A DNA stretch of 61,013 nucleotides, the filler included, from Sphacelaria rigidula (Eukaryota), in NCBI GenBank assembly GCA_964200075.2. It is 9 parts of 9 records of this genome, joined end to end, with 100 filler letters (N's around TTAATTAATTAA, not from the genome) between each part and the next. Parts side by side here need not be neighbours in the genome. Positions count along the whole stretch, not along the records: positions 54,324 to 61,013 come from CAXNAA020018605.1; 8 more parts are not named here. One strand, given 5' to 3'. The stretch's first letter is position 1, and every line of letters starts with the position of its first letter. The translations under genes were made by a program, and so were the position numbers. Positions 1 through 61,013 of the stretch are shown one piece after another. The notes under the pieces are model-generated. The model made no database searches. It saw nothing but the letters and a program-made list of their open reading frames with translations, and had not been told where the DNA came from.

Positions 1-209
1 TGCTCACACTAAAACCCCCTATCAACTTGGCGCAGTACACGCGCCGCCCTGCTCCTGAGAGCTTCGGCCCTAGTTGGAGTGCAGTGATATGCACAGCCAA
101 TCACAACGCGAGAGGAGGGAAGGATGGCGCAAAGGTGCCGCGGCGCGGTTGAGTTGATGGCGTAGATGTGTGAGCCGCGAAGCGGTTGGATAGCGATTTT
201 ATTCTTCGT

Positions 210-1800
210 CTAGAGATATGCATCACTATCGCATTCACTGCAGGCCACATGTCGGCACCGCATCAAACTATATAGTAAGCTGCTGTATGCATTCCCCGGT
301 TGTCCTTTGTACCGTGCATTCTTCTGAGGCGGTGTCTCGGCAGCGGTGTTGTCGGGCACAAGTGCGGTCGCCGTTTGCGAACGTACACAGGAGAACTGGC
401 TTGCTCTCGATGTGAAGAGCAGAAAAAGACCTGTGGAGATCTTATTGCCTGCTGTGCTGCGACGAGCGCACGCAAACGCGTAGTCTGTACGGTGGAGCAC
501 TGTCTACAGCTTCGGGTCTGATTGGTAGATCTGAGCACAAAGCTGACAGAAAATGAGCATGCTGCAAACTCTGCTCTGGGCTGTCCAGCGCCTCTTGTTT
601 CGACAACGAAATATTGCCGCTGATGATCTCGGGTACAGCAGCATAGATCCAGAGGGCGAGAAACCCTGGGCGAGTTTCGAAACACAACGCAGCATCCCGC
701 GTAAATACAACCACTGCTGTTGAGCACCGCATCAGGATGCAGGTATTCTAGTTGCTCGTGGCAGCATACTCTGTGGCTGTGGCCAAGATTGTACGCGATT
801 ATGGAACCATACGTTCGATAGCCCCTTCATGGATTTCCTACCTGCGCAATTCAACAGTTCGTCTTGTAATTTGTGCTTGTTGCTGGTGCTCAATTCGGCG
901 AGACAGGGTGTTTTCGGTAAGGTGATCTCGGGCAATCGTAGTTGTGACAAGAGAAACGTTGTTGATGATTATGGAGGTGTCCATAATACATTATGGTCAC
1001 CAGTCAATTGCGTCATTGCCGTTCCGAGTGTTTCCCCGTTTCACAAAGAGGTCACGAGAAAATATAGCTACATAAGTTTTGGACGCCATACACGTGAAGA
1101 CAACATCATCCTGTCGTTCATTCGTTGAGGATCCTTGCTTGGCATGAGACCAATGGACCGAGAGATCGTGTGAGGCCGCTTCTTGTTGTGCTACTCGAAA
1201 ACATTTGTTGCTAAAAGCCTATTTTGGCAATTCAGTGCCAATTTTCGCGGGGAAAAGGTGCTTTGCGGCTTGTGCCACGGCAGAAAGACGCGCCGTTGTA
1301 CTGGATGGGAGGACTCCATGTGGCGCACATCTTCAATCTTTCGTGGGCCCAAGTTGACTTTTGGCCGGACAAATGGTTTCTCACCCAACCCCAAAAACAA
1401 CACCACCATGTATCCTCGACATCATCGGTGCTTTCTCGGAGACCCCCCAAGGTGTTTGTAAGTTGTTTGAGATACAGTATACTGTCCCACTGAAAGCCGA
1501 AGTGAACGTACCAAACGGTCGGGAAGGGCGCTGAATAACTTCTGTATCCTTGCAGACTATTCAGGGCATCTTTGACTTTTCCGGTGGTCGAAGTACGTTT
1601 ATTGCCAGGCCTGCCATTCCTTCGACGAACGATCAAAGTCCAGATTTTTTTCGTTTGGTGCGGTTCATCCCAAATGGCATGTTTTGAGAATCGGGAGTAT
1701 GACCACCCTTTGATGAAGGCTTGCGTTGCTGGAAAGGCCCACGTCAAGCAGCTACTGATGTTTGTGAAAGCTTCAAGCCTTTCAACTGCGGATCGATGAT
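210..1800 (-). pseudogene. Highly decayed ORF remnants, possibly a transposon-borne Ulp1/C48 protease plus C-terminal Cys-rich (PHD-like) finger
   Basis: Frame-shifted pieces in plausible order: NERQDDVVFTCMASKTYVAIFSRDLFVK, IIAYNLGHSHRVCC, GAGQPRAEFAACSFSVSF, VACSECD; many stops and frameshifts. Confidence 0.25.
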
Positions 1801-4800
1801 GAGTCACAGCAAAGAAATAAACGACATGTACAAAGCGTAAAGTGAGGACGGAAAACATCAGCGCATACACGAGCGGTTTGGGTCCCACGGCGTGCCTGTG
1901 CAGCCTAATGGCACACACGGCGAACGCAGCCCGCGCCAAAATGCGTCCTCCTGACTAATGAGGAGGCCTTCCTGGAAGGGCCGCTGGTGACGAACAAAAT
2001 ACGCTATTCGCTTCATTTCCTTCCCTAATCAGACCTTACATGCTCCAGAAAGGCGTGCAGCAACCACGCCAAACATTGTGCAGAAATAAGTTGCTACCTC
2101 GTCAGCCGTCCTGTGTGCGTATCCAGCATGCGACAATGAATCCGAACGTAGAATGCCGGGATGACGCAAATGATCATGAATGAAATATTCCAATGTATTA
2201 CCACAACACTAACTGTGAAAAAGAGGCGAATCCGGTCGCAGAAGATCAAGGGTACCTAGTGACGACCCCAAACATGAAAGCTGTACAGGCCAAATCACGC
2301 GCATCACCCAAAAAACTCTCATCGGCAAAAATTGATGCAGTTTTGAGGAGTCAGCCCCTGAAATTTTGTACAAATATGCTACGGGTCATGACGCAACTTT
2401 TGAAGGCCGAGGTTTTGTTACTCTTTTAATTTTTTCACCGTCTTTCGGGGGTCTGAGTTTTTGGGGGAAACTTCGATCCAGTCGGACCGCCGTGAATCGG
2501 TGAGTAGAAAGAAACCCTCGTTCATCCCAAGTTACGTAATGATTCAGCACATATGTGTAATTTTTCAGAATCTAGGTCCTGAAAACGTCGCGAAGTTTTT
2601 CGCGTTTATGCGATGAGTGTTTTCGTGCCACGGCGAAACCGCAAACTACTCAATTTTGGTATCAAAATTGTGGCTTTTGGCCTTCTTTGACGTGAACATG
2701 AAAGTTCAAGCATCAGTTGGTCGAGCTTGGCCACGAAGCTTTGCAGCGCGCTTCCCTGGGTTATGCAGCGACAGCTCGTTTGCGAAAAAATGAAGAAAAT
2801 ATATCGCAGTGCCGGTTTCCCGGGATCCCAGAATGAAGATTACTTCAAAAAAAATACTTGGGCCCCGTCGGACCCCTGGAAAACGGTGAAGAAGTCGAGA
2901 AGTAAAACAATTTCGTCCATGGAAACTTGCGTAATGACCCGTAGCACATTTGTGCGAAGTTTCAGGGTCCAACTCGTAATAACTGTGTGAAGGTTTGCAT
3001 GTTTGTGCGAGGATGTGAGCTTGAAACATGCAATCTCTCAACCACCTAGTTCTAATATTAAAACGTTTTTCTGGGGTGAATTGACGTCAAGGCAAGAAAA
3101 CTGTATGATGTTTCCGAGAGTCTCGACCAAGCTTTGCAGATGTGTGCCTTGGATTACAGTATTTCCGGACGCATCATATCATTCTTTTGCCTCTGAAGCA
3201 TTCTGTACCGCCTTCCGGGGATCTTCATACTGGGACCCCCAGAAGGCGGTAGAGAACAGAGAAACTTCGAAACCTTGTCAAAAGTGCAACTTTCCCATTT
3301 GGAGCATCACTACTTACGGAACTGTCAACTTTGAGAGTGATCTGAGCTTTCTACAATAGGTGTAAGGAAAAGCGTCACGAGGCTCCTGGACCTTTCGTGC
3401 GGATCATTAGTGGAAATTCGACGATGCCAACACTCCACATCACCGAAACATTACGGTTTGGGGTATAATTCGACCTCGTTGTAACCGTTTTCTCATATAT
3501 TTTTTTCGATGAACTCTTGAGCTGATGGCAGTTACTGCGATTTGAAGCATGTCGAGATTCGGTGAAAATTGGGCTTGGAATTCATGTTTTCAATATCAGA
3601 CAGTTTGAAGGGCGCTGCTTGTTCGAAGTACCTTTTCACCCTCAGCGCTACCCGTATGATCTCAAACACTGAACTGGCTATGTCACGGTATTCAGCTGTC
3701 GATGGTGGCCAGTATGATGTCATGTACGCGACTTTTGCGTGGGTATTACGAAAGGCATTTGCTGATGACACAATTTTGAGTACCATGTAGTATTCGGGAA
3801 CTAAAGAGCAACGCTACGGTAGGGTTTGCACTTTTTTAGCGAAAACGTTTCTCGGGTTTGCTCGGGATGTTGGACGGATCATTTTGAGAATCGGGATCAT
3901 TTTCATTTGAAAAGGATTGAACAAGATGCCGGTTCACGAAAAGGCCCCTGCGTGCAAACACCATGTTTTTAGAAGTTCGGTCCCCGGACATTTGAGTTAG
4001 ACAGTAAGCCCCATATTTTTGGACTCCGACAAACAAGACCCAGAAACAAAAAGTGCAACCCCTACCGTAGCATTGCTCCAAAGTATATCGAAATCGGTAG
4101 AGACAAGAAGCGAACTGGACCCCCTCCAAGGCGGGCAGAGGCTATTGTGCTACAGCTCTCGATCAGAAGCCCGATCACTTCCGCGGCTACCACCTCTCGC
4201 AAGTCGGGAATTTTCCTCGCGCGCTTGTTCTTGTATTTGCCTTACAATGGCATTTTCTTTGCTCAGATCGGCTGTCAGATGCACAAAAAAAAAACTGAGG
4301 GGAAAATTTGAGGCCTCCCCATGGTTCTGGAACGATCTTAGCGGAGAACGCCCTACTTCGTTTTCGAGATAGTGCTTTTTCACCGGGTTCTTCCGCCCTT
4401 TCAGACCAACTTTTATGAGAGCTGTTCAGAACAGTGTTGTTCCTTTTCCATTGTCTGGAGGATTTGGTGCCAGTGACATACGAGCTGGCATCGATCGACC
4501 TAAACATAATTTTTTAATGATTTAACGGCATCTTACTGAGACGTGAAACGTGATTATGGCCTCTAACTCGTGAAAAAACATGGGTCGATCAACAACTTTT
4601 CATCATACCCTATTCATTGTCCATATCAATTTTCAGGGATCAACTCCAAATATTGAAGGGAAAACAAGCCGTTTAGCGACCGGGCCGGTTGGAATTCGGG
4701 ACAGCATTTTGCAGGCCACTCGCCGGCCCACGTTCGGTGTCTGTGCATTGAAATTTTGTGTCGGGCCTCGCTGGGGCATGATGAACCAAAGTAAGTGGGT

Positions 4801-5083
4801 CAGTTCGGTGTTGATTGATATATTTCACTGGTTTAGGGCGTATGAGACGCAAAAGCAATGTTCATGTCTCCTCACAATTCCCCTAAAAAACGAAAAGAAA
4901 TGAAAATGGACGAAAAAATCAAGGATATACACACTACACGTTCATGTTCACGTTACGTTCATCACGTTTTTGAAAATTAACGTTCACGTTTCGTTTCGTT
5001 TGGCACGCGAAATTTTTTTAACGTTGCGTTAACATTTTAGCGAAAATTTTACATCACGTTCACGTTACGTTTTGTTGAATGTG

Positions 5084-6453
5084 ACGTAATATGAAACGTT
5101 TCATGAAACGTGTAACATCTACTATTACGTTTCGTTGACACGTGTGACGGTCGAAGGTAAAGTTGTTTCTTGTGCATGTCGCGGCTCATTCACCAGTGTT
5201 TACGACGTTGTAACGTGTCGTTTAACGCGTGACGCTACCGTGTAAGTGACGTCGACAGTGACTCGTCGTATGTCTGAGAGTAGGCGCATTATGCGATTGT
5301 GTATCGTTACTTTTCCTACAGTGTATCGTTCATTCGTTTTTTACCGTATTATGTTAATATCTACTCTTATCGTTTCATCTTTTTGGTTTCAATTTTCCAT
5401 TTTTGAATGCTTGGTCATTCGCTCAACAGCACATAATGTACACACAACAGATCGTGAACATGATTGAACGCCGGCTTGAGTCGGCCCGGCATTTCGCAGA
5501 CAAAACTATATCGAGTACCCTTGGCTCCATATATCTTAACATGTACATAAGTAAGATAGTTCATCACGGCCGTCAAAGGCAGACGTACATGTGTATGTAT
5601 GCATGTATGTATGACAGATTTACACCGCGGTCCAGGCAATCCACCCACACCTTTTATTATGACCGATCTTGCGTCGTTTTTTTTTCCAATTTGGGAGCTC
5701 ACGTTTTTCAAAATCTGAGGCGGTTACGGGTGTTTGTAAACAAAGTAGAACCTGCACGTGTACCATGGTGCACGCAGAAGTCATATTCTCTGCACTAGCA
5801 TGCATTACCACGTACGTGCATCTACATGTAGCCTTGAACCTTACAGTCAACGCGGTTTAGAACTAGAGATATTACCGACATCAGCGCTGCCAAATGCGAA
5901 CCTGCTTCCCGTCGTCGCGAGCAAATGATCGTCTACCTTATACTTTATTATTGTCTGTGCAATGTACAGGGTGTTTGTATCCGTATACTACTACTGCCTG
6001 TTGTATTTGCAAAGTACAAAAACCACCTCGTACTGTGTTTGCAAATACAGCGTATACTTGTAATCTTGCACTGCAATACTGTGTTCGCGAGTACAGCTGC
6101 GTTCGCGAGTACAGCCTTTACTTGTAACCTTGCACTACTGTGCTTGCAGAGTACAGCCTGTGGTCGGAAAAACAGTAGTACCACGTTACAAGTGCAGCCC
6201 GCACTTGTACTATGTTTACTACGTACAGCCTGTGCTTGTAACCTCGTACTGTCAGCGAAATACACGGTCTGTACTTGTACCGTTGTATAATGGTTACTTC
6301 GTCTTCGAGGATTTCAGAAATCATTGCAGACTTGAAGTGTGCACCGCTTCATGTAATGTGTTCATGACGTCTCATGCACGTGAAACGTTTCATGCACGGG
6401 TAACGTGTAATACAGTAGTCCTTACACGTTCCATGAAATGTTTCATATTACGT
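5084..6453. mobile_element. Non-autonomous TIR element (~1.37 kb) with ACGT-rich subterminal motifs
   Basis: 5084-5114 acgtaatatgaaacgtttcatgaaacgtgta is the near-perfect reverse complement of 6423-6453 tacacgttccatgaaatgtttcatattacgt. Confidence 0.65.
5640..6290. mobile_element. Partial copy of the 55208-56494 TIR family nested inside the 5084-6453 element, with degenerate short tandem motifs
   Basis: ttttattatgaccgatcttgcgtcgtttttttt...gggagctcacg matches the 55250-55300 TIR; cgcgagtacagcc...cttgtaacct matches the reverse complement of 56101-56135. Confidence 0.6.
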
Positions 6454-6691
6454 GTGTTGAACGTTTGGGGATTTAACAGGGCTGGGAACTGGCTGCTCTG
6501 ACCAGTTAAGTTTAAGTTTGAACTGGCCGCTGGCGCGGCCAGTCCATCAAGCCGATCAACTAGACTAACATCTGCGGCGAGCGGCGAAGCCGCGAGCCGC
6601 AAACTGCCCCCCCCCCCCCCCCCCCCCCCCCGCGGCCCGCCCGCGGGCCGCCCCCCGGGGCGGCGACGGCGAGCCGTAGGCGGGTGGTGTT

Positions 6692-6791
6692 NNNNNNNNN
6701 NNNNNNNNNNNNNNNNNNNNNNNNNNNNNNNNNNNTTAATTAATTAANNNNNNNNNNNNNNNNNNNNNNNNNNNNNNNNNNNNNNNNNNNN
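6692..6791. other. Artificial contig spacer N44-TTAATTAATTAA-N44; identical spacers at 13483-13582, 20274-20373, 27064-27163, 33854-33953, 40644-40743, 47434-47533, 54224-54323
   Basis: Eight identical 100-bp blocks with stops in all six frames, spaced 6790-6791 bp apart, consistent with size-sorted contigs concatenated. Confidence 0.98.
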
Positions 6792-6862
6792 GTACGATTC
6801 GAATCAATTACACTAAAACCAAGTAATTTTTCAGACGAATCATTGATTTGTCCGACCCTTGG
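6792..6862 (-). repeat. Dispersed repeat shared with 14003-14071
   Basis: Reverse complement caagggtcggacaaatcaatgattcgtctgaaaa...attgattcgaatcgtac aligns with 14003-14071. Confidence 0.7.
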
Positions 6863-7142
6863 ACGATTTACAAAGTCCCGTATGCGAGCTTTCGTCACCG
6901 GCAAAACGTCACTTCGAGGTCGGTGCGCGAATCTGCCACATTAGTACACTTGAACTGAGAGTGGTGCACCGTTTGATGGGGTGCATCATCACCACTTGCA
7001 GGAAAAACAAACATATCTTGCCCAAGAAAACATCAGTTGTAAATCGTCACTTTTCCATCAACGGCTTCAAAAGGCTTAGCGGAAGAGTGAGCCGCTATGA
7101 ATTTTGCTGCGGTCAACATTAGACAGACGTACTTGAGGTGTA

Positions 7143-7880
7143 GGAGGGGGGAGGCGTACCCTCATTTGTTGCTTGCCTGAGTCGTTTGACCGTCGGCCAT
7201 GCATCCCTTTCGAGACGGAGAGGTGTACGAGAGGAGCAACCAGCGGTAGTAAAGGAACAGCTGATCACAACTGGAGCGGACTTCGTTGGGAGTAAGGATG
7301 ACTGAAATACCCAACACGTTTTTTAGGAAACAAGAGCTATTCCATTGCTTGTTTTCGAGCGACCGTACGATATGGGGAGTGTGCTCATAATCTTGTACGA
7401 GTACGATGCGGCGACCGGGATGGGGTGTACTCATGATATTGGATGTCGTAGTCATGGCACCATTGACCTTGCATCCCTACAAAGCCGGGACGGAGCAGTG
7501 TCCACCGGACCAGGCTCGCAATCGATCACCAAGCGCGAAGCGCCGTGTGTGTTTTCGGCGAGTGGCATGAAGGGTGATCTACATCCCGCAAAGATTGTTC
7601 GACCCGAAGCGTGCTAGTTGTCTTGCATGCGGATGACAGCCTCCAATAAGTTGCTTGATTTGCTGTTATCGCCACTTCCACACACATCCAGGAGCTACAC
7701 ACTACCTCATAGGTGTCTCACCATATACACTCCACGGAGTAAGGTCATTTCGTTTGCGCGGACTTCGGAATCTCCATCACTCACTCACGATATGATCTAG
7801 CTCGACCACAATCATGGTTACCGCAAAAAAGAACGCGAGGGAGAAAACAAACGGTAGTCTGGTTGCCTAGCTTATCACGT
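7143..7880 (-). mobile_element. Abundant dispersed repeat family ending in a poly(C) tract; related pieces at 20395-20482, 29608-30125, 44309-44400, 47534-47598
   Basis: Shared motif ggtcaaacgactaaggcaagcaacaaatgagtacgcccccc in four contigs; 7476-7880 aligns with 29608-30030 (aagccgggacggagca...ggaccaggctcgca...atgatctagctcgaccac). Confidence 0.75.
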
Positions 7881-9307
7881 GCGCAGTGAGTGGCATCTGG
7901 ACCGGACGTCTTGCGCAGTCACGAGCTCAACTACTCGAGACAAGGCATTCGGAAATCAAGGATAAATATATATAACGTAGCTCAGGAAAAATCGAAACCG
8001 ACGGCAAGAATCGCCTTAATCTTTGCGCATTATTACCTTCCGACTTCAGTACAGGGCATTCGATGCGGACGTCTTTTGTGACCTCGAGCTCAATTACCCA
8101 AAATAAGGTGTAAAAATGTCGAAGACCAGAATAAATTGCGTAGTGTGTGAGGAAGGCGTATCGCTAGGGTAGACAGAGACCTACGGGGGAGACCGTCGTT
8201 GGAGGTGTCGTCGTGATGTCGAAGAAGCTCCGAGGCTGGCGATGATTCCCTCGCGTGATATGTAGGCAAGAAGTGGGCCAGACATGAGTGTGATCACAGT
8301 TGAGTGATCCGTGCCTGGGGGGATGTTGGGCCGTCCTGATATCAGGTTCTCCCTGACATCACCCCGAGTTGTCTGATATCGTTGACATTACAGGGTCCTC
8401 GGTAATCTGGTCCATCCGGACCGTTCCTACCTTGTCCCTGCATGCGCTGGTTCTTGATACATGAATGTGTGGCATCAATCTTGGATGTGTCACTGCAAAG
8501 AGGTGTCCTCCACAGTAAATATCTCAAACTCGGCTCCCGGTCTCCTGGTTTATTCGCTGGCTCTGAGTTGTGTACTATTTTTTCGAGTGAAAGTGATGGC
8601 GATTCATCGGAGGACCTGACCTGGCGTTGAAAGGGTCTCATCATCTGATGAATCGCTATCACTTCCACTTGAAAAAATAGAATAGAACAGACCAGGATAC
8701 CGGGAGCCGAGTTCGAGATACCTCTCGTAGGACTCAGATAAACAAATTTACACAGGCGCGATACAATAGAGAAGGAGGAGGTTATCAGAACCCCGGGAGA
8801 TTTTGAGCCGTAGGCGACCATTCGGACTGGGGAAATGAAGTCCATCGCTTCCACTCGGCTTGCGACGGCAAGAACCAAAAATTTACCCCAAATCAAAAAC
8901 CAACAATCGCCGATCATTACAACATATAGTGCATGGGTCTTTATCCACTCCTACTCCTCCAACCTGACCGGTGTGTATCATGTATTTAGTAGACAAGGTA
9001 AATGAATGGAAAACTCGGTAAGGAACACTCGAGAGTGAGTAACTGTGTGTGAATTCGTTTTGTGTGTGTGTGTGTTTTTTTTTTCCGTCCAATCGTGTGG
9101 GTGGTATCCAGCAAGTCGTCATCATGGTTTTCCAGTTTCATTCAGTGCATGGTGTCTGTCTTCCTCCAATCAGAGTTCATCCGCGAAGATTATTATTCTA
9201 TTTCGTGATTTTCTTTGATTACGTTCTTTTTGTTTTTTCCAACCTGACACGCAGGACTAGTAGGTGCCCGTGTCGGATAATTCATCCGTGAGCGTCTATT
9301 AGCATCA

Positions 9308-9574
9308 GAGATCGGATCCGAGTGACGTTGCCACAGTAATCTTCAGGTTCACCTATATCTCATCCCATTTCAGCTCTCAGCGGATATTGTGCCTCGCTGG
9401 GTGTGGTGGAGTACCGGTCTTTCTCCCGATGATATTCGCTGTTCCAAGAAATATTCGCCTGTGCAAAAAAATATCCCATTTCAGCTCTCAGCCGATATTG
9501 TACCTCCCTGGGTGTGTTAGAGATCGGATCCAAGTGACGTTGCCACAGTAATCTTAAGGTTCACCTATATCTCA
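9308..9574 (+). repeat. Permuted local duplication A-B...B'-A'
   Basis: A=gagatcggatcc...cacctatatctca (9308-9362, 9520-9574); B=tcccatttcagctctcag...ctgggtgtg (9363-9405, 9475-9517). Confidence 0.85.
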
Positions 9575-10110
9575 CCAGATGGGCGGCATATCTGCCTGGG
9601 GCGATGCTCGGGCCGAGTCTTCATCGATTCCAAAAAAGAGAAGGGGGAGAAAAGAAACAAACTTCCAAAATAAGCATGTTGATTGATCGCCGCGACCATG
9701 GACCCACCCGGCGGTCCATCCACGCGCTGCTTTTAGGGTATGTTTTTTTCTTCCCCGCTTGTGTTTTTTGTCTCAATGAGAAGACACGGCCTTATTTACG
9801 GTTTTTCGGAGTTGTGACGTTTGACCGCGGGTCTGGAGAAGAGGCAGCTGTGACGGCAATTACGTGCGTTCAATGGCCGCACCATGAGTCCCGACTCTAA
9901 CGCCTTACATTACCGACTCTGTTTTTGCGGAGATGTCAGAAATGTTTCCGACTTTTCGGATTCCCCTGCGTTTAGACTTCTCCGGAAACTAAGCGGTAAT
10001 TATTTAGTTTCTTCTCTCCGAAGCTTTTTTTGTTTCGGAAAAAGCCGGAAAAATTCCATTACACTCGTGACGTGTCACGTCGTGTCCCTTTTACGACAAA
10101 AGTCGTCAAG

Positions 10111-10258
10111 AGTCGTCAAAAGTTGAGCCAGGCTAGTACTACGGTGGGGGACGGGGGCCACGTGGAGAGTCCTGTTCACAATTCAAGTCAAACCAGTCCT
10201 CCCCACGTGGTCTCCGTCCCCCACCATAGTACTAGCCAGGCTTAACTTCTGATGACTT
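10111..10258. mobile_element. Foldback/MITE with ~55-bp inverted arms
   Basis: aagttgagccaggctagtactacggtgggggacgggggccacgtgg pairs with ccacgtggtctccgtcccccaccatagtactagccaggcttaactt. Confidence 0.8.
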
Positions 10259-10945
10259 TTCACGTGATACGTGAACGTAATGTGTGTAACGTGCAGACCC
10301 TCGGAAAGTTCGGACTGCGACACAGCACTTCGGAGCAGTTGCCATGTGTGTACGCGGGGGCACTCGCAATCATTCGAGAATCATTACGTATCTTGCCAAT
10401 CCCGAAAAGATCGGAGATCTCGGAAAAAAATGGCGTCAATCATTATCGGGCCTACGTTTAGGGTTAGGCCCTAAACCTGTTCGTCCTTTTCTGTTTTTCT
10501 CAGCCGGTAATGTTTTATACCCCGGGCAACAGACAACAACAAAAGAGAGAAATGCAAGGTTGTATTCTCTGAAGGGTATACACGCTGATATTTGGGTAAT
10601 TTTTCAAATGTACGAAAAAGGTATTTTATCGGCAAGTACTCAAGCTGTTGCTTCTCTGTCTTTCTCTGTTTTTTTCGTCTTTTTTATTCTGCTTTTTTCA
10701 TTGCTGTTCCTGGCCACGGGCTGGATTGTGGCAGTCAGCCAATGTGAGATAATCGATCAATCAAATCAATAATTTTTCTGATTCATGACCGAGTGTTCGG
10801 GACAGGGCTCGATCCTCCGCCGAACCATACCGGAATATTCGGTACACTTTTCGGTATAGCTTATAATAGTGTGTATGCCAACGAAAAATCCCCCTCTTCC
10901 GGTTATACGCTACATATTTTTATAGTCATTCATTTGTTCATTTGT

Positions 10946-11020
10946 CGCACTTTGAACACCTCCCCTTCCTCGGGACGAGTCCGTGGTATCAAGGGATCAA
11001 TCCATCTCTGCCCGGTACCT
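10946..11020 (-). mobile_element. 3' fragment of tRNA-derived SINE family A
   Basis: Nearly identical to 11390-11463 (cttcctcgggacgagtccgtggt.tcaagggatcaatccatctct). Confidence 0.75.
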
Positions 11021-11185
11021 TTGTGAACAGAACACAACCTTGCATCCATTGTCTGTTGCTTCAATAGACAAAATAGATTCTTGACTCTACGCACTACACG
11101 TTATTCTACGATAGAGAAGTAGATTCCATCATTTACGCAGTACGGTCTTTCTCTGCTGTTGCTTGTTGTCCTGGGTGCGTAATAC

Positions 11186-11217
<32 letters not shown>

Positions 11218-11241
11218 ATTATCATTATTATTTTCCATTAA

Positions 11242-11384
11242 CCCTTTGGGAACGCAAGTGCTGATTCTTGTTTTGTGAATCTTTGTGAATCGGCATCATT
11301 TTGACTTNNNNNNNNNNGACTGAAAATGATGCCGATTCACCAAAACAAAAATCAGCACTCCCTGGGGGTCTAGTTCCCAAAGGG
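11242..11384. mobile_element. piggyBac-type MITE (contains a 10-N gap)
   Basis: TTAA|CCCTTTGGGAAC ... GTTCCCAAAGGG|TTAA: TTAA target duplication, CCC/GGG ends, internal inverted repeat gtgaatcggcatcatttt / aaaatgatgccgattcac. Confidence 0.82.
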
Positions 11385-11389
11385 TTAAT

Positions 11390-11690
11390 CGCACTTTGAA
11401 GCCCTTCCCTTCCTCGGGACGAGTCCGTGGTCTCAAGGGATCAATCCATCTCTCCCGCGGTACACGCCTTGCATTATGTTGTCTCGCGGATTGGATCATG
11501 ACCAACCCTCCCGCACCGCGTCAAGTCACGTCAAACAGTCGACTAATTTCTTTACTCACGTTCTCACGCTTTCCACAGTGGAAAAATCACATTCTACGAA
11601 GCAAAAACCCAGCGCATCGGGAACCGAACCCTTGTTCTCTCCCCCCTACTGGCGACAGTCGGACCATTTTAATTCACACCATCGGCGCGC
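11390..11690 (-). mobile_element. tRNA-derived SINE family A, near full length
   Basis: Reverse complement of 24114-24405 over ~300 bp; degenerate B box GGTTCGGTTCC. Confidence 0.75.
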
Positions 11691-11919
11691 TGGTAATGTT
11701 CTCTTGTTACCTTGCGTCATTGGTTGCCGCATGTGCCACCACGGATTTGACTGTGATAACAAGAGAGAGGTCCTCAAGAAGATGGAAGCATGGGAGCGGA
11801 AGCAGGCGCTGATCGAACGTGGAAAATGAACGAAAAATTAGAATCCCGCACGTCCGACAAACTAAACTTATGTAACTCATCATCGTAAAACTCAGCTGCT
11901 GAAAATGGGTTGTACGGAA

Positions 11920-12335
11920 TAACTCAGCGGGTAGGATTTCTGCTGGCTGAGTTATACGGTATACGTCAGCGGTAGGCTTTCACTTTCTATTCTAGCACGG
12001 GTTCTGAAAGAATCGTTTATCTTGAAAATGATGATTGGTCACATGCACACAGAACCCGTGCTGGCGTAATAATTAGAAGCCTAGTCAGCGGTACGATTTC
12101 TCAATGGTTAATTTACACGGTTATCACTCAGTTGTACCTATTTTGCACTGGCTGAGTTGTACGGTATAATTCAGTGGTACCATTTTGCACTGGCTGAGTT
12201 ATACTGTATTGCTCAGCGGCACCATTTCCCAGCGGTTGAGTTTCACGGTATGACTCTCAGCGGTACCTGTATCCACTTGCTTATTTATACGGCATAGCTC
12301 AGCGGTGCCGATTTCCAGCTGCTGAGTTATAGTGC
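11920..12335. repeat. Degenerate 42-bp minisatellite with internal CTCAGC...GCTGAG inverted motif; one further unit after an insertion at ~12595
   Basis: ttttgcactggctgag at 12141 and 12183 (period 42); about 8 diverged units. Confidence 0.75.
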
Positions 12336-12517
12336 TTTTTTTTTAGATGGGCTATTTCTTCTTTTCTCTGCTGTCGTGGACTAATTCTCCCTCTTTTTTT
12401 TTCACGTCTCATTTCAACCATGTCGTTCTGTTAAACTTTTCCTGTTCCTTCTTTTTCTCCAGCGAGTGAGTGTTTCATTTTTGTTTTGTGTACGGCACTT
12501 ATATTGTGTGGAGAATG

Positions 12518-12587
12518 ACTACGACTGGATCATGACTCCTGGGGGTCAGTTAAAATGCGATAATCAACCAATCAATCAATCGATCAA
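12518..12587 (+). mobile_element. 3' end of a non-LTR retroelement/SINE with (ATCA)n tail; related tails at 10706-10770, 43838-43895, 46800-46858 and 51535-51585 (minus)
   Basis: Shared ...ggctggat...gggggtcagttaaa.t.cga.aatcaatcaatc terminus, often preceded by T-rich sequence. Confidence 0.7.
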
Positions 12588-13582
12588 AACTGCATGGCTC
12601 AGCGGTACCGTTTTCCCCTGGATGGGTGCTAAAACATGAATAACTTTACTCGTGAATTGTCAGACGTGTGTTGAAAACACAAGAGGGGAGAACGGACAAA
12701 ATATACCAATATGGGCCCCAGGCTAGATAAAATTAGCACCCACATCAAGAACAGTCTGAAGACACCCCTGCCAGGGAGGACCTCAGGTTAACCCTCAGAC
12801 TGCAGTGCGGGTAGTCCATCTGGATCACGCATACTTTTTCAAGTGAAGATTGATGCCGGTTCAGCAGGTGACCTACCCTCGCGGTCGAAGGGTTAAGGAG
12901 ATCGAGCGTAGTAGAAGGAGGCCCATTGATGTAGTCAATTGAAACAAAAAACTACAATGTTTTGTTCTCTTTTTTTTTGCTGCGAACTTCATCCCACCAT
13001 TTACCGCTGTTGTGCTGTTTGTTTGTTTGCTCGTTTGTTTGCTTTTTTGGGGGGAATATATCCCGTTTTTTTCCATTTGTTGAAGGGATGCGCTAATGGA
13101 GGTGGAGCATGCGCACATGATGCCGGAGGCCGTACAGGGACTGACCGTTCGGGACGGCCAGGTGACGATCGAGCAGTGAAGCTTGTTGAGTGACAATACT
13201 GTACCTGCAGTGGAATGTTTTTGTTATTCTGTTGTGATGATCGGTTGATTGTCGCCCTTTAAGTGACACCCCTCTCTACCATGGGATGGCCCACCGTGGT
13301 ATTGCCATTTTCTTGTCGTTACTTTCGTGGTAACATACCGTGGTATCTTATTTTGTGTCATTTTTCACAACATACGGATGATGGTATCTTATTTTGTGTC
13401 ATTGTTCGACTGCTGCCGAGATAGCCCCCCCCCAAACCGGCCAAAAACGTGCACGGAGGCGATGATCATAACTGCCGTTAAANNNNNNNNNNNNNNNNNN
13501 NNNNNNNNNNNNNNNNNNNNNNNNNNTTAATTAATTAANNNNNNNNNNNNNNNNNNNNNNNNNNNNNNNNNNNNNNNNNNNN

Positions 13583-13916
13583 TAATAGCTATTGATGAAG
13601 AACTCACTTAATCTATTGATGACGGCAGTGGCTATCGATGGATGGCTCACCAAACCTATTGGTAACGGCAATGGCTATCGATATATACAACCCAGGATCT
13701 ATTGCGGTACACCATTTCCATCGATGGCGAGTGATCTTTATCTATTGTAATTGCCATAGGCTATCGATCGACTATTGCAACATCTATTCTTCATTGCAAT
13801 ACATATCAATAGATGTGTTTCACCGTCCATCGTGTTCGATAATATAGATCAATAGTTTTTCCCCGTGTCTATTGCTGAAGCAATGAACTATTATTGTGTC
13901 CATTGTCCAGGGTGTG
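13583..13916. mobile_element. Right part of the CACACCCTGGACAA-TIR element, with many CTATTG/CAATAG subterminal motifs
   Basis: Ends ttgtccagggtgtg, as at 17159-17172 and 41488-41502. Confidence 0.65.
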
Positions 13917-14547
13917 AAACCTTCACCCGACAAAATACAGAAATTGGTCGCTTATTCTGTCGAAAACAAACGGACCTAAGGGTAAGACACAGTGCAAGGG
14001 TTCAAGGGTCGGACGAAGTAATGATTCGTCTGGAAATTTCTTGATTTGAGTGTGATTGATTCGTACCGTACGAAGCAATTCTTAGGCTTTGTTTTCAGCG
14101 TTGCAACCCAGGTACGCGCAGCCCAGGCACGTGGAATGGAGCAGAAATTGCGTGGAGACCTTTTCGACCAGCAGCGTTCATTTTTTTTTTCTCTTTTTCG
14201 AGCAACCAGGCCTGAAAAGTCACGGGTTTGATGATTCGAACGGGCGATGATTCGTCCGAAACATGCAAGGGTTGTTGGTCGAGAAATGACCTAGGTCTTT
14301 AGCCTTACGCCATGTTTTCACAAGAAAATTATTATTATTGTTGTTGTTCTTATTGTTGTTCTTATTGTTGTTGTTGTTGTTGTTGTTGTTATAATCCTAT
14401 ATACTATTAGCCAAAATGATCCGCCGCTCGATACTGGAATCAAGTAAGCGTGAGATCCTTCTCGGAACACTAATTTACACTTCCCCAATCACAATCACGC
14501 CCAAGTATGGCCAGAGTGCAACTGTTCTTCCACGGAACAGGATCACA

Positions 14548-15030
14548 TATGCCGATACCCGATTTGTTTTGAAAAAAAAGGTTTTGAAAAATTGAACAAG
14601 AACTGGCGCATCTCAGTGCTGTCCGTGACATATACTGTTCGCGGGCAGAGCCCGACTATCACACCCACAGGTACTGTCTTTACGCTTCACTACACGAAAG
14701 GGCACAGAAAATGGCACTATACCTTCACGGCACAGCTCACATTTCCCGGCCGTGATGTATACTGTTGGTGGATACACGGCCAAGGAAAGATCCAACACTG
14801 AACTTTCATGCGGAACATGCAGTAGTACCACGTATGCCGATACCCGATCTGTTTCGAAAAACTGAACAAGCACTGGCGCATCAGAAGATAGTCTGCCCGA
14901 TATATACATATTGTTCGCGGATTGAGCCCGACTATCACACCCACAGCTACTGTCTTCACGCTTTCTTCTACATGCACGAAAAAACACAGACAATATCACT
15001 GTACTTCCACGGCGCAGCTCACGTTTCCTG
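14548..15030 (+). repeat. Diverged tandem duplication, period ~280 bp
   Basis: tatgccgatacccgat at 14548 and 14833; gagcccgactatcacacccacag present in both copies. Confidence 0.8.
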
Positions 15031-16710
15031 GATCACGTCGTGTTTTTGCAAGCGCTGGAATCCAACAAAGCGATGTTGCACCCTCAGTCATTTATGGAAC
15101 AATAACCCATGCATAAAGATCATCTTTTCCGACGGCGAGAGTACACACACACAAATTTGTGCAGTACAAAAATCAAGATAAGAGCGGAGCGACTTTACAC
15201 CGACATAAACGGTCTACAACGACACCTTCTCTCCGACAGAACAGAGAGTGTTTTGATGATCATTTATTGAACGATCGCCCATGAATAACATGATATTTTC
15301 CGACGGTAGTCGGGTTGCCTGCCTGCTAATCTTGATTCGTCCATCTGTGTGTGTGGTTCGTTTCGCTGTCCGTGTGCATGCCGTGTCGTGTGCTGCGCGC
15401 GATGTGATGCGCGATAGTGCTACTCAGACTGCGTATGCACTCATGTTACACTGACTGAACAGGCCGCCAATCCAGCACAAAACTACTCACCGGTTGGAGC
15501 CGATTCTTGCTGTGTGTGTACGCATTGGTCACCGTTTGCCCACCGATTATTTATACCTCACACAATACCTGCTTACTCCTCCGGGCTTGCACCCCACTGT
15601 CCCAAGATGAGCGCGACTCTCGTGACTGTCGAGGGCGGTATTCACCAAACACCTGTTTTTTTGTCACAAATCCATCGCCCCCCTCGCCGCTACCAGCGCT
15701 TGGAGGTGTGTCCCCTCACTACAGTCCTGGCCGGCGCCCGCCTTCCTGCGTCCACATTATCGCTCATTCTCCTCTTCATGTGTCACCACTTATCGACACT
15801 ACACACTTGGCTTGTGGCGTGGCGTGGTTTAGCTAAACTATCCCTCTACCGCGGGCGATTGTGTACTGCATGTTCCATCATGTTTCATCATCGCTTCGGG
15901 GATGAGTTTCCACTGTTACGTTTTCTCCCGTTTCCATCGGAAAGCGATCTTCAATAATACAAAAAAATGTAGTGTTTGCAGCGTGTGCGGATTTCGAAAC
16001 CTTGAACGAACGTGACAAACTTTACCGTCTCTGCATATATGTGACCACGGAAGGCGTCCGCATCAGATGCCCAGTACGAATGTACCGCGCAGATATCGGA
16101 ACGGTTTTTAACAACGACAACAACAACAACAACATATATGTAGAACAAACAATTTGTATGGCAGTCGCGAAAACGGATCTGTACACAGATCAGGGGACCT
16201 CAGATCCGGAAACGCATTGTACGGACCCCAACTTCGGCAAAATCGGGGAGGCTCAGATTCGTTCGTCACGATTTGAGAACGGTTTTACACGAATCTGAGC
16301 GCAGACCCGTGGAAGATCGAGGTCCCCCGAATCTGTAGCAACTGATGTACGCATGTTGACGTACAAACAGGGATGTCCGGGCAGAGGGCGTTTGGTATTT
16401 TTGCAACATCAGCACCAGACAGTCTCGTGACAGAACAGACGGTGCCTGCGAGCGCCGGCTGATGCAGCAGCTCCGCACAGGGTGTGACAAGCGAGTAAGA
16501 AGTGTTGACGCGTATCCTGCGGTGGATTTGTAGGATTTGTTCAGCGTAACGTTGGATAGCTAACACAGGAACGTAATGTTGGATAGCTGTCTTCAACACC
16601 CGGTCGATGGGTTCAGCGGTGACCGTGTCCATGATACATTACTGCTGCTGTTATTCCTGCTGGGTGGTGGTCACTCGCTTGTGCGTGCGTTTGAGCGTCT
16701 GTGTATGTGT

Positions 16711-16936
16711 TGTGTGTGTGTGTGTGTGTGTGTGTACTCATACCCCATCCAAGAGCGGTGGACCGGCAAGGGCCGTTCTTCACAGATGCATATATACTCT
16801 TCGGGACTTTCAAACCAAGATATCTGCGGTGTGTGTATGTGTGTGTGTGTGCACTCATACTGTACCCCATCCAAGAGTGGTGGACCGGCAAGGGTCGTTC
16901 GTCACAGATGCATGTATACTCTTCGGTACTTTCAAA
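16711..16936 (+). repeat. Two ~120-bp tandem units, each led by (TG)n
   Basis: taccccatccaagag.ggtggaccggcaaggg.cgttc.tcacagatgcat occurs twice. Confidence 0.85.
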
Positions 16937-17195
16937 TCATGATAACTGCGGACAAACATCTGTACTGGAAAAATTGATACTGCAAGCACACTCAAATGAA
17001 GACAATTGCGGATAAACGTTGGCATGTTGGCAGCCCACAAACACAAACGTCAGTGGCACCACCCCTTCCCAACATGAGCGATTTGCTTTGCTTTTGCTTT
17101 TACTGAAGACGCATTGGTCGACACTGCACGCCGTGAACTGCTTGACATTGTAATGCATTGTCCAGGGTGTGGATTCTTGATTCTGCGAGTCGTTC

Positions 17196-17400
17196 GCCCC
17201 CGTGGCTCAGTCGCTAACCTCGGAATCTTCGGATGGTTGAGTCGTGGGTTCGAATCTCGGTGCAGTCACATGATCTGGGATTTCTTTCGCACAATGCCCA
17301 ACAACAGTGGAGAGCGACTATATCGTAGGTACACACAAAACTACTCACCGGTGGGAGACGATACCTCACCGACCATATACCACTCTTTACAGAGGATCCT
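17196..17400 (+). mobile_element. tRNA-derived SINE family B (second head truncated by the contig end at 40609-40643)
   Basis: A box GTGGCTCAGTCG, B box GGTTCGAATCTC; no closing acceptor stem; head repeated at 40609 gccccggtggctcagttggtaacctcg; 3' limit approximate. Confidence 0.65.
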
Positions 17401-19617
17401 GAGAAATAGAAAGGTTGAACCAAATTGATGATAATCAAAATGACTTTCAACTCCAATCAGTGCTTTGCTGACCTAAAGTAGTGACATATTACTTTCATAC
17501 ATGGACGACCTCATCCCCTCCGATCTCCCTGAAAATATTTTGGGGGGTTTCTAGCCTTCCCTTCCCGCAGAGGGCATGTGCGAAAACACATTTTTGCCTC
17601 GATGTTGGGGTGACAAAGGGGGACGCTTTTTCGCCCGATAATGGTTTGTTTGCATAGTCATACCCTGTCGGAGGACGGAAGCCTCGAAACCCCCCATATG
17701 TGATGGTAAATGAGTACCTGAAATAAAACTAGTTCCTTATGGATATGGAGATGGTCCCTAGAAACGACCAGCGGGTATGGAAAGATTCTAGTCGAATGTG
17801 TGTCTGTATGAGACAGGATTGTATCCTTGTATTGTTGACGCAGCGGGTTGAAGGTAGATGGATTGTACCCGATTAGCCGCGTGTACCTGCTGCTACTACA
17901 GCCTTGATTACCTAAAGGTACGGCGCATCACGGTGATTTTGTATCATGACGAGATTGTAAGCGGGGCAGACGGACGTATGGGCAGCGGTCCCACCTGTCT
18001 TCACTCGAAAACCCCGACTACAGTCTTCAGGCGTAATTGGATATAAAGAAGAGCTTTACTCGTCATCTACCCATCGATCTCCTGTCTTCAGTGTCGCGAG
18101 TCCACGGCCTTATTGACGTGAGTCTTAGCTGTGCTGTACTATCACCCTCATACATTTTGATATTGTATTCTGGCTTGGGGGCCGTGTGGTTTTTCCCTTT
18201 GACAGCTGGGCTATTGTATTGAGAGATTGAAACAGTAGTTTTGAGTGTAGCAAGTCAATCCAGGACCGCTGGCCGGTACCTCACAAGGGTGTGGCTTGCT
18301 GCTTGCGTTCGGCGTGTACGGCTTTACTGCTTGCGGTAGTTGCTTATACTACCACATTCATGGGGCTTCAGAGGTAGCTTGTTTTATTCACGCTGTACGG
18401 TTTTTCTCTTTCGATCGGCCGCTGCTTACACACAGCCCAACACCAGCTCACGGTCTTCTCTCGAAAACCTTGTATTTTCGGCCCTTGTTTTCATTTGATA
18501 TTTGTGTACATGATTTAGTGGTGTAATACACCAAGGTAATTACGAGCTTCTTAGACAGCTGTTCTCTCTTTTACTCGGAGTTCAACAGCATCCCGACTCG
18601 AGTTAGCTGCAGGTGTTCGATGTGTCATACAGTACCCACGTTGGCTTCAGGCAGTGGCAACCGAACCATAAAGCGCTCAAGGTACGAGCGCACACGTCAG
18701 CCCTCTCTTGCTGCACAAGCATATTCCCCGCACCCTGCAGGTCATATCGACGGTACAAGCCAACCCACTGTGGCGGATGCGCTCTCTCTGGCAACGTTTT
18801 ACTCTGCACAAAGAACGCATAGCATTTTCATGCACACTCGATCTGAGGTGCCGTGTCCTTTTTCACCCACGGGCGGTTCTCGGATAATAGAGCCGCTCAC
18901 ACGTTCATTGTTCAGATACGCCCCTCAAGGGTCCGTAGCTTTTTCACCACCCTCCCTACCACCTGCCCCCGCAAGCGCCCCTGCTCACAGTCCGTCGATT
19001 CTGTATCAACCGAATCGACCGACATGTGTCCAAACACACGCCGATTCATGCTTGCAGGTAGAGAGTTCGCGGGCTATTCCAATCGCCGCCCGCTGTACAT
19101 TCGACTTCTCTTGCCCAAACACGGAACGTTGAGCCACCATGCGCACGGAATTATATCGATGCGGCATGATGGACCAGGATATGAATGTTGTCTGTACACG
19201 AGCATGATTGAACACGGCGATGCGCGAGGCTCATGTTACTTGTACACAAGCGCTCGACTCTGTAATTTTGTCACTTTTGTACGGCACCAGTGTACACTAC
19301 AGTTTGATTGCCGCCGCCCCAAACACACACACCTACGGTTTGTTGTGTGCCTTGCGACATTTTTTTTCTTTTCTTTTTCTCTCGTCCGCACCTGATTGAC
19401 AAGGCGGTAGATCTCAGGCATGTGCGGAGTGCGCGGAACTACATGTCGATCGACTGTCGACAGTACCCTGCCACTCTGTTCCTTTTTATTTTATTTTGTT
19501 TTGTTCACGCCGCCTCAGTCCTGAACAACGATGCTCCATTCCACTTCGAATGTTCACTTTTCAACCTCTGCATCTCTACGTTACCGGTTTGGCGCAAATT
19601 GCGCAGGTGTACAAGCA

Positions 19618-20273
19618 ATGTCTGATATCTACCGCCCTTCGACCTCATCGGAGCACGATGTCACGAAGAACGGTGCGATCCCGACAGACACTGGTGAACA
19701 ACCGTACAAGTCAACCCAAACCATGCGTAGTGAGACGATCGACAACAACACACCGGACTGTTTCGAAGATGATAGCGTTCTTGCAGCACGTATTTTCAGA
19801 GATGTGGCTGAAGATTTCGATGAGGACCGTAGTTCTCCCCACGCTCACCCCCCCTCCCTCAGTGAACATACCACTACACACCAAGCAGCCACCCAAAATG
19901 CTGACGCTGTTCCCACTTTTCATTCTCAGATGGCATCTCTTCACGTGAGCCCTGATGCTACGAAAACCTTTCCTGGCGATGACCTCCGCACCCAAACTGG
20001 TGCTGAATCCTCTGATCGCTCCACTGCGGCTTTTGATCCGTCGCCCACATTGGAACAATACCTGCCCACGAATGACGAAACACACGACCGGCTTCGGCAA
20101 AAGCGTCCGGCCTTCATTCCACCGCGCAATTGGTACAACTTCTCAAAGGCTGAACAAACAGAGTGTTGGGATCAGATCCGCAGTAACGATCTAGCACACC
20201 ACATGGAACTCGAGCACAGAGAGTTGGAATTTGCCCGCCTACAGGTATCTACAAGGGTCCAGGAGCCCGCTCA
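19618..20273 (+). CDS. Intronless open frame running off the contig; possible LTR-retrotransposon gag N-terminus
   Basis: 218 codons open from MSDIYRP; preceded by PBS-like TGGCGCAAATTGCGCAGG at 19590; no diagnostic domain reached. Confidence 0.35.
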
Positions 20274-22399
20274 NNNNNNNNNNNNNNNNNNNNNNNNNNN
20301 NNNNNNNNNNNNNNNNNTTAATTAATTAANNNNNNNNNNNNNNNNNNNNNNNNNNNNNNNNNNNNNNNNNNNNCCCACCCCCCCCCCCCCCCCACAGGTT
20401 CTCCTTCTCGAAAGGGATGCGTGGTCAATGGTCAAACGACTAAGGCAAGCAACAAATGAGTACGCCCCCCCCCCCCCCCCCCACACACTCGGGCGCACCG
20501 CCACCAACGCCGCCATCTCCAGCTTCACCGGAATGTGGTTCCGCAGGGGTGCCACTGTCGTCTCGGCGTTATTGATGTTTACACTATGTAAGCCAGCTCT
20601 TGCATGAGGTAAGGGGTTGCCTTCGGGTTGTCGGCTAACAAATCATGCAGTGTCATGAGTGAGTCGTCAATATAAATCAGCATCTCCACCACGACAGACT
20701 CTTACTGTGCTGCCTCCTCCGTCTGCGATGGTGTGGCTATTTCCCCCAGCGTTGCCACCCCTTCCATTGCCATCCCCCCCACCGACGGCACAGTGGTCGC
20801 CAGCGGCGCCGGTATTACTGTCTTCTGCACCTCGGCCATGGCACTCCTCTGCTCTATGGGCTCTTTGCACAGCTAGCAAAAAATCCGTCGCCTACTCTGT
20901 CTTGCCGATCGATCCCATTGTCTCTTCTAGTGACACGTGCAGGGTCAGGGCCGTTCCTACATCTTCAAACGCTGGACCTCCCGTGGTCGTGTGCCGCTTC
21001 GCCGACGGTCTCATTGCTATCATCGGCGTCGCCGTGGCTGAGGGTACAACTGATGTGTGGCCCGTTGCCGGCAGCATGCCCTACGATGCTGCCATCATCA
21101 GCGGTTTTGTGAGCAACACAGTCGGCGTCTTCGACTTCTGCGGTACAGCGGCTGCTCGGGAGCATCTCTCGACCTCTTCGGGTGCCTTGAAGCCCCGCGC
21201 CCAACTTTTCGCATCGGCCCAGCATCTGTTCTTACGCCACCCGCAGCCGCCCTCCTCTCCGATTCGCCGCCGCCATCGAAACCGTCGTTACGGTGATCTC
21301 CACCGGTACCTATACCTATTTTCCCACCGATAACACCGCTGCTTCTGTCTGCGCCAGGACATGCATCATCCCTCGTATCGTCTGCCCCACCACCGTTCTC
21401 CTACCCTCGGCCGCCAGCAGTATCAGGGTCTTCTTCAACCCTCCTCCGACTCGCTGATCCGCCGTTGCCGTTGCCGGCGCCACCATTGCTGCGTCCTCCT
21501 CCTGCTGCGAAACTCCTGTCTTCACATCTTCCACTCCCGTTAACTGGCACGTCTCGGGCTGCTACCGCACGAGGTGCCGCCACCGCCTTCGGCCTGGTCT
21601 CCTCCCGCGCATCTAATGTCGTCCCCAACCTCGTTTGACCTCGAATCGGCCGCGCAGTGCCGGGGCTTGGGAGCGGCGCCAGCTCCGTAACCGCTGTACG
21701 CTTGGTGTCAAGGAGGAGGCGGAGGTGTTTACACCGTTGTTGCCTTCGTCGATGTTGCTGGTCCCAACGCTGTCGGCGACGTACAATATCCCCTCCTAGT
21801 CGCCGCTTCTACCGTGCCCCGAAGATTGATAGCATCACTACCCGCTCCCGCGCTGACTTCGAGCAACCCAGTCGACCCTTGACGTCGGAAGGCGGTGGTA
21901 TCTATAGAAATAGCGGGGGGAAACTACTGAACCATGTCGCTACTGAGGTGTTCGGGGACCAGGATGGCGAGGGACTACGCCAGAAAGATGTTGATTTGTA
22001 GCGTGTGAAAGAGGTCATGTCGGTGAGCCATCTCCAGACGACTGCAACACAAACGCCTGGCGCTACGAGGGAGACATGAGGCTGCTGGAGACAAAACGTT
22101 TAATCCTCGGGCGTAGAGGTAGATCATGACGTCAATATCGACGATAATAGTCGTCATCGGCGGGTATGCCTGGAGTTCCTACTCACAAACGTTTCTGCGG
22201 GTTGTAATTTTGTTGTTAGTTATAATTTCTAACGGTTCTGGTGTTGGTTGAATGTTTGTTTGCCTTTGCTTCTATTTTTATTGTCGCCTTGCCCTTCATT
22301 TTGTGTTGGAGAATGTTTTTTTTCGTTTTTTTTTTTTTCTGATTTCGGTTTCGTGTCCTCATGTTTTTTTTTCCGAGTTTGTTTCTACAATTGTACTGC

Positions 22400-23070
22400 G
22401 CAGCTCTTGTCTTGTAACCCCCACTTTCACCGATGGGCATGATCTCGTCTTGGTTTCCTCCTGTCCTTTCATACCTTTGTGACTACGCTGTCCCACCATA
22501 TTCCAGCCTGCCCTTTCGTCACTTTCTTACACACAGCCCCAGCAACTATGGCTGCAAATCTCTTCCTTGGCACGTTCCTTACGTGATGACGGCATTTCAA
22601 TTTTCTCATATTTCCGTTGTTTTCAGTGGGTACATTCCCAATTCTGCTCTCAATACTGTATTCCTCGTCGTTTTTGAGCATCCAAGTATATTCTTAGCTG
22701 CTGGCATCTGTATGGTTTCCAGCTGCTGCACCAACTTCGCGTTCCCTTGCCATACTTCTCTTGCATGTTCTGTATAGCTTTGGTGTAATCACCTTCACCA
22801 CTACCAGGATACATATATTAATCCTAGTATCTAGCTGCGAGTCTCATAGGATCACGTCCATCTAGCCTATCTATGCTTTACCCTTGCCTGGTACTGCATC
22901 TTAGCATGCATCCCGAGCACAGTTTTTGTATATCTCGGCGCCAAGGTGTGTACACCGATCTACGATCGGCAATTCCTCTTCTCCTCACTTTCGTTTGAAC
23001 TTCACCGAATTTTTCTTATCTTCGTTATATTCGACTACTACATGTTTCTCGGATGGTAACCTAGTACAAG
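22400..23070 (-). mobile_element. Decayed LINE ORF2 3' fragment (RT thumb/C-terminal region)
   Basis: Minus-strand pieces ELPIVDRCTHLGAEI and QQLETIQMPAAKNILGCSKTTRNTVLRAELGMYPLKT with frameshifts. Confidence 0.75.
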
Positions 23071-24113
23071 TATATGTTGGATAATAACACAGTTGTCTGA
23101 GTAGCTCCCCCTACCGAAATATTCAAGTATTCTTGTCTTTTTTCAGGAATCGCTCAAGGACGTACATTAATTATCACCACCCACTTTATTCAAAGTAGTA
23201 TTCACTAGTGGCACGGTAATAGCAATAGAAGCAGCAAAACAAGGAGTCAACCGCGAGATGTTTGCGAGTGATTTCGTGGGGATATCAAGGGATATCGGAA
23301 ACAGCAGAAATATTCAGAAACAAATGTGAAGGGGCTAGGATTGGACTAATGTGCGGAAAAAATTATAATAATACTAAATCCCAGGAAAGCATGAGAGACC
23401 CGGAAACACGAAAAATCGCAAAAAAATGGGCCAGAAAATGTGAAAATCGCGACACCACCATTGATTTTGAACACGTCCGTGATGTTCACCTATGCACGCT
23501 CCGTCCAACATTTTGTTGGCATGAAATTGCTAGTGCTCGACGTGAAAATGTTCAAAATCGGTCAATGATGGGGTACATATGGATCAGAGAGGGTCAAAAT
23601 GGGGTATATTTCGATACAAATTTAGTGATGAAATGAAGTGTTTTTTTCGTGTTTTTTTTCATCAGCTTAGTCTGCGCTTTACCTCTTTAACGAACCCAAC
23701 ATAGAATGATCATCAACGTTGAAATACCCAAACGATGAAACTCCCATGAGGACCTTCACTTATGGCACAGGTTATGGCACAGAGGAATTACACACTACAA
23801 TACTCCTGCAGCACGAACGGACTAAAACGGACAGCTTCGCTTTGCAGCGGCGGTTGGTTGGTTGACGGTTGATAAAACGAACCTGAGGACATTTACGGGC
23901 TGAGCCAGCCTGAAAACGAAATAATATGAGCGTTGCAGGCGATTTATCATCTTGATTTTGAGAGTTATGCTTTGAAATTTGATGCGGATCAGCGCTCCAG
24001 ATAGGGCAAAGGCCGTTTGCTCTGTAGCAAGGGCCCACTAGCAGGGCCACCGAAGGCCGCTCCCCGGGTAGGGGCCGCTGTAGTCGAACTTTTGGGCATA
24101 TAGTAATGCCCCC

Positions 24114-24405
24114 GCGCCCCGGTGGTGTAATGATCCGACTGTCGCCATTAGGGTGGAGAGAACGGGGGTTCGATTCCCGATGCGTTGGATTTTTCCTTCG
24201 TAATGTATGATTTCCACCGTGGGAAGCGTGAGAACGTGAGTAAACAAAAGTAGTCGACTGGGTTTGTGTGACATGAGTTGACGCGGTGCGGGAGTGCTGA
24301 CCCAATCCCCGAGATCAAAATGAAAGGCACGTACCGGGGGAGAGATATGTCGATCCCTTGAGACCACGGACTCATCCCGAGGAAGGGGAGGGGGTTCAGA
24401 GTGTG
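24114..24405 (+). mobile_element. tRNA-derived SINE family A, full length
   Basis: A box GGTGGTGTAATG, B box GGTTCGATTCC (24167-24177), followed by a ~220-bp non-tRNA body; three copies in the window. Confidence 0.8.
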
Positions 24406-24467
24406 AGGAAAACAATAAGTGTATTAGGAATAATGCCGGGATAGCCGCCCCCCCCCTCCCAGATTTG

Positions 24468-24561
24468 TTTTCCTCCTCAAAGCAGCCAATTTTCTGGGGG
24501 GTGTACTCATGCATGATCATGAGTACACCGCCCAGAAAATTGGCTGCTTCGAGGAGGAAAA
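24468..24561. repeat. Near-perfect 94-bp palindrome/hairpin
   Basis: ttttcctcctcaaagcagccaattttctggggggtgtactcatg pairs with catgagtacaccgcccagaaaattggctgcttcgaggaggaaaa, two mismatches. Confidence 0.9.
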
Positions 24562-25509
24562 ACCTACATGTGAATTTAGATGACAACAGCCGATAACACC
24601 GAGCAGCTAAGAAGCCCCCACGCTTGGGATTATTTCATACGTCGGACACCTCATGATGAGCTACCTGGATATTACTTGTTATTAGAGTACTGATCCGGAT
24701 CATGAGCTATGATTAATAGCTCATTTGGCCACAATTTCCGTATCAGCTCCCGACAGAGATTGACGCCGAGCACGCTGTGTAGCGGGAAGGTAACGCTTTG
24801 GCTTCTCGGACACTGCTGTCGCGTGTTTTGTATTTTGGTACAATGGATCTGGGAGTTATCTTCGAGTAGTCATTTCAGGTAGTTAGCTCATGAGCTGTCC
24901 GACGTGTGGATTGTTTTCGGCAATCAATGTCGCCCATATGAGGCGCTTCATCCAGTCTGAAACCAGCCATCGTGCGCTGTATGACCACTTTCTTCGTGAC
25001 TGTTTTGGGGCTGTTTATATTTTTTTGGGGGGGGGGGGCTGCTATCGCGGCATAATTCGTGAGCGAAATTTTTACCTTGAGTGAAGAAACAGGCGTTTAG
25101 CAACGTATAAATTATAGGCTTGCACCAGCTGTCCACCACAATGTATTAGGTGTTCGAAAGTATGTCTGACTGAGAGTAGCTGAATCTTTCCCCCAGTTTC
25201 TTCAATTATTTTTGCTGTTTAATCGTCACTTTTTAGTACTGTTTTTGATTAATCACTGTGTAAAACACTACCCATATTTCTTCACCAACCTCACGGCGAG
25301 GAAAGGTCCCTCTAAACAATCTCCTCGCCTCTTCCTAAGGCAACATAAAAAGCCGGACAATTGCCTTTTTTTGGAGTTTCTGAGTCGTTTTGCGCCCTGA
25401 AAGAGTGCAAGGCGGATTGTGAAACCCTGGAATGCCTTGCTCTACTCGACGAGACAGTTCCAGCACAACTGCGCGTTTTCCCGGTGGCCACAGTTTTTTG
25501 GCCACACCT

Positions 25510-38630: not shown

Positions 38631-39141
38631 GGGTGGGGGGAAGAGAAGAAGGAAGGAGGAAAGACTAAAAAGGGAGGGAGAAAAAATATAGTGGCTCAGG
38701 AAAAGGAAGCAGTACAATTAGGAAAAAAAGGCCAGCTTTGGTATATCACGTCTATATCCATTTTGCGTCTTTGGGGGGGGAATCAAAATAGGTTATTTAG
38801 GTTTTTGCATGTCTGTTGTGTCATCTACTGTAGTGGCGATCCCTGGTATATGTACGGTGACAACCTGTACATTTCATGTCTAGGTTTTGGTGGCTTGTTT
38901 TACAGCGCTGTTACCACTCGACGCCAACCCACGAGCCTGGAGGTGAGAGGATCTGTTGATGGGAGGAAGGGGAGCTAAACGCCAACTTAGTGAGGAGGGA
39001 ATTCCACGCTTCCCCTGTCACTGCTAGTCTGAGAAACATGTATCAATATACTTGCGCAGCTCAGGTTTTGCGCCTGTGCTTCACTCGCTAGTAATGATCA
39101 AAACGCGTGTGGTTACCCCAGCACGGGTACGAATGGCATAC

Positions 39142-40416
39142 CTGTGCGAATTGTCCCACGGAATTGAAAAACGCCTCCTCGTGCTCTTCTACCGCCCTGA
39201 AGAAATTGTGCTGCATCTCGAAACAGTGGTTCTTCAGCTCCGTGTACTTATTCTCAAATTCACTCATCAACTGCTCGTGCTGTTCTACCTATTTGGGGGG
39301 GGGGGTTCGTGTACACGGGAAACAGCAAAACGCAGTTTACGTAAAACGTGTGACACGACCTGTCACTGTGCGGTGGGACAAGTAGAACGACTCGCAGATG
39401 TGAGAAGGGTGAAACGAGAGGAGGGCGGGCGGAGGTGTACACCTGATGCTTGCGATTCATGTTCAGAGCATCAAACACACTAACCATGAACGAATACTCG
39501 ATGTTACTACATGCGACGACGGACGGGGGGGTGGTCGGGCGCGGGGGGAGCAGATTTGCATTCAGCGCAAAATAAAGGCCATGGGTAGTGGAATCTACCA
39601 GGCTTCGATACACTAAAACGTGCTGAAAGGCCTGGTCTTCCTTCATACAGAGGAGTTCATTCGCACGTGACGCACTTCCTACTTGTATCAATATCCTCTC
39701 TGCAATATCTTCAGTCCCTAAGGTGTCCCCATCCTCGAGGGAGAACGCGGCGTAAACCTATTGAAACATATTGCCGCGCAGAAACTTTTGGTGTCGACGA
39801 TCCAATCCTCGTGTGTCGACGGAACCCGACTAACCGCACAAATACTACGAGATAATCCAACCACGAAACCAAAGTTTATCTCTTCACCTCGTACATCTCT
39901 AGGTCCAATAGGTCGGATTCCAGAGCGTCCAACTGCGCTTGCAGGGGAGACAAGTCGCCTGGGTCGATGGTCTCGCGTGCAGACAGCTCGTTGAACATCT
40001 GCGTGCACGTTAAGATTTTGGTTGTGTTAAAACCCGGGTAGTCGTGCGGGGGAAACTCATGTGGCAGCGACACGACGCACGCATGGCTGGCTCCCTTCGC
40101 CAATCGCCGACATACGACACTGGCCATATCTACTATACACAGCGCCATCGGCCGTAAGGAGCTGTTTTACACAAGTACCCATATAGAAACTGTCGCAGTA
40201 GCACCACCGTCGTAGGGTTTGCCGGGGCACCATGCTGTATGCTAATCTTGCGGTCTGTCATTTCAAGAAGCCCATGCAAACGTGCTCCGATCACTGACAC
40301 AGCTTCGCGACTCTTCCCACCTTCTTCTTTGCCCTCGCGAACACCTCAATGATGTCTATGGACCTCTTCGCGTAGTCCTGCCGCAGACCTTTCACTGCTG
40401 CGTCGAACAGTTGCAC
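39142..40416 (-). CDS. DRC3: Dynein regulatory complex subunit 3 (LRRC48), three internal exons: 40321-40416, 39888-39998, 39142-39288
   Basis: All exons bounded by AG/GT, phase 0, joining to VQLFDAAVKGLRQDYAKRSIDIIEVFARAKKK|MFNELS...LESDLLDLEMYE|VEQHEQLMSEFENKYTELKNHCFEMQHNFFRAVEEHEEAFFNSVGQFAQ, which resembles the DRC3 C-terminal coiled coil. Confidence 0.75.
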
Positions 40417-41364
40417 CTGGAACGGGAAGTCGTTTGGATGGATGTCACAATTATGGCTTGTACGGCAAAACGAACCGGTAATTTCTTTCCGGCTAAGCTT
40501 CGTATTTTTCGCCGGGCGGCGATCGCACTACTGTATGCGTCAGGTAGTCATTGTAAGAACTGACACTCTCAGTGTATAGCATTTTCCAAAGCACATGCAT
40601 TACCTGTCGCCCCGGTGGCTCAGTTGGTAACCTCGAAACCTTCNNNNNNNNNNNNNNNNNNNNNNNNNNNNNNNNNNNNNNNNNNNNTTAATTAATTAAN
40701 NNNNNNNNNNNNNNNNNNNNNNNNNNNNNNNNNNNNNNNNNNNACAAAAAAACAACACCCCACCCCCCCCCCCCCCCCTCCCGGTATCGATCGAAGGCAC
40801 TTGCGGACGGTACTTCCCTCGGGTTTTTGTCGCATACTGGCTAGCTTCTCAAACCTCATTTCATTGATCAACCTCATTTTATAGAATCCCCTGTTTCTTG
40901 ATGAGATCGTGAAAAAGCCCGTAACGTCTGGGCGAACTGCAGGTGAGGCAATCGCCAAATTATTCACCTGCAAACTCTGCTCCAGTGCACTGTAACTTGA
41001 TATAGCTGCCAGACTGTCAGAACGTAGGATCCGCTAGCATTGCTACTGTCTGTACAGGTATGTCGCCGCTTTGTCGGGTACGTGGGGAAGGATCCACGGT
41101 AGAACGCAGTGGTCGCGTCAAGCAGCTGCACGCTGGGCGTTCTCACTCAATACTTCGATTTGGAGGGTGATACTTCGTGGGCAGCAGCAACTGCTGTATG
41201 TCCAGGTGCCCCTTGGAGCGGGATACGTTTGGTTTCTGTTTGACAAAATTTTATTTAAAAAAAACTAAATGAATAGGAGTTTTAGCGTGGAACATCTAGC
41301 AAAACAAAAGTCGCAACAAAAAAAGTTTAGTCGGATTCCTTACCCGGAGCAGAAACCAAACTCA

Positions 41365-41502
41365 CCACACCCTGGACAATAGAATACATTCAAAAAGTAT
41401 ATTGCGTACAGTATCGACTATTGCGCCTCTTGCAATAGACAATAGATTATATGCTGTACGCAATACATTTATTTACAATATAATCTTTTGTCCAGGGTGT
41501 GG
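41365..41502. mobile_element. 138-bp MITE with perfect 15-bp TIR CCACACCCTGGACAA
   Basis: Both TIRs present; single ends of the same family at 13903 and 17159. Confidence 0.82.
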
Positions 41503-41529
41503 AATTCACGAAGTTAAATTGGAATATCA

Positions 41530-41842
41530 GTGGCGCGTGTCCTGACCACCAAAAGTCGCTCAAAGTGACCCTTTTTCGCGGGGCGTCGATCCCGAACCAC
41601 AAAAGCCTTTCCAAGATCATGGAAAACTTGAAACATGACTACTTTTGGCGGGGTTAGTTCTCCCCGTATTTCTCTTCGTCGCGTTCTCGTTCATTTGGGA
41701 GCACGAACACGCCGGTTATGCCGCCAATGTCACGAGAATATTGGCGTAAAGCAGTTGAAAACAATTGAACATTTTTCCTTAGCCTTAGTCAGCAGCAAAC
41801 ACAAGACCGTGCAATAGGCCATTGGCGAGTTGAACAAGGCAC
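41530..41842 (+). repeat. ~310-bp dispersed repeat, second copy at 48582-48907
   Basis: Colinear gtggcgcgtgt...tcgatcccgaaccacaaaa...gcagttgaaaacaattgaac...ttgaacaaggcaca. Confidence 0.85.
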
Positions 41843-41967
41843 AGCACCACGGCAGCACAGGAATGTTTTGCCGCAAAAAATATTCATCCTGTTTCTAAAA
41901 AAAAAGCCCGGTGATGTGGAAGCCAACGTGATGTGCAATCGTCTCACACAAGAACCACCACTCCATG

Positions 41968-42340
41968 TCCAGAGAAATGCAAACTTTCATGTGTAGCGAA
42001 AACGACAGCACTGTAAGAACATGCCAGTTCAAAAAAATGTCCTAGTGAAAAAAGGACCGATGGAAAAGGCTTGGTGAAAAGTTCGGCCGACTTTAAAAAA
42101 AAAAACGCAACTCGCATGTGCAAAGAAAGAGTAAAGCACTGAAAGAACATATCCACGAGCTTCCCACGTGAGAAAGAGCATGACAGGAATGTTCCATGCA
42201 TTCCAACAGCCAGCCGAAGCCACTATTTTGTCCAGAGAAATACAAACTCTCATGTGCAGCGAAAAAGCGAAGCACTGAAAAAACATATCCGCGAGCTTCC
42301 CAAGTGACAACGAACAAGCCCAGAATGTTCCACGCATTCC
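41968..42340 (+). repeat. Three diverged ~130-bp tandem units
   Basis: aact..catgtg...agcactg.aa.aacat recurs near 41980, 42109 and 42245. Confidence 0.65.
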
Positions 42341-45300
42341 ACTTTTCCGGGAAGTGCCTCTCGCTGTCATTTTTTGTGGCACGAGAGCTATCTCACACTC
42401 TGGCACCTCGGGAATACCACACATGTCCTAAGCGGACCAAACGTACAGTAGCATTGAACATTACCTCGAGCTCATGTCGCATCCATACGCATATGCCAAC
42501 TCGAAGTTATCGCAGCCCAATAATTGTACAACCTTCACATCCGTGTTACTCAAGTTGGTGAACCTTATCCGGAGCCACCATTCGATAACACATGCGATGT
42601 TTTGTACAGCCATGATCACTATTGTACATTGAGATACAACAGCCTCTCTTGACCATATATTTTCGACTCGAGTCACCCACGGGAGGTCCGTACCAACCTC
42701 CCGACGGGGAATCTTGTATTCATGCGTAATTTATGTTTTATTCCATGGCCCGTCCTTATTTCACCCTGCGTATCAGCTTCTGCTCCTCCCTGGAGGATTG
42801 GCGGCTGAGAGTTCCCGCCCAAGATTGCGGTTACCAGATGGCCGAGTTGCAATGTGACCCCACAATGGTGCTTTTTTCGGCCTGTTGAACTGCAGCCCCG
42901 GCAGGCTCGTGTCGGGGGGGGCTTGCTCGCGGGGCCAGTGCTAGCTCTTTGCCCACTGTCATTGTCTATTTACTTCGATTGTTTCCTCGTTGTGTATTTC
43001 CCCTTTCTACCCTTCCCCTGAGTTTCTGTTGCTCGGCTCTGGCGTCAGACGGGATCTTACAGTACCTCACCGATGAATCCGTGATAAACAAAGAGTGGCT
43101 TCAAGACGTTATAGATACCTTTGGCCAAGTGCTTACTGCGCAAGTGCTCAACCACTTCTCACCGAAGGTGGGTGGGAACAGCGAAGGGGGGCAAAGTAGC
43201 CTCGCCACGATAACAAAAAGTTCGGTCATCCTCCAGGATGACCCCGGTGCTCACATCAATGCGTGCCCCAAAGGTTCGCAACACTTTCGGAGCAATATCC
43301 CCCAAAGACCTTGGTCACATGACGAAGACACCAAGAACCAATTATACTCGCATATCCGAGAGACATCAATCGGGGAATTCGGCAAGGTTCGCCCTCCTGG
43401 TTCAACGGATTGGTGAATTTTGAATCCTCAAATAGTCAAAACCAGTACTATATTGTAACAAAATACCGAAAAGGGCCAATAAACTCGGTCATGCCGGTAA
43501 CATCCTTGGTCAGCCTCGCGTTCTGCGTGAGAAAACTATAAAAGAGAGAACCGAAAAAAAAAGTGGCCCCAAATCGTACACGATATCTTAAACAAGTGCT
43601 CTGTATCGTACTCCCTAGTGGAACCCCTGAGTTAAACCTCCGGACGACATCCTACTCAAGTGCTACATAGCTCGACGGGAAATGATGCTACACATTGCTT
43701 TCCTTTTTATTCATCTATTTTCTTTCTTCACTTCTCAGTCTACTATGTTGTTCTGTTATACCTACTCTGCTGCTTCCTTTTTCTTCAGCGAATGTTTTAG
43801 TTTTGTTTTGTCTCGGGTACGTCCATCACGTGGATAATGACCACGGCTGGATCCCTGGGGGGTCAGTTAAAGTACGACAGTCGATCGATCGATCACATTC
43901 TGAGACAGTCACACATCCGCTGATCGAACGAAAAGCTGAAGCTGTTCGAGGTCTACCTAAACCTTCATCTTGTTGCGAACACCTCCAGTGCCTATTAATA
44001 GTCAAAACGACCCTATTAATACTCGAAAGCGGTTGTTAAATTGCACAATCGAGAAGCAATCGTGTTCGGGTACGCCACATAAGCCACGTGCCCAACTACA
44101 CAACAGACAAAAGACACAAGAGAGGCAGCTGGCCTCATCATTCCGCAATGGCCACATTGATGTGTCGCAGTCCTCCTGTCGCATGAAACTGACGAGGTGG
44201 GTTAGGTCGACATAACCGCGTTGGCTTGGAAGAACGGGGAGGTAGGGGTGGTTTTCCCCGCCCGGCGTGCCAGCCCTTGCAATGACTCTAGGATCGATGT
44301 TACTGATTGGGGGGGGGCGTACTCATTTGTTGCTTGCCTTAGTCATTTGACCATTGACCACGCATCCCTTTCCAGACGGAGCACCGTTCCTACTCCTAAT
44401 AGAGACACCTCCAACATTCTGGCGCTCATTTTTGATGTTACTGGTTGGGGGGATTGTTATTCCCCAGCATCACGAAAGCACCCCATTCACAAACGATCCG
44501 CATAATACACGACCACCTTCCTGCAGCACACGATAATATGAAACTTACTGACCTCAACGACAGCTGCAAACACAGCGCTACTCAGTTCATGTCTCCGGAG
44601 GAACCCTCCCAACTGCACAGGCACGTGCTGGAGGGCTGGTATCACACCAGTAGAACAGCGAGTCGTATAACTTTTCAGTCCCACCCACTCTGGCATCACA
44701 CATTTCCTTCACTCCACTCTGATCACAAGCGCTAACGTTCATACTATGCACAGTAGCAGCACAGAACAGCGTTAATATCGCAAGAAAAAATCAACTGCTC
44801 ACCACGTGTACGTCCGAACCACACTCTATCTCTGACCTCTCCTCTGTATTCAGTCATGGGACATCCAAGGCATACGTCATCATTCTCACACCAATTGTGG
44901 CCAGCGAAGGGCTACCCGCGTACGATCCGCTTTGGTCGCAATGGCCACACCCACACAGCAGGCCCCAGGCTACGCTCGAAAAAGACAAATAATTCCAAAT
45001 AATGACTGCTACTCGGTTCGTGGCCGACCAGCTGATGTGAGACTGTCCATCTAGAAATCGACCAATCAACCAACCTGCATGTATTGCAAATTGTCTATCC
45101 GATATAAACTCGCGTGTCAACGTGAATCACTTGTGGGTACACAGGATGCGATGTCTGTATCACAACCGGGACCGAGGCTCGCTTTGGTCACACACTGAAA
45201 CTAATCCAACACGACGATCAATCATCAATCACCACCATTACGCTTGCATGACATAGCCACGTAGTTGGTAGCCACGGTACGTACGTCGAAGGACATTTGT

Positions 45301-45367
45301 GTCACTGTGCCGTACCCAGTGTCCTCCGCTTCCTGTGGTATCGTATCACTTCATTTTTCTTCAGTAG

Positions 45368-45680
45368 AGTTTACCGGCGTTGGACTACAAATATCCATGG
45401 TTGATATTATTACTTGATTTGAGTGAAACAACGAGAATCGGAATTCAAGTGGGGCTGACAGTCCGGTGTGCTTCTCGCGTGCGCAGTACGCGTTTTCGTT
45501 GAAATCGGCGCCACAGGCGTCGATTCGCGGTCCACCAAGGCCGCACTTCGCCTAGGGAATGTGTATACCGTCCTTGACCGAGGGTTCTCGGTATGCGTTG
45601 GGTTGGGGTCAGAGTTAGGGGTAGCAATACTCGTAGAATTGTGTCAACCATGGATATTTGTAGCATAATGCCGGTAAACT
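45368..45680. mobile_element. 313-bp MITE with ~37-bp TIRs and an internal degenerate TTAGGG-like tract; related fragment at 49140-49290
   Basis: agtttaccggcgttggactacaaatatccatggttga pairs with tcaaccatggatatttgtagcataatgccggtaaact. Confidence 0.8.
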
Positions 45681-46008
45681 AGCCTCCATTTCGGCAAGAG
45701 TGTATTCACGAAAAACTTGAGAAAAACGCACGACGGGGACCCGTTCCGACATGAGCGTTATTTTTTGCTGTGGCAGGGTCTCTGGATTTCATACACGTTG
45801 TTTTGATTTCGCCGTGTGTGGGCAGCGATAGCAGTTGCCGTGCCCACAGGCTGCGTAGCTATTTTCCTTGAGGCCAAGGAATCAACACATGCGCAAGAGT
45901 TCTACGCTGACGACGAGTACAACGCTGAGACGTGGATACCAAAAGCTATCATTTCGGTTCCTGAAGGGTTGGACGAGTAGTTGGGTAGGGATATAGAAGA
46001 GACAGATA

Positions 46009-47272
46009 CTACCGCCGGCCAGCGCCTGTGCGCGAGTGTAAGTACCGCGGGGTGAGCAAAGGCAATACGTCGTCTGGGCTGCCGAAAAAGGCGGGGATGC
46101 GGTGATGCACAGACTGAGGCCTCACGTCGCGTATGGCCTCGAACCCCGTGGTAGCGACTCCTCCAGCCTGCTCCACGATCATTGCGATAGGGTTCCCCTC
46201 ATACAGTAGCCTTAGCTTGCCGTTGGGGTTTCGAACGTCTGCCGGATACGCAAACACGCCTCCGTGAGTCTGCACGAACAACAATAGGGTGGTTGACGGG
46301 GGAGAAGGTGGGTTTTAAGAGTATCGGCGGCGGGGGGGGGGGGAAGGGGCGACAAGAAGACGGAGGCTTCACGAATACAGGCTGGGTAGTCCCGTGGGCT
46401 GGCCAATGGGCGCGCTGTATCACTGTGCGCAGCCAATGCGTTCCTCCATTGTTGAACTCTGACGAATCAATTGAAAAACGTGTAGAAAGGTTGTACCGCT
46501 GGAAGTGCTATTACATGAACGCCGCTGTAATAGCGGCAATGAATCAGGTGCGACCGTCTTGGCATTTCCTTGCGGTGGTGTTGAAGAAACGTTCCACAGG
46601 GTTCATGGGAAACAATCAAAAACACTGCAGGAGAGCACGGTAGCTAGGGGAGTGGTGGTGTTCATGATTCGGCCAAACCCGGTTTAAGTGGCGATCGTGT
46701 ATCCTGGACGCCCAAGTATTTTCACCTCGGTGAAACAAAAACACGACATGCCGCATTGTCGTTGCCATCAACATCTCAGTGGAATTGTTGTACCGTATGT
46801 GACCACGGCTGTATCCCTGAGGGGTCAGTTAAAGTTCGACAATCAATCAATCAATCAAGTATACCAGGGGATAATATTGCCAAATTTCGGGGGGAAACAC
46901 GGTTCAAAAGCAATGTACGGCCGCGCTGTTGCGCTGCTGCTGCTGCTGCTGCGTATATCGTATCACTACAGTATGTGCGATGTATTTCCCTACATTACCC
47001 ACCATAATATTGTGAATGTCCGCCACCAGTGCACCCACGTATTGATTCTCCATTTCTCTGGCACCTAATGCCGCCGGCAACGCATCGGGGCTAGCATCGC
47101 TCTCCGTATCGCTATCCGCGTCGCTCTTCGGACTTCGGGTGTGATCGCTACTGCTTTCGACGGCGCCATTACTGCTGCTGCCAGCAGTGTTGCTCGAGGT
47201 CTTAAAGTCGAGGAAGAAGTCCTGGATTGCTTCAGACCAAGAGAGAGAATTCGCCTCGTTCACGCTGTACAG
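46009..47272 (-). CDS. FBP: Class I fructose-1,6-bisphosphatase-like protein, last two exons (47003-47272, 46009-46269)
   Basis: LYSVNEAN...QYVGALVADIHNIM|THGGVFAYPADVRNPNGKLRLLYEGNPIAMIVEQAGG...HHRIPAFFGS; AG/GT boundaries in phase 0; contains the GKLRLLYE signature. Confidence 0.92.
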
Positions 47273-48002
47273 CTGCACATACCGGTCATCATGTTTCATT
47301 TGTGGGAGAAACGTTGCAGGATATAAAGTCGGCAGGGGGAGGGGGGGGGGGGGGGGGGGGGGAGGGAAGGGGGGGGGCCGGGGGGACCCAGTGGGGGGGG
47401 GGGGGGGGGGGGGGGGTGGGAAATTTGGAGGGGNNNNNNNNNNNNNNNNNNNNNNNNNNNNNNNNNNNNNNNNNNNNTTAATTAATTAANNNNNNNNNNN
47501 NNNNNNNNNNNNNNNNNNNNNNNNNNNNNNNNNAAAGGGATGGGTGGTCAATGTTCAAATTACTAAGGCAAGCAACAAATCAGTACGCCCCCCCCCCCTT
47601 CCCACCCCCGGAGGGCATAGTTTCCGAAAATTGTCATTATTTTTTCGATTTGTTTTGTCAACTTTTTCGTAAGAGATTGATCAATAAGCACTGTTTTGAT
47701 TTTTTCTGATTATTTTTTCATAAACAATTGATCAAAAACGCTGACAAAAACCGAAAAGTCTGGTTGGCTTTGCGGGGTTCCTATATCTGCTTCTGCTCCC
47801 TGCCCGCTACTGTCCCGATGACCTCAGATGCCGGACGGCATTTTTTCGAAAATTATACTGATTGTTTGGATATTTTTCTGTTAACTTTGTTGCAAGAAAC
47901 GTATCAATGAATATTAACAAAATCTGAAGAGTCTGGTGGGCTTTGCGGGGTGTATATTTGCTTCTGCTCCTTTATATATTCATGTGATGTATATATAACA
48001 CT

Positions 48003-48429
48003 ATATTCGTGAGATTCAGAGTGAGACCCGAAACAATCGACTTTCCCGTTGATTTTGACATCGCCACAGTTCGCGGAGTAATGCGCCAAGCTAGTGGAGC
48101 GGTGGCTTCATTGAAAGCTGTCACCTACACGAACAATTTGACACATCGCTTGATCGCAACGACGTAGTCAGCCCATTGCAACAAAAAATCCCCTCTTTCA
48201 GGAAAACCGATCAGTGCCGGAAACAGTTTTAGTTCCGAAATGCCCCCCGAGGCGTCAAAATGCTTTGTGCGGTATCTTAACAACCAGACCGCCGAATTCC
48301 TCGAATGGGGTACTGTGCGGTAGCTGTATGCGCAGTACATGTGCTCAAGCAAAAAAAAAAACGTTGCCTGTAAGGAACGCTAGAGTATCCACTCTGAATC
48401 CGATATTACGCTCTGAATCTCACGAATAT
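48003..48429. mobile_element. ~430-bp MITE with perfect 19-bp TIR (ATATTCGTGAGATTCAGAG)
   Basis: TIRs read directly; colinear copy at 54401-54857. Confidence 0.88.
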
Positions 48430-49799
48430 GGGCTTATACATGTACATGTATCATTTCACATTCTTCACCACTTTTGCCAAGTTTTCTCAGACAGTTTTTT
48501 TTTTCTTGTGCTTCCTTTTGCAGCGCACGAAGAAGGCGCAGCGGTACATTGCCGTTTAGGTTTGGGCGCCATCTGATACCTGTGGCGCGTGTTCTGGCCA
48601 CCGAACGTCGGTCCACCTGGCTGTTTTTCGCGGGGTATCGATCCCGAACCACAAAATCCTCTTCATGATGATGGAAAACTTCAAACAGAAACCTGAACCA
48701 CAGAAGCCTGTTCATGGCGGGGTATTTTTTCATCGCGATTTCGTTTGCGTTCTCGTTGATTTGGGAGCACGAGCACACCGGTTATGCAGCGAATGTCACG
48801 GGAGCATGAGAGCTATGCAGTTGAAAACAATTGAACGTTGCCTTCGCCTTAGTCAGCAGCAACCACAAGACCGTGGAATGAGTCGTTGACGACTTGAACA
48901 AGGCACACACGTGGGTAAACGTCCCCACTGTCGGTCACCTGTTGTGGAGAACCAGCGCAGGGGGTACGAAATCCCTGTGATCATGCAATCCGTAAGAGAG
49001 AGTTCCCTCACAGGACGCACCTGTGAAGTACAGGCGCAGGGATGTCCTTGTGACAGGGATTACAGAGATGTCATTGTGAGAGGGATGGATCCCTACGCAG
49101 GTACTTCACAGGGGAGACCTAAAATATTATACGTAAACAATGGTTGATACTATGGAGATGCCGCCAACCCTAACCCTAACCCTAACACCGACCAAGGCGT
49201 ACCGAGAATCCTCGGGCAAGGGGGGTGCAGAGTGTTTCTTAAGTAAAGCGTGCGTTGTGTGTTGTGTAGCGAGAGCTCAGATCGACGCCTTTGAGCCAAT
49301 TCTGGGCCAAAACACGTTCTGGACGAGCTGGGTCTAATGCCCACCACTGCTCACCTGTCCCAAATCATGATTTTTTTTATAACTTTCTTCACTTTAAAAT
49401 CAAGTAAAATCGAGTACCAGTCATTGTTGACGTGCATCTTTCCAGGTTTACCATGCGTGATTTGTAATCCGCGCTTGCGGGGTAGGCCCGGCATGTAGAG
49501 AACCCCGCACAACTTCGCCGTGTTCTACCGGGACGCGAACTTTTTTCAGCAGCTATCACTGGCGATATGTGCTGTGACGGATCTCGTGCTTGGTGGTGCG
49601 TTTTACACCTCCGCACATCGCCCGTGAAGCGAGCTCTTGATGCTGGAAGTGCCCACCCCTCTTTCCGTGATGATATCTATCCACTCTTGGTCTGAGACAA
49701 TTGAAACTGCGGAATACGACAGTAGCTACTGGAAGGTATATACTCTCCGACACAAATGCCCACAAAATATGGAAATGAATGACATTGATACATTGTCGA

Positions 49800-49989
49800 C
49801 TTGCGTCACCCCCCGGAGGCCAGTACCAACTTCCCGAAGGGGAACCTTGTATAATATATAACATAAGGAGCATATATATGATATAAAATATATACTAAGC
49901 CTTGATATATATATAAATATATAAATATCGTATATAATACAGGGTTCCCCTTCGGGAGGTTGGTACGGGCCTCCCGGGGGTGACGCAAG
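49800..49989. mobile_element. Two ~52-bp Tc1/mariner-like TIR ends in inverted orientation around a TA-rich spacer; third end at 42673-42718
   Basis: TA|CAGGGTTCCCCTTCGGGAGGTTGGTACGGGCCTCCCGGGGGTGACGCAAG and its reverse complement. Confidence 0.78.
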
Positions 49990-52789
49990 CCGGAAGTATA
50001 AAATACACTTCGTTCGAGTATAGCCTTTTCAGTGCGCTGCAAAAGAAAGCGTGGGGGAAAATGCCTCGCTGGCAGAGAAAACTCGGCAAAAGTGGTGAAC
50101 ATATGAAATGATACATGTACATAATACACATACATGGGTTGAATGAAGGGAGAAAAAGCGCGCGAGTCATCGCTTTGTCCGCTTCGATCGAGCAAGTATA
50201 TATTGCCCTCCGCGAAAAATAAACAGACGTGAACAAACAAACACAACTGATGAGGGAGCCTCCAACTACAAAGAGCGATGTTTTCGTGAGATTGAGAGTA
50301 GAGGATACGATTGAGAAGGAGAAGCGGTCAATTGGTGATTTCATCGTTTCAGTTCCGAGATACCCCTCCGCGAGGCCGTTACCGAAGCAGCGGGCTAACT
50401 CACAGGTATTAACCTGCGAAGCACCGGCGCAGAGATGATCATATGAAGTCAGTGTTGCGCCAAAAGCAAAAACCTTTTTTCGGAACAAAATCTTACCGTG
50501 TTGCCCTCTAGTGCGCACTGCTGCAGCGCACAGCACCAGATATAGCGACTTGGAACTGTTGACTGTGGTTTGCACAGCCTATGAGCGATGTTTCAGCGCC
50601 TCGCAGCGGCTGCAGCGCGCTTAGGGCCGTGCGCCATGAAGTGCACAGCTCAACAGACTGTATGCCGATCGGTGCACTACAGATGGTCATGATCCAGAAA
50701 GGACCGCAGTACAGACCGGTGCAGTGTTACGCCGGAGGTTAGTGTCACGTTTCCCACCATCACCACCAAAATGAAGACGCGACGGAGCCTAAGAAGTGTG
50801 AAGAAGGTTATATAGCAACTAAAGCGATACACGGCTGTATTATGTATCCAAAGCTACCTTCTCATCCCAGTCCGGCTCGATTCCACCCAATATAGCTCAA
50901 AAACCAACGATGGATATCCCTAGAAAAAGTACTGATTCTTTGTACCAACGAGAAAGTCATTTTCCAACATATTCGTCCTTCACGCGACAGAAGATTACTC
51001 ACCACTGACGGACGTCATAAAGCCGAAACTCTGCAGGCAGGTACTACTAGACACTAGCAGTCGTTCAAGCCCTGGCAGACCTTAATTGAGTGTCGAAACA
51101 GTGCAATATCTGGAGTAGATGATCTTCACTTCACCCCAACTTCCCATCTTGTGACAAGAGTGTTGGTCGCCAAGAAGTGGAGGACTGGTAGGTACGCGTT
51201 TTTGCTACACAGAGCAATTCAATTTGTGTCGATAGCTGCCGTGTGCGTCGAGATATTGCCATCTCGCTGGCGGGTGTTATAACATGTGAGGTGCGGCGTG
51301 AAAACCCATCGGGTCACATGTGATACCTGATGTCCACATTGAGCAGGTAGTAATTGCGCCGCGTCCATTTGGTTTACAGCGTGGGGAATATCTTCTCCCG
51401 CAAGCATACATGCAACAATCAACACTGCCTGCCAGTGGAAAAGATGTTCCAGACATGTGCTTGTCATTGTCGCTGGGGCGGCGCATGAAGCGTGCCTACG
51501 GGATCGCCGCGCAAGGTGTAAACGCACACTTGACTGATTGATTGATTGATTATCTCGCATTAGCTGCTTGCGACAATCCGGCCTGAGGTCAGGAGCAGCA
51601 AAAATAGAACAGAAAAATAAAAATAAAGAAGAAAGAAAGGACCAGAAAAAGAGAGGAGCAACGGCCTCAGAAAGGAAAGAAAGGGGGCAGCGATAACAAC
51701 AAAACACCACCACCACCACCACCACCACCACCACCAAGCAACAAGAACAACAACAAAATAACGACGAACAAACACAAACACAAACACGAGCAACACACAC
51801 ATATGATGACCGCGCATTATGTAGCTGATTGCAACACTCCAGTTCGTGATCAGAGAAAAAAAAGGAGAAAAATGAAAAAAAATGAAAGAAAAGGAACACT
51901 CACGGTCTGCCGATTCCTTGTGTCGTCAGTGATACTGTAAGCTGTCGAACACAAAAGAGAGATATGCCACCGAAACTGCTTCAGGGTTTGCTTCGAAGCA
52001 CACGAAGTCACATTCACTGTGCGGTGTGATGGTGACCGAAGTTTGGTCGGCAATAATGAAGGGTTAGGGACGGAAAACATCATGTGATGTTCCTCCAGCG
52101 TGCAGCACTTGGAACCACTGTTCTGCGACATGGAGGATGGATTACGTGTTCCATCTTTATCACGTACCCCCCCCCCCCCCACCATGACCACAGAACATAT
52201 GCACATCGGACCCCAGAAATTCGGTTGTCGAATTTCAATCTTGTATGGCATGCAGAAATTGGTGACAGCTATCGGTACGTGAAGGAATGCAGGCATATTG
52301 AAAGAAAACATTGTCAACATATATGAAGATTGTAATGAACCGACTCATCATCGTCAACGAAAACCGTTGTCCTCAATTTTCACGATCGGTTGTTATCACA
52401 CGAAATATTCGTGGCGGTTCGCCCGCTGTGCAGAGCGCTATGAACGCCGCCCGACGACTGGAGTCCACGCACGTGTGATGGTCGTGTGGCACAGTATTCC
52501 ATAGGGGTCTCTGCAACACCACGTCTTGATCATCATTTGCGCTTTATTAGTTGTTCGTTCCACTTTTATAGTATCACGCATTATCTTGATATACAACCGG
52601 CGATTCGCCCAAGGGTGGAGCCGGACGACCCGCCGTAGACGCCTGCACACAAGGGCGCACCGCATCAGGCACTCTACAACGTCCCCATCAACCCTACGCA
52701 CGGGTTATAACTTCCGCCCGCTGAAGAAAACTCCCACGGTTACTTCTATACCTACGCAACTCATCTGCAAGAAACATGTCTACGACTTT

Positions 52790-54223
52790 CGATACAGGTG
52801 CAATCAAAACGCGAATGCGTCGTCGTCGTCCTTGCCCGCTTCCGATGCCGAATCTTCTTCCTCTGAGTCGCTACACTCGGAGTCTGAATCTCTGAGCCAA
52901 ATCCCGTGCGACTGGTAGGATCTGGTCCCGGATCCGATTTCCCTCCCGCTACCCTCGCCATCCTCTCGCCATCTCGTCGAAAGCACTCCTCACCACGACT
53001 ACTATCAACACCTGCCCCCGGGGCCTTCCTCGCTCCATTCGCCTGCCCCCCGCCACGCAACGCGGCTGACCCGACACTTCCACGGTTCGCCGTGGATCCG
53101 CCCCTCCCCTTACGACGTCGGCGGGACGTATCGACATTTCCTCCGGCGGAATCACCTGTAGCAGTAGCGCCGGCCGCTGGGTCAGGGGGTGGGGGCAAAA
53201 AGAAGCGGCCCTGGCAACTGCAGCTCAGCGTACAATTCCCCAAACATTTGCAATCTCGGCACCGGTGGCGTCTTTGCACCGCCCTTTCCGGCTTGCACGC
53301 GCATCTCAGGGTTCGCACAATCCCGGATGTATCGACATACGTATGGCTTGACATGTATACAACGATGTTGTCCCGTGTAAGCTCCACCGCCCCTCTGCTC
53401 GCCGCCTTTACCCCACTCTTGTGGTGAGTTTTTGTTTCTGGTTCAACTCCTCATCCGCGCCCGTTGAAGTTCACTGTGGGCATGCTCATCCCAACCCCCC
53501 CCCCCCCAGTATTCCAATACTGCGTCGGCCTTATCCACGTGCTTCTGGCAGACGTCCAAGTCCGGGCAGCACCGGGAAGGCATGTGCCCATATACTGTGG
53601 TGATGCACAGACGGATCTTGTTCACGAAAGACTCCAGATTCTGCCCGGTCGTGGTGAGTAGATGTCCAGGATCCGCAGCGACCTGCGCAAATGCGTTTTC
53701 GTACCTGGAGAGAACGATCGTGGCCAGTAGCTTGACCCCCTCGTCCACCTCCACCCTCGCCTTACCCTCGTCGATCACCAATATCGCTTTCGGGAACAGA
53801 TTCGGCGTTCTCAGTGCTTTCAGAACGAATGCCCACAACTTGGGGAAGGGAATCCCGGATACACGCGGCAGGAAGTCGCAGTCAGCCAATAGATAGGTGA
53901 AAACGAACAGCTCCACCTTTACAGGATGCGTCAGCCAATCATACAGTCCACCCGCTGGAGTGCGTGTTCAATAGGCTGATCAGTCTTGATCTCGGCGGTG
54001 AGGCGGGAGACAGAACGCTCCAACTCTCGTACCCTCGTACGCATGTTGCGAAGTTCAACGTCGGCCGCAATGGCTACCTCGGGCGCCACCACCGAAGAAA
54101 CGAGATAGATGAACTTGCGTCGCACATCGCATACAGCCGCATCGACCCCGCTTCTCTTCTCAAGCTTGGCGTCGACTGCGCCGTCCGCGGCCACTGCATC
54201 GACAATTCTCAGCGCTTGCTCCC
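52790..54223 (-). mobile_element. Decayed Academ (AcademX)-like transposase C-terminal half: XPG/H3TH-like motif, GW motif, CXC cluster, acidic tail
   Basis: FTYLLADCDFLPRVSGIPFPKLW; PDLDVCQKHVDKADAVLEYW; GRG*G (TGA for TGG); RCACKPERAVQRRHRCRDCKCLGNCTLSCSCQGR; SDSEEEDS; frameshifts near 53950 and 53500. Confidence 0.65.
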
Positions 54224-54400
54224 NNNNNNNNNNNNNNNNNNNNNNNNNNNNNNNNNNNNNNNNNNNNTTAATTAATTAANNNNNNNNNNNNNNNNNNNNN
54301 NNNNNNNNNNNNNNNNNNNNNNNGTCCCTCACTGAATAGCCCTCTTGTCCAGATCGTCTGGCAGAGGCTCTAATCCCCAATTTGTACAATGCCGTGTTTA

Positions 54401-54857
54401 TATCCGTGAGATTCAGAGGGTAGTTCAAGATTCAGAGTGAGACCCGAAACGATCGACTTTCCCGTAGATTTTGACGTGGCCGCAGTTCAAGGAGTAATGC
54501 GCCCAGCTGGTGAAGCGGGGGCTTCAATGAAAGCTGTCACCTACACGATCAATTTGACACAACATCACTTGATCGCAACTACGTAGTCAGTCCATTGCAA
54601 CAAAAGATCCCTTCTTTCAGGAAAAACCGATTAGTGCCTGAAACAGTTTCAGTTCCGAAATCCCCCCCCCTCCAGGCGTAAAAATGCTTTGTGCAGTATC
54701 TCACCAACCAGACCGCCGAAATACTCGAATGGGGTACTGTGCGGTAGCTGCATGCTCAGCACGTGTGCTCAAGCAAAAAGAAAGAAAAAGTGTTTCCTGT
54801 TAGGAACGCTAGAGCATCCACTCTGAATCTGAAACTACCCTCTGAATTTCACGAATA
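54401..54857. mobile_element. Second copy of the 48003 MITE, with 39-bp TIRs
   Basis: tatccgtgagattcagagggtagttcaagattcagagtg vs reverse complement of cactctgaatctgaaactaccctctgaatttcacgaata. Confidence 0.88.
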
Positions 54858-55207
54858 GGGTCTTCCGAGCGCATCACGATGAGAAACCCAGTGGAGCAAT
54901 AATATTTTGGCTTTCACCTCCTATGCGCGCCTGAGGCTTCGCATAATTCCGATTTTTGCGCCTAAATCCTGTGTTTTTCAAGGCGCTTATTTTGGGTTGT
55001 GAAACGCTTAGTGGGCATATCATGCGTATAAATTGCGCATATTGCCTATGCGCCGCCTGCGGCCACTGTGCAGATTCCCTTAGAGGTCTCTGTGGCACGA
55101 CAAAACCGCATGTAGACTGGGTTGGACAATGCCATGTTCGAGATTCAGAATCATTCTTTCGTCATGATACCACACGCCTTTTTTTATGAATATGTGAACG
55201 CAATCAT

Positions 55208-56494
55208 TATATCCACCTACATAGGTGGATCCTTATTTCCACCGTAACCTTTTATCATGACCGATCCCGCGTTGGTTTTTTTAATTCGGGAGCCCACTTG
55301 TTTTCATCAGCTACCCGTTACAGATGTGTGCAAACAAACTGGGTTCGGGTAACGAGCAAAACCAGAGTCAAGTTTTTGAATTTGAGCGCGCCACTTCTAT
55401 AAACCCGCTACAAGCGCTTCCGTCTGATACGATGGCAACACAAGCAAAAGCACAAGACATCTCTTCAATGGAATTAGTTGGGAGCAGGGCCTTCCGTCCA
55501 AAAACAAACAAAACAAATGCGTGTGAGCACGCCACGGTGGGCAAAAAAATGCACCTGAAATGTCTTGCCTTCATCAATCTATCGGTCCAAACTTTGAGAG
55601 TCTTTTGATGATGAACATCTGGGCCGAAATGGCAACCCCCAACCCCCCTTCCACTCTGAACGTCCATCAAAAATGATTACACAATTCAAAGGAAACGGTA
55701 AGTACGTAGCAGACAAGACGAAACAAATGAGTGTATGCAGCAGAGATGAACATAAAGAGGACCGACGGCGTATCGAAGTCAAGCCAGCACGAGTCAATGT
55801 CGAGCACGACTGAAAACACCCACTTCGATCTTTCATCATCCGGTGGTGCCGTGGATGAGATTTTTTTCTCGAGATGGTGGGCATAATACATTGTGTACGA
55901 TGTAGACTTTACTGCGGTATAAACGTAGTACAATCAGTGCCAGGGTGTTGCAGCAGGCGAGAGTATTCACAATACAGGCCGTGGATTTGCGAGCAGTACG
56001 ACATTACAACTATAGGCTATGCTTCGCAAACATGGCACAGCTGTAGTCTCTACTTGTTATCTTGTACTACTCCAGGTCCGAGTACAGACTCTTCTCTGCC
56101 AGGTTACAAGCACGGGCTGTACTCGCGAGCACAGTAGGTAGCTGTGCTTTGCCAATACAGTACAGTACCACACCGACTTCACTGTGGGGTTCGAGGTCAC
56201 ATGTAGCTGCACGTCCTGGCAGTGGATGCCGATGCAGAGGATATGACTACTGACTACTGCCTGCACTACCGTACTACACGTGAAGGCTTCACTTTTTTTA
56301 CTGCGTGTGTGTTACCGCTGTGTACTACTGCCTGCACTCCGGTACTACGCGTGAAGGCTTCAGTTTGTTTGCACACATCCGTAACGGGCAGCTGGTGTAA
56401 AAAATGTGGGCTACCGAATTAAAAAAACAGCGCGGGATCGGTCATGATAAAACGTTACGGTGGAAATAAGGATCCACCTATATAGGTGGATCTA
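55208..56494. mobile_element. 1.29-kb non-autonomous element with ~130-bp TIRs, each starting with a 20-bp palindrome
   Basis: 55211-55341 is the reverse complement of 56361-56491; termini ATCCACCTA(C/T)ATAGGTGGAT, flanked by TA. Confidence 0.88.
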
Positions 56495-56699
56495 CTTAAT
56501 GCGACATGTGAATGTAGGACACATGTATCGACAACAATACAGGAAAGTCCCTGGCCGGTTTTGAGCCCGCAGTCAAGTGCATGCAAAGTCAGTACAAAAT
56601 GTAACAGTATGTCTTCGGCGAGCACCTTTCAGTTTCCGTAGTTACATGCACGCTGCTGATGTCTCTGCTTCGTGTTTCACAACAACACTACAGTGTGAA

Positions 56700-57800
56700 G
56701 CTATGCTGGCAGGGCGAGAAGGGTCAGGTAGAGCCGAAAGACTGCGAGCGGAGTCTTTACTTCCAAAACAAATGGTTGACTTCTTCAGCTGTCCGGCTGT
56801 TCGTCGAACCCCCCTGCCCTCTGGAAACCCGCGAATGTTCCCGGACTGTCAGTCGGTGAAACTGTTCCCAGGCGGACCACGGCCGCAAAACAGTGGATCT
56901 GGGTACAGTAATCGATTTCAAGATTCAAACCTGTGCCGGTTGTTTTCACTGGGTACGATGGCAAGAAACAGTAAGCCGGTATGTGTCGGCCGGCGCTGCA
57001 GTAAAGCACGGTTACAGCAGGCTGTGGTAGCACACAGTTTCGGTATATTTTGATGTCGAGCTTGCCTAGTACAGTACCGCCGTGTGTTGTGTGAAATCTA
57101 CATAATATGTTCGCTTTGCTTCATGACAGCGGGAGTCACACATCTGCCCAAACTTGGCGACGAGATATAAGATACCCACTTGGTTCTCGATACCGATGGA
57201 GCACCCGGGTTCCTCTTTGCGTTCTCAACGAGGTTCTTCGAAACAGCAAACGCTCTTGTGAAAAAACTATTACACGCCACGCCGTCAGAAGCATACATTG
57301 ACCCCATGGTTTTACCGGGTTTCTGATACGGCACGTGCTCTCGAACCCAAGCCAGTCTTGCTTTGCGCGCGACGACACGACTGAGGTCCTCTTGCTCCGG
57401 CGCCAACCTCTGAGCGTCAAGCGTCCCTTCAACGAAACGTTCGACACAGCGTAGACTACGACAGCACTCGAAACTCGATGCAAGCATATCTTGCAGCGCA
57501 ATAGGCTATGTGGAGAGAGTTGCACCCGCCACCGGGACGATCGACTCGAGAGGGGATTTCTTGCCTTCTTTTTGGAGTCAAGCCGCCCGCATGCCCACAT
57601 GATTCGATGCTCCGCTCTGTGGGTTCAACCGAGGTCGCGAACAGGAGGCGGCCCGCCTCTGTAGTAGGCATGAACTCACGCCCCGCACTAATTCCTCTGG
57701 TAAGTGGGTGTGTGAGAGTAGGTGATGTCAATACGTTTATGACAGCGTGGGCGGGCTGGTCATGTTTGGACGGCAAGGACGACGCTGGTGTTGTTCCACG
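56700..57800 (-). pseudogene. Frameshifted remnant resembling the N-terminal Cys motif region of Sola/DUF7869-type transposases
   Basis: ECCRSLRCVERF...MYASDGVACNSFFTRAFAVSKNLVE resembles CC..C...YxxxGxxVCxxxFxxxxxIS; downstream LSALPDP; catalytic DDE region not seen. Confidence 0.35.
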
Positions 57801-58336
57801 TTTTGATCAATCTTTCCGACAGCACAAATCAACATGCACTGACCGTCAGAATGTCGGGACAAATATCCTGTGGTCCTGTGTATAACTGACCATGTGCACT
57901 CGAAACGTGATCAGAGAATGGGACACATGTCGACAAACATCGGAATCTTTAGGTCTTTTCACATGCCTGACTGATGGTACTGTTTCAGTGGTATGGCACC
58001 TGACACGCGGCAAGTGGGTCACCATCCTACGGAAAGTGGAGCTCGTAAGAAAGACACCGTCGTACTAGGTACTAAGTAAGATATTATCGAAGAATATGGC
58101 TTATTAGTACCCATGCGAGACTGATATGACCCAGATATGTTGTCAAATTCCGAGTACAGGTGGCGTTGTGGATAACGGTAGGTAACGTTTCTCATTCGTG
58201 ACCTGCATCTAACCACAATATTGGAACGTCCTCGCCGTCCCTCGCTCGACCCCCTCCCTTACACAACGCATTGCACTGCCGCCCGCAGACTGCATACCAC
58301 AACAGTGAAGAAGCAGACAACCGTTGTTTCAGCCTA

Positions 58337-58748
58337 ATGGATTCCCCTGATAGCAGAAGTCAGCCATCAGGGACAGTAGCGCCAGTACAGCGGAACATGG
58401 AAAGCCTTCTCACCAGCCACTACGTAGGTACATTTCCGATAAAGTTATCTCAAATCGCCGTGACGTCCCTCACCCGCGAGCTGAACCCTCGTGGAGTGGA
58501 GAAGGTAATCACTTCGTTGAAGTCAAAGGGGTGGCTCACGCACAATCCGCCAGCCATAGTGATGCCACATGAAGGTGTCCCGGAGAATGGAGGAATAACG
58601 TCGGAGTTTCTTTCGACGTGCGAGTTTCGCGTCTTGGATGGAAATCGTTGGATCTCTGCGGCGAGATCGATTTTCAAGCAAGATCACAGCGTGCCGTGTC
58701 GAGTTTACCATGAGTTCGGCCCAGAGGTCATGCGCATCCTTGGCGAGG
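58337..58748 (+). CDS. First exon of a ParB/sulfiredoxin-like domain protein
   Basis: ATG 58337, donor GTGAGT at 58749; TRELNPRGVEKVITSLKSKGW...PPAIV...FRVLDGNRWISAAR matches the ParB/Srx fold pattern with an altered DGxHR motif. Confidence 0.6.
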
Positions 58749-61013
58749 GTGAGTCACCATATTGACAGATGGTATTGTCTGTAGCCACGTGCCTCTGCAA
58801 TCGTTTCGATAGCATTGAACTATCTGATGCAAGGTGTAAAATTGTCGCACGGCCTAGTGTTTAAAAATGCCAGCGTAATGATTAGGTCATACCATTTAAG
58901 CATGTAAAAAAAACGTGTCGGGGTTGAGCGTGTACGCTGTGCACGAGGATGAGAACCCTGTTCTCCGCCTGTACCGGCCAGGGATGTCACGACTGATCCC
59001 ATTGGGAGGGGGGGCTTGTTGTGGCTGCACACTAGTTTAGCGCCAGAAATTCAGGCTCGGCCTCTAACACGGCTCGTCCGCGGGTCTATGATTCAAACGA
59101 CGGTTCGCGTGTGCATGAGGTGTAGACTATGGATCCTTGGCTACTTCTCCTCGTGTTTCTCGGGTATTGTTTTCATGCTTTTCGCCTCTTTTGTTTCGGT
59201 TTCGGCGCGTTTTTGTTATTTGTTTGCGCCTTTGTTCTTTTTTGTGTGCCTTTCTTCTCTTTTAGCCCCTAAAAAGAGAAAATCGGCGCCTCAAGTGTTT
59301 CTATGCGCCTTTTCTCTTTTTCGGGCTCTAAATAACCAGTATGGCCCTACACTTCGCAGACACGAGTATGCCGGCACATATATCTTTGCTTCGGCGCCTG
59401 GGTGCTTCTGGTTCTTATTTTGCATACATATATTTGTTGACGAGATTTCGTGCGCGTCACACACCCCATGGCGTCCCTGCGGGAAATATCTGCGAGCCTT
59501 GCGACAAATCTGCGATGTCTTCCCGAAAGTCCCCAATTTCTATTCTTTGTTCTGCGATAATGTGTTACGGCCGTTTTTCTCCGACAAAAGGCAGAAATGT
59601 GTTTTGTTTCTCGCTTCTTTTGTTAATCCCGGTAAGGTGGGCCCTCCTCGCATTTTTGTGCATGGCAAGGCTGTCATTGGTCCAAACATTTTTCCATTCA
59701 TCATAATCTTCACCCTTCTCTCTGAGCCCTGTGTGAACAAGTGGCAGCGGGGGGGGGGGGGGAGTGGATGATCGTCATCGACGGGACGTGTTTAGGCGCA
59801 CGTTGTTCAGACCTTTCGTTTAATTATCAGATTCGAAATGAAAACAAAACAAAGCAGATTTCAACGTAACAGTTCTCAGGTAACATGCAATCGGACTTAC
59901 ATTGTTCGGTGTGTCGACATAATCGACAGCTTGGCTGTCGCCATTTCTCATGCCGATTCTTATGGCAGGCAAGAATAACCTGACACGAGCTGTCTATGTG
60001 GTCCAGATGCGTCGGGTTACGACCCAAACGCAGACATCTTCGAATGCCGTGCTTCAGCCGTAAAGATTATTGCAAGACACCTTCGCGTTTTTCTGGTGGC
60101 CGTTTTTGATTTTGGCCGAACAAACAACCTTGTACGCGGTTGTTGACACCTGCGATTGTATTGCTGCACTCGTTGAGACGATTCAAACACACCTTTGCGT
60201 TTTCCGGTGGCCACAGGTGATTCTTGCATCAATTGCATTTTTGCCCAAGAACGGTCTGCTGGATAAAACACGGGGCGTTTTGTTTCCCGGCTGACTGTGC
60301 TCGGACCAACATACGAGTCTGGCAAACATTATACTTCTGTCCCCCTTCGAACGCAAAGTGTCTTGGGATCGTCCGAGCGAATACAGAATGGCATATGAAG
60401 GACCAACGAGACAACCTTTTAGATATGTATTGTTGTTGCCCAGCATCAGCTGCGTCAGAGAGGAAACGTTTTTGAATAAAAATTCTGCCACATCGGTGAA
60501 TAATAACCGCGTCAACCGTTGCTGCTGCCTGCCTGCCTTCGAACAACTTTAAACGATGTCGGCGAGACTCTGCCCCCCCGCAACACGTACGACAAGCTTT
60601 ACATGTACGTTGGGATCATAACCTCGGTCCAGAAGAGGACAGGGAGTGATGCCGTCACGGGGGAACAAATAGCAAAATAGTTCATGAACGTGAGTAATGG
60701 AATGTGAAAGACGGGGTCTTCAAAGCCGGGTCTGCATTACACGGGGACGATAGTGGGCATTGAGTGAAGTTTAAAGTCGTATTGTATCATATGCGCGCCG
60801 CGGGTCATTTATGTTATATCTCCGAACCGAGTCAAGTCCGCCTATATTGTTATAAACTAGTTGCCGGAGGGTTGACGACGCGTGTACTACGTCTCCCACC
60901 CGCTCATACGCCGAGAAACAACCCGGTGTGCAGCGAACACATTAGACCTCGACCACGTATGTAATGCAACACGCACGACGGTCGCAGTGAGGTTGCCGTT
61001 TGGAGCTGGGGGG

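Follow-up and report, generated by a model that had tools for sequence, protein, structure and literature searches.

The final part of the window, a stretch of Sphacelaria rigidula DNA of 61,013 nucleotides, holds a decayed multi-exon gene of the ParB/sulfiredoxin (Srx) fold, which is probably accessory cargo of a brown-algal DNA transposon; we put the chance of this reading at about 60%. The window is made of nine pieces of roughly 6.69 kb each, with spacers of the form N44-TTAATTAATTAA-N44 between them. A sequence-only reading of this DNA had placed two divergent genes on the same contig, which is right for positions 54324-61013 and does not extend outside them, as the stretch consists of joined pieces. 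Further copies of the exon were absent from the rest of the stretch when it was searched in all six frames with tblastn and with a profile of the family alignment. The features discussed below are these:

57098..57806, minus strand: overlapping open frames (135, 162 and 116 aa) for which no protein family was found
57735..57916, plus strand: candidate intron in the 5' leader of the ParB-like gene (X8 joint 57734->57917, GT..AG)
58317..60516, no strand assigned: segment (exon 1 and intron 1) missing from deletion derivatives, from joints in DNA runs
58337..58748, plus strand: exon 1 of the ParB/Srx-fold gene, predicted from its modelled fold, with an ATG at 58337 and 137 codons plus 1 base
58646..58651, plus strand: codons 104-105, CGT TGG (R W) in place of the near-invariant H R of the family (LDGNHR)
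58749..60546, plus strand: intron 1 (1798 b), which begins GTGAGT and ends AA where an AG acceptor is expected
60547..60689, plus strand: exon 2 (143 b), matched by tblastn with P0002 residues 139-186 at 87.5% identity and by an X8 joint
60690..61013, plus strand: start of intron 2, with a GTGAGT donor at 60690

The clean exon that was first read from the sequence is indeed there: the frame is open from the ATG to 58748, the donor GTGAGT follows at 58749-58754, and the translation includes the expected peptide pattern (...RELNPRGVEKVITSLKSKGW...FRVLDGNRWISAAR). Searching 1.84 billion representative proteins with exon 1 (phmmer) returned 95 proteins at E<=1e-3 and 32 at <=1e-10, the best having 94% identity (E 9.7e-80), and these relatives are far above chance expectation. 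Three of the 95 are repeat-protein artefacts, leaving 92 credible relatives, each a cluster at 50% identity in public eukaryotic data. Word-indexed protein searches found few relatives: two for exon 1, one for the minus-strand ORF and, for the P0032 C-terminus, itself alone. The AF2 model of the exon-1 domain has a pLDDT of 87.1 and a pTM of 0.77. Foldseek against the PDB gave 11 matches at E<=1e-3, including ParB 6sdk (E 6e-5, prob 1.00), and all 32 of the rows listed are of the ParB/Srx fold or its kin: ParB, PadC, Srx, Noc, KorB, SbnI and a serine kinase. VIA-align, run against 48,161 chains, reached Z>=2 in just 12, led by PadC (Z 10.2, rmsd 2.3, 91 aligned) and followed by Srx (9.2), KorB (8.5) and pNOB8 ParB (8.1). 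With two structure aligners matching the fold, the ParB/Srx identity proposed for the peptide holds, and exon 1 is predicted from its model to encode a ParB/Srx-fold domain. The match comes from structure and not from sequence profiles. Exon 1 alone has no Pfam match at E<=1, HMMER finds PF02195 in 0 of 55 family members at E<=0.1, and no ParB is retrieved when PDB sequences are searched with a profile of the family; faint Pfam matches among the 55 members are to GmrSD_N (0.029), DUF6551 (0.02) and DUF3723 (0.061).

The family of this domain is widespread in eukaryotes and lacks a Pfam model; its marks are the LDGNHR motif and a phase-1 intron after the domain. DGxHR occurs in 75 of 96 proteins and DGNHR in 62; across an alignment of 55 sequences D101, H104 and R105 are each conserved at 90% or more, and G102 is invariant. 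In the AF2 model this motif sits at a strand-to-helix junction (E97-101, then H103-112). Within the ParB/Srx superfamily, a motif ending in R at such a junction is phosphate-binding. Intron 1 is phase 1 because exon 1 is 137 codons plus one base, and the position of its donor after the domain is conserved family-wide among relatives that are just 23-50% identical. The conserved donor can also be read from unspliced members: translation through an unspliced xGT-[GA]AG yields [GCSR][EK] at the end of exon 1, and a regular expression finds these residues in 65 of 76 members, although inspection by eye attributes at least three of these to chance. Six spliced models (P0002, P0025, P0032, P0048, P0056 and P0066) instead go on with N..R..YD..Y. 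Among the proteins named here, P0001 was named by NCBI, P0032 is from EukProt, and P0003 and P0097 are from Logan.

Longer relatives offer a view of what follows the domain. The domain of P0032 (843 aa) has the same fold outcome as exon 1 (PadC Z 10.0 by VIA-align), and Foldseek aligns P0032 to Noc, ParB and KorB across 199-294 columns at an rmsd of 12-19 A. Residues 147-250 are modelled as helical (pLDDT about 63-90), and residues 147-234 have VIA matches that are winged-helix-like alone (Z 4.4-5.0). Thus, longer relatives may carry, after the ParB/Srx domain, a helical region that is possibly DNA-binding. Methyltransferase and oxygenase domains were absent from P0002 (301 aa) and P0032 in searches of Pfam, NCBIfam and PDB sequences, and the P0032 C-terminus has a pLDDT below 50; by eye, motifs in that C-terminus resemble those of a degenerate beta-class amino-methyltransferase, a likeness that no tool supports. 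PADLOC gave faint PD-Lambda-5_A matches in 2 of the 55 members (best E 6.5e-4), and an NCBIfam search of the family gave nothing relevant. Two scans of JGI metagenomes returned 0 relatives, all 359 and 119 pattern matches having failed tblastn. A Leptospira locus from the prokaryote-genome search was judged a chance match, being a 35-residue match beside pgk with no real ORF.

Downstream of exon 1, the structure of the gene can be followed in sequencing runs, of which X1-X3 are DNA runs and X8-X10 are RNA-like, as guessed by the mapping tool. An X8 joint runs from 58746 to 60547 with 'CG' between (the skipped segment ends GG..AA) and occurs in 2 contigs of X8 and 0 of X1-X3. Splicing at the GTGAGT donor, as proposed earlier, is borne out: RNA-like contigs from a sister copy connect 58748 with 60547, and the donor position is conserved family-wide. 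X8 depth is 1906 over exon 1 (58338-58560) and 558-1231 around exon 2 (60345-60790); of the six bins between 58784 and 60121, within intron 1, five have a depth of 0 and one (59007-59229) has 27.8, and X1-X3 do cover these bins. Across the exon 1/exon 2 junction P0002 reads ILGD|ALND, and the loose end of X8 past 60689 reads CTGGGTCTGAATTCCCTG..., which is LGLNSL of P0002 exon 3. The piece stops before that exon, so the remaining gene (P0002 residues 186-301) is outside the stretch. From the RNA-like contigs, the gene is transcribed and spliced in sister copies. The candidate leader intron comes from a weaker joint, seen in 1 contig of a paralogue (side 35).

The copy in the window is a different matter. 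Judged by its sequence, it is a pseudogene unable to make the protein, because of its NRW motif, the AA at the intron-1 acceptor and a TAG in exon 2. It reads DGNRW where the 94% relative P0002 reads DGNHE, and the conserved motif ending in R, present in the family, is lost. The TAG lies in frame at 60678-60680, and the 94%-identical relative has E there.

Repetition extends over the entire 6.7-kb piece. Contigs that match its 6690 bases at a likeness of at least 85% number 6196 in X1, 6463 in X2 and 7782 in X3, most at 90-95%, although other repeats or organisms may add to the counts at 85% and X1 is labelled a metagenome. The window has A at position 58507; there, distinct contigs all have C (7 in X1, 6 in X2, 9 in X3). 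The DNA runs have joints that leave out roughly 2200 b or roughly 222 b; the longer deletions run from 58316 to 60517, 60519 or 60520 in X1, X2 and X3, with 1-3 contigs each. Repeated copies together with deletion derivatives are what a mobile element would leave, and the locus has both. The summed depth of the exon-1 bin and the depth of near-identical contigs are 26,029 and 42 in X1, 7,642 and 11 in X2, and 57,650 and 79 in X3; the ratios are each about 600-750 and are not relied on, as summed depth is no copy number. A repeat boundary near 56716 (loose ends at 56693) was considered and set aside, since a 4-base indel with ordinary divergence explains it better.

By analogy with Sola1-1 and Plavaka, a DNA transposon with a ParB-like accessory gene is the likeliest identity of this repeated DNA. 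The assignment leans on repetitiveness and analogy because no transposase, terminal inverted repeat (TIR) or target-site duplication (TSD) was found within the 6.69-kb piece. A Pfam scan of 91 ORFs gave nothing at any family's own cut-off, matching no transposase family, and an Rfam search of 54324-61013 gave 0 matches. In intact copies, the protein would bind a nucleotide through its DGNHR pocket, would bind the DNA of its own element, and could then recruit or carry a modifying activity or help to handle element DNA.

The sequence-only reading had proposed something more specific, namely a compact DNA transposon of two genes, with the ParB-like gene and a decayed transposase on the minus strand diverging from one shared promoter. 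The two features do lie head-to-head within 0.5-0.8 kb; the proposed spacing of about 0.5 kb suits the nearest open frame, which ends 0.53 kb from the exon ATG, and not the ORF itself, at 0.83 kb. Summed depths in X1 are broadly alike (38,710 at 57446-57668 and 26,029 at 58338-58560, neither being a copy number), a paralogue of the minus-strand stretch carries a gene annotation in Sphacelaria rigidula, and in Sola1-1, as far as its published description was available, the ParB-like gene is on the strand opposite the transposase. The minus-strand ORF exists (57098-57505, 135 aa, reading ...ECCRSLRC...DGVACNSFFTRAFAVS...) and is adjoined by open frames at 57456-57806 and 56785-57120, also on the minus strand. 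However, a second minus frame of 162 aa (57136-57624) is open across nearly the same bases, and the piece has 5 stop-to-stop ORFs of at least 135 aa against a mean of 1.6 and a maximum of 7 in 200 first-order Markov shuffles, so that the minus-strand ORF is not clearly above chance as an ORF. The four minus frames match 0 families in Pfam and PHROGs at E<=1 and 0 PDB sequences at E<=10. The ESM Atlas gave no family for the ORF, with a recognition of 2060 compared with the 2300 reached by 91 of 100 known-family proteins, and sequence searches found no recognisable transposase or RNase H-like catalytic domain in it. Its sole relative is the paralogue model P0001, 78-82% identical and pieced together from three frames. 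The transposase-like remnant thus has neither a family match nor a match to a PDB sequence behind it, and the shared divergent promoter is likewise unsupported, since the plus-strand GT..AG joint at 57735-57916, in one RNA-like contig, crosses that interval. Known ParB-carrying elements are, moreover, at least 20 kb and not compact. We consider the two-gene arrangement very unlikely; the minus-strand stretch is more probably non-coding, a leader or flank of the repeat that holds the ParB-like gene, and is a repeated region with X8 depths of 673-5232 over 57000-57891.

Alternatively, the gene could belong to a lineage-expanded host family of ParB/Srx-fold DNA-binding proteins, the window copy being an ordinary pseudogene among unrelated repeats. 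The intron position shared by such distant relatives fits this, as does the want of a transposase or element ends in the piece; in DNA runs the exons are also deeper than the intron and flanks, and therefore appear to be the conserved part. Against it, the intron and the upstream region are likewise covered by many contigs at 85-99% likeness, the deletion derivatives share breakpoints in three runs, and many public members are read-through or motif-variant copies, as for decaying repeats. Algal relatives of the domain type are transposon cargo in the published accounts, so far as these were available, and a host family seems to us unlikely. Phages and viruses commonly encode ParB-like domains, which would suit an origin of the piece in an integrated giant-virus (phaeovirus-like) genome with such a gene. 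The accessible part of one study describes many viral insertions in brown-algal genomes (PMC12993054). We hold a viral origin to be extremely improbable: the gene is interrupted by two or more spliceosomal introns, including one kept family-wide, diverged copies of the stretch are numerous, and there were 0 relatives in IMG/VR (P0004 scan) or in 50,697 phage records (tblastn). A further idea, which we regard as a long shot, is that the intron-bearing family of ParB/Srx and helical domains supplies the central protein of a brown-algal mobile element present in high copy number, without a nearby DDE transposase. If so, the ParB-type protein, as a nucleotide-dependent DNA-binding protein or nuclease, would itself act in mobility, episome maintenance or self-marking and would not be passive cargo, and that role would be older than the intron shared by the family and kept in the eukaryotic lineages since.

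Cargo of a DNA transposon thus being the preferred reading, the locus bears on a recent subject, as the first reports of accessory genes with a ParB domain in giant algal transposons date from 2025, going by the literature available in part. Our results suggest that the locus is a new, decayed member of this published kind. It adds a second brown-algal lineage with such a gene family, the closest named protein being from Sphacelaria rigidula, and the copies are transcribed and spliced, as the RNA-like contigs indicate. The domain family is broad in eukaryotes and invisible to Pfam; its conserved intron and DGNHR motif, captured in the family alignment, therefore provide a clean handle for finding it elsewhere. 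Because the window copy is dead, it is valuable as a marker and not as a functional gene.

Several known systems can be compared with this one. Bacterial ParB, Noc, KorB and PadC, together with sulfiredoxin, share the fold of the N-domain and an R-ending motif at the strand-to-helix junction. The motif of ParB is GERRxRA, whereas the family described here has DGNHR, is eukaryotic with introns, and shows 11-21% identity to the bacterial proteins with no HMMER link. Arrays of tandem inverted repeats (parS-like sites) beside the gene were absent from 54324-61013 (6.7 kb). A fainter lead points to DUF3723 (PF12520), which the accessible part of one preprint describes as conserved cargo of giant fungal Starship elements and calls homologous to DNA-binding segregation genes (bioRxiv 10.1101/2021.12.13.472469). 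An Atlas cluster in which 31% of the members carry DUF3723 scored 0.92, PF12520 is matched by 2 of the 55 family members (best E 0.061, nothing significant), and a full-text literature search found no paper joining DUF3723 with ParB.

The closer comparisons are algal, and are made from the parts of the two papers that were available. Red-algal Plavaka elements carry PAG3, a ParB-like domain with a 2OG oxygenase (Bostrychia, bioRxiv 10.1101/2025.02.11.637652). PAG3 resembles the present gene in having a ParB-like domain at its N-terminus and in being accessory to a giant DNA transposon of an alga, as the present gene probably is; it differs in its algal lineage and in its oxygenase, a domain not seen here, and our piece has no tandem inverted-repeat arrays next to the gene. 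In Ectocarpus, the 21.5-kb Sola1-1_Ec32 transposon has a 4-bp TSD, AACCG..CGGTT termini and, on the strand opposite the transposase, a gene joining a ParB-like domain to a DNA methyltransferase of the N4C/N6A type, with a protein of 1104 aa (PMC12477816). The sequence-only reading could place its pairing in no well-described algal family; a ParB-like gene opposite a transposase had already been published in this element. Compared by description, our piece differs in having no Sola1 transposase or AACCG/CGGTT termini. No methyltransferase domain was detected either, in a stretch that ends past exon 2 or in the 301 aa of P0002, and identity with the published ParB-methyltransferase gene or PAG3 is unproven because neither enzyme domain was seen in P0002 or in P0032, whose C-terminus is poorly modelled. 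What Sola1-1_Ec32 and the present locus do share is a brown-algal host, a ParB-like N-terminal domain, and a transcribed gene lying inside repeated or mobile DNA.

The 61,013-base window is made up of nine pieces of ~6.69 kb joined via N44-TTAATTAATTAA-N44 spacers (starting at 6692, 13483, 20274, 27064, 33854, 40644, 47434 and 54224), so features count as neighbours only within one piece. The genomic context of the finding is the last piece only, 54324-61013, and the sole named relative of anything in it is a partial protein of the brown alga Sphacelaria rigidula. On the plus strand of this piece lies the exon claimed by the sequence-only reading, present exactly as described (58337-58748): an ATG at 58337, a frame open through 58748 and GTGAGT at 58749-58754, with a peptide containing ...TRELNPRGVEKVITSLKSKGWLTHNPPAIVM...FRVLDGNRWISAARSIF... 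The peptide matches nothing in Pfam at E<=1, and none of 55 family members reaches E<=0.1 against ParB_N; what these 55 do match, faintly, is GmrSD_N, DUF6551 and DUF3723. Nothing relevant was found in PHROGs, in NCBIfam or with the family profile among PDB sequences. Searching 1.84 billion representatives with phmmer returned 95 proteins at E<=1e-3 (32 at <=1e-10), of which P0018, P0063 and P0080 were rejected as repeat-protein artefacts.

An AlphaFold2 model of the exon 1 domain, built on an alignment of 55 of the 95 phmmer proteins, is confident (pLDDT 87.1, pTM 0.77). Against the PDB, Foldseek matched it to ParB, PadC, sulfiredoxin, Noc, KorB, SbnI and a serine kinase (11 matches at E<=1e-3), the best being ParB 6sdk at E 6e-5. 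VIA-align, which is independent of Foldseek, gave Z>=2 for only 12 of 48,161 chains, with PadC (10.2), Srx (9.2), KorB (8.5) and pNOB8 ParB (8.1) on top. The ESM Atlas weakly agrees, with one cluster carrying ParB_N on 11% and others DUF6551 and DUF3723. The ParB/Srx call made from motifs is therefore right at fold level; exon 1, on its AlphaFold2 model, is predicted to encode a ParB/Srx-fold domain.

The rest of the gene can be traced with P0002, the closest exon 1 relative (301 aa), which shares 94% identity with exon 1 before running into a second exon. tblastn places this second exon at 60549-60692 with 87.5% identity, and the window copy has a stop in it. Contigs of four public runs were also aligned to the piece: X1, X2 and X3, which are DNA-like, and X8, called RNA by the tool's guess only. 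X8 behaves like RNA: its exon-like bins are deep (1906 over 58338-58560; 558-1231 over 60345-60790) and its intron bins mostly empty (of six bins across 58784-60121, five have depth 0 and one, 59007-59229, has 27.8), whereas each DNA-like run covers all 30 bins. In two X8 contigs 58746 is followed by CG and then by 60547, reading GAC GCT (joined after the second G), the D-A of P0002. This joint, seen in 0 contigs of X1-X3 among the joints listed, marks where exon 1 meets exon 2 in a sister copy. An X8 loose end behind 60689 continues into P0002's exon 3. The tblastn match and the X8 depth, joint and loose end therefore give the following structure, and the proposed splicing is borne out by RNA-like contigs of the sister copy.

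Exon-intron structure of the ParB-like gene, with the evidence for each feature
58337-58748, plus strand: exon 1 (open frame, family, RNA-like contigs)
58749-60546, plus strand: intron 1 (X8 joint)
60547-60689, plus strand: exon 2 (tblastn with P0002, X8 joint)
60690 to end of piece, plus strand: intron 2 (X8 loose end behind 60689)

The window copy itself is a pseudogene with three defects, in motif, acceptor and frame: codons 104-105 are CGT TGG (R W) where the family has H R, intron 1 ends in AA where AG is expected, and in exon 2 a TAG at 60678-60680 stands in place of the E of P0002. The motif of P0002 is itself DGNHE. Intron 1 also contains a 272-aa stop-free frame (58953-59768, plus strand) that is F/L/C-rich, lies in a T-rich stretch, has no Pfam match and has an expected count of 0.005 in shuffles; composition or a nested repeat probably explains it (T-rich; depth peak at 59007-59229). 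Also within intron 1, at 59212-59263, 2.2-2.7 copies of a 19-20-base unit form a short tandem repeat.

Across the family alignment G102 is invariant and D101, H104 and R105 are present at >=90%, forming an LDGNHR motif placed by the AlphaFold2 model at the junction of strand E97-101 with helix H103-112. DGxHR occurs in 75 of the 96 retrieved proteins (DGNHR in 62) and variants of it in 8; the 13 that lack it are fragments or the three artefacts above. Most members are ORF calls ending a few residues past the domain with [G/C/S/R][E/K], because translation reads through a phase-1 xGT-[G/A]AG donor; by regular expression this ending is found in 65 of 76 members, of which at least three are, on inspection, due to chance. 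The six spliced models (P0002, P0025, P0032, P0048, P0056, P0066) share an N..R..YD..Y segment past the exon 1 end. Together, the read-through endings and this continuation mean that the intron position is conserved among relatives 23-50% identical. The family is eukaryotic and not a recent bacterial import; it lacks a Pfam model, is marked by the conserved intron and the DGNHR motif, and merits a proper survey.

Longer relatives extend the picture. P0032 (843 aa, EukProt) aligns across exons 1 and 2, and its model with the family alignment is confident over residues ~25-250 and not in the remainder (mean pLDDT 51.9). Its N-domain matches PadC (VIA Z 10.0), Foldseek alignments to two-domain Noc, ParB and KorB span 199-294 columns at rmsd 12-19 A, and residues 147-234 give weak winged-helix-like VIA matches (Z 4.4-5.0). 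On this model, a helical domain that binds DNA may plausibly follow the ParB-like one. Past these parts follow a Cys-rich stretch (faint RING-like PDB matches, E 0.6), an acidic run and a region of ~300 aa; no tool applied assigned a domain to the C-terminal 300 residues. In P0092 (431 aa), which may be a fused gene model, the ParB-like domain is C-terminal, behind ~320 unrelated residues.

The locus is supported as repeated DNA. At >=85% likeness, 6196, 6463 and 7782 contigs of X1 (labelled metagenome), X2 and X3 align to the 6690 bases, mostly 90-95% alike; other repeats or organisms may contribute at this level. Single sites in the gene are overlapped by 6-27 distinct contigs per run, and at 58507 every overlapping contig has C and the window A. 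Forms without 58317-60516 (exon 1 and intron 1) occur in all three DNA runs. X1, X2 and X3 contigs also join 57343 to 57566-57569, skipping 222-225 bases (57344-57565), a deletion variant that other copies carry where the minus-strand ORF lies. Exon bins are deeper than intron and flanks, summed depth not being copy number by the tool's own warning. No second copy of the gene lies in the window's first eight pieces. Elsewhere in the piece, 39-nt inverted repeats (54401-54439 and 54819-54857, 90% complementary) enclose ~457 bases, MITE-like, and this stretch has by far the top summed depth in all runs (1e5 and more in DNA runs). A 143-nt inverted repeat (55199-55341 and 56361-56503, 83-90% alike) encloses ~1.3 kb on the upstream side of the finding; opposite-strand joints occur in DNA contigs at 55207 to 56559 and 56497 to 56566, and 55199-56503 may be an element of TIR-bounded or foldback type.

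At a probability of about 0.6, we read the gene as ParB-like cargo, an accessory gene of a brown-algal DNA transposon, of which the window holds a dead copy; there is support for the ParB/Srx exon, for its splicing and for repetitiveness of the locus. A host gene family is an unlikely alternative, and a viral insertion a very unlikely one. The compact two-gene element first proposed, in which a transposase-like remnant shares a divergent promoter with the exon, is improbable. Its minus-strand ORF is present at 57098-57505 and reads ECCRSLRC...DGVACNSFFTRAFAVS, but its transposase identity is without support: the minus-strand frames match nothing in Pfam, PHROGs, PDB sequences or the Atlas, where recognition of the ORF (2060) is below the 2300 met by 91 of 100 proteins of known families. 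Its only relative, P0001 (78-82% identical), is a gene model joined from three reading frames of this stretch. As an ORF it is unremarkable. Minus frames are also open at 57456-57806, at 56785-57120 and, over almost identical bases, at 57136-57624; the piece has five ORFs >=135 aa, where 200 Markov shuffles average 1.6 and reach at most 7. Composition accounts in part for the long open frames of this piece, among them the T-rich intron frame, which has no Pfam match.

Nor is the two-gene architecture supported. RNA-like contigs lie over 57000-57891, and one has a joint from 57734 to 57917 whose skipped part is GT..AG on the plus strand. If real, this single paralogue contig means that a plus-strand transcript begins inside the supposed transposase and crosses the supposed promoter, plausibly as leader of the ParB-like gene. 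Across the whole window, ORFs >=110 aa give no Pfam match that reaches the cut-off set for its family, and no match to any transposase family. Just two matches were reported at E<=0.001, both far under cut-offs: a 'Plant cysteine-rich protein domain' (51608-51937) and, in another piece, RVT_1 at 25993-26475 (plus strand; E 9.4e-5, 22.6 bits against a 29.6 cut-off), probably a decayed retroelement.

The pairing of a ParB-like gene with a transposon, which the sequence-only reading could not place in a well-described algal family, is already in print. A 2025 Ectocarpus survey describes giant KDZ, EnSpm and Sola-1 elements, and in the 21.5-kb Sola1-1_Ec32 a ParB-like plus DNA methyltransferase gene on the strand opposite the transposase, for which its authors propose binding and marking of its own transposon (PMC12477816); the element is listed with a 4-bp TSD, a 282-bp imperfect TIR, AACCG-CGGTT termini and 1989 copies. 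A Bostrychia preprint describes the Plavaka accessory gene PAG3 as ParB-like plus 2OG oxygenase, with inverted-repeat arrays alongside, and Iyer et al. 2015 report that chlorophytes and chytrids have fusions of ParB-HTH with Dam-type methylases (PMC4738411). We found no methylase or oxygenase domain in P0002 or P0032, and no arrays of inverted repeats within the piece 54324-61013. These three reports make the pairing one of an already described kind, and our preferred reading, a dead ParB-like accessory copy, would place the gene within this recently described kind.
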